From an uncultured Candidatus Saccharibacteria bacterium (GTDB lineage: Bacteria > Patescibacteriota > Minisyncoccia > Phycocordibacterales > Zambryskibacteraceae), in NCBI GenBank assembly GCA_964509605.1, contig CAZDXF010000002.1:89514-153513 (forward strand): a stretch of 64,000 nt of DNA, in the 5' to 3' direction. Below, one piece after another: positions 1-64,000 of the stretch. The position numbers were made by a program, and so were the translations under genes. Under the pieces are notes generated by a model, which saw only the letters and a list, made by a program, of their open reading frames with translations, was not told the origin of the DNA and did not search any database. Every line of letters begins with the position of its first letter. Position 1 is the first letter of the stretch.

Positions 1-1115
1 ATGACTCTACTGTTTCTAAAAAACTTAGAGAAAAAGGAGTTGTCTTTTTGGGCCGAGCGAATATGGACGAGTTTGCGATGGGGAGCTCCACAGAAAATTC
101 TGCGTATGGCCCCACAAAAAATCCCCACGATTTAAGCAGGGTCCCAGGGGGCTCTTCTGGTGGCTCTGTTGCTTCTGTTGCTGGAAATTTGGCTCTTGTA
201 GCCCTAGGATCGGACACGGGGGGTTCTGTAAGACAACCAGCGAGCTTTTGTGGGGTAGTGGGTCTAAAGCCTACATACGGCTCTGTATCAAGGTATGGCC
301 TGATTGCGTTAGGTTCATCGCTTGATCAGATTGGCCCGATAGGAAAAACTGTGGATGATGTAGAGATTTTGTTTGATGCAATTTCCGGAAAAGATGATAT
401 GGATTCTACTTCTAGGGACGGAGTCTCTGACTTCAAAGAGCCAAAGAGAGTGGGGGTACCCAGAAAACTTTTGGAAGGAGACGGAATACATCCCGATGTT
501 TTAAAAAATTTTGAAGAATCTATTTCTAAGTTAAAAGATTTAGGTTTTGAAATAAAAGATGTTGAACTTCCAAATGCTAAATATTCTTTGCCCGCTTATT
601 ATGTTATTCAGCCAGCTGAAACCTCATCAAACTTGGCAAGATTTGATGGAGTAAAATATGGGCTTCACAAAGATGGTAAAGATCTTTTAGAGGATTATCT
701 TTTGACCAGAGGCGAAGGTTTTGGGAAAGAACCTCGCAGAAGAATAATGCTCGGTACTTTTGTTTTGTCATCTGGCTACTACGATGCATATTACGGCAAA
801 GCAAATATTGCTCGTTCTATGATTGAAAATGATTTCAAACAAGTATTTTCAGAAGTTGATGCTGTGGTTTTGCCGACCACCCCTACTCCGGCTTTTAAAA
901 TAGGAGAGAAATCAGAAAACCCTTTAGAGATGTATATGGCGGATATTTTTACTGTGCCGGCAAATATTGCTGGTATCCCAGCTATTTCGGTGCCGTCCGG
1001 TTTTTCAATTTCTGGTGAAGGAAAAAATCTTCCTTTAGGTATACAATTTATGTCAGGTCATTTTGAAGAAAAAAAATTGTTTTATATCGGTAAGAAATTT
1101 TTAGGAGAAAATTAA
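1..1115 (+). CDS. gatA: Glutamyl-tRNA(Gln) amidotransferase subunit A (5' end truncated by window edge)
   Basis: Frame open from base 3; amidase-signature region LGRANMDEFAMGSS and GGSSGGS motifs; track start at 48 is an internal TTG. Confidence 0.85.
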   Translation, partial: DSTVSKKLREKGVVFLGRANMDEFAMGSSTENSAYGPTKNPHDLSRVPGGSSGGSVASVAGNLALVALGSDTGGSVRQPASFCGVVGLKPTYGSVSRYGLIALGSSLDQIGPIGKTVDDVEILFDAISGKDDMDSTSRDGVSDFKEPKRVGVPRKLLEGDGIHPDVLKNFEESISKLKDLGFEIKDVELPNAKYSLPAYYVIQPAETSSNLARFDGVKYGLHKDGKDLLEDYLLTRGEGFGKEPRRRIMLGTFVLSSGYYDAYYGKANIARSMIENDFKQVFSEVDAVVLPTTPTPAFKIGEKSENPLEMYMADIFTVPANIAGIPAISVPSGFSISGEGKNLPLGIQFMSGHFEEKKLFYIGKKFLGEN

Positions 1116-1117
1116 AT

Positions 1118-1774
1118 ATGGCCGAAAAGGAAAAAAAAGAGGCACCAAAAAAAGTAGATCCAATAGAAGAGTTTGCTTTTCTATTTTTAATACTACTCAT
1201 CTTAAGTGCGCTCGTGGCGAGATTTGTAGCTGTTTTCAACTCAACTGATTTTAATGAGGGAGGTTTTCTTTCCTCTGTTTCTGCTTTTTGGGACAACCTT
1301 TTGCCAACCTTGAAAATGATTTCTTTGGTTGTTTCTGGCCTGTCTGTGGCGGGAATTATTTACAGCTTAAAACAGCTTACAGCTTTGAATACTGCGCTCA
1401 ACGCTTTTTATGGCGTTGTGCCGACTGCTTTAACAGATGAATCTCAAACATATCTTCCAAAAAACAAGAAGTGGGATAGGGTCTTGGTCCATATGGCCTC
1501 AAACAATCCAAGCGATTGGAAACTTGCCATTTTGGAAGCGGACATAATGCTTGAAGAGCTTTTGGATGCGTCTGGATATAAGGGAGAGACAATGTCGGAC
1601 AAACTTAAGAGTGTGGAAAAAAGTGATTTTGAGACAATAGAAGCGGCGTGGGAAGCGCACAAGATTAGAAATACGATAGCTCACGAGGGTTCAGATTTTA
1701 CTTTAACAAGACAGGAGGCAGATAGAGTTATAAATCTTTACAGAATTGTTTTTGAAGAATTTCATTATATTTGA
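1118..1774 (+). CDS. Hypothetical membrane protein with C-terminal HEPN-like (DUF4145-like) region
   Basis: N-terminal hydrophobic helices; C-terminal AHKIRNTIAHEG matches the Rx4H HEPN-type motif; starts 3 nt after gatA stop. Confidence 0.45.
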   Translation: MAEKEKKEAPKKVDPIEEFAFLFLILLILSALVARFVAVFNSTDFNEGGFLSSVSAFWDNLLPTLKMISLVVSGLSVAGIIYSLKQLTALNTALNAFYGVVPTALTDESQTYLPKNKKWDRVLVHMASNNPSDWKLAILEADIMLEELLDASGYKGETMSDKLKSVEKSDFETIEAAWEAHKIRNTIAHEGSDFTLTRQEADRVINLYRIVFEEFHYI

Positions 1775-1868
1775 TATTTGCTACTGATGTAGCGAATATC
1801 AAACATTGAATAGTAAAAGGTGAGTACTTGAAATCTCTTAAAAATAAGTATAGTGTACTTGAGTATAT

Positions 1869-1939
1869 AGCGGGATGGAGTAACAGTAACTCACGAGGCT
1901 CATAACCTCGGGACCCAGGTGCGAATCCTGGTCCCGCAA
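1869..1939 (+). tRNA. tRNA with CAU anticodon (Met or Ile2/lysidine type)
   Basis: Cloverleaf: D-stem GAGT/ACTC, anticodon stem CGAGG/CCTCG with loop CTCATAA, T-arm CCAGG-TGCGAAT-CCTGG, acceptor AGCGGGA/TCCCGCA with A1:A72 mismatch. Confidence 0.65.
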
Positions 1940-1950
1940 CAAGGAGAAAA

Positions 1951-1979
1951 CCGCCCCGCGTTTGCGCGGGGCGGTTTTA
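1951..1979 (+). terminator. Rho-independent terminator
   Basis: CCGCCCCGCG-TTTG-CGCGGGGCGG followed by TTTT. Confidence 0.7.
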
Positions 1980-2000
1980 TTAGGGTATATTGTTATCCAT

Positions 2001-2073
2001 GTCGGGATAGCTCAGTCGGTAGAGCACGGGACTCATAAGCCCGGGGTCGTGGGTTCAATCCCCACTCCCGACA
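2001..2073 (+). tRNA. tRNA with CAU anticodon (elongator Met or Ile2)
   Basis: GTCGGGA acceptor paired with TCCCGAC; D-arm GCTC-AGTCGGTA-GAGC; anticodon loop CTCATAA; T-arm GTGGG-TTCAATC-CCCAC; discriminator A. Confidence 0.85.
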
Positions 2074-2097
2074 CAATATTTATTAAATCTGTATTTA
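2056..2097. repeat. 42-bp direct repeat copy 1 (tRNA 3' end plus 25 bp downstream)
   Basis: caatccccactcccgacacaatatttattaaatctgtattta, identical to 2205..2246; also part of AT-rich palindrome TTAAATCTGTA-TTTA-TACAGATTTAA. Confidence 0.9.
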
Positions 2098-2204
2098 TAC
2101 AGATTTAATTGGGGATTGAAAGCTGGAGCGATGTTTCGATAGCAATCGGAACCGCGAGGCGGGGTCGCGGGGGAGGCGAGCGACGGCGAGCCGAAACCTG
2201 TGAC

Positions 2205-2246
2205 CAATCCCCACTCCCGACACAATATTTATTAAATCTGTATTTA
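2205..2246. repeat. 42-bp direct repeat copy 2 (orphan duplicate of tRNA 3' end)
   Basis: Exact 42/42 identity to 2056..2097; the two copies flank a 107-bp GC-rich insert (2098..2204) with terminal 8-bp inverted repeat ggggattg/caatcccc. Confidence 0.9.
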
Positions 2247-2362
2247 AGGGGCGCAATCTTTTAAATTTTTGGTTAGTAAATACTCCTGTCACTTGATATT
2301 ATGTATTTGTGCCTATATATAGGAAAGTTAACAAGGACTTTTTTAAAGTATGGACGGCCGAA

Positions 2363-2971
2363 ATGGCTTACGTTTTAGGCTTCTTTGTTGCAGATGGAAA
2401 TATGATGGAGACAAATCGTGGAACATATTTTATTTCCTTTTATTCTGCAGATAGAGAGCTTATTCAGACAATCAAGAAGGCAATGGGTTCTGGGCATAAA
2501 ATTTCCGAAAGAAAAAGTGATATTGGTTCTGTATTTCGTATCCAAATAGGCAGTAAGGAAATATTTGAAGATTTTTTAAATTTAGGTCTGTGTCCGAGCA
2601 AGAGCCATCGTATTGAAATACCTAATGTTCCAAGAAAATTTGTGAAAGATTTTATTAGGGGGTATTTTGATGGAGATGGAAATGTTTGGGTTGGATATGT
2701 AAATAAGTATCGTAAAAAACCAACCCTTACAATACAAGTTTCTTTTACAAGTGTATCTTATGATTTCTTGTCTAATTTTCTGGGGCTTTTATGTTGTGGT
2801 GGAGTGAAGGGGGGTTACATTTATAGATCGAAAACAAAAAATTTTAGCAGGATATCTTTGAGTATTTTGGACTCTTTGAAACTTTATGAATTAATGTATA
2901 ATGTGCCTTGCCACTTGTTTTTAAAGAGGAAAAAGGTGGTTTTTGAAAAATTCATAAAAATGCGATCGTAG
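2363..2971 (+). CDS. LAGLIDADG-family homing endonuclease (double-motif)
   Basis: Two LAGLIDADG-type motifs: LGFFVADGN near the N-terminus and IRGYFDGDGNVWV mid-protein. Likely ATG start at 2363 (track start 2309 is an upstream GTG). TAG stop at 2969-2971 lies within positions 8-10 of the downstream tRNA. Confidence 0.8.
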   Translation: MAYVLGFFVADGNMMETNRGTYFISFYSADRELIQTIKKAMGSGHKISERKSDIGSVFRIQIGSKEIFEDFLNLGLCPSKSHRIEIPNVPRKFVKDFIRGYFDGDGNVWVGYVNKYRKKPTLTIQVSFTSVSYDFLSNFLGLLCCGGVKGGYIYRSKTKNFSRISLSILDSLKLYELMYNVPCHLFLKRKKVVFEKFIKMRS

Positions 2972-3243
2972 CTCAACTGGTTAGAGCACCCGCCTGTAGA
3001 TAATTGCAGCTTTTTATCGAAAGATAGATTGAAACTCTCTGGGATAACGGTGAAGGCTAAGTTTACCAATCGGTGAATATGCGAATACCGTGGGAACTCG
3101 TCATTATTAGACGAGAGCGCCGTAGAGACTAGATACCAGAGCGCCTAACAGGAAACTTAAGGTGAAGATATAGTCCACGCCATTATGAAAATAGTGGATC
3201 ACGTGCACGCGGGAGGTTGCCGGTTCAAGTCCGGTCGGTCGCG
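2962..3243 (+). tRNA. tRNA-Asp (anticodon GUC) interrupted by a 208-nt group I intron in the anticodon loop
   Basis: 5' exon GCGATCG-TA-GCTC-AACTGGTTA-GAGC-A-CCCGC-CTGT (2962-2997). 3' exon CAC-GCGGG-AGGTT-GCCGG-TTCAAGT-CCGGT-CGGTCGC-G (3206-3243). Spliced loop CTGTCAC gives anticodon GTC; G73 and G10 fit Asp identity; the G3:C70 pair argues against Ala. Confidence 0.8.
2998..3205 (+). ncRNA. Group I self-splicing intron (compact, tRNA-type; no internal ORF)
   Basis: 5' exon ends in U pairing with an IGS GCAG (P1); intron ends in G. R-like GAGACTAGA and exact S-element consensus AAGATATAGTCC form P7 (GACTA/TAGTC). A GAAA-tetraloop hairpin TATCGAAAGATA is present. Confidence 0.8.
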
Positions 3244-4845
3244 CATCAAGGGACGGAGTGAGGCGAAAGCTTCACTCTGTCTTTGTTTATCAAGGGTTTT
3301 TTCCAGTTCTAACCGTTTATATTCTTTTTCTATCGCTGGATAGTGATTTTGAATTGGAATAAACCATTCGTTAGGCAAAATAACGAGATTTCCGTCTTTT
3401 AGCGTGTAGTTCTGACCGAGTGCAGACAGTATCTCTCTTTTGGTCTCAAGACCGCCTTTACGGAACTCATTGAGAGCGTGGCAGGCAAAGATAAAGGTTT
3501 TCTCTGTGAGCTCAATCCAGTTCTCGGCTCTTTTCTCTGTGTCTCTCATTCTCTGGGATATTTCAGCCATCTGGCTTTGTAGTATTTTTCTTTCCTTCAA
3601 GAACTCCTCATCACTTATAAGCTCTCGGTATCTCATCTTGGTGAGGGTATCAAGCTGTTTTTGAGTATCAGCCAGTGTTTTGTGTTGGGTTTCGTATATA
3701 CGGGTCCTTTCCTCTATTTCCTTATCATTGTTTTTATTGAGTATCTCCAGAGCCCAGTCCTTGAATTGAGGAAGTATGGTTATTTTGGCAATCTCTTTTT
3801 CAATCTCTTCCTCAACTTTGCCTACAGGGACATATTTCTTCTGGGTGCATACGCAACCTTTCTTCCTTCTTGTGCAGTAGTAATACACGAAGGTTTTTAC
3901 TTCTCCTGTTTTCTTTATGATTTTTGTTTTCTCAATGGCTGTAATTGCACTCCCGCACTCGCCACACCTTATAATCCCAGTAAAAGGAAACTCGTGGGTC
4001 TTTGGTCTCGGCTTACCATCTCTACCAAGAAGCATTTGAACTCTGTCATACTCCTCAAGAGTAATCATTGGTTTGTGTTTACCTTGATATGTCCGTCCTC
4101 TGTATTGGAACAAGCCCGCATAGAATGGGTCTGTGAAGATGCGGTAAATAGTGCTTCTTGAAAGAGGTTTGCCACCCCTTCTTTTCATTTTCCTTGTTTG
4201 AAGACCCCACTCGTTAGTTGCGATTTCAAGTATTTTTGGAGGTGTATAGTTTCCAGTAAGCATAAGGTCCCACATCTTTCTGATGAGAGAAAATCTCTCT
4301 GGGTCATCTGTGATGTAGTTTTCTCCTCGGGCTTCTATTTTGGTATTCAAATATCCCAAAGGAGCTAAAATGGGAGCTTGTCCTTTCTCAAGCTTGCTAT
4401 CAATACCTCTTCGCACACCTTTCTTTAGGTCCAAGATAAACTGATTAGCAGAACCGCTCTCTACACTCAAAAGGAGAGCGTTGTCATCTGGTTTATATTC
4501 ACGATTGATTGTTCGGATAGATTTGATGATGCTTTGTTGTAGGAGCCATTGGATTTTTCCGCTATCAACTGGATTTCTGGATAAGCGGTTAATCTCCCAG
4601 CACAGGATGCCGTTCGCTTCTCCCGTCTCAATCCTCCTCAACATTTCATCAAAGATGGGTCGGTTATTTGGTTGCTTTGCAGATTTTGCCTCCGAAAGTA
4701 TTTCAACAATTTCCAGTCCAGCATCTTTGGCTAGTTTTGAAATATGATTTGTCTGGTCTCCTATGGATTGGACCTGTCTATCTTCGCTCTCTGATGATTT
4801 ACGAGCGTAGAGAAAGTATTTTATTGTTTCAGTGTCATTTTTCAT
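3199..4845 (-). CDS. Large serine recombinase (phage-type serine integrase)
   Basis: N-terminal resolvase catalytic domain (YARKSSESEDRQVQSIGDQ with catalytic Ser); recombinase domain; zinc ribbon CGECGS...C..C; C-terminal coiled coil. The last ~15 codons are antisense to the tRNA 3' exon. Confidence 0.85.
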   Translation of the reverse strand: MKNDTETIKYFLYARKSSESEDRQVQSIGDQTNHISKLAKDAGLEIVEILSEAKSAKQPNNRPIFDEMLRRIETGEANGILCWEINRLSRNPVDSGKIQWLLQQSIIKSIRTINREYKPDDNALLLSVESGSANQFILDLKKGVRRGIDSKLEKGQAPILAPLGYLNTKIEARGENYITDDPERFSLIRKMWDLMLTGNYTPPKILEIATNEWGLQTRKMKRRGGKPLSRSTIYRIFTDPFYAGLFQYRGRTYQGKHKPMITLEEYDRVQMLLGRDGKPRPKTHEFPFTGIIRCGECGSAITAIEKTKIIKKTGEVKTFVYYYCTRRKKGCVCTQKKYVPVGKVEEEIEKEIAKITILPQFKDWALEILNKNNDKEIEERTRIYETQHKTLADTQKQLDTLTKMRYRELISDEEFLKERKILQSQMAEISQRMRDTEKRAENWIELTEKTFIFACHALNEFRKGGLETKREILSALGQNYTLKDGNLVILPNEWFIPIQNHYPAIEKEYKRLELEKTLDKQRQSEAFASLRPLMRDRPDLNRQPPACT

Positions 4846-4984
4846 ATTAAAAACCCGAAAGGGACGGTCTGGTTGACCCAGATTACTTGCTCCAAAGGAG
4901 TAGCAATACTGGCAGACCGCCCCTCTCGGGTCAGTATTGTAATAAAAAATCCTTTGAACGCTTGTATCTGGGTCAACATAATCA

Positions 4985-5590
4985 TTATATCAATTTTTTA
5001 CGCTCAAGTTGAGTAAAGTGTCTATAAGATAAACTGGCTTGACCATATAGCTTATCAAGCTGTCTTTGTCTTCTGGTTGGCTTGCCTCTGTAATAAGGGC
5101 GTTTAATCTGGCTATTAAGCTCGTCAATTTTCTGCTCAAGAGTAAGAACATTAAATAAATGGAACATATTGTATCGGCGGTTCACATTTCTTGAGTTATA
5201 TGTGAGCTCGTAGCAATGGCGACAGGCAAAGTAATCTCCATCCTTGTAGAGAGTGCCTACTCGCTTGCCACAATATACGCCGTTTTTATACCACGGGCAG
5301 ATAAACCAGTATCGTTTGCCTCCGTATCGGCAAGGGGTAGAGGCGAGAGGTATCTTGTAGTCAAAGTTTTTCTTCTCGCCAGAGTAATTGTCTGTTTGGG
5401 TGTAATGGATACGGAGATAGTCATCACCATTCATTACAGACACCTCAATACCTACACTACTTTTGTTTTCACCCCACATACCGCTTCTGGTCCAAGTAAT
5501 CGTCCCAGACCTCCAGCCACAGAAGTAATCGTGCTTTTTGAGAAAGCTGGTGGCTATCTTTTTTACATCGTCTGCTTCGCTCTTGCTCAT
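4985..5590 (-). CDS. Hypothetical Cys-rich (putative zinc-binding) protein
   Basis: ORF of 201 aa with CxxC-like clusters (CPWYKNGVYCGK..CRHC); co-oriented with the integrase. Confidence 0.4.
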   Translation of the reverse strand: MSKSEADDVKKIATSFLKKHDYFCGWRSGTITWTRSGMWGENKSSVGIEVSVMNGDDYLRIHYTQTDNYSGEKKNFDYKIPLASTPCRYGGKRYWFICPWYKNGVYCGKRVGTLYKDGDYFACRHCYELTYNSRNVNRRYNMFHLFNVLTLEQKIDELNSQIKRPYYRGKPTRRQRQLDKLYGQASLSYRHFTQLERKKLI

Positions 5591-5716
5591 ATTCTTGCCG
5601 AAATCATTTGAGATTTACTCTTGTTATTTTTCTGGTAAAACGACCTTTTGTCTTTATGTTGCTTATTATTTTATCTATTCTGGCTCTTCCGATAAAATCC
5701 GATAACTTCTACAGTT

Positions 5717-6280
5717 TTACGAAACGAACCCATTTTCATTATCTATGGAGATGTCCGCATCTAATGCGAGGGGAGGTAAGACCTTCTCTCCATTTCTGGC
5801 TGACTGTAAACGCTGGAGCTCGTGTAGGGCTTTATACAACCTATTCTCAATCGCTATCTCATATCGCAAATATACGCTGGATAGCTTTTCCACCTCATCA
5901 TCGTGGATGCGTGGGATGTAGCCCTCATTTTCTACTATCGTTTCCGTTAAGCTTGGTAATAGTTCTTTGATTACTACCTTCCTGCGGTTAAGCTTGGACT
6001 GCATATACTCATTTTCTGCCTTTGCTACTCTGTGCAGTTTTAGGTAGTAAACTCCTATGCGGTCCACAAGCATCTTCTCCAACACTCCTACTGGGCTGAA
6101 ATGGTCATTGAGGCGTTCATTGATTTCCTTGTAGTAATCTCCTTCATATTCAGATACCAGTTCGTTCAGTATGCCGTGTTTGATGGCATTGTATTTGCTT
6201 ACAGCTTTACCTTCATCGGTTTTGACTCCGCCTTTTTTGGCGTTCTCTCGGTTAGCTTCAATCTGTTTTTGTGTTGTCAT
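5717..6280 (-). CDS. Hypothetical protein
   Basis: 187-aa ORF, co-directional, abuts the primase gene stop. Confidence 0.4.
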   Translation of the reverse strand: MTTQKQIEANRENAKKGGVKTDEGKAVSKYNAIKHGILNELVSEYEGDYYKEINERLNDHFSPVGVLEKMLVDRIGVYYLKLHRVAKAENEYMQSKLNRRKVVIKELLPSLTETIVENEGYIPRIHDDEVEKLSSVYLRYEIAIENRLYKALHELQRLQSARNGEKVLPPLALDADISIDNENGFVS

Positions 6281-6291
6281 ATTCTTATTTT

Positions 6292-8475
6292 TTAACTGTT
6301 ATTAAACTGTTTATCAGTATCATTTTCTTCCTCTGTGTTTTTCACCCCACTCTCTATTTCACTATTTTTATTGGTTTCAGAAAGCTGATATAGGGAGGAG
6401 GGGAAAATCATCATTTTGCGTTTGTCATTTGGGTCCTGTTCTTGAACGATAAGCCCTGCTGTCTCCAGCATAGGAAGTATCTGTTGTCGTAGCTGATGGC
6501 TATCAAGCATCCTTCCATACACCTCAAAATGTTTCTCAAGGAGCTCTTGGCGGGATAATCCAAGCTTGCCTGTAAGCTCTTCAAATACTTCGTTTCTGCC
6601 ATCATTCTTCGCCTCCCAAGCGGGTAGGATGACCTCTTTGTAGAGATTGTAGATGTAGGGTGGCAGGTTGAGCTCTTGGCTGACGGCTATCTTGTCCCAG
6701 AGCTTGAAAGCTTGATTGATGTCATCTTCATTGGCGATGATTGTGGACCCACTTCTTTCTCTCCACCAGACATTGAGAAGTGCAAACGATTTTATGAGAG
6801 ACAGAAGACGTTTGATGTCTCTTTGGTGTCTTGGTTTGAGCGTCTTGTTATTCCTCAAGAACCTTTCCTTGATTGTTTCGTGTGAGGCGATGTTTATATC
6901 TCTGATACCTTCCAGTTTGATGGCACGGATACGCTCTTTGAGTAGGGCTCGGTCTGGGTTTTCATCAAGCCAACTCACAAAACTCTCACTGTCTGCCTCT
7001 TTTCTGATTGTAGCGGTAATGCCTTGTTGTATTTTGTCTTGATTAACTTCTGGAGAAAGAAGTAAAAATCTCGTTGCTTCTTGCTCATCAATTTTTAGCC
7101 CTGCGGTGCAGAAGATGACCGATGGATAACCTCGCAAAAGAATGTTCTTTGTTTTCATCCCGAACTTCTGCGATTTATCAGTTATCTTCAAAGTAATCTC
7201 TTTCTTGTCGTGAGATAGGAGCGGTCTCAATCTGGCGAGGAGCTCATTGTGTGGCTGGTCCAGAAAGATAAGTATCTTGTGGGATAGGTCTACTAAGTAG
7301 CCATTCTTCTCTTTGTCGTATTGACCCGCATCGTGGAAGAAGGCGGTTGGAGAGCAGTAAGCAATCTCCATCACATCGTCTTGTGGGAATAGGCGGGCAA
7401 TCTCGGTTGGTATGTAGCTTTTACCTGTTGATGATGGGGCGTTGTAGCTGATGTTGAACTGCGAGTTCTCTGTATACGCTGATAGCTGACAGAGAAATGT
7501 CGCCAGCTTATTTTCTGCATCGTATTTAATGGTAAGACCGAGTGTCTCAATGAGTTTCTCGGAACTTATCGGAGCGAACTGGGCGGTATCAATTTTCTCT
7601 GGATACTCTTTTGCATATTTCTCAAACAAGTCATCAGCGGACCTTCCGAGTTTTATGATGTAATCGGTAATGTCTCCGTGTTCTCCAACTTCTTCTGGTA
7701 GCGTAATGATATAGGTCTCGTTTCCACCATTTTCCACCATTTTCGCCACACGCTCCGCTCCTTTCTTTCCAGCTTCGTCATTGTCAAAGCAGATGTAGAC
7801 CTTACTACCGTTCAGTATCTTTTTAACCCATTCTTCCTTGAAGGTCATCGCTCCGTGGGTAGAAGTGATTGCTGGCACTCCTTTAGCAAGTAGTAGTAAG
7901 CGGTCTAGCTCACCCTCACAGATTACGATTATTTTGTTCGCTTTTTCCGCAATCTCCCAATCATAGAGCTGTGCTTCTACTCCTTTCGGATAAGTTATTT
8001 TTTCATTGCCGAAAGCTGGGTCCTGTCGCAATTTGAAGAAGACATAATTGCCATAGACATCCTTAATAGGGATGGTAATCCACGGTTTGCGATAGAACTG
8101 TCCGTAGCCGATTTTGTATTCGTCTATCAGTGCATCAGTAAGTCCTCGTTTATGTAGATATTCTCTTATGCTTGGAGGTAGTGCTTTATGGCACTTCTCT
8201 ACAAGTTCTGCTGTAAATACATTTGTCTTGCGGGTTCTGGCTTCTGCTGTGTCGCCGAAATGTTTAGCTAATGTAGACAGGTTTCCTTTCTCTCCGCATT
8301 TCTTACAGTCATATTGTCCTGTCTCTGTGCTGAAATACAGGTGAGCTTCTTCGCCCTTACTATCCTTGTCGCAATCGTTGAAGAGGCATTTACTAATAAG
8401 CTCCTTACCACTCTCACGAAAGGGGATGCCTTTCTCGGTGAGATATTCTCGGATGTTAGTTTTAGTTAGGTTCAT
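6292..8475 (-). CDS. DNA primase-type replication protein (DnaG-like Zn finger + TOPRIM + P-loop NTPase)
   Basis: N-terminal CLFNDCDKDSKG..H..YDCKKCGEKG zinc-binding motif; TOPRIM IIVICEGELD...ICFDNDEAGKKG; Walker A APSSTGKSY. Confidence 0.75.
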   Translation of the reverse strand: MNLTKTNIREYLTEKGIPFRESGKELISKCLFNDCDKDSKGEEAHLYFSTETGQYDCKKCGEKGNLSTLAKHFGDTAEARTRKTNVFTAELVEKCHKALPPSIREYLHKRGLTDALIDEYKIGYGQFYRKPWITIPIKDVYGNYVFFKLRQDPAFGNEKITYPKGVEAQLYDWEIAEKANKIIVICEGELDRLLLLAKGVPAITSTHGAMTFKEEWVKKILNGSKVYICFDNDEAGKKGAERVAKMVENGGNETYIITLPEEVGEHGDITDYIIKLGRSADDLFEKYAKEYPEKIDTAQFAPISSEKLIETLGLTIKYDAENKLATFLCQLSAYTENSQFNISYNAPSSTGKSYIPTEIARLFPQDDVMEIAYCSPTAFFHDAGQYDKEKNGYLVDLSHKILIFLDQPHNELLARLRPLLSHDKKEITLKITDKSQKFGMKTKNILLRGYPSVIFCTAGLKIDEQEATRFLLLSPEVNQDKIQQGITATIRKEADSESFVSWLDENPDRALLKERIRAIKLEGIRDINIASHETIKERFLRNNKTLKPRHQRDIKRLLSLIKSFALLNVWWRERSGSTIIANEDDINQAFKLWDKIAVSQELNLPPYIYNLYKEVILPAWEAKNDGRNEVFEELTGKLGLSRQELLEKHFEVYGRMLDSHQLRQQILPMLETAGLIVQEQDPNDKRKMMIFPSSLYQLSETNKNSEIESGVKNTEEENDTDKQFNNS

Positions 8476-8677
8476 CTTGTTTAATGTTGTTTATAAGTTG
8501 TTGTTGGTCCTTTGAGATTTGCTCGTATTCTTTGTGGGTCATCGGCGTGTAGACGATAGACATCAACCGCAAGAGCTTGATGCCTTTGTCATAAGCATCT
8601 TCTCTGCTGATTTCTTTTCCAAAATGGCTCTTGTAGAGAGCTTGGAACTTTGCGATGTCTTCGTCTGCCAAAACCAT
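8462..8677 (-). CDS. Hypothetical small protein
   Basis: 71-aa ORF whose stop overlaps the primase start by 14 nt. Confidence 0.35.
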   Translation of the reverse strand: MVLADEDIAKFQALYKSHFGKEISREDAYDKGIKLLRLMSIVYTPMTHKEYEQISKDQQQLINNIKQDEPN

Positions 8678-8679
8678 AA

Positions 8680-9099
8680 CTATTCTGAATAGAGTTTATT
8701 TTTCAGTGCCTTGAGATGGTCAAAGAACGACCTTGCTTTGACTTCTAATCGGTCCGAGAAGTAGCGGTCTGCCACCTCTTCAATCCCATCTGCTTTCTGG
8801 AAGATAAAGAGGGCTTTTCTTGGGTTCTCTTTGTCCACGGATAAAAGCACAAAACCCGCACACAAAAGTGCGGTGGACACGCCGAGGTCATAGGTGGTCC
8901 ATACCACCGATGGGTCATCAAGTGGAATGTATCTCCACTCCTCGTCTCCAGATGACTTCCTTACTTTCTTATTTGTCATAGTAATTTGAGGTTTACTGAT
9001 AAACCAAAAAAGCCAACAAGTGTCGTCTTGTCGGCGTTGTGCGTTTGGAGATAAACAAAAAACCAAAGCAACAAACGCCAGTTCAAAACTGACATTCAT
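8680..9099 (-). CDS. Hypothetical protein with N-terminal hydrophobic/signal segment
   Basis: 139-aa ORF; MNVSFELAFVALVFCLSPNA signal-like start. Confidence 0.35.
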   Translation of the reverse strand: MNVSFELAFVALVFCLSPNAQRRQDDTCWLFWFISKPQITMTNKKVRKSSGDEEWRYIPLDDPSVVWTTYDLGVSTALLCAGFVLLSVDKENPRKALFIFQKADGIEEVADRYFSDRLEVKARSFFDHLKALKNKLYSE

Positions 9100-9260
9100 T
9101 GCTTTGGTCTCTTTAGTCGCCCATTAGACGGGCGAATTACCTATAAATCCTCTGCAAGTTTTTCCACCCACCATTCCCATAAAACGGGTATGCTTGGGTT
9201 TCAAAGATATTTAGCTTTCAAGGTGCATAGTAATTATAGGTGCTCTTGATTGCGTGTCAA

Positions 9261-10121
9261 CTACTTTGCTATCGTCTTGAAATCTACCCCTCCTTTCTGG
9301 GAGATGCTAAAAACATTTTTAGTTCTACATTTATGGCAAGTTTTATGTCCTCCTGCTTGAAATTCATCTAACAACTTCATAATTTCCTGTTCAGAAGTAT
9401 AAGTCCCAAGCCATCTACTACACTCTACACATCTCCAAATAAGCTCTTTTCTATCTTTTAATAAAGCTTTCACACCCTCTTCGTAGATTTCCTCTATCGT
9501 CTTTTTAACAGTATAGAAAATATCTTCCAACTTCTCTTTGTTGTTGATTACTATAAAGCTAGGAAAATAACCTCCTCCTGATGCATAAACCTCTCCGCTT
9601 TCATCCTTCTCAAAATCTACTTCAAGAGTTTCTTCAATCTGAATAGCTCCAGAAAAATCTGAAATTTTTCTTAAAATCTCATTACCGTATTTCTTTTCAT
9701 TAAATTTTTTAATATCGGCATTTCCTCCTGATATTAAGCTTCCTAAAATTTCTATAAGCTCCCTTCTGTATACTTCGTCTGAAAGCTTAAATCCATAGAG
9801 GTTATTTTTTGCGTCTGATATAAACCTGACTATCTCGCTTTTTTTCGGAGTTATATCAAAAAACTTTATCTTATCGTAGTCCTCACGGTGCGTGTCTTTC
9901 CAGTTCTCATATTCCAAAACCCCCTGCCTTTCCAAAGATAGAAATCCTTGAGCAATGTCAGATTTAGCCATCTCACCAAATAGTTTTGGAAGAAATTGGT
10001 CAGAGAGCGTGAGTGTCTCATTAGGTTCGGTGGGAAGGAAGATAACCAGATTAGGTCTTGTCTCTATAAACTCCAATATCTTTTCAGCCAGAAAGAGGTT
10101 TCTATTTTGAGTAATTGTCAT
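9261..10121 (-). CDS. Hypothetical protein with C-terminal zinc ribbon
   Basis: 286 aa; C-terminal CVECSRW...CHKCRTKN; divergent from the R-M operon. Confidence 0.4.
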   Translation of the reverse strand: MTITQNRNLFLAEKILEFIETRPNLVIFLPTEPNETLTLSDQFLPKLFGEMAKSDIAQGFLSLERQGVLEYENWKDTHREDYDKIKFFDITPKKSEIVRFISDAKNNLYGFKLSDEVYRRELIEILGSLISGGNADIKKFNEKKYGNEILRKISDFSGAIQIEETLEVDFEKDESGEVYASGGGYFPSFIVINNKEKLEDIFYTVKKTIEEIYEEGVKALLKDRKELIWRCVECSRWLGTYTSEQEIMKLLDEFQAGGHKTCHKCRTKNVFSISQKGGVDFKTIAK

Positions 10122-10289
10122 AGTAATTTTCTCAAATTTACCCCTTTTGATGACACTTCACAATAGTGAGTAGGAAGAGGGGCAAAAATACCTTAAATCT
10201 GCTATTCTTTCATAGTAAGAGAAAAGACCATTTACGAAGCCATTTTTAGGTAAATCGTGGATGTCTACTGCGGAAACATTACAATTACT

Positions 10290-12092
10290 ATGAAAAACGA
10301 ATATCAAAAAGTAGAACAAGCAAAAGGTCGTCCGCTTCTCCAGTGGGTAGGCAAGAAACCACTTGAGAGTGTGCAGTTCTATCCCGCCCAAGAAATTGAA
10401 GTATATGGCGACAAGACCGCAAAGGATTTCAATAAACTATTTTGGGGAGATAATCTCCAAGTGCTCTCTCATCTTCTCAAGGACTATCGTGGAAAAATTG
10501 ATTTGATATACATTGACCCTCCGTTTGATAGCAAGGCAGATTATGTAAAAAAAGTAAAAGTTCGTGGGGAGCAGGTTGAAGGCATTGGACAAGGTCTACT
10601 TGAGGAAAAACAATACTCTGACATTTGGGAGAGAGATGAATACCTCCAATTTATGTATGAGCGATTATCGCTAATGAGGGAACTTTTATCTGAAACAGGC
10701 AGTGTCTATGTTCATATGGACGAGAAACGCTCCCACTATGTGAAAATCATCCTTGATGAAGTATTTGGTATTGAGAACTTCCAAAGAGAGATTGTGTGGG
10801 ATATTACAGTTTTGTCTGGTTTTAAGACGCAGGCAAATAACTGGATACGAGGACACGACACGATACTTTTTTACTCAAAATCACCTAACAAAAACTTCAA
10901 TAAACTATTTCTTCCACACCGAAAAGAGTATTTGGACCGTTTTAACAAAAAAGATAAAGATGGACGGCTCTACTTTGATGGACGAGGAGAAATTGTGTAT
11001 TTGGATGATGTCGTAAAAAAAGGTAAAAACATTGGAGATGTATGGAGTGATGTTATGTCCTTCCAACAAATACCCACTGCAAAAGAAAGAGTTGATTATC
11101 CTACTCAAAAACCTGAAGCTTTGCTTGAACGCATCATCAATGCTTCGTCAAAGGAGGGTGATATTGTTGCAGATTTTTTCTGTGGTTCTGGAACTACTCA
11201 AGTGGTGGCTCAAAAGCTCGGACGAAGATGGATTGGGTGCGACATAAACAAGGGAGCCATTCAGACATCTACAAAGCGTCTCAATCAAATCATTGAGGAA
11301 CAGCAGAGAGAGAAAATAAAGAACTTCAAGGGTTCTTACGGCTTCAAGGTTCTCAATGTGAACGATTATGATGTGTTCAAGAATGAGCTTATTGCGAAGG
11401 ATATTGTTATGGAGATGTATGGAGTGGAGCAAATAAAGCGAAGCTACTTTGACGGGCTGATGGGTAGAGATTTGGTGAAGATAATGCCGATGAACAGAGT
11501 GCTCAACAAAATGGATATAAGGAGTATCTTGAAAAACATCCAAGACAACATAAGCAACTTCACTGTGAAGACGAAATCAAAAGCGAAGGAAGCCGTATAC
11601 GAAGAGAAAGTCCGCATTATCTGTTCTGGAGTTGAATATGATGTCCCTCACTTCTTGAGAAAGGAAAATAAAACTGGAGTAGTGGTGGAAATCAACGATG
11701 TGCTCTCTGCTACGAAGGAACTTGTTTTCAAGGAATACCCAGAGTCAAAAATTGAGCTCAAGGTTAAGAATAAGAAGCTCTCTGTTGATATAAAAGAGTT
11801 CTACTCTCCGCTTCTGATGAGAAAGCTTGAGATTGAAAACCAGAAGGCGCTTAAAAAAGAAAGCCAGACGAAGGTAAAGGACTTCAAGCAAATCATTGAT
11901 AGCGTAGCTATTGATGTGGACTACAACGGCAAGCTGTTCAACGCAGAGATAATGGACCTGCCAGACAAGAAGGAGGTTATCAAAGCCAAGTATTCTTGGG
12001 ATTATCCAAAGAAGGGCAAATATACTGTCGCCATAAAAATTGTTGATGTGCTCGGAGAAGAATACTTTGAGACATTTGATGTAAACGCATAA
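10290..12092 (+). CDS. Type III restriction-modification methyltransferase (Mod), beta-class N6A/N4C MTase
   Basis: Motif IV IDLIYIDPPFDS precedes motif I DIVADFFCGSGTT (beta-class order). Likely ATG at 10290 (track start 10257 is GTG). Immediately followed by a Res-like gene. Confidence 0.8.
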   Translation: MKNEYQKVEQAKGRPLLQWVGKKPLESVQFYPAQEIEVYGDKTAKDFNKLFWGDNLQVLSHLLKDYRGKIDLIYIDPPFDSKADYVKKVKVRGEQVEGIGQGLLEEKQYSDIWERDEYLQFMYERLSLMRELLSETGSVYVHMDEKRSHYVKIILDEVFGIENFQREIVWDITVLSGFKTQANNWIRGHDTILFYSKSPNKNFNKLFLPHRKEYLDRFNKKDKDGRLYFDGRGEIVYLDDVVKKGKNIGDVWSDVMSFQQIPTAKERVDYPTQKPEALLERIINASSKEGDIVADFFCGSGTTQVVAQKLGRRWIGCDINKGAIQTSTKRLNQIIEEQQREKIKNFKGSYGFKVLNVNDYDVFKNELIAKDIVMEMYGVEQIKRSYFDGLMGRDLVKIMPMNRVLNKMDIRSILKNIQDNISNFTVKTKSKAKEAVYEEKVRIICSGVEYDVPHFLRKENKTGVVVEINDVLSATKELVFKEYPESKIELKVKNKKLSVDIKEFYSPLLMRKLEIENQKALKKESQTKVKDFKQIIDSVAIDVDYNGKLFNAEIMDLPDKKEVIKAKYSWDYPKKGKYTVAIKIVDVLGEEYFETFDVNA

Positions 12093-12096
12093 TCAT

Positions 12097-14640
12097 ATGG
12101 ATAGTTTTTTCTTACAAAATATCCAGAAACAAGTAGCTGACTGGCGAGCTGGTGGCTACGATGGCGTGCAGAAAGAGACAGAGACGATACTAAACCACAT
12201 CCGAAGGGTTGCTTTCTTGCACGAGCCACAGATAGAGGCGTTGGAGACATACATCTACCTCAAAGAGATAGTTGGCAACAAGCCATCCGTTGAGGTGTTC
12301 AAGAAGTCCTTTGAAAGTGAGTTGGATTTTATCCGTGCTCTGGGTCTTTCTGATAAAGAGGCGTTTGAACTTGCTTACGATAAAAAGAAGGACGAAAAGA
12401 TACAAGCAATTCTGGATGAGAAGTTCGGGACCTCCGACTATGCAAATCAGGTCTACGCTCTCACTATGGGTTCGGGCAAAACGATTTTGATGGCGGTGAT
12501 GATGCTGTATGATTTTGTTCTTTCCTTCTATCACAAAGATGACGAACGCTTTGCCAAGAACGCCCTTATTTTTGCTCCAGATACAACAATCATAGAGAGC
12601 TTGAAAGAGATAAAGACATTTGATTACTCACGGGTTCTGCCGAGAGAGTATGAGAACATCATTTTGAATATAAAGTATCACTATCTTGAAAGCACAGACA
12701 CCGCTCTGGCTCCAGTCGGAAACTATAATGTCATTGTCTCTAACTCACAGAAAATAATCCTCAAGACAAGAAATGGTAATGGCGATAATCATTCAGCACG
12801 GCTTTTTGGAGACAGAAATGAGATGGAGAAACGAGAGGTTGAAAATATGCGTTTGCAAGCCATTCGCCAACTCTCATCTCTCCAGATTTTTGTAGATGAA
12901 GCTCACCACTCATATGGAAAGACACTTGAGGGAACTTTGAAGAAGACGAGACAAACGATTGATTATCTTCACAAGCATACTCCTCTTGTTTCCGTTATAA
13001 ACCTCACTGGAACGCCTTATGTAAACAATAAGATGATTTCCGATGTGGTCTATCACTTCGGTCTTAAAGCAGGTATTGAAAAAGGTATTTTGAAGCAGGT
13101 CCGCATTTTGGATTATGGAACAGTAAGGTCCCAGAAGTTCGTTGAGGAAGTCGTTGATACCTTCATTTCTGAATACGGGACGAAACGGCTTGAAGGGCGA
13201 TTGCCGAAGATAGCTTTCTATGCACCAAGCATTAGTGATTTGCGAGAGGATTTGAAGCCGAAGCTGGAGCGTATCCTTTCTGAAAAAGGTATGTCTACAC
13301 AATCCATTTTGGAGTATCACACCGAAGCAGAAGATAATGCCGATGATTTCAAACAGCTTGATACAGCCGAAAGCAAAAAGCAGTTTATTCTTCTTGTCGG
13401 CAAAGGGACCGAAGGATGGAACTGCCGTTCTCTTGTCTCTGTGGCTCTGTATAGGAAGCCAAAGAGCACAATCCTTGTCCTACAATCAACTACAAGATGT
13501 CTGCGTGCCATTGGAGATAACTCCACTCGTGCCAGCATCTTCTTATCAAAAGACAATTATAAAATCCTTGATAAAGAGCTCAAGAATAACTTTGCCTCAA
13601 GCATCAGTGAGCTGAATGCTCAAGACCAGAAAATGGTTGAACACACTCTTGAGGTTGAGAAGCGGACTACCATCAAAGTAAAGAAGGTTCTCAAGGATAT
13701 TTTGGCTGTTAAGGAAACAAGCCCAGAGAAAATAAAAATTGATTTCAAGAAGTTTGATGCTGGACAGTATCAATCATTTGTAAGTGAGGGAGGTGTATTT
13801 ATCGGAGACGAAGGTAAGGCAAGATATTCAGAAGCTCGTGCTAAAGGAAGAATAAAAGATAGAGCAGATTTTACCTTTTATGAAATAGCCGAAATAATAA
13901 ACCGCTATACTCATCTACCTTGTTTATCCATAGAAGCTATTATCACTGGGAGTGGAAAGAAGCGTGAGCAATTTGTTGAGATGGTAAACGAGACCCCAGC
14001 TCTGCTTACATTTGTTATTCAAGAAATACTCAACAGTGCTTTCAAATATGAAGAGAAGACCGAAACAGTGGAAGAAGAGCTTGAGCTGACTAAACTGTTT
14101 CCATTCAAAATCAGTGTTCAGCAAGGCAGAAGTGGACTTGTAGTATATAGAGAAGCCGAAGCAGAAGAAGGGCGAAAGGGTCGTCTTGGTTTCCACATCA
14201 ATCCATACGCATTTGATAGCGGTGATGAGAAGGATTTGTTCAGATACTTGAGGGATGTTCTTGATAAGAAGGAGGTTATCAAGGATATTTATTTCACAGG
14301 TGCTCGTGTTTGCTCGGACCCAAGCAGAACTGATTTCTATTTTGAATACTGGAGCCCAGAACAAAACAGAGTAGCCAGATACTTTCCAGATTTTCTTATT
14401 GAGACAAACAAACGCTTTATTGTTGTAGAGACAAAGGGTGGAGATGAGAAAGCGGATTATGAGGCAAATAAGAAATCATATAAGGGTAAAGTGGAAGATG
14501 TAAGAAATGAAGTGTTTGCGAAAGAGCTTGGATTTAACGAGTTTCAGAGCATAAATAAAAACTTTGAGTATCGCATTATCTTTGATGCTACTCTCCAGCG
14601 AGAACAGGTGAGATTGTATGAGGAGCTAATAAATAGATAA
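12097..14640 (+). CDS. Type III restriction enzyme (Res): SF2 helicase + C-terminal PD-(D/E)xK nuclease
   Basis: Walker A TMGSGKT, DEAH box FVDEAHHS, motif LTGTPY; C-terminal YFPDFLIETNKRFIVVETKG nuclease motif. Confidence 0.8.
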   Translation: MDSFFLQNIQKQVADWRAGGYDGVQKETETILNHIRRVAFLHEPQIEALETYIYLKEIVGNKPSVEVFKKSFESELDFIRALGLSDKEAFELAYDKKKDEKIQAILDEKFGTSDYANQVYALTMGSGKTILMAVMMLYDFVLSFYHKDDERFAKNALIFAPDTTIIESLKEIKTFDYSRVLPREYENIILNIKYHYLESTDTALAPVGNYNVIVSNSQKIILKTRNGNGDNHSARLFGDRNEMEKREVENMRLQAIRQLSSLQIFVDEAHHSYGKTLEGTLKKTRQTIDYLHKHTPLVSVINLTGTPYVNNKMISDVVYHFGLKAGIEKGILKQVRILDYGTVRSQKFVEEVVDTFISEYGTKRLEGRLPKIAFYAPSISDLREDLKPKLERILSEKGMSTQSILEYHTEAEDNADDFKQLDTAESKKQFILLVGKGTEGWNCRSLVSVALYRKPKSTILVLQSTTRCLRAIGDNSTRASIFLSKDNYKILDKELKNNFASSISELNAQDQKMVEHTLEVEKRTTIKVKKVLKDILAVKETSPEKIKIDFKKFDAGQYQSFVSEGGVFIGDEGKARYSEARAKGRIKDRADFTFYEIAEIINRYTHLPCLSIEAIITGSGKKREQFVEMVNETPALLTFVIQEILNSAFKYEEKTETVEEELELTKLFPFKISVQQGRSGLVVYREAEAEEGRKGRLGFHINPYAFDSGDEKDLFRYLRDVLDKKEVIKDIYFTGARVCSDPSRTDFYFEYWSPEQNRVARYFPDFLIETNKRFIVVETKGGDEKADYEANKKSYKGKVEDVRNEVFAKELGFNEFQSINKNFEYRIIFDATLQREQVRLYEELINR

Positions 14641-14644
14641 AGCT

Positions 14645-15469
14645 ATGGACGAGGAAAAGAAAATAACTAAAAAGAAGGCAGTCATTTATACCATTGTAAT
14701 TGGGGTTGTCGCTTTTATAGCTGGAACTTTTATCGTGGATTACTCGGAATACGAAGAATACGGCTCTTATAGCACTGACAACTGCAATGTTTTAGCTTTT
14801 TCTGTAAACGGCTACTTAAGCACTTATATGCCACAGAACCCAGAAGAGTATATGACAGACATTTCTTCATCAGAGGATATTGTGGATGGCATACAAATTG
14901 CACAAGATGACCCAGATATAAAAGCAGTCATATTATCAGTGGACTCTGGTGGAGGAGATGGTGTTGCTGGAGAAGAGGTTGCTAATGCATTGAAATGGTT
15001 GAGTAAACCCAGTGTCGCAGTGATAAGAGGGTTAGGTGCTTCCTCGGCATATTGGGCATCTACTGGAGCTGACAAGATATACGCATCCAAGATATCCGAT
15101 GTCGGAAGTATCGCTATCACAATGTCTTATCTTGATGAGACAAAAAAGATAGAGCGTGAGGGTTATCAATACACAGAACTGTCATCGGCAAAGTATAAGG
15201 ATTTAGGAGACCCAAGCAGACCTCTAACTGCCGAAGAGAGAGCGATAATAATGTCTGATTTGCAGAAGGCACACAAAGTTTTTGTTGAAAGTGTTTCTGT
15301 AAACAGAGGTTTGGATATAAAAGAGATTGAAAAATTGGCAAACGGGCTGACCTATATAGGCGAAGATGCTTTGAGATATGGGTTGATTGATGAGATTGGA
15401 GATTTTCTATCTGCTAAAAAGTATATTGAGGAGCAAATAGGAGAAAAAGCAGAGATTTGCTGGTATTGA
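14645..15469 (+). CDS. S49-family serine peptidase (SppA/ClpP-like), membrane-anchored
   Basis: N-terminal TM helix; AVILSVDSGGGDGVAGEEVANAL and GLIDEIGDF S49 hallmarks; starts 4 nt after Res stop. Confidence 0.7.
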   Translation: MDEEKKITKKKAVIYTIVIGVVAFIAGTFIVDYSEYEEYGSYSTDNCNVLAFSVNGYLSTYMPQNPEEYMTDISSSEDIVDGIQIAQDDPDIKAVILSVDSGGGDGVAGEEVANALKWLSKPSVAVIRGLGASSAYWASTGADKIYASKISDVGSIAITMSYLDETKKIEREGYQYTELSSAKYKDLGDPSRPLTAEERAIIMSDLQKAHKVFVESVSVNRGLDIKEIEKLANGLTYIGEDALRYGLIDEIGDFLSAKKYIEEQIGEKAEICWY

Positions 15470-15990
15470 TAAACACAATGACAAAACTTTACATACTAAT
15501 TGGAATACTTATTGCTCTCGGGGTTGTAATTGAACTCTTTAGGAGCGGAGGCAAAGAAGAGAGAAGGTATCAATATAAGCAGAAGAACTTTTTTATGTCT
15601 CGGGCAGAGCACGAGTGCTACGATGCCCTTACTATTGCCGTTGGAGAGAAGTATCACATCTTTCCTCAAGTTCATCTGCCGTCAATCGTAGACAATAAGG
15701 TTGTGGGTCAAAATTGGCACGGAGCCTTCCGCCACATAAGCCAGAAGTCGGTTGATTTCGTTTTGTGCGACAAAGCTTACATATCACCGAAACTTGCTAT
15801 TGAGCTTGATGATAGAACTCACGAAAGAAGGGACCGAAAGGAAAGGGATGTTGAGGTTGAGAGGGTCCTAAAGGATGCTGAACTACCTCTTTTGAGATTG
15901 GAAAATCACGGACGATTTAACCCCAGCGAGCTTACTGAAAAAATAAATACCATCCTAAACAATGGTGAAAACAAGGGTGGGGTGAAATAA
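15457..15990 (+). CDS. DUF2726/DUF559-like (Vsr/PD-(D/E)xK-fold) domain protein with N-terminal TM helix
   Basis: Motif pattern VDFVLCD...AIELDDRTH typical of the DUF2726/Vsr-like fold; overlaps the S49 gene by 13 nt. Confidence 0.55.
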   Translation: MLVLINTMTKLYILIGILIALGVVIELFRSGGKEERRYQYKQKNFFMSRAEHECYDALTIAVGEKYHIFPQVHLPSIVDNKVVGQNWHGAFRHISQKSVDFVLCDKAYISPKLAIELDDRTHERRDRKERDVEVERVLKDAELPLLRLENHGRFNPSELTEKINTILNNGENKGGVK

Positions 15991-15992
15991 AG

Positions 15993-16184
15993 ATGGTTCA
16001 TATAAACCCAGAGACAGTTCAAGAGTTCAAACAAACAATTAAAGAGGAGTATGGAGTTGAGTATTCTGATAAGGAAGCTTGGGAAGCTATGCACAACCTT
16101 GTCGGATTTTTTGACCTACTTTTGAAAATGGATAGGAGACAAAACCCAGAGCTTTATAAAAGAAAAGATACTAAAGATGGATGA
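15993..16184 (+). CDS. Hypothetical small acidic protein
   Basis: 63-aa ORF packed between neighbours (2-nt gap upstream, 8-nt overlap downstream). Confidence 0.35.
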   Translation: MVHINPETVQEFKQTIKEEYGVEYSDKEAWEAMHNLVGFFDLLLKMDRRQNPELYKRKDTKDG

Positions 16185-16968
16185 TTATCTCGTTATATAC
16201 ACAGATGGCTCTTCTGCTCCAAAACCAAGACGGGGTGGAGTTGGTTTCAGAATGATTTTCCCAAGTGGAAAAGTTAGGGATTTTTCTCCGTATGGATATT
16301 CTGGAGCGACTAATAATGAGATGGAGTTGCAAGCGTGCATACTGTCTTTAAGAGAGGTGGTAAAACTTGATGATTTGGAAGGAGCAAAGGGTGTCGTTGT
16401 ATGCACTGACTCTCAATATGTTGTTAGCAACTATAAAAACGCAATGTTTTCTTGGGTAAATCAGAAATGGATGAGAAGCAATGGAGAGCCCGTATTAAAT
16501 GCACAGCAGTGGAAAGAGCTTTTGAGATTGATGAAGCGTATAGGAGACCGTTTTCGCATTTATGTCTCTTTTGAAAAAGTAGAAGCCCATTCGGGAGTTG
16601 AGGATAATGAAGCGGTAGACAAGCTTGCCAAGCGTTCTCGCAAGGGTCCATTATCTACAATTAAAATATCGGTGAGCAATGTTCGCAGAAGTAAAACAAA
16701 AAGTAAAACTATAAAAGGTAGTATTAGGGGAGAAGGTCAACGGCTTCGTATTCGTGTCGTAAGCGGGAGTTGGTTGAGTGTGCAAAAATTGTATCGCTTG
16801 AGGTGTGAGGTGCTTTCAAAGAAAAGTGAATATTTCAGTAAAATGGATTTTATTCTTTCAGAGGAGATGATGAGAGCTGGTCATATTTATGATGTTGTCT
16901 TGATGGACGGGCTGGACCATTGCCGTGTAAAAAAGTTAATAGGCGAAGTTAAAACCCCTACTAAATAG
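16177..16968 (+). CDS. rnhA: Ribonuclease HI domain fused to a ~110-aa basic C-terminal domain of unknown function
   Basis: RNase H catalytic residues in YTDGS, NNEMELQA, CTDSQYV and EAHSGVEDNEAVDKLA; the C-terminal half is Lys/Arg-rich with no recognisable domain. Confidence 0.7.
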   Translation: MDDYLVIYTDGSSAPKPRRGGVGFRMIFPSGKVRDFSPYGYSGATNNEMELQACILSLREVVKLDDLEGAKGVVVCTDSQYVVSNYKNAMFSWVNQKWMRSNGEPVLNAQQWKELLRLMKRIGDRFRIYVSFEKVEAHSGVEDNEAVDKLAKRSRKGPLSTIKISVSNVRRSKTKSKTIKGSIRGEGQRLRIRVVSGSWLSVQKLYRLRCEVLSKKSEYFSKMDFILSEEMMRAGHIYDVVLMDGLDHCRVKKLIGEVKTPTK

Positions 16969-17053
16969 TGAAATCAAAGGTGGGTATATAGATGGTTGTA
17001 TCATTTCCTCTCTCAAATCCAGTTCTGATGTTGTTCACTAGCCCGCGCAAGCG

Positions 17054-17091
17054 AAAATCCGAGTATCGTGTGATACTCGGATTTTTGTTTT
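17054..17091 (+). terminator. Rho-independent terminator
   Basis: AATCCGAGTATC-GTGT-GATACTCGGATT followed by TTTGTTTT. Confidence 0.7.
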
Positions 17092-17142
17092 GCAAAAAGG
17101 CTCAATATTCTATAATATTTAAGCCGTTCTTTTGAATTATGT

Positions 17143-17218
17143 GCCAATGTAGCTCCCCGAAGGAGTCGCTATGCGCGACTCTACGGGGCAGGCAGTAGAC
17201 TTTTTAGTACACTGCCTG
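17143..17218. repeat. Orphan 13-nt copy of the tRNA-Thr 5' end followed by two perfect hairpins
   Basis: gccaatgtagctc (17143-17155) equals the first 13 nt of the tRNA at 17240. Followed by CCCCG-aag-GAGTCGC-tat-GCGACTC-ta-CGGGG (17155-17188) and CAGGCAGT...ACTGCCTG (17189-17218). Confidence 0.6.
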
Positions 17219-17239
17219 AATCTGAATTTGTCAGATTAA

Positions 17240-17495
17240 GCCAATGTAGCTCAGTTGGTAGAGCACCCCCATGGTGGATCGTATGATTCTGCCCAGCCAA
17301 GAGGCAACTTTTGGATGAATCCCGAATAACGGTTAAAGTCCTATTAAGATGGATCAGACCGTGGCGCCAAGGCGCCCGAACGACTGACAAGGGTTCGCCC
17401 AGCGCGAAAAGATACAGTCTAGTCTTCTCATATAAAGAAAAGAGAAGTGTAAACGAAGGGGGAGGTCATCGGTTCAATCCCGATCATTGGCTCCA
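17240..17495 (+). tRNA. tRNA-Thr (anticodon GGU) interrupted by a 180-nt group I intron; CCA encoded
   Basis: 5' exon GCCAATG-TA-GCTC-AGTTGGTA-GAGC-A-CCCCC-ATGGT. 3' exon AA-GGGGG-AGGTC-ATCGG-TTCAATC-CCGAT-CATTGGC-T-CCA. Spliced anticodon loop ATGGTAA. Confidence 0.75.
17276..17455 (+). ncRNA. Group I intron (very compact, 180 nt), homologous to the intron at 2998..3205
   Basis: Exon-terminal U pairs with an IGS GCCA. P7 pairing GACTG/CAGTC within R-like cgACTGAcaa and S-like AAGATACAGTCT. Shares the ATAACGGT.AA motif with the first intron. GGCGCC-AA-GGCGCC hairpin. Ends in G. Confidence 0.65.
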
Positions 17496-17505
17496 AGATT
17501 ATTCT

Positions 17506-17580
17506 GGCCACCTTAGCTCAGTTGGTAGAGCGACGGTATCGTAAACCGTAGGTCCGCAGTTCGATCCTGCGAGGTGGCTC
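17506..17580 (+). tRNA. tRNA-Thr (anticodon CGU)
   Basis: GGCCACC acceptor paired with GGTGGCT; anticodon arm ACGGT-ATCGTAA-ACCGT; T-arm CGCAG-TTCGATC-CTGCG. Confidence 0.85.
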
Positions 17581-26510: not shown

Positions 26511-26807
26511 TTGAATTGCTATAGACTGAACAATCGCAAGGGAGGGTTTGTGTGCGAAGTAGAGACCAATAGGCACGGCATATCTCTTGCCGAATGGGAT
26601 GAGAAGGCGAGAGAGCTTGGAGCGCCAGAGGAGTTTTTCCTATCGGAAAAGAGGGAAGAGCATTGGAGAAAAGGTCACAGCCCACGCTGGGCGTTGAGAC
26701 ATTTTATAAATGTTTCAATCGTGAGAGAGGTGATGAAGAAGGAAAAAGATTTTCGCCTGGGGAATCATCGCATTATGGGCAGAAAGACACCTTACCGTAA
26801 AAAGTAA
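26511..26807 (+). CDS. Hypothetical small basic protein (start uncertain)
   Basis: 98-aa ORF; possible GTG start after AAGGGAGG near 26551. Confidence 0.3.
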   Translation: MNCYRLNNRKGGFVCEVETNRHGISLAEWDEKARELGAPEEFFLSEKREEHWRKGHSPRWALRHFINVSIVREVMKKEKDFRLGNHRIMGRKTPYRKK

Positions 26808-26828
26808 TGGTGTCTTTTTTGTTTTGTA

Positions 26829-27245
26829 TTGTTGTATAATCAAAATATGAAAGGATATAAAGAAAATATTGAGAAACTTACTTTAGAAAACAATAATTTT
26901 AGAAAAGTTTTATACACCTCAAAACACAGCCAGCTTGTGCTTATGTCTTTAAAGCCAAAAGAAGAGATTGGAAAAGAAATTCACGAAGATAACGATCAAT
27001 TTTTCAGGTTTGAAAGCGGTGTAGGAGAAGTTTTGATTAATGAAGTAGTTTATCAAGTTGCAGATGGAGATTGTGTGGTCGTGCCGGCTGGAGCGGAACA
27101 CAATGTTATAAACACATCTGAAACAGAAATGTTGAAGTTTTATACAATATATTCACCAGCCCACCACAAGGACAAAACTATGCATAAAACAAAAGAGGAG
27201 GCAGAAAGTGATAACGAGCATTTTGACGGAATAACTAGCGAATAA
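26829..27245 (+). CDS. Cupin-domain protein
   Basis: VVVPAGAEHNVINTSETEMLKFYTIYSP cupin beta-barrel motifs. Confidence 0.6.
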   Translation: MLYNQNMKGYKENIEKLTLENNNFRKVLYTSKHSQLVLMSLKPKEEIGKEIHEDNDQFFRFESGVGEVLINEVVYQVADGDCVVVPAGAEHNVINTSETEMLKFYTIYSPAHHKDKTMHKTKEEAESDNEHFDGITSE

Positions 27246-27317
27246 TTTTTCCAAACAAAAAGGAGCTGGTCAGGCTCCTTTTTCTGCACATGGCAGATGT
27301 TTAACGACCGATTTGGT

Positions 27318-29126
27318 TTACGCGAGAGTCTGGCTTTCAACTAGCTCGCGATATTTTTCAGAGGTCTCCATGAGTTCATCATGGGTCCCTTGAGCAACCA
27401 CCTGCCCCTTGTCAAAGAGGAAGATGGTATCAACATCTCGCACTGTTGAAAGCCGATGGGCGATGATGATCGTCGTCCTTCCTTGAGAGGCATTGTGAAG
27501 CGATTCCTTGATGAGTCTCTCGACCTTGCCGTCAAGACTCGAGGTGGCCTCGTCAAAGATGAGAATCGCTGGATTCTTGGCTAGAGCTCTGGCGATCCCG
27601 ATCCTCTGGCGTTCTCCGCCAGAAAGCTGAACACCATTCTCTCCGACCGGAGTGTCCCATCCCTTGGTCAAGCGATGGGAGAACCGATCTATGAGTGAGA
27701 GTTTGGCAAGCCCATCTAGATATTCATCCGACAGACTATCTCTATCCCTCGCTCCAAAGAGGATGTTGTAACGCAAGGTTTCGTCAAAAAGCGAAACCAT
27801 TTGCTCAACCACCCCCACATGTTCGCGGAAATGGTGAAGATCAAGAAGCCGAATATCGTGACCGTCTACGAAGATTTGCCCTTGATCTGGGTCGTATCCT
27901 CGCAAAAGAAGATTCACGATCGTTGACTTCCCAGCTCCTGACTCTCCCACAAGAGCGACCCGCGTTCCACTTTTGATGGAAAAGTTCACTTGAGAAAGGG
28001 CAGGAAGTTTAGGCTTAGTCGCCCTTACTTCTTCCTTTTCCTCAAGAGTCTCGTCCACCTCTATGTAGCGAGTGAGTGGGTAGGTGAAAGATACATCACG
28101 GAACTCAATATCTCCGTGGAATCTGTTTGGCCGAACCGGATTGCCAATCGTCTTGACCGCCGGTTCAACAGAAAGAACGCTGAGGTATTTACTCACCGAG
28201 TTTATCTGAAGCATCCATCGACGGTGAATCTCACTCAACATTCCCAGTCCAGCAACTGCTTGACTTGTCCACATTGTCATGATGACGAGGTCGCCGGGCT
28301 GGTGGTCTCCACGATAGATGAGAAGAATACCAGTTACAAGAACTGCGAAACGCAGAGCGTGTGAGATCAGGTTTCTCTCGGCCGCTATCTTAACGAAATC
28401 CAACCAGAGCTTCTTCAGGAAATTGGCATAACCATCCAACCGACTGCCATGTTCGTCATGGATTCTTTCTTCTTGCGCATTGAATTGTACAAGAGAAAGA
28501 TTACCAACAATTTCAAGGTGACGCTTCCCGATAAGCTGGCTTCGGTCTTCCGACTCTCTCAGTCGGCCTCTGAACTTCTTGTTAACATAGATTGAAACCA
28601 GTAAGAAGAGGACGACACCGACGAGGGCTATCATACCGACTCGCCACTCAAAAAAGAGAAGAGCGATTACTGCCGCCAAAGTTTGAAGTATGATGGGCAG
28701 CACTTCGTAGAGCACTGAATCGACAAGGTTTCTTATTGAACCTTGCCCTTTGTTTATGACACCTATGGTGAGCCCCGAATGCTGGCTCCTATGTTGACCA
28801 ACTGATAGCGACAACAATTTGTCCAATGTCTTCTTGGACAAATAGTGCGCAACATTCCAGTCCAAGTGGCGAATCTCGTTCCTTGCTCTGAAGTACGCTA
28901 GTCCAATGGTTGAAACACCAATGGCAAAAGAAAGCCAAGCATACTTCATCACATCACTTAGTGGTGCCTGCTCGGTGACAAGGTTAATGATCTTCCCGAA
29001 GATGTACGGGAAAGCCAGATCAATCACCTCGCTTACCATTAGCAAGACCAGTGCAACAGCGAAGTACTTCTTGAATGGGGAGAAAATACCCCAAACTTTC
29101 CTCAAGAACTCCCGTTTGTCTTCCAA
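27318..29126 (-). CDS. ABC transporter, fused permease/ATP-binding exporter (MsbA-like)
   Basis: 6-TM N-terminal domain; Walker A GESGAGKST, signature LSGGERQR, Walker B ILIFDEATS. Confidence 0.85.
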   Translation of the reverse strand: MEDKREFLRKVWGIFSPFKKYFAVALVLLMVSEVIDLAFPYIFGKIINLVTEQAPLSDVMKYAWLSFAIGVSTIGLAYFRARNEIRHLDWNVAHYLSKKTLDKLLSLSVGQHRSQHSGLTIGVINKGQGSIRNLVDSVLYEVLPIILQTLAAVIALLFFEWRVGMIALVGVVLFLLVSIYVNKKFRGRLRESEDRSQLIGKRHLEIVGNLSLVQFNAQEERIHDEHGSRLDGYANFLKKLWLDFVKIAAERNLISHALRFAVLVTGILLIYRGDHQPGDLVIMTMWTSQAVAGLGMLSEIHRRWMLQINSVSKYLSVLSVEPAVKTIGNPVRPNRFHGDIEFRDVSFTYPLTRYIEVDETLEEKEEVRATKPKLPALSQVNFSIKSGTRVALVGESGAGKSTIVNLLLRGYDPDQGQIFVDGHDIRLLDLHHFREHVGVVEQMVSLFDETLRYNILFGARDRDSLSDEYLDGLAKLSLIDRFSHRLTKGWDTPVGENGVQLSGGERQRIGIARALAKNPAILIFDEATSSLDGKVERLIKESLHNASQGRTTIIIAHRLSTVRDVDTIFLFDKGQVVAQGTHDELMETSEKYRELVESQTLA

Positions 29127-29303
29127 AGCGTGTCTCCTTATCTGAGGTTTACGGATTTTTTGGCAAAGATCAGGTCAAACCATATTATATCATATATAAA
29201 ATAAAAAATCAAGTCTTTTTATGGCTTTAAACAAGGGTTTTTGCGGGCACATCTCTATTGTGAGATAATTGGCTCATTGTCAGAATAATTTGAAATTTTA
29301 GAG

Positions 29304-29966
29304 ATGATTAAATACATTTTAGCTTTAATTTTAATAGGTGTAGTGGCTTTCTTTGTTTTCAAAGGAGACGGCAAAAAATCCGAAGAGGAAATGGCTCCTG
29401 TCTCCAACGAACCTTCTGTGGAAGCGCTTGAAGACGGCTCTTATTCAGTGGTCCTTGCAGAAAGCAGTGTTAATTGGGAGGGAAGAAGACCTCTTATTCC
29501 AAATTACAGAGACAGAGGAACAATATCAATCAAAGAAGGAGCTTTTGTTGTTGCAGATGGTAATGTCTCACAAGGAAATATAGTTTTTGATATGAATTCA
29601 ATTACTGTTATTTCAACCGGAGCTGGTGCTGGCCAAACAACTTTGCAAAATCATTTAAAGTCGGACGACTTTTTCTCCGTATCAACTTTTCCTGAAACCA
29701 CACTTTTGCTTTTAGAAGTTTCTGGTGATCAAAGTGGATACAATGTTCGTGCAAACTTGACCATGAAAGGGCAGACTCACGAAATAAATATTCCAGTCTC
29801 TGTTTCCGAAGAAGATGGAAAGTTGAGAATTGTTGGAACGGTTGAGGTGGATAGAACAATCTGGGGTGTCAGATACGGATCAGGAAAGTTTTTTACAGAT
29901 ATGGCCGACAAAGTGATAGACGACTTTTTCACAGTTTCCTTTAATCTTGTTGCTCAAAAAAGTTAG
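29304..29966 (+). CDS. YceI-like periplasmic protein
   Basis: Signal/TM N-terminus; YceI-family beta-barrel pattern (VNWEGRR..., NLTMKGQTHEINIPV). Confidence 0.6.
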   Translation: MIKYILALILIGVVAFFVFKGDGKKSEEEMAPVSNEPSVEALEDGSYSVVLAESSVNWEGRRPLIPNYRDRGTISIKEGAFVVADGNVSQGNIVFDMNSITVISTGAGAGQTTLQNHLKSDDFFSVSTFPETTLLLLEVSGDQSGYNVRANLTMKGQTHEINIPVSVSEEDGKLRIVGTVEVDRTIWGVRYGSGKFFTDMADKVIDDFFTVSFNLVAQKS

Positions 29967-30005
29967 AATTATTTCTAATCAAAATTATTGGTTTAATTTT
30001 AGAAA

Positions 30006-30434
30006 ATGGAAACAAATAAAAACAAACAATATTTAATTTGGGGTCTTTTAATTTTAGTAATAATTCTTTTGTTTATGTGGATCGGCAAGGGAAGCGACAC
30101 AGAGTCTCCAGTGCCACAACCACAAGATGAAACGCCCATTACTTCAAACGATGGCAATGCACCAGAAGGTTCAGTCCACAATCAACCAGTTTCTCCAGCG
30201 GTAGCAGCAGCTAGAGTTTTGTTGGCTTCAAGGTTAGATATGAAGGTGCTTGATGTGGTCGTCTTGAGCGAAAAAGCGGTAGAGTGGCCAGATGCATGTC
30301 TCGGAATTTCAAGCCCAGGTCTGTTGTGCGCTCAGGTTATTACTTCTGGATATGAGGTAAAAATGCTTGCTCAGGGCAATGAGTATACTTATAGAACGAA
30401 TGCTAATGGGTCTTTGGTAAAAGCTGAGAATTAA
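30006..30434 (+). CDS. Hypothetical secreted/membrane-anchored protein
   Basis: 142-aa ORF with N-terminal TM segment. Confidence 0.4.
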   Translation: METNKNKQYLIWGLLILVIILLFMWIGKGSDTESPVPQPQDETPITSNDGNAPEGSVHNQPVSPAVAAARVLLASRLDMKVLDVVVLSEKAVEWPDACLGISSPGLLCAQVITSGYEVKMLAQGNEYTYRTNANGSLVKAEN

Positions 30435-30441
30435 TTTTTGT

Positions 30442-30481
30442 AAAACAGCTCGTCCTAGTTTTTACTAGGACGAGCTGTTTT
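30442..30481. terminator. Bidirectional rho-independent terminator
   Basis: Perfect 18-bp palindrome AAAACAGCTCGTCCTAGT-tttt-ACTAGGACGAGCTGTTTT. Confidence 0.75.
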
Positions 30482-30505
30482 ATTTTGTGGTGTATAATTT
30501 TACAA

Positions 30506-33190
30506 ATGATTTGGTATAAACTTGCACCCGAAAAGGTTTTAGAAAAGCTAGAAACAAAAAGAGAAGGTTTGTCTCTCTTTGAAGCCGAAGAGAAACTCCG
30601 TATTCACGGGCCAAACGCTCTGCCGACAAAAAAGCCCGATCCGTTAATAAAAATAATTTTTGAGCAGTTTAAAAGCCCTGTCATTTATCTTCTTCTCATT
30701 GCCGCCCTCATAGTTCTTGTTCTTGGAGATGTGGTGGACGCGATTGTTATTGTGTCTGTTTTGGTAATAAATGCTGGAATAGGTGCATATCAAGAAGGAA
30801 AAGCTCAAAATACTTTGCGGGCACTTGAAAATTTTGTGAAAACGGAAGCTACTGTGGTGAGAGGCGGAGATGAATTGGTTGTTTCTGATGAAAATATTGT
30901 TCCGGGAGATATTGTCTTTCTAAAAGAAGGAGATAAGGTGCCAGCAGACGCAAGAATATTGGAAGCGTATTCTTTTCGTGTGGATGAATCGGCTTTAACG
31001 GGAGAATCTGTGCCAGTATCAAAAACAACTGAAGCTTTGGAAGCAGATGAAATTCCTCCCGCTGATCAAAAAAATATGGTTTTTAGAGGCACTTTTGTTG
31101 TTGGCGGAAACGCTCATGTTGTAGTGGTGAAGACAGGACTCGATACTGTTATAGGAGAAATTTCTCAAGAACTGAAGCAAATAGATACCGATGTTCCGTT
31201 AAAAGAAAACATAAGGAAACTTTCCAGAGTGATAATAATAGGTGTCATTGGTGTTTGTTTGGCGCTTTTCTTCCTTGGAATATTTAAAAATTTTGGAATT
31301 AGGGAAATGTTTGCGACAGTTGTGGCTATTTCAGTTTCTGCAATACCCTCAGGTCTTCCTATGGTGGTCACAATCATCCTAGCTTCTGGAGTTCACAGGA
31401 TGAGCAAAAGAAACGCTTTGGTCAGAAAACTCCAAGCGGTTGAAGCGCTCGGTCAAGCTTCTGTTATTGCGGTAGACAAAACAGGAACGATTACCTTAAA
31501 CCAAATGATGGTCTCAAAGTTTTATTCAGACGGGCGTATTTTTGATGTTTCAGGCTCTGGTTATAACCCTGAGGGTGAGATAATTTACGACAAGAAAAAA
31601 ATTGATTTTAAAAAAGAAAAACTTTTTGAGCTATTTGGAAAAGTTTCTGTACTAACTGCTTCTGCGGAGGTTGCTTATTCTGAAGGAGATAAAATTTGGA
31701 AAAGGGTATATGGTGATCCCACAGAAGCAGCTTTGTTGGTTTTTGCTCAAAAACTGGGTTTTCATCGGGAAAGTTTTCTGCGAGAAAATCCGATTTTGGT
31801 TGAAATTCCTTTCGATTCTTCCAGTCGTTATCATGCTGTTGTTAGCAGGGTTGGCGAAAAGGACTTTCTGGCAACGGCTGGAGCTCCGGAAATGATCGTT
31901 CAAATTTGTGGCAAGTTTTTGAAATCAGACAAGACTGAAAAATTTTTAGAAAAAGGCAAAGAAGAAATTTTGTCGGAAGTTTCTAATCTTTCAAAACAGG
32001 GTTTGAGAGTCATTGCTCTTGCCTATAATGAAAATCCGCCTGAAAAAATTGATCCACAAAATCTTCCGGATATGATTTTTCTCGGGCTTGTCGCTATTGA
32101 AGATACTTTAAGGGAAGAAGTTCATTTAGCAGTAGACAAAGCTCATGAAGCCGGAATCAGGACGGTAATGATTACAGGTGATCACAAAGAAACAGCAAAA
32201 GCTTTGGCACAAAGATCGGGAATTTGGAAAGAAGGAGACTCGGTGGTTTCTGGTGATGAAATAAAGAGCAAGACGATACCCGAGCTTAAAGATATGATTC
32301 CAAAAACATCTGTGTTTGCCAGAATTGCACCAGAGCATAAATTAAAAATTATAGAAGCTTACAGAGCAAACGGGGAAATTGTGGCCATGACTGGAGACGG
32401 GGTAAACGATGCTTTATCTCTAGCTGCGGCCGATTTAGGTGTTTCAATGGGTAAAATTGGAACAGAGGTTGCAAAAGAAGCATCGGACATAATTTTGCTT
32501 GACGACAATTTTCTATCTATTGTTTCTGCTGTTGAAGAGGGGAGAAGTATTTATGCCACAATAAAAAAAGTGGTGCTTTATCTATTTTCTACGAGTATTG
32601 GAGAGATTTTGGCAATTTCAGCCGCTATGCTTTTGGACCTCCCGCTTCCTTTGGTTGCCAGTCAAATAATCTGGCTAAATTTTGTGACAGATGGCTTTTT
32701 GGTAATTGCTTTGGCGATGGAGCCTAAAGAAAATATTGATGGGAAAATTAAACCTGGTCCGAAAAATCTGATTGATAAGCCAATGTTGGAAAGGATGCTT
32801 ATTCAAGGTTCTGTAATGATGATTGGTACAATAATTTTGTTTAAGTATTTTTTGCCGTTTGGATATGCACACGCTTCTACTGTTGCACTGACGCTTCTCG
32901 CTGTATTCCAATGGTTTAATGTTTGGAATTGCAGAACAGATAAACTGTCAAAAAATAAATTAAAAATAACCCCTGCTTTATTTTGGACTATTTTAATTGT
33001 TTTCGTACTTCAATTGTTGGCAGTTTATACACCAGCACTGCAATCTGTTTTGAGAACTGTTCCTTTGAATTTAGTAGATTGGGCCCTGATCTTTCTAATG
33101 GGTAGCTTTATAGTTTTTGCTGATCTGCTTTGGAAAGAATTTAATTATTTGCGCAATATAAAACCCATGATTCCTTTAACATTTACCTAA
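30506..33190 (+). CDS. P-type cation-transporting ATPase (Ca2+/Mg2+ type IIA-like)
   Basis: DKTGTIT phosphorylation motif, MITGDHKETA, GDGVNDALSL; 10 TM. ATG at 30506 preferred over the TTG at 30485. Confidence 0.85.
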   Translation: MIWYKLAPEKVLEKLETKREGLSLFEAEEKLRIHGPNALPTKKPDPLIKIIFEQFKSPVIYLLLIAALIVLVLGDVVDAIVIVSVLVINAGIGAYQEGKAQNTLRALENFVKTEATVVRGGDELVVSDENIVPGDIVFLKEGDKVPADARILEAYSFRVDESALTGESVPVSKTTEALEADEIPPADQKNMVFRGTFVVGGNAHVVVVKTGLDTVIGEISQELKQIDTDVPLKENIRKLSRVIIIGVIGVCLALFFLGIFKNFGIREMFATVVAISVSAIPSGLPMVVTIILASGVHRMSKRNALVRKLQAVEALGQASVIAVDKTGTITLNQMMVSKFYSDGRIFDVSGSGYNPEGEIIYDKKKIDFKKEKLFELFGKVSVLTASAEVAYSEGDKIWKRVYGDPTEAALLVFAQKLGFHRESFLRENPILVEIPFDSSSRYHAVVSRVGEKDFLATAGAPEMIVQICGKFLKSDKTEKFLEKGKEEILSEVSNLSKQGLRVIALAYNENPPEKIDPQNLPDMIFLGLVAIEDTLREEVHLAVDKAHEAGIRTVMITGDHKETAKALAQRSGIWKEGDSVVSGDEIKSKTIPELKDMIPKTSVFARIAPEHKLKIIEAYRANGEIVAMTGDGVNDALSLAAADLGVSMGKIGTEVAKEASDIILLDDNFLSIVSAVEEGRSIYATIKKVVLYLFSTSIGEILAISAAMLLDLPLPLVASQIIWLNFVTDGFLVIALAMEPKENIDGKIKPGPKNLIDKPMLERMLIQGSVMMIGTIILFKYFLPFGYAHASTVALTLLAVFQWFNVWNCRTDKLSKNKLKITPALFWTILIVFVLQLLAVYTPALQSVLRTVPLNLVDWALIFLMGSFIVFADLLWKEFNYLRNIKPMIPLTFT

Positions 33191-33244
33191 TTTCTAATTA
33201 TAAATTACGCTTGATATGTATTATGGCGGGGTTATAATAGGCAA

Positions 33245-34390
33245 ATGAAAGGAAAAATATTCTTTGTAGTTTCGTTTTTGTTGTTTTTTTTAATCTTTTT
33301 TCCCCAGCTATCTATTTCTGCCGACTTCAAATTTGCACAAGACTACTCTTTAAAAAGGGGGGATGTTATTGATGGAGATTTTTATTTTGGTGGCGGTAAT
33401 TTAACATTATCGGGCTCTGTCTCTGGAGACCTTTTTGCTTTCGGAGTGTTTAATGTTTTTTCAAATGAAAATGTTGGCAAGGACGCTTTACTCATTGGAA
33501 GAACTGTAAACAGTTTAGCTGACACAAATGGAAATTTGAGGATTGTTGCGGGCAATGCTTTAGTTGGTGGCAATATTAATGGTGATTTTGTTTCTGCTAT
33601 CGCAGATTTGAAGATTCACCCAGAGACTTTGATTGAAAAAAATGTATATATAATTGCTAGAAAAGCGATTGTTGATGGTGTTGTCTCTGGTAGCACTCTT
33701 ATTTCTGGAGGCGAGATATTTTTAAATGGAACTTTCAAGGGACCTGTTGAAATAAACGCTAATGAAGTAAGCATTAGTTCTGGAGCCGTGCTGGAACAAG
33801 GACTTTCTTACACCTCTCCTTTCCCAGCTTCTGTTGAGGAAGGCGCTGTTATTAATGGAGAAGTTGTTTTTAAGGAATCTTCCATGACTCCAAAAAGTGA
33901 AAGGTATATACCGACATTCTGGGGAGTGTGGTTTTTGGTAAAAGTAGTAATTCTTTTGGTCGGAGCTTTAGTTTTACATGGAATTTTTAGAAGAATTTCT
34001 GATAGATTTGTTTCGGAGGGATCACAGAATTATCTAACTTCTTTCTTGTGGGGTTTTCTCTTTGTTTTAGCTATTCCAGTTTCACTTGCGCTCATAACTC
34101 TCACTTTTGTGGGCATACCTTTTGTTCTCTTAGGAATTTCAATCTTTGTCTTTATGCTTGTGCTTGCATTCTTTTATTCCCCAATCCTTATTGGTTCAGT
34201 AGCCAAGAAAATTATTTTTAAAGAAAAGAGTCTGGTTGTGACTTGGAAAACAATAATTTTGGGAATTGCAATACTGACAGTTCTGTCTTACTTGCCTTAT
34301 GTCGGAGCTCTGGCTCGAGGTGTTATTTTTCTAACTGTTTTGGGGGCGATACTTAAGGTTTTGATTCACAAATTCTCGGAAGTCAGATAG
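33245..34390 (+). CDS. Hypothetical membrane protein (N-terminal Gly/Asn-rich beta-repeat domain + C-terminal TM helices)
   Basis: Signal peptide; repetitive G/N/V-rich segments; 4 C-terminal TM helices. Confidence 0.4.
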   Translation: MKGKIFFVVSFLLFFLIFFPQLSISADFKFAQDYSLKRGDVIDGDFYFGGGNLTLSGSVSGDLFAFGVFNVFSNENVGKDALLIGRTVNSLADTNGNLRIVAGNALVGGNINGDFVSAIADLKIHPETLIEKNVYIIARKAIVDGVVSGSTLISGGEIFLNGTFKGPVEINANEVSISSGAVLEQGLSYTSPFPASVEEGAVINGEVVFKESSMTPKSERYIPTFWGVWFLVKVVILLVGALVLHGIFRRISDRFVSEGSQNYLTSFLWGFLFVLAIPVSLALITLTFVGIPFVLLGISIFVFMLVLAFFYSPILIGSVAKKIIFKEKSLVVTWKTIILGIAILTVLSYLPYVGALARGVIFLTVLGAILKVLIHKFSEVR

Positions 34391-34407
34391 AGGTGTTATA
34401 ATTACAA

Positions 34408-35037
34408 GTGATGAAAAACCCTCTTTCTTACGCTATTGCTTTGTTGGTAGTTTTTTTTGCTATTTACGCCATATTTTTTTCAGGAGATGTTAGAACTATA
34501 AAAAACTTTCCCTCTCATGGAAGCGGAATTTTGGTTTTGGGTGACAGTCTGGTAGAAGGTGTAGGAGCAACAAAGGGGAATGATCTTTTTTCTGTATTAG
34601 CTAAAAAAATTGGAGAGCCGATAAAAAATTATGGTAGAGGTGGAGATACCACCGCTCTTGCTTTGGAGAGGTTGCCAAGGGTACTTGAGGAAAATCCCAG
34701 TCCAAGAGTAGCTATAATTTTGTTGGGTGGAAACGATTTTTTGAGAAAGGTTCCAAAAGAGGAGACATTTTCAAATCTTGCAACTATAATAGAATCTTTC
34801 CAAGAAAAAGGAGCTGTTGTTTTATTGATAGGAGTGCGAGGCGGGGTTTTTAAAGATAATTTTGAGGCGGAATTTGAAGAACTTCACAGGAGGTACCAGA
34901 CAGCATATATTCCGAATATTTTAAGAGGTCTCATAACTGACAGAACTCTTATGTTTGACTCAATCCATCCAAATGATTTGGGTTATGCAAAAATAGCCGA
35001 AAGAATTTATCCAACTTTAAAAAAAATAAATCAATAA
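34408..35037 (+). CDS. SGNH/GDSL-family hydrolase
   Basis: GDSL block VLGDSLVEGVG, LLGGNDF block, C-terminal D..H. Confidence 0.7.
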   Translation: MMKNPLSYAIALLVVFFAIYAIFFSGDVRTIKNFPSHGSGILVLGDSLVEGVGATKGNDLFSVLAKKIGEPIKNYGRGGDTTALALERLPRVLEENPSPRVAIILLGGNDFLRKVPKEETFSNLATIIESFQEKGAVVLLIGVRGGVFKDNFEAEFEELHRRYQTAYIPNILRGLITDRTLMFDSIHPNDLGYAKIAERIYPTLKKINQ

Positions 35038-35038
35038 T

Positions 35039-35566
35039 ATGAAACTAAGAATATTTATTGCCCTTATACTGACGATTATCGCGGTCTTTCTTTGGAAGTC
35101 TTTTAGCTCTGAAAATTTAAAATCAGCTAATAGTTTTGCAGAATGTGTAAATTTGTCAGGCGTCGTTATGGAGTCTTATCCAAGAAGGTGTAATTTTAAC
35201 GGACAGACTTTTGTTGAGAATATAGGCAATGAAATGGAGAGGTTGGATTTAATAAGGATTGCTTATCCCAGACCAAACGCTTCGGTAAAAAATTCTTTTA
35301 CTATTACAGGAGAAGCTCGCGGTTATTGGTTTTTTGAAGCAAGTTTCCCTGTGGAGATCTTGGACGCAAACGGCAATAGAATTTTTATGGGTTTTGCCAC
35401 CGCTCAAGGGGAATGGATGACAGAAGATTTTGTACCTTTTGTTTCTGAAGTTAGCTTTCCAAATCCAAGCACCAAAACAGGAACTCTTATTCTCCACAAA
35501 GACAATCCGTCTGGTTTGCCAGAAAATGAAGATAGTCTCATCGTTCCAATCAGCTTTGATTTTTAG
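35039..35566 (+). CDS. Hypothetical secreted protein
   Basis: 175 aa with N-terminal TM/signal. Confidence 0.4.
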   Translation: MKLRIFIALILTIIAVFLWKSFSSENLKSANSFAECVNLSGVVMESYPRRCNFNGQTFVENIGNEMERLDLIRIAYPRPNASVKNSFTITGEARGYWFFEASFPVEILDANGNRIFMGFATAQGEWMTEDFVPFVSEVSFPNPSTKTGTLILHKDNPSGLPENEDSLIVPISFDF

Positions 35567-35765
35567 TGTATAATCAAAATCTAATAAAACTAATATAAAA
35601 ATTATGATTCACTATGTCTGCCAAGGAGATTGTAAAGCGGTTTCCGACAAAGAAGGTGTCTGTGAAGCCGATTTCTGCAATCGCAAAGGGGAGGAATTAA
35701 AAATTTGTGGCTGTGAAGACGGAGCTCACCAAGAAGAACAAAATTCAGAAACGGAAAACTCTTAA

Positions 35766-36944
35766 CTATCTGGTATCTTTAAGTTTGTATAGAAATACTC
35801 CACTCAATAGGACGATGGCTGACAGGACAAAGTAGGCTTTTCCAAATCCCAATAAGAATATTGAAATACTGGCTATGGCTGGTCCAAACATAAATGATGC
35901 GGGTCGGGTTATTCTGAATATACTTATCAAATTGGCATCCTTGCCTTTAACTTGTTTAAAGAAATAACTTTCGGTTCCTATTTCTATTAGGCTAGCACCC
36001 ACTCTAGTTAGAAAAAGTATTCCTGCCCAAACAAAAAATATAGAGGAATTTACAAAAGGAATCATGAAAGTAGCAAGCGAGGCTATTATAATTCCCATTG
36101 CCACCACCTCTTTTTCTCCTGTCTTGGTGTCAGCGACTATTCCGGCCGGTATTTCAAATAGTAGAAATGGAATTAGCATTATCGTAAAAATTAGCCCCAG
36201 CTCCTTCCAAGCTATCCCCATACTTTCGTGCAAATACAGGGGGGTGTACACAATCATCCATGCGTAAAAAAACTGAAGTATAAAATTTATTAAGGTTATT
36301 TTTACTATATTTGGGTGAGTCATTAAATCGGACAGCGTTTCTCCTATGTTCAAGTGCTCAAAAAACGGTCTTTCAATATTTCCAAAATTTTTCTTCACCA
36401 ATAAAAATGCGGGAATAAGTAGCAATAGGGAAGCGAGATAAACTTTCCAATAAGAATTTGTGCCAACAAGAAAACCGACTATGGTGGGAGAAATTATGAG
36501 GGTGATGTTTGCAAATGTCAGAAACGACCCTCTCAAAAGTCCTGTTCCAGACTCATCTTTTGTAATTGTTTCCAAGAAAACATCCAAGCTGTAAGCCATC
36601 ATAAAGACAGCCACCTGGTGAAAAATAAAGAATGGAACGATAAGAAGAGGGTTGTTTGTTATAACTAGGCCCAAAAGCGCAATAATTTCTCCAGAAATGA
36701 AAAAAAGCAAAAAGGCAAAATTTCCCACCAGGTTTAATATTCTTGGTGCCAATATAAACATTACTGTGCTCATTATTGAGCCCGCAATATACAAGATGCT
36801 CAGTGTTTTTTCGGAGAAATACTCGTTTAAAAAAGACGAGTTTATGTATATCACTAAATAGTAGTGAAATGATGTTAAGAGGTTGACCAAAAAAACCAAA
36901 GACAGCGTTCGGTTTCCTCTGATGTGATGAATTAGTTCTCCCAT
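35766..36944 (-). CDS. MFS-family transporter
   Basis: 12 predicted TM helices; MFS-like loop motifs. Confidence 0.65.
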   Translation of the reverse strand: MGELIHHIRGNRTLSLVFLVNLLTSFHYYLVIYINSSFLNEYFSEKTLSILYIAGSIMSTVMFILAPRILNLVGNFAFLLFFISGEIIALLGLVITNNPLLIVPFFIFHQVAVFMMAYSLDVFLETITKDESGTGLLRGSFLTFANITLIISPTIVGFLVGTNSYWKVYLASLLLLIPAFLLVKKNFGNIERPFFEHLNIGETLSDLMTHPNIVKITLINFILQFFYAWMIVYTPLYLHESMGIAWKELGLIFTIMLIPFLLFEIPAGIVADTKTGEKEVVAMGIIIASLATFMIPFVNSSIFFVWAGILFLTRVGASLIEIGTESYFFKQVKGKDANLISIFRITRPASFMFGPAIASISIFLLGFGKAYFVLSAIVLLSGVFLYKLKDTR

Positions 36945-36953
36945 AGGAGATTA

Positions 36954-38801
36954 TTATACTCCCAAAACGACAGGTATTACTATTGGCCTTTTTGCTGTTT
37001 TTTGAAATAAGAACTTCCCCACTTCATCTGATATGTTGTTTTTAACATAATCAAAGTTTATCGGATTCATTCCTGCTGTTGTTTTTTCTACAGACCTTTT
37101 TATCACATTCCTTGCTTGCTGTAGAAGCTCTTGAGACTCTCTTAGATAAACAAACCCTCTTGAAATAATGTCGGGGGATTTTTTGAGTTTGCCAGTTTTT
37201 ACATCAATGGAAGCTATGATTACAAACATTCCGTCTTCAGCCAGCATTTTTCTATCTCTCATTACGACTTCTTGCACTCCACCGATTGAGAAGCCATCAA
37301 CCATTACATCTTCAGATGGCGCCTTTTCTTTCAAAACTTTTATAGACTTTCCTTCATTGCCAATTTCTATAATGCTTCCGTTGTCAGGAATTATTATATT
37401 TTCTTTCGGCACACCTAAAGTTCGTGCAAGTTCTGCGTGTTGTCGGAGCATATAGTGATGACCGTGAAGTGGCATAAAAAATCGGTAAGGAATTTGCTGG
37501 TGAATCCACTTCAACTCGTCTCTGTTTCCGTGACCACTAGCATGGATATCAGAATCTAAATAAGTAATTATTTTTGCGCCAGATCTATAAAGGTTATCTT
37601 TGAGTTTGATAACCATATTGTAGTTGGTCGGGATTATTGAAGAAGACAAAAGAACTGTGTCATTTTCTCTCAACTGGACTTTCTTGTGTCCCTTATTAGC
37701 TATTCTCATGAGAGCCGCAAACTCTTCTCCTTGGGCTCCTGTTACCAGCATTACAATTTTGTCCGGAGGATAATTGTCCATCTCTTCAACTGGAACTACA
37801 TTTTTTGTTTCTACCAGCTTCAAGTGTTTTATGATTTCAAGGTTTGTTTTCATACTGCGACCTTCAACTACAACTTTTTTACCGTATCTATCGGCAGCTT
37901 TAACTATTGCAATGATGCGCTCAACTTGGGAAGCAAATGTTCCGATTATTAGTCTGCCAGGAACATCTTTCACAAATTTTTCTATGTTTTTTATAACTAC
38001 ACTTTCAGACAAAGAAAAACCAGGTTTTTCAATTGAAGTAGAGTCCATTGTCAAAAGCAGAGCTTCTTTTCCTTTGAATTGTTTGTATTGCTCTATTTCT
38101 TCTTCAGTCGGCACTCCTTCTATATTGTCCACTCTGACATCTTCAATAAAAACTATTTCTCCATAAGGGGTTTCAACAACAAGTCCCATTGAGTCTGGAA
38201 TTGTGTGCGAAATTGGAAATGTTCTGACTTTGAGAGATCCACAAGTTATTCTTTCTGGTCCTTCTATTACTCTGATGTCCAGTTTTTTTAAGTGAGGAAA
38301 TTCTTCCTGTCTTTTCGTAACCATTATCGCTCCAAACTGCCTCGTATATATTGGCGGGTATCCTATGCGGTCTATTATGTATGGAATCGCTCCAATGTGG
38401 TCCAAGTGCCCATGTGTAATAAAAAGAGCCCTTATTTTTTCCTGTCTTTCCTCAAGATATCTTGTATTCGGAAGAATATAATCTATGCCCGGAGTGCTTT
38501 CTTCTCTAAATTGGAAACCAGCATCAATGACAATGATGTCATCTTTGTATTCGATGATTGTCATGTTTCGTCCGATTTCTTCAACACCTCCCAAAGGGAT
38601 TATTCTTATATTTTCTCCAGGCGGAGGTATTTTTATACTAGTTTCATTTTTACCTCTCCTGTCTTCAAAAGCGGAACCACCAGATCTTGTCCTTGGGGGT
38701 TTTCTAAATTGTGATGGTCTTCTTGGCCCCATTCTTCTGCCTGCTGGTCTCTGTGAGTTGGGTCTTCTGTTTAAGCCACCTGTCGGTTTGTTTTCTGTCA
38801 T
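36954..38801 (-). CDS. rnj: Ribonuclease J (metallo-beta-lactamase/beta-CASP) with Arg/Pro-rich N-terminal extension
   Basis: HGHLDHIGA zinc motif, beta-CASP region, RNase J C-terminal domain; first ~65 aa are R/P/G-rich low complexity. Confidence 0.8.
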   Translation of the reverse strand: MTENKPTGGLNRRPNSQRPAGRRMGPRRPSQFRKPPRTRSGGSAFEDRRGKNETSIKIPPPGENIRIIPLGGVEEIGRNMTIIEYKDDIIVIDAGFQFREESTPGIDYILPNTRYLEERQEKIRALFITHGHLDHIGAIPYIIDRIGYPPIYTRQFGAIMVTKRQEEFPHLKKLDIRVIEGPERITCGSLKVRTFPISHTIPDSMGLVVETPYGEIVFIEDVRVDNIEGVPTEEEIEQYKQFKGKEALLLTMDSTSIEKPGFSLSESVVIKNIEKFVKDVPGRLIIGTFASQVERIIAIVKAADRYGKKVVVEGRSMKTNLEIIKHLKLVETKNVVPVEEMDNYPPDKIVMLVTGAQGEEFAALMRIANKGHKKVQLRENDTVLLSSSIIPTNYNMVIKLKDNLYRSGAKIITYLDSDIHASGHGNRDELKWIHQQIPYRFFMPLHGHHYMLRQHAELARTLGVPKENIIIPDNGSIIEIGNEGKSIKVLKEKAPSEDVMVDGFSIGGVQEVVMRDRKMLAEDGMFVIIASIDVKTGKLKKSPDIISRGFVYLRESQELLQQARNVIKRSVEKTTAGMNPINFDYVKNNISDEVGKFLFQKTAKRPIVIPVVLGV

Positions 38802-38818
38802 GTTTAATTAATTATTTT

Positions 38819-40564
38819 TTATCTTGCAAATATTTTCCAAACTTTACTTGTTTCTATAAACCACTGATGAACATTAGAAAATCTTTCACTTGGTATTGTC
38901 AGTTTACTCAATTGCACATTTCCGATTTTTTCCGGCAATAAGTACAGGAAGTGAGGAGAATAAACAAAAACCGCCGGTTTATCATTTCTAACTTCTTGAG
39001 CAAAGGATTCAAGAGCGCTTTTTCTAACTTCAGTATCGTTGGTGGACCTCAGATCCTCTAACGCTTTGTCTGCAACATTGTTTACATATACCGCAATGTT
39101 GAGGCCGGGATCATTCCTTTGCGAAGAGTGCCAAAATGGATACAAATCAAGATCTCTGCCGATTACCTCTCCGAAAAACAGAGCATCATATCTTCTTGGT
39201 CTTATTACATTTTGGTTTAGATCGCCTGTTTCAAATATTTGTATATCAACTCTTGCTCCGAGCTCTTCCCACTGTCTTTTTATTTCTTCCACAGCTCTTT
39301 TTAGTTCTGGAGAGTCTCCTGTAGATATTGAGAACGATAGAGATGCGCTGTCTGTCTTGGTTTTCTTTTCATACATATTTGTTGAAGTAGAAAACTCCCA
39401 ACCATTTCTTTCTAAAATGTCTCTTGCTTCTTGAATGCGATCTGTCTCTCCTGCGGTTTCTTCTTCGGTTTGAGAGTCAAATGGCATTGGGCTTTCAATT
39501 GATTCGCCAAAACCAAAAAGCACTGCGTCAATAATCTTGTCTTTATCCAGTGCTGTATTTAGAGCAGATCTAACTTCTATATTTGTAAATACAGACGCTT
39601 GATTGTGGTTGAAAAATACACCAAAGATTCTCGGTAGCAAAACAGTTTCTACTCTTTTGCCAGAATTTTTTAGTTCCAGCATGTTCTCTGGAGATAGTCC
39701 GTTTAGGCTATCAACACTTTTCTTTTTAAAAGCGTTTGTTAGTTCCTTCTCATTCTGGAAAAACATTAGTTTAATTTTTGATATAAAGGGTTCTCCCAAA
39801 GCATAATCTTTGAATGGGCCAAGCTCATACTCTACAGGTATCCCTCCGGAGTTTTTCTTCATTGATTTTATTTTGTATGGTCCAGAGCCTATTGGTTCTA
39901 TATTGTATTGACTGAAAGAAAATTCGTCTGAAGTGGCGTTTTTCCAAATATGTTTTGGCAATATTCCTAGGGTTGTATTCTCTAAAAATGGGGAATAGGG
40001 CTGTTTTAATATAAAACGAATTTCTCTGGAATCTATTTTTTCTATAGCAACACCTTCCCAGTTTCCTCTTCTCGGACTTTTGAGAGATGGGTCCTGGGCT
40101 TTTGTTATTGTAAATTCGACATCGTCTGCTGTTAATGGTTTACCGTCATGAAATTTTAAATCAGATTTAAGTTTGAATGTGTAAACAAGTCCGTCTTCCG
40201 ATACTTCATAGTTTTCTGCTAGGTCTTCTATAAGATATCCGTCGGGTCCCAGCTTCATTAGTCCAGAGTAGACAATGGCCGTCATGTCCCTATCAGCGTC
40301 TGATATGGAAAGAAGCGGGTTTATAAATCTTGGCGTTCCAACCACTCCCTCCACAAGACCACCACCCTTTTGAGGAATTTCAACTAAAAAGTTCTCGTTT
40401 ACTTTCCAAAGCATAAAAACTGCGCTTATGATGAAAAGTGCAGACAAAGAAAAAAATATCAATTTTTCAGTAGGTGAAAAATTTTTTAACACTTCTGAAA
40501 CAGATCTTTCTCCAGGAATAGAAAAACGCTTGCTGGAGAATTTCTTCAGGAAATCTTTATTCAC
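38819..40564 (-). CDS. ABC transporter substrate-binding protein (family 5, peptide/nickel type)
   Basis: N-terminal TM anchor; SBP_bac_5-like length and motifs. Confidence 0.65.
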   Translation of the reverse strand: MNKDFLKKFSSKRFSIPGERSVSEVLKNFSPTEKLIFFSLSALFIISAVFMLWKVNENFLVEIPQKGGGLVEGVVGTPRFINPLLSISDADRDMTAIVYSGLMKLGPDGYLIEDLAENYEVSEDGLVYTFKLKSDLKFHDGKPLTADDVEFTITKAQDPSLKSPRRGNWEGVAIEKIDSREIRFILKQPYSPFLENTTLGILPKHIWKNATSDEFSFSQYNIEPIGSGPYKIKSMKKNSGGIPVEYELGPFKDYALGEPFISKIKLMFFQNEKELTNAFKKKSVDSLNGLSPENMLELKNSGKRVETVLLPRIFGVFFNHNQASVFTNIEVRSALNTALDKDKIIDAVLFGFGESIESPMPFDSQTEEETAGETDRIQEARDILERNGWEFSTSTNMYEKKTKTDSASLSFSISTGDSPELKRAVEEIKRQWEELGARVDIQIFETGDLNQNVIRPRRYDALFFGEVIGRDLDLYPFWHSSQRNDPGLNIAVYVNNVADKALEDLRSTNDTEVRKSALESFAQEVRNDKPAVFVYSPHFLYLLPEKIGNVQLSKLTIPSERFSNVHQWFIETSKVWKIFAR

Positions 40565-40597
40565 GATTGTTAGTTATTTTAGAAACTTCTTAAAGTT

Positions 40598-40834
40598 TTA
40601 GAGTATTAGCGTGATGAACGCAGAAAGTGCAAAGAGTATTGCTAATGCTATCGTAATTCTAAAAAGTACTTTTTCTGCTCCTCTTCTTGCGTAGTTGCCA
40701 GAGCTAAATCCATCTCCACCACCAAAAGCTCCGCCTAGGCCAGCTTCTGATCTTTGCAAAAGAATGCCCCCAATTAGGAGGACAGCTAGAGCAATTTGGA
40801 TATAAGGCAAAATGCCAGAAATACTCATTGGCAT
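40598..40834 (-). CDS. secG: Preprotein translocase subunit SecG
   Basis: 78 aa, two TM helices with a Gly-rich linker (GLGGAFGGGDGFSSG). Confidence 0.7.
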   Translation of the reverse strand: MPMSISGILPYIQIALAVLLIGGILLQRSEAGLGGAFGGGDGFSSGNYARRGAEKVLFRITIALAILFALSAFITLIL

Positions 40835-41002
40835 ATAGTATACATTTTATTTTTTAATAAGCAATGGTCGGAAATAGGCGGATTTGTAGCTATTTTTGGG
40901 TCCTTTTTAACCTATTGACAAAAAATATAGATTTGGTATAATGAAAGGTAGAAGTTCGTCGCAGTTTAATTCCAATCAGCCCCTCGGGGCAAGGAGGACA
41001 GT

Positions 41003-41689
41003 ATGGCAAAGCAGGACAACCGCGGTTTCATCCTTGACGGCATCAGCCGTCTCCTCGCTCTCTTGCAGAGCGAGGTGCAGTACGCCACGGAGCTCGTCGG
41101 CTTCGTGGTCAAGGACGATCTCCTCCAGAGGTTGGAGGTCGTCCAGCGCTTCGAGCGCCACCTCTCCGATATTTCGGAGTGGTGGCAGCTCCCCGAAGGC
41201 CGTCTCAAGGACGCCTTCGCGGAGATCGAGAGTGTTCTGGGTGGCTTTCGGGCCACTCAGATGGGGTACCTCCGTAAGGCGGTGCCCTGGATGCTCACAG
41301 AGCGCCTGAAGGCGCTTCGTGGGCAGGCGTGGTTCTCCTATCGGCGAGCACAGGATCTCGCCGACGGGCTGGAGAGGTACATCTATCTCTCCAAAGGTTC
41401 GTCCCTTGCGGAGCTTCGCTCAAGCTACATCGATCTCGAGCGGAAGTTTTCCTCGGCGGAGGATCCCTCCACTGAAGAGCGGATTCATGCGGTCATGGAT
41501 TCGACTCCGGCCAGCCCTCGTCCTGACCGTAAGCGCGACAAGCGTTTGCGGGACCAGGCTCTTCGGCAGGAGCTGAAGGGTCCCGGTGGTTCCAAGCCCC
41601 AGAGGGGCTCGAATCCGAAGACCGTTGCCAAGCGCGAGCGCAAGCTCGCTCAGGTGAAGGGGAAGAAGGTTCGTCAGGCGACTGCCTGA
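41003..41689 (+). CDS. Hypothetical GC-rich (about 60% GC) charged coiled-coil protein, likely horizontally acquired
   Basis: Strong SD GGGGCAAGGAGG 6 nt upstream. GC content and codon usage unlike the flanking secG/groES. Basic C-terminal tail. Confidence 0.55.
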   Translation: MAKQDNRGFILDGISRLLALLQSEVQYATELVGFVVKDDLLQRLEVVQRFERHLSDISEWWQLPEGRLKDAFAEIESVLGGFRATQMGYLRKAVPWMLTERLKALRGQAWFSYRRAQDLADGLERYIYLSKGSSLAELRSSYIDLERKFSSAEDPSTEERIHAVMDSTPASPRPDRKRDKRLRDQALRQELKGPGGSKPQRGSNPKTVAKRERKLAQVKGKKVRQATA

Positions 41690-41707
41690 CGGGAACTGCA
41701 GAAGATT

Positions 41708-41740
41708 AGCGCGGAGAGGTTCACACCTCCCGCGCTTTTT
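41708..41740 (+). terminator. Rho-independent terminator
   Basis: AGCGCGGAG...CTCCCGCGCT followed by TTTTT. Confidence 0.6.
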
Positions 41741-41827
41741 GCTTGGAAACTTTTCTTTTGCACAAAGATATGTAAAATATTGGCACAAATATTATTAATA
41801 GAGTAATCGTGTTAGACTTGGATACTT

Positions 41828-42154
41828 ATGAAAAAGAAAACATCAAAACAAGTACAAAAAACACCGATTTCTCCTCTAGGAGACAGAGTTCTTATAAAGG
41901 AGGTGAAAGAAAAAGAAAGCCAAGGAAGGACTGATTCTGGAATTTATCTTCCTGAAACGGCAAAAGAAGATCGTGGAGCAAAAAAGGGTGAAGTCGTTGC
42001 TGTTGGCTCTGGAAGATACGAAGATGGAAAACTTATTCCTCCGACAGTTAAAGTGGGCGACAGAGTTCTTTTCCAATGGGGAGATAGCTTTTCATATAAA
42101 GGGGAAGACTATGTAGTTGTCCGTGAAAGCGAAATAATCGCAATTATCAGCTAA
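41828..42154 (+). CDS. groES: Co-chaperonin GroES
   Basis: ISPLGDRVLIKEV mobile-loop region, GroES fold; immediately upstream of groEL. Confidence 0.85.
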   Translation: MKKKTSKQVQKTPISPLGDRVLIKEVKEKESQGRTDSGIYLPETAKEDRGAKKGEVVAVGSGRYEDGKLIPPTVKVGDRVLFQWGDSFSYKGEDYVVVRESEIIAIIS

Positions 42155-42159
42155 CTTAA

Positions 42160-43797
<1,638 letters not shown>

Positions 43798-43812
43798 ATT
43801 TGAAATGAATTA

Positions 43813-43846
43813 GCCCCCGCTCCGGTATAACGGAGCGGGGGCTTTT
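43813..43846. terminator. Rho-independent terminator (bidirectional)
   Basis: GCCCCCGCTCCG-gtataa-CGGAGCGGGGGC followed by TTTT. Confidence 0.8.
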
Positions 43847-43847
43847 C

Positions 43848-43994
43848 TCACTTCGCGATATGCCCGATCGCTTGGCCAAGCAAGAAAGCCAAGCAGGCAA
43901 ACACAAGCAAACCAAGTGCAAGTAGGCCGAGAATAGAAGGCCAGTTTTGCACAATCCGGAAAAACTCTGATCGGACGAGCCTCCATGTGCTCAT
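43848..43994 (-). CDS. Possible small hydrophobic membrane peptide (about 48 aa)
   Basis: MSTWRLVRSEFFRIVQNWPSILGLLALGLLVFACLAFLLGQAIGHIAK; GAGGAGA SD-like sequence upstream; locally GC-rich. Confidence 0.3.
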   Translation of the reverse strand: MSTWRLVRSEFFRIVQNWPSILGLLALGLLVFACLAFLLGQAIGHIAK

Positions 43995-44132
43995 AGACAA
44001 CATAGTCTCCTCGGGTGGAAAGTTTTTGATTAAGTCCACTCACAACTATAACACACTTTATCTTTTTATTCAAATTATACGATAATAGTTTTTTTGTGCT
44101 AAAATCTAATTAAGTCTAATTTTTTAAAAAAT

Positions 44133-44687
44133 ATGTATATAATCATTGGAATTTTAGCGGTACTTGTTTTGTGGGCGATATTTGCTTACAACAAATTTAT
44201 CCGCCTTACAAACCGCGCAAAAGAAGCTTGGGCAGATATTGATGTTCAGCTAAAGCGTCGATACGATCTCATCCCAAACTTGGTGAATACTGTAAAGGGT
44301 TATGCTACTCACGAGCAGACAGCTTTTGAAAATGTTACGAAAGCAAGAAGCATGGCAATAGGCGCGCAGAGTTTGGAAGAAAAGGGGAAAGCGGAAAATA
44401 TGCTGACAGGAGCACTGAAGTCTCTTTTCGCTGTTGCTGAAGCCTATCCTGATTTGAAAGCCAATCAAAACTTTCTTGAACTTCAGCGTGAGCTTTCTGA
44501 TACGGAAAATAAAATTCAGGCAGCCCGCAGGTTTTACAACACAAATGTGCGCGATCTAAACACTGGAGTAGAATCTTTTCCTGCAAACATAATTGCTGGA
44601 ATATTTAGATTTGCAAAAATGGAATTTTTCCAACTTGAAGAAGGGGATGCCGCAGCTCGCAATCCAGTTGAAGTAAAGTTCAACTAG
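44133..44687 (+). CDS. lemA: LemA-family protein
   Basis: N-terminal TM plus conserved LemA core (AWADIDVQLKRRYDLIPNLV). Confidence 0.8.
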   Translation: MYIIIGILAVLVLWAIFAYNKFIRLTNRAKEAWADIDVQLKRRYDLIPNLVNTVKGYATHEQTAFENVTKARSMAIGAQSLEEKGKAENMLTGALKSLFAVAEAYPDLKANQNFLELQRELSDTENKIQAARRFYNTNVRDLNTGVESFPANIIAGIFRFAKMEFFQLEEGDAAARNPVEVKFN

Positions 44688-44728
44688 TTCAGATTTCTAG
44701 GTTTTAGGTTTTAGCTGGTGATTAAAAT

Positions 44729-45643
44729 ATGACTGGCAATATTTATTCTCAACAGGATGCAAATGTGAGAAAAACTTGGTTTTTTGTGTCCTCGTTTTTT
44801 GTTCTTGTCGTACTTGTTGGCTGGGTGTTTAGTCTATATTGGGGTGATTCTAGTATTTTGTATATCTTTGTTTTTTTTGCTGTGTTTATGAACATTTTCA
44901 GCTATTGGTTTTCCGACAAAATAGTTCTCAAAATGCACAAAGCTAAACCCGTGACTCGCGAAGAGCATTTTGACCTTTGGAATATTACAGAAAATTTAGC
45001 AATTACAGCAGGACTTCCAATGCCAAAGCTCTATATTATAGAAGACTCTTCTCCAAATGCATTTGCTACAGGCAGAAACAAGGAGAATGCTGTCGTAGCT
45101 GTTACAACAGGACTTTTGGGAATCTTGGATCGATCTGAAATTGAAGGTGTAATAGCTCACGAGCTTGCTCATATCGGAAACAAAGATATGTTGCTCTCTA
45201 CTCTCGTGGTTGTGATGGTCGGTTTTATAACCCTACTTTCAGATTTCTTTTTGCGTTCAGCTAGATTTGGAGGTGATAGCCGTGGAAAAGCCGGACAAAT
45301 TCAAGCTGTGGTTTTAATAGCGGGAATTGTTTTGGCCATTCTTTCTCCGCTCATAGCTAAGCTTATACAGTTGGCAATTTCAAGAAAAAGAGAGTTTTTA
45401 GCAGATGCATCTGGCGCATTACTTACTCGCTATCCAGAAGGTTTGGCAAATGCATTGCGAAAGATAAGCTCTGCACCGGTGAATATGAGGACGGCAAATC
45501 ATGCAACAGCTCATCTTTTTATATCAAGTCCGTTTAGTGGAGGAAAAAAGGAAGGTTTTTTGACAAAACTTTTTATGACACACCCGCCAACAGAAGAAAG
45601 AATTCAAGCTTTACTTGGCCAACAAAAAAATGAGCAATATTAA
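44729..45643 (+). CDS. htpX: HtpX-like M48 zinc metalloprotease
   Basis: HELAHIGN (HEXXH) zinc site, 4 TM; conserved lemA-htpX pairing. Confidence 0.8.
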   Translation: MTGNIYSQQDANVRKTWFFVSSFFVLVVLVGWVFSLYWGDSSILYIFVFFAVFMNIFSYWFSDKIVLKMHKAKPVTREEHFDLWNITENLAITAGLPMPKLYIIEDSSPNAFATGRNKENAVVAVTTGLLGILDRSEIEGVIAHELAHIGNKDMLLSTLVVVMVGFITLLSDFFLRSARFGGDSRGKAGQIQAVVLIAGIVLAILSPLIAKLIQLAISRKREFLADASGALLTRYPEGLANALRKISSAPVNMRTANHATAHLFISSPFSGGKKEGFLTKLFMTHPPTEERIQALLGQQKNEQY

Positions 45644-45751
45644 AATGCTTCTCGTCCCGTACGAAAAAGATCGCTTACGCACAACATTCTAACATTCTTG
45701 AGAATGTTAGAATGTTGTTGTGAATGGGTGACGGATTGATAAAATAAAAAA

Positions 45752-46339
45752 ATGGAAAAAGAAGAACTGGAAAAAAGAGTGGCTGAGCTTGAAGCGGAAG
45801 TTTTGAGACTTGAAAAAGATTTGATTCACGATTATTTGACTGGTCTTAAAACTAGAAAATTTTTTGAAGAAGAGGCAGAAATGTATTTGGATGCCGTTTC
45901 TAGATCGGAGGATTCCAGAAGACGACAATGGTTTGGTTTTAGAAATGTTAGCGTAATTATTTTTGACACGGATTATTTCAAAAAAGTAAACGATACATAC
46001 GGGCATTTGGTGGGAGATGAAGTTTTGAAAGTAGTTTCGGAAACGATTGAAAAGTCTCTTCGAGAAGGGGACACTGCATCTCGTTGGGGAGGTGAAGAGA
46101 TCGCGGTGCTTTTGCTAGGAGCGAATGAAAATGATGCGATAGCAAAAGCAAATGAGATACGCGAAGAGATTTCAGAATTAAAATTTTCAGTTTCTGATTT
46201 ACAAATTACGACTTCAGCCGGAGTAGCGTCTTCTGAAAAAGGTATTACTCTGACAGAGCTTATTGATAGAGCAGACAAGGCACTTTATAAAGCAAAAGAA
46301 TCTGGAAGAAATAAAGTTGTAGGGTACTCGCAAATATAA
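45752..46339 (+). CDS. GGDEF-domain protein (putative diguanylate cyclase) with N-terminal coiled coil
   Basis: GGEEI active-site variant (WGGEEIAVLL), RxxD-like region, FDTDYFKKVNDTYGH. Confidence 0.7.
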   Translation: MEKEELEKRVAELEAEVLRLEKDLIHDYLTGLKTRKFFEEEAEMYLDAVSRSEDSRRRQWFGFRNVSVIIFDTDYFKKVNDTYGHLVGDEVLKVVSETIEKSLREGDTASRWGGEEIAVLLLGANENDAIAKANEIREEISELKFSVSDLQITTSAGVASSEKGITLTELIDRADKALYKAKESGRNKVVGYSQI

Positions 46340-46343
46340 AAAA

Positions 46344-46374
46344 GACGGCAGGCGCAAGGCGCCTGCCGTTTGTT
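46344..46374. terminator. Bidirectional rho-independent terminator
   Basis: GACGGCAGGCGC-aag-GCGCCTGCCGT followed by TTTGTT. Confidence 0.7.
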
Positions 46375-46390
46375 CTGCACTTCTTCTTCA

Positions 46391-46897
46391 TCACCCTCCG
46401 CGACAAGTGATCGTCGCGGAGGAACTCACCTGGAACCCAGCGACAGGGTCCCAGGAAATCTCGAGCCCGAGCTCAAGGTTCTGCACGGGCCCTGAGCCCT
46501 TCGGCACCACCTTGAAAATGAAGGTTGACTGGGAGACAAAGCTCCCGTCCAACTCACTCTCATTGTGGTTTGATGCCCTCTGGATGAGGACATACTCGTT
46601 GCCGAGCACATCCTCTGCGGTTCCGCGAGCCGAATTCAGGTGCTCGCGGTAAGAGGTGGTTCCGTCGGGGTTCGTCACGAACCGGCCGACGATATGGACA
46701 TCAATCAGACCGTCCACCAGTGCGGGGCTCCCGCACATCGGCGGGAGGAAGAACGACCAGGTGTACCAGTCGCTTCTCGCCGGCTGGGCCTTTCCATTGC
46801 TGAAAGACACGCTCACCTCATCGGTGGGTGAGGTGGGCATGTCCGCGCAGGCGCTCACGAAGAGCACTGCGAGGAGAGCCAAGAGCTTCCGAAACAT
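46391..46897 (-). CDS. GC-rich (about 60%) putative lipoprotein, likely horizontally acquired
   Basis: Start at the second ATG (46897), preceded by GGGGCAAGGAGG SD. Signal peptide with lipobox LFVSAC. Confidence 0.55.
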   Translation of the reverse strand: MFRKLLALLAVLFVSACADMPTSPTDEVSVSFSNGKAQPARSDWYTWSFFLPPMCGSPALVDGLIDVHIVGRFVTNPDGTTSYREHLNSARGTAEDVLGNEYVLIQRASNHNESELDGSFVSQSTFIFKVVPKGSGPVQNLELGLEISWDPVAGFQVSSSATITCRGG

Positions 46898-47078
46898 GTT
46901 GCCTCCTTGCCCCATAGGGCGTTGTGGGTTTTACTGTACGACTAGTGCGAATATATAATATAAAAATATTTTGTCAAGCTGTTGCGGAGGGTGAGACCCG
47001 CCCGAACGACTGAATTGTTCAGTCGGGCGGGGATTCTAACTCTCGGTGGGTTTCCCCACGCCACATTTCTCCCGCCCA

Positions 47079-47166
47079 TGGCGGAGGAGACAGGATTCGA
47101 ACCTGCGGTACCTTTCGGTACACCCGCTTTCCAAGCGAGCGCATTCGACCGCTCTGCCACTCCTCC
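47079..47166 (-). tRNA. tRNA-Ser (anticodon GGA), long variable arm; CCA encoded
   Basis: Reverse complement GGAGGAG-TG-GCA...anticodon arm CTCGC-TTGGAAA-GCGGG, 17-nt variable stem-loop, T-arm CAGG-TTCGAAT-CCTG, acceptor CTCCTCC-G-CCA. Confidence 0.8.
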
Positions 47167-47371
47167 GCCATGGGCGGGATTGCAATTTACATTACAATCG
47201 CTCCGCTCTTGTGTAAATTGGGAACAATCTGGAGCACTCCCACTATGTTTACCTGTTCAGATTTTGTACTCAAAATCTGTTAGGGCGAACCTTCCTTATT
47301 TTGTTTGAAAATACTACAACAAAAGAAGGAATTTCGGAATAATCTGAAAATTTTTTTAATAGGAGTATAAT

Positions 47372-47773
47372 GTGAATATGACCAAGATTCCTAAAAATGA
47401 GGAAGAGTGGAAGAAAAAACTTTCAGAAGAAAAGTATCATATTTTGCGTGAAGGAGGTACGGAGTCTCCTTTTTCAGGAAAGTTTTTGAATTCAAAAGGA
47501 AAAGGAAAATTCAAATGTGCTGGTTGTGGTGCAAATCTTTTTTCTTCGGATGCCAAATTTGATTCGGGAACGGGGTGGCCGTCGTTTGAAGATGCTCTGC
47601 CGGGTGCTGTAGTTTTTCGTGAAGATGATAGTTTCGGAATGAAGAGGACAGAGGTTAGGTGTGCGAAATGCAAATCTCATTTGGGACACATTTTTGATGA
47701 TGGTCCAAAAGAGACGACAGGAAAAAGATATTGCATAAATTCTGTTTGTTTAGATTTTGAAAAAGAAAAATAA
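47372..47773 (+). CDS. msrB: Peptide-methionine (R)-S-oxide reductase MsrB
   Basis: Two CxxC zinc pairs plus catalytic RCAKCKSHLGHIFDDGP. Confidence 0.85.
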   Translation: MNMTKIPKNEEEWKKKLSEEKYHILREGGTESPFSGKFLNSKGKGKFKCAGCGANLFSSDAKFDSGTGWPSFEDALPGAVVFREDDSFGMKRTEVRCAKCKSHLGHIFDDGPKETTGKRYCINSVCLDFEKEK

Positions 47774-47774
47774 T

Positions 47775-48386
47775 ATGACAAATATTAAAAAAATATTAAT
47801 AGTTTTAGTTGTGGTCATTGTCGCAGTTGTTTTGCTCGCAGTTTTCTCCGGAAAATTTTCGGGAGAGAAAGAAGAAGATCTTTATGTGGCAGAAGTTGTT
47901 AAAGAGCAAGTTCCGGGATTTTACGAAAATGAAACTTTTGGATTTTCGTTCAGATATCCAGAAGAGCTTTTCTTGCAAGAGTCATCCACATCTTCAGTTG
48001 TTCTGATAGAAACACTTGAGTCAAAAGGGGTGATTGTTGAAATAGATGTTATTTCAGCAGAAGGTGTTGATATGCCATTTGAGCAGTTTGCTTTAGATGA
48101 ATCTCGTCTGCTCTGTGGGAAAATTTCACCACTGTTTTTCTGTTCGGAAGTGAGCGATATTTCCTCCTATACAAATGAAAATGGCAAATCGGCCATTAAA
48201 TTTTATGTGACTCTAGAAGAAGACACTTCAGAGGGAAAAACCTCTAGGGAAAAAGGCCCATTTTACGCCTTTAATATTTCAGAAAAGACCGCTGGGAAAA
48301 TGAGTTTTGTTTTGGTGCGTCCACCATTGCATAAAGCCGGCTCAGTAGAGGAAATCAACTTAGTCGCTAAAGAGCTTTCTTTTTAA
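47775..48386 (+). CDS. Hypothetical membrane-anchored protein
   Basis: N-terminal TM (ILIVLVVVIVAVVLLAVF); ATG 1 nt after msrB stop. Confidence 0.4.
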   Translation: MTNIKKILIVLVVVIVAVVLLAVFSGKFSGEKEEDLYVAEVVKEQVPGFYENETFGFSFRYPEELFLQESSTSSVVLIETLESKGVIVEIDVISAEGVDMPFEQFALDESRLLCGKISPLFFCSEVSDISSYTNENGKSAIKFYVTLEEDTSEGKTSREKGPFYAFNISEKTAGKMSFVLVRPPLHKAGSVEEINLVAKELSF

Positions 48387-48503
48387 ATCACTTTGTATTT
48401 TTATTCTTTATTCCTTATCCAAGTCTTTTGAGGTCAGAAGAGAGGTTTTCATGATAAACTATGAATAGAATGGTATTTTGTTGGTGAGCGATAAAATCTA
48501 ATT

Positions 48504-49070
48504 ATGAAAGAAATCGAAATTTTGATAGGAGTAAAAAGTGATAAGGAAACAGCCTTAAAAGCATTAGAAAAATTTGAATCTAAGGGCGTAAGCGAGGTTC
48601 TTGATGTGTATTTAACTAGCTCACTAATCAAAAAACTTGACCCAGATAAAAATGGGAGACTAAGTTACTGTTACCGTGTGAGAGTGCAAGACGGGTTTGG
48701 AAGCGTTGCATACAAAGAAGATGTTTTTAACGAATCAGGAGAATGGCTGTGTTCTAAAGAATATGAGACTGAAGTTAAAGATGTTCGCACCTTAGAGGAG
48801 ATAAACAAACAACTTTTTGGTATGCAAGAACTTGTAAGAATACATAATACAAAACATAAATATCAATTTCAGGACTACGAAATTGTACTAGAAGATGTTG
48901 TTGATCTCGGGCTATTTTTGGAAATTGAAAAACTAACTCAAGTATCTGACGATAAAATCTTAGAGACGAAAGAAGAAATTAGGAATTTTCTTAAAACTTT
49001 AGACATTGAATTTGGTGAGGAACAGAACGCAGGTAAGCCAGAGTTAATGCTGAGAAGGAAAAATAACTAA
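48504..49070 (+). CDS. CYTH-domain protein (triphosphate tunnel metalloenzyme family)
   Basis: N-terminal EIEILIGV (ExExK-type) CYTH signature. Confidence 0.55.
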   Translation: MKEIEILIGVKSDKETALKALEKFESKGVSEVLDVYLTSSLIKKLDPDKNGRLSYCYRVRVQDGFGSVAYKEDVFNESGEWLCSKEYETEVKDVRTLEEINKQLFGMQELVRIHNTKHKYQFQDYEIVLEDVVDLGLFLEIEKLTQVSDDKILETKEEIRNFLKTLDIEFGEEQNAGKPELMLRRKNN

Positions 49071-49180
49071 TACACGAGATCTGTTGTTTAGAGAAACTAA
49101 AACAGAGCCAAACAGAGCAGTTAAAGCTTAGTAGATAAGGATTCTATTTCAAATCGGCCACCACCTTTTCCGAAAGGTGG

Positions 49181-49208
49181 TTGACAAAAAGTGTGTATTT
49201 GCTATAAT
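49181..49208 (+). promoter_or_regulatory. Sigma70-type promoter (TTGACA -16 nt- TATAAT) with a ~115-nt 5' leader
   Basis: Consensus -35 TTGACA (49181-49186), 16-nt spacer and -10 TATAAT (49203-49208). Upstream hairpin CCACCTTTTCCGAAAGGTGG. Confidence 0.6.
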
Positions 49209-49321
49209 TGGGGGTATGTAGGAGGTCTCCCAGGTTTTTGTTTCGCGGTTGTGCCCGATAGAAAAAAGCAAGAGAGTTTTCGTCGCCTTACATCGTTAGA
49301 AGTTTTAGACGAGAAAATAGA

Positions 49322-49606
49322 ATGTCACAGAAATTGTATGTAGGTGGGATCCCGTATTCAAGTACGGAAGATGATCTTCGCACTACATTTGCAGAAGCTG
49401 GTAATGTTACATCTGCTTCTATCATTATTGATAGAATGAGCGGACGCTCAAAAGGATTCGGTTTCGTTGAAATGTCTTCTGAAGAAGAAGCGCAAAAGGC
49501 AATTGACCTTTTCAACGGAAAAGATTTTCAGGGCAGAAAGCTTACAGTAAACATTGCGCGACCTATGCAACCGCGCGCTCCTCGAGAAGGAGGAAACAAT
49601 TGGTAA
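49322..49606 (+). CDS. RRM-type RNA-binding protein
   Basis: RNP2 LYVGGI and RNP1 KGFGFVEM motifs. Confidence 0.85.
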   Translation: MSQKLYVGGIPYSSTEDDLRTTFAEAGNVTSASIIIDRMSGRSKGFGFVEMSSEEEAQKAIDLFNGKDFQGRKLTVNIARPMQPRAPREGGNNW

Positions 49607-49726
49607 TATAAACCACAAAAACTCTCTCCGCAAAAAGCGGAGAGAGTTTTTGTTTGTGATAAAATTTTAATAGAGTCAGTTCTTCGAAACATATTCAAAC
49701 TTCAATCAAATGCGGAGGATGTCACA

Positions 49727-50638
49727 ATGGGAGATCGCCTTTTGCCCGGCAGACTTTCTCTGCCGACCAGATCGCAACGGATAGCAATACTTTTCATTGT
49801 CATTGCTCCGTTTGTTCTCAATCTGTTCGCGCCACTCCTGTGGTATGGTTCGTGGGTTTCTTCGGCCGACTTGATCCAGCTTTTCGTCTGGTACATTGTC
49901 ACCGTTCAAGCAGTGACAGTGAGTTTCCACAGGGAGCTTACTCATCGCTCTCTAACCCTAAAGCCCGTCGCTAGGTATACGCAAGCAATACTCGCGTCCT
50001 TCTCAGTTGAAGGAAAACTTACCGACTGGTGTGCAAGACACAGGATGCATCACGAGTTTTCAGATACCGAGGAAGACCCGCATTCTCCTCACGGATTCGG
50101 TCATGGCGTAATGGCCGTAATCAAGGGCTTTTTCCACTCTCATGTGGGCTGGCTCTTTAAGGAGGGTAAGCCAGATTACAATCGCTACATTCCGGATCTG
50201 CTCAAGGACAGAGGTCTTATGTTGATAGACAAACTCTTTCCTCTTTGGGCAGTGTTGTCGTTTCTTCTGCCAGGTTTGATCGGCCTAATTTTTTCTTGGT
50301 CGGTCAAAGGATTCTTCCTTGGAGTTTTCTGGGGAGGATTCGTGCGAGTGTTTCTTGTTCACCACATAACTTGGAGCATCAACTCTGTCTGTCATCTGTG
50401 GGGAACGAAACCATTTCGTTCAGACGATGAGAGCGTCAACAATCCGGTGTTCGGAATTCTCGGAGGCGGAGAGGGTTGGCACAAGAATCATCACGCATTT
50501 CCTTGGTCCGCAAGAATCGGTTTGCGTTTCTGGGAAGTGGACCTGGGTTGGTATGTAATCAGACTTCTCAACTTCTTCGGGCTCGTTGAAAAACTTCGAG
50601 TGCCGAATGAGAGTCAGATATTGTTGAAGAAGGTGTAG
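49727..50638 (+). CDS. Membrane fatty-acid (acyl-lipid/acyl-CoA) desaturase
   Basis: Three His boxes HRELTH, HRMHHEF, HKNHHAF. Confidence 0.8.
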   Translation: MGDRLLPGRLSLPTRSQRIAILFIVIAPFVLNLFAPLLWYGSWVSSADLIQLFVWYIVTVQAVTVSFHRELTHRSLTLKPVARYTQAILASFSVEGKLTDWCARHRMHHEFSDTEEDPHSPHGFGHGVMAVIKGFFHSHVGWLFKEGKPDYNRYIPDLLKDRGLMLIDKLFPLWAVLSFLLPGLIGLIFSWSVKGFFLGVFWGGFVRVFLVHHITWSINSVCHLWGTKPFRSDDESVNNPVFGILGGGEGWHKNHHAFPWSARIGLRFWEVDLGWYVIRLLNFFGLVEKLRVPNESQILLKKV

Positions 50639-50739
50639 TTTGAATTGGGAAACGCCTCACGAAGTTGTGGGGCGTTTTTCTTTTAGCTCAAATTCTCGTG
50701 ATATGATTTACATTGTTTGCTTTAATATAAGATAAATTA

Positions 50740-51231
50740 ATGTTTCATTCTTTTTTTTACAAACTTGAAAGAGTCATTATTGGCCTCGTTGTTATTGTTT
50801 TTGTTTTTTCTTTATTTGCTCTTGTAAATCAGTTTAGTAAAAAAGAGTCCGTGGTTGAAATCAAAACTTTAGATTTTGTTTATCCGGCAAAAATTGGAGA
50901 AAAAAATATTTGGTTGGCAAAGGCAGAGACGGAAAAAGAAAGGATTACCGGGCTTTCTGGACAAAATCAACTGGAAGACAACCAAGGGCTTCTTTTTATT
51001 TTTGATTTTCCTGCAAAATATTCAATATGGATGAAGGATATGAAATTTTCAATAGATGTTTTTTGGTTGGATGAAGAAATGAGAATAATTTTTATAGAAA
51101 AAGGATTTTCTCCGAACTCTTTTCCCAGAGCCGTTGCTCCACCTGCTCCAGCCAAGTTTGTTTTGGAAACAAATAGCGGTTTTGCCGATTTGAATGAAAT
51201 TCAAATAGGGGACAGGTTGGAAATTTTTTAA
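50740..51231 (+). CDS. DUF192-family protein (COG1430)
   Basis: N-terminal TM; GLLFIFD...SIWMKDMKFSIDVFWLD pattern. Confidence 0.6.
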   Translation: MFHSFFYKLERVIIGLVVIVFVFSLFALVNQFSKKESVVEIKTLDFVYPAKIGEKNIWLAKAETEKERITGLSGQNQLEDNQGLLFIFDFPAKYSIWMKDMKFSIDVFWLDEEMRIIFIEKGFSPNSFPRAVAPPAPAKFVLETNSGFADLNEIQIGDRLEIF

Positions 51232-51501
51232 AATAGCCTCCAAAATTTTTTGTTTTTAAGCCGTAATTGAGGAGATGTTCTTTACACGAGGACTTTTTTG
51301 TTTCGTGAAGTCCTAAAAACCGTTATCCACATGATTAAATAGGGGAGCTTTTCGGTAAAATAATACTACTTAATTACCGGTTTTTGATAATTTTCAGAAA
51401 ATTCATTTTTTATTAATTTTTTACGAAAAATTAATAAAAAAAGTTTATTTTTGAAAATTTTTTACAACTTTATAAGCTTTTTTAATCGGATCAATAATTT
51501 T

Positions 51502-54045
51502 ATGCCACTTACAATTACCAAAAGAGACGGAACAAAAGAACCATTCAATGCGGATAGAATAAATAGATCGATTGAAAGAGCGTGTTTAGGTCTCACTGAT
51601 CCAATCGCAAAAGTTACACAGATTGCAACAGAAACAAATCTCACTTTATACGACGGGATTACAACCGAAGAAATGGATCAAGCGACAATAAACGCTTCGG
51701 TTCAAAACATAAAAGAAGATATTGAGTATGACAAAGTGGCGACCAGACTTCTTTTAAAAACAATTTATAAAAAAGTTGTTGGTGAATATGAGAACGAACA
51801 AAAACTTTTAGAAAAAAGACACAGAGAAGCTTTTGAAGAGTACATCACAAAAGGAATTGAGTTGGGTAAGCTCGATCCTCAGATGAAAGAAAAGTTTAAT
51901 CTCAAAGAGCTTTCTCAAAAAATAGATTTATCTCGCGACGAACTTTTTCTTTATGCAGGTCTTTCAAGTCTGTTGGACAGATACATTATTAAAGATGTAA
52001 AGAATGTTCCTTTGGAAACTCCACAATATTTTTTTATGAGAGTTGCGATGGGCCTTTCTTACAATGAAAAAAATCCCACAGAGTGGGCGAAAAAATTTTA
52101 CGACAAAATGTCTCGTATGGAATATCTTGCCGGAGGATCTTGCAATCTTGGTGCTGGAACGACGAGACCATCTCTTTCAAATTGTATTCTTCTTGAAATT
52201 CACGATGATATGGAGCATATTGCAAAGTCTGTTGCTGATGTAATGCTACTTTCAAAAGCTTCTGCGGGCATTGGAGCTTCAGTTACCAAGCTTCGTGCTT
52301 CCGGCTCACCTTTGCTTTCTGCAGGAGGGACTTCTACCGGACCAACGACTTTTGCAAAAATATTTGACACTGCTATCAGGGCAATTCAAAGGGGAGGAAA
52401 AAAGAAAGGAGCTCTTTGTTTTTATATGGAAAACTGGCATTTGGATTTTCCAGAATTTATTGACTGGAAACACAATGCTGGTGACGACTATTTGAGGATG
52501 AGAACAGCAAATACAGCGGCATTTATATCCGATGAATTTATGACAAGGGTGGAAAAGGGTGAAGAATGGTACCTTTTTGATCCAAAAGACGTTCCGGATC
52601 TAAACGAGCTCTATGGGCAAGAGTTTTCTAAAAGATACAGAGAATACATTGCTTTGGCGGAACAGGGCAAAATGCGAACATTTAAGAAAATGCCGGCAAC
52701 AGAGCTCTTTAGAAAGATGCTAGTATCTTTACAGACGACTTCTCATCCTTGGATTACTTGGAAAGACCCAATAAATGTGCGCGCGCTTAATAACAATACA
52801 GGCACAATTCATATGTCCAATTTGTGCACTGAGATTTGTCTACCACAAGACAGAGAAAATATCGCGGTTTGTAATCTCGCATCTCTAAATCTCTCTGCTC
52901 ATGTAAGTGATAAGCAAGTGAATTGGCAGAAACTTGAAGATACTGTGAGAACTGCTGTCAGGTTTTTAGACAATCTAATAGACATAAACAAACTTCCTCT
53001 CCCAGAAGCCAGAAAATCCGACAAAGAAAACCGCGCAGTCGGTCTAGGTGTGATGGGCCTTGCAGATGTTTTTGAAAAACTAGGCCTCGCTTATGACAGT
53101 GAGCACGCATACAATTTCACAGATAGGATTTTTGAGTTCATTAGTTATATGGCAATTGATGAAAGTGCAAATCTAGCAAAAGAAAGAGGAAACTATAAAA
53201 ATTTTGAAGGTTCACGCTGGTCAAAGGGACTTGTTCCATTTGATACTTTGGAAGTTTTAGAAAAAGAAAGAAAAATTATTTTAGATTTGGATAAGACTAG
53301 CCATCACAAAGGTCTTGATTGGAATCTTATTAGAGAAAAAGTTAAAAAGGGGATGAGAAATGCGACACTAATGGCTGTTGCGCCAAATGCAAACATCGGT
53401 CTTGTTGCTGGAACTGTGCCGGGAATGGATGCGAGATTTTCTCAAGTTTTTTCAAGAAATAAAACTTCCGGAAAATATTTGGATCTTAATCACAACTTGG
53501 TTAAAGATTTAAAAAATATGGGTCTTTGGGATGAGGTAAAAGAAGTTATTATTGAGCGACAAGGAGATATTTCTGGAATAGAAGGAATCCCTCAACACAT
53601 AAAAGAAATTTACAAAACTTCTTTCACAACTTCTCCGTATGCCTATATAGAAGTGGCGGCTCGAGCTCAGAAATGGGTTGATCAGGCAATTTCTAGGAAT
53701 ATGTATTTAGAGACTAGAGATATAGATGAGACTATAAAAATATACTCAACTGCTTGGAGAAAGGGAGTGAAGACTACATATTATCTCCATATGAAGCCGA
53801 GACACTCTGCCGAACAATCTACAATCAGAGTAAATAAGGCTGAAGCTATGGGTAAAAGGGGTTTTGCAGCTCTCTCTAGCTTGAAAGATTCCCCGTCCTT
53901 TAAGACGCCGGTTTCTGAACCGGTTGAGTCTGGCGTTGTGGTTTCTGTCGCTCCAAAACAGGCGGAAATGGTTAAAAAAACAAATCAAAAAGACGGAGCA
54001 CCGTCTGATCCGCAAGAGAGATTTGTGTGCGATAGTTGTCAGTAA
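51502..54045 (+). CDS. nrdA: Ribonucleoside-diphosphate reductase class I alpha subunit
   Basis: N-terminal ATP-cone (ITKRDGTKEPFNADRI); active-site NLCTEI; followed by nrdB. ATG at 51502 preferred over the TTG at 51451. Confidence 0.85.
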   Translation: MPLTITKRDGTKEPFNADRINRSIERACLGLTDPIAKVTQIATETNLTLYDGITTEEMDQATINASVQNIKEDIEYDKVATRLLLKTIYKKVVGEYENEQKLLEKRHREAFEEYITKGIELGKLDPQMKEKFNLKELSQKIDLSRDELFLYAGLSSLLDRYIIKDVKNVPLETPQYFFMRVAMGLSYNEKNPTEWAKKFYDKMSRMEYLAGGSCNLGAGTTRPSLSNCILLEIHDDMEHIAKSVADVMLLSKASAGIGASVTKLRASGSPLLSAGGTSTGPTTFAKIFDTAIRAIQRGGKKKGALCFYMENWHLDFPEFIDWKHNAGDDYLRMRTANTAAFISDEFMTRVEKGEEWYLFDPKDVPDLNELYGQEFSKRYREYIALAEQGKMRTFKKMPATELFRKMLVSLQTTSHPWITWKDPINVRALNNNTGTIHMSNLCTEICLPQDRENIAVCNLASLNLSAHVSDKQVNWQKLEDTVRTAVRFLDNLIDINKLPLPEARKSDKENRAVGLGVMGLADVFEKLGLAYDSEHAYNFTDRIFEFISYMAIDESANLAKERGNYKNFEGSRWSKGLVPFDTLEVLEKERKIILDLDKTSHHKGLDWNLIREKVKKGMRNATLMAVAPNANIGLVAGTVPGMDARFSQVFSRNKTSGKYLDLNHNLVKDLKNMGLWDEVKEVIIERQGDISGIEGIPQHIKEIYKTSFTTSPYAYIEVAARAQKWVDQAISRNMYLETRDIDETIKIYSTAWRKGVKTTYYLHMKPRHSAEQSTIRVNKAEAMGKRGFAALSSLKDSPSFKTPVSEPVESGVVVSVAPKQAEMVKKTNQKDGAPSDPQERFVCDSCQ

Positions 54046-54069
54046 TTATAATTTTTTAATTAAATAAAT

Positions 54070-55083
54070 ATGCTAATAGGAAAAGCTTCTCCGGAAGATA
54101 TGAATTTGCACCCCATAAGATATAAATGGGCTTACGACTTGTACAATCAGGCGGTCAGAAATACTTGGTTTCCTCACGAAATCGCGCTAAAAGAAGATAT
54201 TCACGATTGGGAAAAGATGACAGAAGATGAACGCCATGCAGTAAAGTTTTTGATGGCATTTTTTAATCCGGCAGAGCTTATTGTAAACAGATCCATAGCA
54301 CTTGGGATTTATCCATATCTCAAATCTCCAGAATGTCATCTTTATCTTGCTAAGCAAATGTGGGAAGAAGCAAATCACTGTGTTGCTTTTGAATATGTAT
54401 TGGAAACTTTTCCGTTTTTTGACAGAGACAAAATTTTCAATTTGCACCTAGATGTTCCTTCAATGCAAGCGAAAGAAAATTATATAAATCGCTATATGAA
54501 GAGGATGACGGAAGAGTCTCTAAATATTGAAACCCCTGATGGAAAAAAAGATTTTGTCAGAAATTTAGTCGCGACAAATATCGTGATGGAAGGTATTTGG
54601 TTTTACTCTGGTTTTATGGTTGCGCTTTCTTTTAGACAGAGAAATGTTTTGAGAAACTTTGGTTCGATGATCAACTGGGTTTTGAGAGATGAGTCTTTGC
54701 ATTTGAAATTTGGAATGAATTTAATTCACAATATTCTGGAAGAAAATCCTGAGCTTTTAACAGAAGAGTTTGCAAAAGAGATTAGAGATATTGTGATAGA
54801 AGGTGTTGATCTTGAAACTTTATACAATAAAGATTTATTTCCAAACGGAATTTTGGGGCTAAATGCCGACTATGTAAATCAGTATGTCCAATATGTTGCG
54901 GACAGACGCTTGGAAGAGCTCGGACTTCCAAAACACTATAATGTGACGAATCCTGCAAAATGGATGAGCGCGGCGACCGATGTGTTTGAACTGGTCAACT
55001 TTTTTGAATCCCAAAACACTAGCTATGAAGTAGATGTGCAGGCTCACACAGAAAAAAAGAAGGAAGATAAGAAAGACGAGTAG
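54070..55083 (+). CDS. nrdB: Ribonucleoside-diphosphate reductase class I beta subunit
   Basis: Ferritin-like di-iron ligands (EEANHCVAFEYVL region); C-terminal acidic tail. Confidence 0.85.
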   Translation: MLIGKASPEDMNLHPIRYKWAYDLYNQAVRNTWFPHEIALKEDIHDWEKMTEDERHAVKFLMAFFNPAELIVNRSIALGIYPYLKSPECHLYLAKQMWEEANHCVAFEYVLETFPFFDRDKIFNLHLDVPSMQAKENYINRYMKRMTEESLNIETPDGKKDFVRNLVATNIVMEGIWFYSGFMVALSFRQRNVLRNFGSMINWVLRDESLHLKFGMNLIHNILEENPELLTEEFAKEIRDIVIEGVDLETLYNKDLFPNGILGLNADYVNQYVQYVADRRLEELGLPKHYNVTNPAKWMSAATDVFELVNFFESQNTSYEVDVQAHTEKKKEDKKDE

Positions 55084-55140
55084 TTTACTTTTTCGTCTTT
55101 TTGGATAAATTTAATATAGAACCCTCACAAGGAGAAAGCT

Positions 55141-55341
55141 GTGTCCGAGAAGCGTTGTCGAGTTTGTGGAGGCAAGCTGATTTCCTCTGAAAGGTCTTTT
55201 GAGACCACTACGGAGAGACCTCTAGAGGGGATCAGGGCTGGAGTTGGCGGAATGAAACTTCGCGGAACTGTGGTTGTTGCCGTGATCTCATGCGTTTCTT
55301 GTGGGCTTATGTATGATCTCAAGGCAGTATCAGAAAAATAG
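55141..55341 (+). CDS. Small GC-rich zinc-ribbon protein (GTG start)
   Basis: CRVCGG...CVSCG zinc ribbon; AAGGAGA SD; followed by a terminator; GC-rich relative to flanks. Confidence 0.4.
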   Translation: MSEKRCRVCGGKLISSERSFETTTERPLEGIRAGVGGMKLRGTVVVAVISCVSCGLMYDLKAVSEK

Positions 55342-55346
55342 AACTG

Positions 55347-55371
55347 GGGCGAGCGCAAGCTCGCCTTTTGT
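55347..55371 (+). terminator. Rho-independent terminator
   Basis: GGCGAGC-gcaa-GCTCGCC followed by TTTTG. Confidence 0.75.
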
Positions 55372-55406
55372 TATAATATAAGACATATAATTTAATCGTT
55401 AAATAA

Positions 55407-56438
55407 ATGAAAAAAATCAGAGTTGCTATAAATGGAGCGGGTCGTATTGGTAGGGCTTTTATGAAAGTTGCTCACGAAAGACCTGAAATAGACATTGTTG
55501 CTATAAATGATTTGGGAGATGCGCAAAATATTGCATATCTAATAAAATACGATTCAGTTTATGGAAAAGCCCCCTTTGATGTGAGTGTGGGTGATGATGG
55601 AAAGAAAATTGTTTTGGGGAAAGACGAAACGATCTTTCTTTCCGAAAAAGAACCAGCAAATCTTCCTTGGAAAGATTTGGACATAGATGTTGTTGTTGAG
55701 TCCACGGGTTTTTTCACAAGTTTTGAAAAAGCAAAAGCACATCTTGATGCTGGCGCGAAGAAAGTGGTGGTAACAGCACCAATGAAAGATGATCCTAATC
55801 CTGAAGTTCCTGGCGCCACGATTCTTATGGGGGTAAATGAAGAAAAACTCTCAACATGTGTTATTAGTTCCAATGCATCTTGCACCACAAACTCTGCGAG
55901 CCCTCTTATTGCCATACTTGATGAAGCGCTGGGAATTGAAAAAGCGATTTTAAATACTGTCCATGGATATACAGCAACCCAGTCTCTTGTTGATGGTCCT
56001 GCAAAAAAAGGATTTCGTGAAGGCAGAGCGGCAGCACAAAACATCGTGCCGTCTTCAACGGGCGCTGCAATTGCTGTGACTAAAGCATTTCCAAAGCTTG
56101 AAGGACTTTTTGACGGGGTTTCTATGAGGGTTCCGGTAATTGCTGGCTCCATTGTTGATGTTACTTTCATTTCAAAAAAAGAAACGACAAAAGAAGAAGT
56201 AAATGAAATTTTGAAAAAAGCTTCTAAAGAAGAAAGATGGAAAGGGGTTTTCACTATCACAGAAGAAGAACTGGTCTCAAGCGATATATTGGGAAGTCCG
56301 TACGGCTCAATTGCTGATTTGGATTTAACTCGAGTTATTGGTGGAAATTTGGTAAAGGTTTGTGCTTGGTACGACAACGAAATGGGGTATACCTACACGC
56401 TCGTTGAACATGTGGTTAAGGCAGGAAAAAACTCCTAA
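55407..56438 (+). CDS. gap: Glyceraldehyde-3-phosphate dehydrogenase
   Basis: NAD-binding INGAGRIGR; catalytic SNASCTTN. Confidence 0.9.
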   Translation: MKKIRVAINGAGRIGRAFMKVAHERPEIDIVAINDLGDAQNIAYLIKYDSVYGKAPFDVSVGDDGKKIVLGKDETIFLSEKEPANLPWKDLDIDVVVESTGFFTSFEKAKAHLDAGAKKVVVTAPMKDDPNPEVPGATILMGVNEEKLSTCVISSNASCTTNSASPLIAILDEALGIEKAILNTVHGYTATQSLVDGPAKKGFREGRAAAQNIVPSSTGAAIAVTKAFPKLEGLFDGVSMRVPVIAGSIVDVTFISKKETTKEEVNEILKKASKEERWKGVFTITEEELVSSDILGSPYGSIADLDLTRVIGGNLVKVCAWYDNEMGYTYTLVEHVVKAGKNS

Positions 56439-56464
56439 TCTTCGTATATAATAAGGGAATGAAT

Positions 56465-56745
56465 CCCGTTAGAGATCAATAATTATTTATGTTTTCTTAT
56501 ATCTACATAATTAGAAATTCTAAGGGTCGTTTTTATACGGGAAGTACAAATAATCTACGGAAACGCTTGAGCCAGCATAATCAAGGAAAATCAACATATA
56601 CTAGAAGCCTTGGTCCTTGGAAATTGGTATACTTTGAAGGTGGTATAAACGAAGATGACACTCGGTCGAGAGAATTATTTCTTAAATCTGGGATGGGTAA
56701 GCGCCATGTCAAAAATAGACTCAAGCGTTTCCTATCTCTAACGGG
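56465..56745. mobile_element. 281-bp GIY-YIG-encoding mini element with 12-bp TIRs (copy A)
   Basis: TIRs CCCGTTAGAGAT / ATCTCTAACGGG. About 99% identical to the copy at 61419..61699. Right end abuts the rpiB ATG. Confidence 0.75.
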
Positions 56746-56749
56746 ATGA
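56489..56749 (+). CDS. GIY-YIG nuclease-superfamily small protein (element-encoded)
   Basis: YIYIIRNSKGRFYTGSTNNLRKRLSQHN GIY-YIG core. TGA stop at 56747-56749 overlaps the rpiB ATG (ATGA). Confidence 0.75.
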   Translation: MFSYIYIIRNSKGRFYTGSTNNLRKRLSQHNQGKSTYTRSLGPWKLVYFEGGINEDDTRSRELFLKSGMGKRHVKNRLKRFLSLTG

Positions 56750-57216
56750 AGATTTACATCGGTACAGACCACGCTGGTCTTGCCCAAAAGGAAAAAATAG
56801 CTGAATACTTGAGAGAAAACGGATATGATGTCGTAGATCAGGGGGCCCACGAATATGATGAAGAAGACGATTACCCCGACTACATAATTCCTGTTGCCAG
56901 AGAAGTTTCCAGAAACCCACAGAATGCCAAGGGTATAATTTTGGGTGGTTCCGGACAGGGAGAGGCAATATGCGCAAACAGGTTTGCGAATGTGAGAGCC
57001 GCTCTCTTTTATGGGCAAAGAATGTCTCTTACGAGCAATGTTTCAAATCTAGAGCTTTCGCGATCTCACAATGATGCGAATATTCTGGCCATAGGTTCAA
57101 GATTTGTCACGGACGAAGAAGCTCTTCAAGCGGTTCGCATTTGGCTAGATACTCCATTTTCAAATGGAGAAAGACATAAAAGAAGAATAAATAAAATAGA
57201 TTCACACCCCCATTAA
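56746..57216 (+). CDS. rpiB: Ribose-5-phosphate isomerase B
   Basis: MKIYIGTDHAGLAQKEKIAEYL RpiB/LacAB signature. Confidence 0.85.
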   Translation: MKIYIGTDHAGLAQKEKIAEYLRENGYDVVDQGAHEYDEEDDYPDYIIPVAREVSRNPQNAKGIILGGSGQGEAICANRFANVRAALFYGQRMSLTSNVSNLELSRSHNDANILAIGSRFVTDEEALQAVRIWLDTPFSNGERHKRRINKIDSHPH

Positions 57217-57217
57217 A

Positions 57218-57922
57218 ATGGCAGAGGTAATTCCAGCAATAATTCCCAGAAATTTTGATGATTTAAAAGAGAAGATGTCTCTTGTTGTTGGAACGGTGCC
57301 GCTTGTTCAAGTAGATGTTTTAGATGGAAAGCTTACATCCGGAAAATCTTGGCCGTACACCAAAGACCCAGACCCAGATTTTGTAAAAATTTTAAAAGAG
57401 GAAGAAGGTTTCCCATTTTGGGAAGATTTGGATTTTGAAGTTGATTTGATGGTTAGCAATCCGGAAATGATCTTAGGAGACTGGGTTATTGCAGGCGCAA
57501 GGAGAATAATAGTTCACATTGAATCTTTTGGAGATAATCAAAAAGCTTCAAAAGCGATTTCAGATTTTAAAGAAAAATTTGGAGTGCCCGGCTCTCCTTT
57601 GGATATTGAGATTGGTTTGGCTGTGGGTATTGAGACTGGGGAAGAGATGTATTTGAGTGTTTTAGAAAACGCGGACTTCGTGCAGTTTATGGGAATAGCC
57701 CAAATCGGAAAACAGGGCGAGCCTTTTGATGATCGAGTATTAGAAAAAATATCCTCACTTCGCAAGCAAAGTGGAAGTGTTATTATTAGCGTAGATGGTG
57801 GAGTAAATTTAGAATCCGCACCCCTTCTTGTGTCTGCTGGAGCCAACAGGCTTGTTGCAGGGTCTGCCATATTTGAAAGTGAAGACATATCTCTAGCGAT
57901 TGAAGATTTTAAAAATATATAA
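57218..57922 (+). CDS. rpe: Ribulose-phosphate 3-epimerase family protein
   Basis: TIM-barrel RPE-like pattern (VQVDVLDG...); context rpiB-rpe-tkt. Confidence 0.6.
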   Translation: MAEVIPAIIPRNFDDLKEKMSLVVGTVPLVQVDVLDGKLTSGKSWPYTKDPDPDFVKILKEEEGFPFWEDLDFEVDLMVSNPEMILGDWVIAGARRIIVHIESFGDNQKASKAISDFKEKFGVPGSPLDIEIGLAVGIETGEEMYLSVLENADFVQFMGIAQIGKQGEPFDDRVLEKISSLRKQSGSVIISVDGGVNLESAPLLVSAGANRLVAGSAIFESEDISLAIEDFKNI

Positions 57923-58801
57923 ATGCAAGAAAATCTTACTGACAAAAAAATCAAAGAGCTTGAAACCAAAGCTAATGAAATAAGACAGACGATAATAGAA
58001 GCTTTGCTTGAGGCAAAGTCTGGGCACACTGCCGGACCTTTGGGTATGGCTGATATTTTTACTCTTCTTTATTTTCATATTTTGAAGCACGATCCTAAAA
58101 AGCCCAGTTGGGAGGATAGGGACAGGGTTGTCTTGTCTAATGGGCATATTTGTCCCGTGCTTTACGCCACAATGGCACATGCTGGGTATTTTCCGGTTGA
58201 TGAATATAAGAAAACTTTAAGAAAATTTGGCAGTAGATTTCAGGGGCATCCACATAGAGAATTTATGCCAGCTCTTGAAACAAGTTCTGGTCCTTTAGGC
58301 TCAGGACTTTCTCAGACTGTTGGAATGGCGCTTGCTGACAGAATTGATAGAGGCAGATCTTCCGGAAAATTTTTTTATTGTTTAATGTCAGACGGTGAAC
58401 TCAATGCTGGAAATTCTTGGGAAGGAGCAATGCTCGCAGGTAAAGAGAAACTTCACAATTTAATTGCTGTTATAGATAGAAATAATATTCAAATAGATGG
58501 GTTTACAGAAGATATTATGCCTTTGGAACCATTAGTTGGAAAATGGAGATCTTGGAATTGGCATGTAATAGAAGCAAACGGACACGACTTTCAAGATTTA
58601 AATGATGCATTTCACGAAGCCAAAGCTATTTTTGAAAAACCAACAGTTATAATTGCTCACACAATTCCTGGCAAAGGGGTGAGTGAGTTTGAGAGAAAAT
58701 ATGAGTGGCACGGCAAACCGCCAAACAAAGAAGAAGCAGAGATGGCTCTAAAAGAGCTTCGTAGTTTGGGCGGTAAAATCGCTGGGTATCATAATGATTA
58801 A
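57923..58801 (+). CDS. Transketolase, N-terminal (TPP pyrophosphate-binding) subunit
   Basis: GHTAGPLGMADIF, GDGELNAGNSWE TPP-binding motifs; split-gene form. Confidence 0.85.
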   Translation: MQENLTDKKIKELETKANEIRQTIIEALLEAKSGHTAGPLGMADIFTLLYFHILKHDPKKPSWEDRDRVVLSNGHICPVLYATMAHAGYFPVDEYKKTLRKFGSRFQGHPHREFMPALETSSGPLGSGLSQTVGMALADRIDRGRSSGKFFYCLMSDGELNAGNSWEGAMLAGKEKLHNLIAVIDRNNIQIDGFTEDIMPLEPLVGKWRSWNWHVIEANGHDFQDLNDAFHEAKAIFEKPTVIIAHTIPGKGVSEFERKYEWHGKPPNKEEAEMALKELRSLGGKIAGYHND

Positions 58802-59057
58802 TTTATGAAAATCGCTTTGAAAAACACGTATAAAATTTTGGTAAATTTTTCCTCCGCTCGCGCCGTCGCGCTCCGCGAGGTTTTTCAAAGCGATTTTGAA
58901 GAAAAATAGGCAAAAAGCAAAATAATATAAATGCAAAAACTTAATCCAAAAATTTTTGATAAAGACCCCGTACAAAACAGCGAAACCAAGCTTTTAGTCG
59001 CTTCGCGAGTTTCTGTCTTGTACGGGGCGAGACACAATATTTAAAAATTAAAGTAAT

Positions 59058-60044
59058 ATGTTGAATTCCAATTTAAAACTCAATCAGAAGCTATTTAGCG
59101 ATGATATAGAGCAACAGCCTATTCGTAAAGGGTTTGGTGAAGGACTTTTAATTGCTGGAGAAAATGACAAAAGAGTTGTTGGGCTTTGCGCCGATCTTAC
59201 AGAGTCTACTCAAATGCATTTATTTAAAAACAAATTTCCAGAAAGATTTGTGGAGATTGGTGTTGCAGAGCAAAACTTGGCAACTGTTGCTTCTGGGATG
59301 TCCGCCATGGGCAAAATTCCATTCATAACTTCTTATGCAATGTTTAGTCCAGGGAGAAATTGGGAGCAAATTCGCACAACTATTTGCTACAACGATAGGC
59401 CTGTGAAAATTGCTGGAAGCCACGCTGGAATTTCTGTTGGCCCCGATGGGGGAACACATCAAGCAATAGAAGACATCGCTATAATGAGAGTAATTCCTAG
59501 AATGGTTGTTATTTCACCTTGTGATGCAATAGAGGCAAAAAAAGCAACAATAGAATCTGCGAGGGCAAACACTCCTGTATATATAAGATTGGGTAGAGAA
59601 AAAACTCCCATAATAACAACAGAAGAAACTCCATTTGAAATAGGGAAAGCGCAAATATTTTTTGAATCAAAAGATCCACAGGTGGTAATCATTGCTACAG
59701 GTTCTTTGGTGCACAAAGCTTTACTATCTGCAAAAAAACTTGAAGGAGAGGGAATAGGCACTATTGTTATAAATCTTTCTACCATAAAGCCTCTGGACAG
59801 TGAGACGATAATTTCCGCTGTTAAGCGAGCTCCGAGAGTCGTGACAGTTGAAGAACACCAAGTTGCTGGAGGAATGGGCTCTGCTGTTGCGGAGGTGCTT
59901 TCAGAAAATTTTCCAGTACCACACATTTTTGTTGGTGTTAGAGACCAGTTTGGTCAATCTGGAACTCCGGAAGAGTTAATTGAGCACTACGGTTTAGGAG
60001 AGAGCTCCATAATAGAAGCAGTAAAAACAGTTATTGAAAAATAA
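59058..60044 (+). CDS. Transketolase, C-terminal (pyrimidine-binding + C-terminal domain) subunit
   Basis: FVEIGVAEQNLATVASGMS and downstream transketolase C-domain. Confidence 0.85.
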   Translation: MLNSNLKLNQKLFSDDIEQQPIRKGFGEGLLIAGENDKRVVGLCADLTESTQMHLFKNKFPERFVEIGVAEQNLATVASGMSAMGKIPFITSYAMFSPGRNWEQIRTTICYNDRPVKIAGSHAGISVGPDGGTHQAIEDIAIMRVIPRMVVISPCDAIEAKKATIESARANTPVYIRLGREKTPIITTEETPFEIGKAQIFFESKDPQVVIIATGSLVHKALLSAKKLEGEGIGTIVINLSTIKPLDSETIISAVKRAPRVVTVEEHQVAGGMGSAVAEVLSENFPVPHIFVGVRDQFGQSGTPEELIEHYGLGESSIIEAVKTVIEK

Positions 60045-60049
60045 TATTT

Positions 60050-60089
60050 AAAACTATTCTACAATTCTGCAGAATTGTAGAATAGTTTT
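60050..60089. terminator. Bidirectional terminator (perfect 18-bp palindrome)
   Basis: AAAACTATTCTACAATTC-TGCA-GAATTGTAGAATAGTTTT. Confidence 0.75.
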
Positions 60090-60133
60090 AGTAAGAGAGC
60101 CAGACTCCAAACTTTTATTTTTTTGAAGACAAA

Positions 60134-60352
60134 ATGAAAAAGGGTATTTATAAACATTCTAAGTCGGGACGCGAATATAAAGTCATTGATATTGTGAAGC
60201 ATTCAGAAACACTAGAAGATATGGTGCTTTACGAGGCTTTGTATGAAAATGAAATATCAAAACTTTGGGTTAGACCAGTTGATATGTTTACCGAGGAAGT
60301 TGAAATTGATGGAAAAAAATTCCCAAGATTTGTTTTTGTGAGAGAAATTTAA
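60134..60352 (+). CDS. DUF1653-family small protein
   Basis: YKHSKSGREYKVIDIVKHSETLEDMVLYEALYEN pattern. Confidence 0.55.
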   Translation: MKKGIYKHSKSGREYKVIDIVKHSETLEDMVLYEALYENEISKLWVRPVDMFTEEVEIDGKKFPRFVFVREI

Positions 60353-60353
60353 T

Positions 60354-61352
60354 CTATTTTAAAACATTGGGTTTGTAGTTTTCAGGAGCTTCTTCTAGGA
60401 GTTTTTCCAAAGATTCTCTGGTTAAAAGACCTTTTTGCGCTCCAACTTGTTGGACAACAGACATTGAATTTATTGGCCCCCAAGAAAGAGCTTGGGGAAT
60501 GCTTAGACCCAGAGCTAGAGCAGAAGTAAAAGTTGAAGCAAATGCATCTCCAGCCCCAGTGCGTTCAAATGGTGGTTTTGGATCTGGGTATGTTGGCATA
60601 AACCATATTTCATTTCCGTCATATGCATAAGCACCCTTTGGTCCATCTGTTATTACAACTATCTTAGGGCCAAGCAAAGACATTTTGTTTATTAAATCTT
60701 TTATTTCAATTTGTCCATCTATTTCTAAAATTCTTTTCGCCTCTTCAACATTACAGAAAAATATTTCTGATAATTTATAGAGCCCATCAAGTTTTTCTTT
60801 GCCAAGTTTCATCTGAAATGTTCCTGGTTGAAATGCAAGTTTAACCGAAGGGTGAAGTTTGAGGTATTTGGCGATTTCTTCGTGGTAAGAAAGAGAATTT
60901 TCAGCTAAAGAAGAAAGATATAGCCATTTAGGATTTCCTATGTTTGGCATGGAGTACTCATATTCTTGGTGTTTTACCAAAATCGTTCTCTCATCTTCGT
61001 ACCACAGAACATAGTGATAATTAGTTTCTCTATCTTTGTGAACTTTTACAAATTCTGTTCCAACATTCTCTTTTTGAAGTGTTTCAATGCATTCTTTTCC
61101 GTTTATATCATCTCCAACATGAGCTACTAAAGCCGAAGAAAGCCCTAATCGTGAAGCTGAAACAACGGCGTTTGCACTATTTCCTACAGCTCGCACAACT
61201 TCTACAGATTCATAAGGAACTTTATCTCCAAAATTTACACAAAGTTGGCAATTTTCTTTGTCTATGTCGCAATGAACGCTTGCATCTTTTAGTCTTATAA
61301 AAGCATCTGTAACAATGTCTCCTATGGCAATAAAATCGTAATCTTTATTCAT
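60354..61352 (-). CDS. PfkB-family carbohydrate kinase (ribokinase-like)
   Basis: N-terminal IAIGDIVTDAF, C-terminal GAGDAFASTF motif. ATG at 61352 preferred over the track start at 61418, which abuts the element TIR. Confidence 0.75.
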   Translation of the reverse strand: MNKDYDFIAIGDIVTDAFIRLKDASVHCDIDKENCQLCVNFGDKVPYESVEVVRAVGNSANAVVSASRLGLSSALVAHVGDDINGKECIETLQKENVGTEFVKVHKDRETNYHYVLWYEDERTILVKHQEYEYSMPNIGNPKWLYLSSLAENSLSYHEEIAKYLKLHPSVKLAFQPGTFQMKLGKEKLDGLYKLSEIFFCNVEEAKRILEIDGQIEIKDLINKMSLLGPKIVVITDGPKGAYAYDGNEIWFMPTYPDPKPPFERTGAGDAFASTFTSALALGLSIPQALSWGPINSMSVVQQVGAQKGLLTRESLEKLLEEAPENYKPNVLK

Positions 61353-61418
61353 ATTTTTAGTATAACAGAAAGACTCTCTTTTTACGGAATAAAGCTGTGG
61401 TAAAATATGAATATGCAT

Positions 61419-61699
61419 CCCGTTAGAGATCTATAATTATTTATGTTTTATTACATCTACATAATTAGAAATCCTAAGGGTCGTTTTTATACGGGAAGTA
61501 CAAATAATCTACGGAAACGCTTGAGCCAGCATAATCAAGGAAAATCAACATATACTAGAAGCCTTGGTCCTTGGAAATTGGTATACTTTGAAGGTGGTAT
61601 AAACGAAGATGACACTCGGTCGAGAGAATTATTTCTTAAATCTGGGATGGGTAAGCGTTATGTCAAAAATAGACTCAAGCGTTTCCTATCTCTAACGGG
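61419..61699. mobile_element. 281-bp GIY-YIG-encoding mini element with 12-bp TIRs (copy B)
   Basis: Same TIRs; only about 5 substitutions versus copy A; right end abuts the fba ATG. Confidence 0.75.
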
Positions 61700-61703
61700 A
61701 TGA
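61443..61703 (+). CDS. GIY-YIG nuclease-superfamily small protein (element-encoded)
   Basis: 86 aa, 3 aa differences from the 56489..56749 product; TGA overlaps the fba ATG. Confidence 0.75.
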   Translation: MFYYIYIIRNPKGRFYTGSTNNLRKRLSQHNQGKSTYTRSLGPWKLVYFEGGINEDDTRSRELFLKSGMGKRYVKNRLKRFLSLTG

Positions 61704-62569
61704 GATCACTACGAGAATATATAGAAGAAGCGGAAAAAAACAGGAAAGCTTTGGGGCATTTTAATATTTCAAACCTTGAAGGTGTTTGGGCAATAGCTAG
61801 AGCTGGAAAAGAAGTTGGAGTACCAGTTGTTATAGGAGTTTCCGAAGGAGAAAGAGAGTTTGTTGGTGTCAGACAGATTAGAGCGTTAGTTGATAGTGTA
61901 AAAGAAGATCTTAAGCACCCGATATTTTTGAACGCAGATCATACATATTCTTTAGAGAAAATTAAGGAAGCGGTAGACGCAGGTTTTGATTCTGTGATAG
62001 TAGATGGAGCGAAACTTCCATTTGAGGAAAATGTGAAAATAACATATCAAGCGGTTAATTATGCTAAGTCAAAAAATCCAGATATTTTAGTAGAAGGAGA
62101 GCTTGGTTTTATAGGGCAGTCTTCAAAAATCCTAGATTCTTTGCCGGAGGGTGTAAATTTGGCTCCAGAAAATTTTACATCTGCAGAGGATTCAAAAAAG
62201 TTTGTAGAAGAAACTGGAATCGATCTGCTTGCTCCAGCGGTTGGGAATATGCACGGTATGATTAGGGGCGGAGCGCAAACACACCTTGATGCTGAAAGAA
62301 TTAAAATGATTAGAGATTCTGCGGGGGTCCCGCTAGTTTTGCACGGTGGTTCGGGAAACACGGATCAGGATTTTGTGAAAGCGATAGAAGCTGGAATATC
62401 AACTATTCACATAAATACAGAACTCAGACTTGCATTTAGAGATGCTCTCAAAAAAACTCTTCAAGATGATCCTGATGAAGTTGCGCCTTACAAAATTATG
62501 AAACCTTCGTTAATTGCTATGCAAAAGTTAGTAGAAGAGCGCCTAAAGCTCTTTAGTAGAATTTCTTAA
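61700..62569 (+). CDS. fba: Fructose-bisphosphate aldolase class II
   Basis: Class II aldolase length and motifs (FLNADHT, VLHGGSG). Confidence 0.8.
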   Translation: MRSLREYIEEAEKNRKALGHFNISNLEGVWAIARAGKEVGVPVVIGVSEGEREFVGVRQIRALVDSVKEDLKHPIFLNADHTYSLEKIKEAVDAGFDSVIVDGAKLPFEENVKITYQAVNYAKSKNPDILVEGELGFIGQSSKILDSLPEGVNLAPENFTSAEDSKKFVEETGIDLLAPAVGNMHGMIRGGAQTHLDAERIKMIRDSAGVPLVLHGGSGNTDQDFVKAIEAGISTIHINTELRLAFRDALKKTLQDDPDEVAPYKIMKPSLIAMQKLVEERLKLFSRIS

Positions 62570-62570
62570 T

Positions 62571-64000
62571 ATGGAGGGTTTGAAAGAAAATTTTGAAGGA
62601 GAGATTTTTTCTGATGACAAAACCCTGTCTCTTTACAGTAAAGATGCGAGCTTGTGTGAGGTCAGGCCATCTTTGGTTGCATTTCCAAAACACACAAAGG
62701 ATATTCAAAATGCTGTTCGTTTTGTTTTAGAAAATAAAAAATCTGATCCCGGTCTATCTCTTACGGTGCGAGCTGCTGGTTCGTGCATGGCAGGGGGATC
62801 TTTGTCCGAGTCTATAATTTTGGATATAACAAAAAATATGGGTGGAATAGAAGAGATTTCAGACGCTTCTGCGACTGTTTTACCCGGGACATTTTATAGG
62901 GATTTTGAGCCGGAAACCCTTAAAAAAGGTCTTATTTTGCCATGTTATACAGCTTCAAAAAATCTTTGCGCAATAGGAGGAATGATAGGGAACAATGCGG
63001 CTGGAGAGAAAACTTTGCAGTACGGTAAAATGGAAAATTTTATTGAATCATTAAATATTGTTTTTTCGGATGGCAATGAGTATGAAGTCAAACCTCTCAA
63101 TAAAAAAGAATTAGAAGCAAAAATTTCTAAAGGTGATTTTGAAGGAGAAATTTATAAAAAGATTTGGAATCTCATTGAGACAAATAAAGAGGAAATACAA
63201 AAAGCAAAACCAAAAGTTTCAAAAAATTCTGCGGGTTATTTTATTTGGAATGTTTGGGACGGAAAAACTTTTGATTTAAACAAGTTGATAGTTGGGTCTC
63301 AAGGAACTCTCGGGATTGTAACAAAAGCTAAACTCAAACTTGTGCCCGTAAAGAAAAAATCAAAACTTTTTGTTGTATTTCTAAAAGATTTGAAACCGTT
63401 GGCGAATCTTGTAAATGAAATTCTTTTGTTTAAACCCGAAAGCATTGAATCTTATGACGACGAAACAATGAAGCTAGCTGTTAGATTTTTTCCGGAGATG
63501 CTCAAATCAATGAAGGCCAAAAACTTTTTCAAAATGATACTTTCTTTTGTGCCGGAAGCGTGGCTTATGGCCACAGGAGGGATACCAAAGTTGATATTGC
63601 TTGTAGAATTTTCTGGCGATAATGATGAAGAGATTGATAAAAAAATGAATAGTCTGAAAGAAAAGATCGCTCACTTCAAATTGAAAACTCATATATCAAG
63701 CAGTGAAGAAGAATCTCAAAAATATTGGACTATTAGAAGGGAAAGTTTTAATTTGTTAAGAAAGCATGTCCGTGGGAAACGCACAGCTCCTTTTGTTGAT
63801 GATGTAATAGTTAGGCCCGAACATTTGCCAGAGTTTCTTCCAAAAATGAGGAAGATTTTAGATGACTATAAGCTCATATATACAATTGCGGGGCACGCTG
63901 GAAACGGTAATTTTCATATTATTCCGCTTATGGATATGAAAGACAGAAGAAATGTTCAGAAAATTCTTGAAGTGTCCGATAAGATATATGATTTAGTAGC
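62571..64000 (+). CDS. FAD-binding oxidoreductase (FAD-linked oxidase, GlcD-like), 3' end truncated by window edge
   Basis: FAD-binding PCMH-type N-terminal domain (VRAAGSCMAGGS). The frame stays open to the window end, so it is not in the ORF track. Confidence 0.65.
   Translation, partial: MEGLKENFEGEIFSDDKTLSLYSKDASLCEVRPSLVAFPKHTKDIQNAVRFVLENKKSDPGLSLTVRAAGSCMAGGSLSESIILDITKNMGGIEEISDASATVLPGTFYRDFEPETLKKGLILPCYTASKNLCAIGGMIGNNAAGEKTLQYGKMENFIESLNIVFSDGNEYEVKPLNKKELEAKISKGDFEGEIYKKIWNLIETNKEEIQKAKPKVSKNSAGYFIWNVWDGKTFDLNKLIVGSQGTLGIVTKAKLKLVPVKKKSKLFVVFLKDLKPLANLVNEILLFKPESIESYDDETMKLAVRFFPEMLKSMKAKNFFKMILSFVPEAWLMATGGIPKLILLVEFSGDNDEEIDKKMNSLKEKIAHFKLKTHISSSEEESQKYWTIRRESFNLLRKHVRGKRTAPFVDDVIVRPEHLPEFLPKMRKILDDYKLIYTIAGHAGNGNFHIIPLMDMKDRRNVQKILEVSDKIYDLV

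Follow-up and report, generated by a model that had tools for sequence, protein, structure and literature searches.

The split tRNA-Thr(GGU) gene and its syntenic loci

On the plus strand of the window (the whole 64-kb stretch of DNA analysed here), positions 17240-17495 hold a tRNA-Thr(GGU) gene that is interrupted in its anticodon loop after U36 (36/37). The parts of this gene, the tRNA gene that follows it and the split tRNA-Asp gene that served as a comparator are given below.

17240..17275, plus strand: exon 1 of tRNA-Thr(GGU), positions 1-36, ending in ...CAUGGU with the anticodon GGU (ARAGORN, intron mode)
17276..17455, plus strand: very probably a group I intron, 180 nt, of the Thr(GGU) 36/37 'divergent' family (R1 190.7 bits, covariation, RNAalifold, MFE)
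17455, plus strand: terminal G (omega G) of the Thr intron, read from the sequence, the boundary being set by the intronless orthologue L124
17456..17495, plus strand: exon 2 of tRNA-Thr(GGU), AAGGGGG..., from A37 to the discriminator U, with encoded CCA at 17493-17495
17507..17580, plus strand: tRNA-Thr(CGU), uninterrupted, 11 nt after the encoded CCA of tRNA-Thr(GGU)
2962..3244, plus strand: tRNA-Asp(GUC), comparator, split at 35/36 by a canonical 208-nt group I intron, 2998-3205 (ARAGORN)

When run in its intron mode, ARAGORN reported tRNA-Thr(ggt) interrupted by an intron of 180 nt, and the exons, once joined, made a perfect 76-nt cloverleaf; exon 1 belongs to a block that is 85% identical with the syntenic locus L001. 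Default ARAGORN and Rfam gave no report of this gene in the window, and default ARAGORN found no second tRNA-Thr(GGU) gene in the 64 kb. The anticodon loop of an intronless syntenic tRNA-Thr(GGU) (L124) is CAUGGUAAGG, exactly the junction expected when the exons of the window gene are joined, so that the splice sites are fixed at 36/37. Thus ARAGORN and the L124 junction both bear out the original prediction that this tRNA is split by 180 nt at 36/37, and the U at the end of the upstream exon (U17275) and the G at the end of the intron (G17455), which it also named, are seen in the sequence. The normal tRNA-Thr(CGU) gene, expected 10 nt downstream, is present as well, its distance being 11 nt. 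It probably shares one transcript with tRNA-Thr(GGU), upstream of which there is a promoter-like site (17089-17116), and the tandem order of the two genes recurs in L001, L003, L123, and L124.

Just downstream, positions 17581-18255 encode a VTT-domain protein, whose named homologues belong almost all to Patescibacteria, Parcubacteria or Paceibacterota; a look-up of the exact protein found no record. The syntenic loci, with the identity of their VTT proteins to that of the window, are as follows.

L001 (VTT 79%): tRNA-Thr(GGU) with a homologous 178-nt intron; tRNA-Asp intronless, no island
L003 (VTT 77%): tRNA-Thr(GGU) with a 187-nt intron
L123 (VTT 62%): tRNA-Thr(GGU) with a 209-nt intron
L124 (VTT 55%): tRNA-Thr(GGU) intronless, in the same syntenic place

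The order in L001 is amidase, a 215-aa gene, two tRNA-Met genes, tRNA-Asp, tRNA-Thr(GGU), tRNA-Thr(CGU), and VTT. This comparison of orthologous tRNA-Thr and tRNA-Asp genes, which had been proposed as a check, finds the Thr intron in the close relatives and its absence from the more distant syntenic locus, that is, a gain or a loss at a fixed locus.

A family of introns in tRNA-Thr(GGU)

The covariance-model search, another of the checks proposed, had a divided outcome. Rfam RF00028 gave no match to the Thr intron, neither at the gathering threshold over the whole window nor at E <= 10 on stretches of 521 nt and 195 nt around it, while a family model, R1, built from a 26-sequence alignment of Thr-type introns only (A2), scored the window intron at 190.7 bits, the second best value among all members. 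More than 120 tRNA-Thr(GGU) introns, including those of complete Patescibacteria genomes, e.g., CP011209.1, reach 123-199 bits with R1.

Homologues were collected from one genome per species with the pattern GACTGACAAGG-N(8-38)-AAGATACAGTC (P7, J7/3, and P3' to J8/7 and P7'), which at least 119 stretches match. Among the matches listed, nearly all are labelled Patescibacteria (Paceibacteria-type candidate phyla, Saccharibacteria, Peregrinibacteria, and others), the few other labels being a Niastella populi isolate, Pedobacter and Limimorpha MAGs, and some Gammaproteobacteria bins. ARAGORN assigned the listed homologues to Thr(GGU), Arg(GCG), His, Pro, Leu, and other tRNAs, with a miscall as Arg(GCG) 34/35 in 32 cases. 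Since every listed homologue keeps ...[A/U]UGGU before the intron and a G followed by AA after it, we rejected the calls of Arg(GCG), His, Pro, Leu, and other tRNAs as boundary shifts and consider all the listed homologues to be tRNA-Thr(GGU) introns at 36/37. Among the matches listed, the Thr-type intron is therefore seen only in tRNA-Thr(GGU), in at least 119 genomes.

With the boundaries corrected, the introns among the matches listed are 158-366 nt long, with a median of 192 (115 introns, 114 of them distinct), and 19 of the 115 have 180 nt or less. The claim that the window intron is among the smallest natural group I introns is thus true when set against the classical literature, but within its own family 180 nt is an ordinary length. 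The shortest member (L035, 5925-6082; 158 nt) ends in ...CAGUCUAGCCAAAAGCG, has no P9 hairpin and sits in an intact tRNA-Thr(GGU), with an R1 score of 139 bits. As to the genomes labelled Bacteroidota, a Thr-type intron of 181 nt (181.5 bits) is found in the cultured isolate Niastella populi CCTCC AB 208238 (L050, 5230-5420), and others in L010 (Pedobacter MAG) and L056 (Limimorpha MAG), which points to a wider distribution or to transfer. The Niastella populi isolate offers a culturable system for splicing work.

Secondary structure of the intron

The elements of the structure are given below; the invariance of P7 and of the 3' strand of P3 noted there is partly forced by the search pattern with which the homologues were collected.

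17273..17293, plus strand: P1, GGU (G34 G35 U36) and intron GGA (17273-17278) with UCU GCC (17288-17293)
17294..17317, plus strand: P2, 10 pairs, one G-A mismatch in the window; GNRA tetraloop GCAA at 17304-17307
17321..17323, plus strand: P3, 5' strand CCC, pairing with GGG 17391-17393 in a pseudoknot with P7
17324-17329, plus strand: J3/4, GAAUAA (alignment)
17330-17333, plus strand: P4, CGGU, with ACCG 17358-17361; invariant
17338-17341, plus strand: P5, GUCC, with GGAU 17351-17354; covaries
17363..17376, plus strand: P6, GGCGC, loop CAAG, GCGCC; 96.7% paired, both-side changes in 4 of 5 pairs
17377-17381, plus strand: J6/7, CGAAC; invariant in the family
17382-17386, plus strand: P7, 5' strand GACUG; invariant in the family, helix 100% paired
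17387-17390, plus strand: J7/3, ACAA; invariant in the family
17391-17393, plus strand: P3, 3' strand GGG; invariant in the family
17394..17408, plus strand: P8, UUCGC, loop CCAGC, GCGAA; both-side changes in 5 of 5 pairs
17409-17414, plus strand: J8/7, AAGAUA (alignment)
17415-17419, plus strand: P7, 3' strand CAGUC; together with J8/7 it matches the RF00028 consensus AAGAUAUAGUC apart from U to C
17424..17447, plus strand: P9, CUUCUC 17424-17429 with GAGAAG 17442-17447, 12-nt loop; both-side changes in 6 of 6 pairs

In P1, U36 (17275) makes a wobble pair with G17291 of the guide sequence GCC (17291-17293); this splice-site pair is U-G in 98 of 101 family sequences, and the two pairs above it covary between G-C and A-U. 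The guide originally proposed was GCCA. That sequence (17296-17299) lies in the 5' strand of P2, which covaries in every homologue, while the upstream GCC(C) is invariant and pairs with GGU; GCCA was therefore rejected as the guide. P2 itself shows both-side changes in 10 of its 10 pairs, the G and A of its tetraloop being invariant in A2. P3 is paired in 99.3% of cases, with changes of C-G to U-A, and, as it lies outside the covariance model, this value is unfitted. A longer P3 (GAAUCCC with GGGUUC) was also considered and discarded, because UUCGC and GCGAA make up P8, which covaries strongly, and L001 does not keep the extension.

The P7 strands proposed originally, GACTG (17382-17386) and CAGTC (17415-17419), are both in place and pair. 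By analogy, the guanosine-binding pair would be G17382-C17419. The last pair of P7 is G-C in the window and A-U in three introns of the canonical type included in the alignment. The flank of P7 suggests a pair A17380-U17420 with a bulged C17381, where the canonical arrangement is a G-C pair with a bulged A. The elements AAGAUACAGUC and GACUG (J8/7-P7 and J6/7-P7) are present and invariant, the nucleotides beside P7 being off the usual consensus. P10 has one or two pairs at best, L9 is not GNRA, and the intron contains no reading frame. The presence of P7.1/P7.2 is a mark of subgroup IA; neither the alignment nor the fitted model contains a helix between P3' and P8 in the Thr intron.

A group I core, the failure of which had been named as grounds for dismissing the intron, was recovered in three ways. 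RNAalifold, run on a plain MAFFT alignment of 110 members with no prior structure model, predicted P1, P2, P4, P5, P6, P7, P8, and P9. The MFE fold of the window intron alone has P1, P2, and P4-P9 (-54.2 kcal/mol, z = -2.15). In A2, the stretches GCCC, CCCGAAU.ACGGU, AGACCGU, CGAACGACUGACAAGGG, and AAGAUACAGUCUA are invariant, and the P1 extension, P2, P5, P6, P8, and P9 covary. As for the covariation test, it used a 102-row alignment (101 distinct sequences) fitted to R1, with P3 added by hand as a pseudoknot. In the P1-P9 model, 94.2% of the cells for the 101 distinct sequences are standard pairs, as against 75.9% after shuffling, to be read with the reservation that this alignment, P3 excepted, was fitted to the very model under test. 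With the partners slid by 1-3 columns, 32-47% are paired (46.5% at most), and none of the 500 shuffles reached any of the five pairing measures. Compensatory (both-side) changes occur in 37 of the 48 pairs, whereas P4 and all but one of the five P7 pairs are constant and hence are uninformative on pairing, either way.

The tRNA-Asp intron and the island

The intron of the tRNA-Asp gene is of the canonical type and reaches 47.2 bits with RF00028 (E 4e-11), a little short of the gathering score of 50. When the intronless tRNA-Asp of L001 is aligned with the two exons of the window gene, the break falls exactly at 2997/3206. The intronless orthologues and ARAGORN thus confirm that the Thr intron is inserted one position later (36/37 versus 35/36). 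It had been noticed from the start that the two introns share a block, and they do have ATAACGGTnAA in common (17326-17336 in the Thr intron, 3044-3054 in the Asp intron). Of the relationship drawn from it, a distant one is retained: in the 64-kb window, the only other match of R1 is the Asp intron, with 18.1 bits (E ~2e-4, a rough value), and it runs end to end with both splice sites in register, so the Thr and Asp introns are related, distantly. As distant relatives, they make up two separate families, each with its own host genes. A pairwise MAFFT alignment of the two introns was set aside as not structurally meaningful.

Weak matches of R1 (24-35 bits) in the collected loci also adjoin tRNA-Thr genes. 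Introns of the canonical type often stand next to an intron-bearing tRNA-Thr(GGU) (L070, 7205-7413; L030, 4708-4942; L018, 7671-7865; L116, 7040-7261). Three of these weak-match introns (L070, L030, and L018) interrupt tRNA-like genes after ...CUGU and have cores nearly identical to that of the Asp intron; ARAGORN calls tRNA-Tyr(GUA) at 35/36 in L070 and L018 and makes no call in L030.

Between the two split tRNA genes, some 14 kb (from 3199 to about 17050 of the window) are absent from the syntenic L001. This island encodes a large serine recombinase, a Toprim/primase-like protein, a DNA methylase, a ResIII helicase, an S49 peptidase, and an RNase H. The recombinase frame (3199-4845, minus strand) crosses exon 2 of tRNA-Asp; no direct repeat of the tRNA-Asp 3' end was found at the far side of the island. 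On the other side, a free-standing LAGLIDADG frame (2309-2971; Pfam LAGLIDADG_3, E 2e-13) ends 10 nt inside the 5' end of the tRNA-Asp gene. L001 has neither this frame nor the Asp intron, which suggests that the endonuclease gene and the Asp intron were gained or lost together. The Thr intron, having no reading frame, is presumably immobile and inherited vertically in this lineage.

Other structured elements beside the tRNA genes

Directly upstream of tRNA-Thr(GGU) and downstream of the promoter-like site lies a 97-nt element (17143-17239), which opens with 13 nt that repeat the 5' end of the tRNA itself (GCCAATGTAGCTC) and continues with three tight hairpins (MFE -45.1 kcal/mol, z = -7.2). 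It has no match in Rfam, and outside the window it was seen only in the two closest relatives (L001, 1393-1490 and 1563-1660; L003, 1547-1642). In L001, the two copies are tandem, and after the first comes a degenerate exon 1 whose end coincides exactly with the 5' splice site. The element may serve as a structured leader or be what remains of a duplication.

A second element, of 80-165 nt, recurs after tRNA genes (13 of 212 tRNAs in the fetched Patescibacteria DNA), for example at 2098-2246 of the window, after tRNA-Met (2001-2074), and at 1124-1306 of L001; further copies are found in L024, L036, L054, L055, L104, L105, L109, L117, and L022. It begins with a terminator-like hairpin and the reverse complement of the 3' strand of the tRNA T-loop and T-stem (sometimes also of the acceptor), continues with a structured core in which a hairpin bears a conserved loop of 11-12 nt (GAGCGACGGCGA or GAGCGAAGCGA), and ends in a second, direct copy of the tRNA 3' end. 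The inverted and direct copies can pair and so close the element (z = -3.9). It likewise matches nothing in Rfam; it may be what small integrative elements have left behind, or an RNA whose base resembles a tRNA minihelix.

In L001 (1982-2464) and L003 (1986-2438), a frame of 150-160 aa with a weak HNH_3 match (E 1.7e-4, below the Pfam cut-off) stands between the intron-bearing tRNA-Thr(GGU) and tRNA-Thr(CGU); in the window and L123, the gap between these genes is 11-16 nt.

Discussion

Our analysis revealed a split tRNA-Thr(GGU) gene with an exact junction, a family of homologous inserts in the same gene, and a secondary structure supported by covariation. We are quite confident that the insert is a group I intron of the compact 'divergent' family found at 36/37 of tRNA-Thr(GGU), here in a Patescibacteria genome of the Parcubacteria type. 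By analogy, the intron is most likely removed by standard group I splicing, which might proceed as follows. The gene would be transcribed from the promoter-like site, probably together with the downstream tRNA-Thr(CGU). The anticodon nucleotides G34-G35-U36 and the internal guide GCC would form P1, with the U36-G wobble at the splice site, and the core would take up its fold, P2 through P9 and the P3/P7 pseudoknot included. The pair G17382-C17419 of P7 would bind a free guanosine, which would then attack after U36; subsequently G17455 would occupy the same pocket, and ligation of the exons would yield the loop AU-GGU-AA. The binding of guanosine, the catalysis, and the independence of proteins supposed here are all expected by analogy with other group I introns.

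The two halves could in principle be decayed pseudogene fragments parted by unrelated DNA, from which no functional tRNA is made, as the original prediction had itself allowed. The failure of both the standard annotation and RF00028 at this locus is all that speaks for such an explanation, and we find it hardly credible: the exons fold into a perfect cloverleaf, at least 119 genomes conserve the insert and show compensatory changes in it, the junction is the same as in the intronless orthologue, and the window holds this one tRNA-Thr(GGU) gene only. A more serious alternative is that the insert is derived from group I introns but has lost self-splicing, its reduced core needing a protein cofactor or chaperone in the cell. 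This could account for the absent RF00028 match, the minimal P3 (3 pairs) and P10, and the altered flank of P7, and the published splicing assays, with in vitro self-splicing of the Asn and Asp introns at 35/36, cover these two types only (PMC13011429). Nevertheless, we regard it as rather unlikely, since every helix and junction of the core is either conserved or covarying in over 100 genomes, L2 has a conserved GNRA tetraloop of the kind typical for introns that fold by themselves, the phylum's related introns at 35/36 do self-splice in vitro (PMC13011429), and the proteomes of Patescibacteria are very reduced.

As to the origin of the intron, the presence of related introns in both island-flanking tRNA genes had been taken to suggest spread between tRNA genes, and the Thr intron might accordingly be recent, having arisen by transfer from the tRNA-Asp intron (or the reverse) in connection with the island. 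In favour of this are the position of both tRNA genes at the island, the sequences AUAACGGUnAA and ACCGUGG common to both introns, and the weak match of the Thr-type model to the Asp intron. The distribution of the introns runs counter to it, however: L001 has the Thr intron together with an intronless tRNA-Asp and no island, and L003 and L123 carry the Thr intron too. Moreover, the Thr type is a deep and distinct family confined to tRNA-Thr(GGU) in at least 119 genomes, RF00028 gives 47 bits on the Asp intron and nothing on the Thr intron, and the core of the Asp intron is nearly identical to those of tRNA-Tyr 35/36 introns of other genomes. The pattern in L001 and the separateness of the families argue against recent spread between the flanking genes, and we consider such a transfer very improbable; vertical inheritance of the Thr intron in this lineage is the reading we prefer.

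The family to which this genuine intron belongs has already been described, in the same gene and at the same site, across the phylum. 'Divergent group I introns' at 36/37 were reported in tRNA-Thr(GGU) genes of Patescibacteria (Nakagawa et al. 2026, mSystems, PMC13011429), where the term is credited to Castelle et al. (2018, Nat Rev Microbiol). According to the same work, RF00028 fails on these introns and ARAGORN miscalls them as Arg(GCG) 34/35, the published tree places them on long branches together with the phylum's Asn and Asp introns, and the tRNA introns of Patescibacteria are assigned to subgroup IA, not IC3; the 333 tRNA introns of complete genomes are 184-894 nt long (PMC13011429). 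The introns of tRNA-Thr(GGU) can also be found by tFind with gpI_bact_tRNA.cm (Williams 2020, bioRxiv 10.1101/2020.01.27.920355; PMC13011429). The window intron agrees with this published family in host gene, anticodon, site, phylum, and invisibility to RF00028, and shows no essential difference from it, its 180 nt being slightly below the published range. Since the family was described in 2018-2026, the current understanding is unchanged. What is added here is a family far larger than the three cases from complete genomes, a secondary structure tested by covariation, sizes down to 158 nt, and a syntenic locus at which some genomes have the intron and another lacks it. For annotation, it matters that the only tRNA-Thr(GGU) gene of the window is missed by default ARAGORN and Rfam, and that in many relatives ARAGORN misplaces the boundary and yields Arg, His or Pro, which distorts the tRNA complements and the completeness estimates of Patescibacteria.

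The introns at 35/36 of Patescibacteria tRNAs (Asn, Asp, and Tyr; PMC13011429) have the same group I fold as the Thr type, are short, lack a reading frame and occur in the same phylum. Both kinds share J3/4-P4 (AUAACGGU), P4' (ACCGUGG), and AAGAUAnAGUC at J8/7-P7. Of the 35/36 introns, those of Asn and Asp self-splice in vitro (PMC13011429), and splicing of the Thr type would be expected by analogy. The 35/36 introns differ from the Thr type in being inserted one position earlier, in having a canonical P7 (GACUA/UAGUC) and a P3 of 6 pairs, and in being detected by RF00028 (47.2 bits), with 18-35 bits on the Thr-type model.

Another known system for comparison is the intron of the Azoarcus sp. 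BH72 pre-tRNA-Ile(CAU), which reportedly has 205 nt and belongs to subgroup IC3. It and the window intron are both very small bacterial tRNA introns that have no peripheral domains, carry a GNRA tetraloop on P2 and form P1 with three exon nucleotides only, paired with the guide. The Azoarcus intron differs in its host tRNA and sequence family, and the window intron is 25 nt shorter, with a 3-pair P3 and an L9 that is not GNRA. Most members of the Thr(GGU) family have 158-200 nt. With three pairs in P3, three exon nucleotides contacted in P1, and peripheral domains lacking, the family represents naturally minimised group I cores for biochemistry. Its members might be the smallest natural group I ribozymes that self-splice without protein, a proposal to which we would give a little under an even chance. 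If it is true, the family would replace the 205-nt Azoarcus intron as the minimal natural scaffold, and its 158-nt member from L035, which does without P9, would set a new lower size limit.
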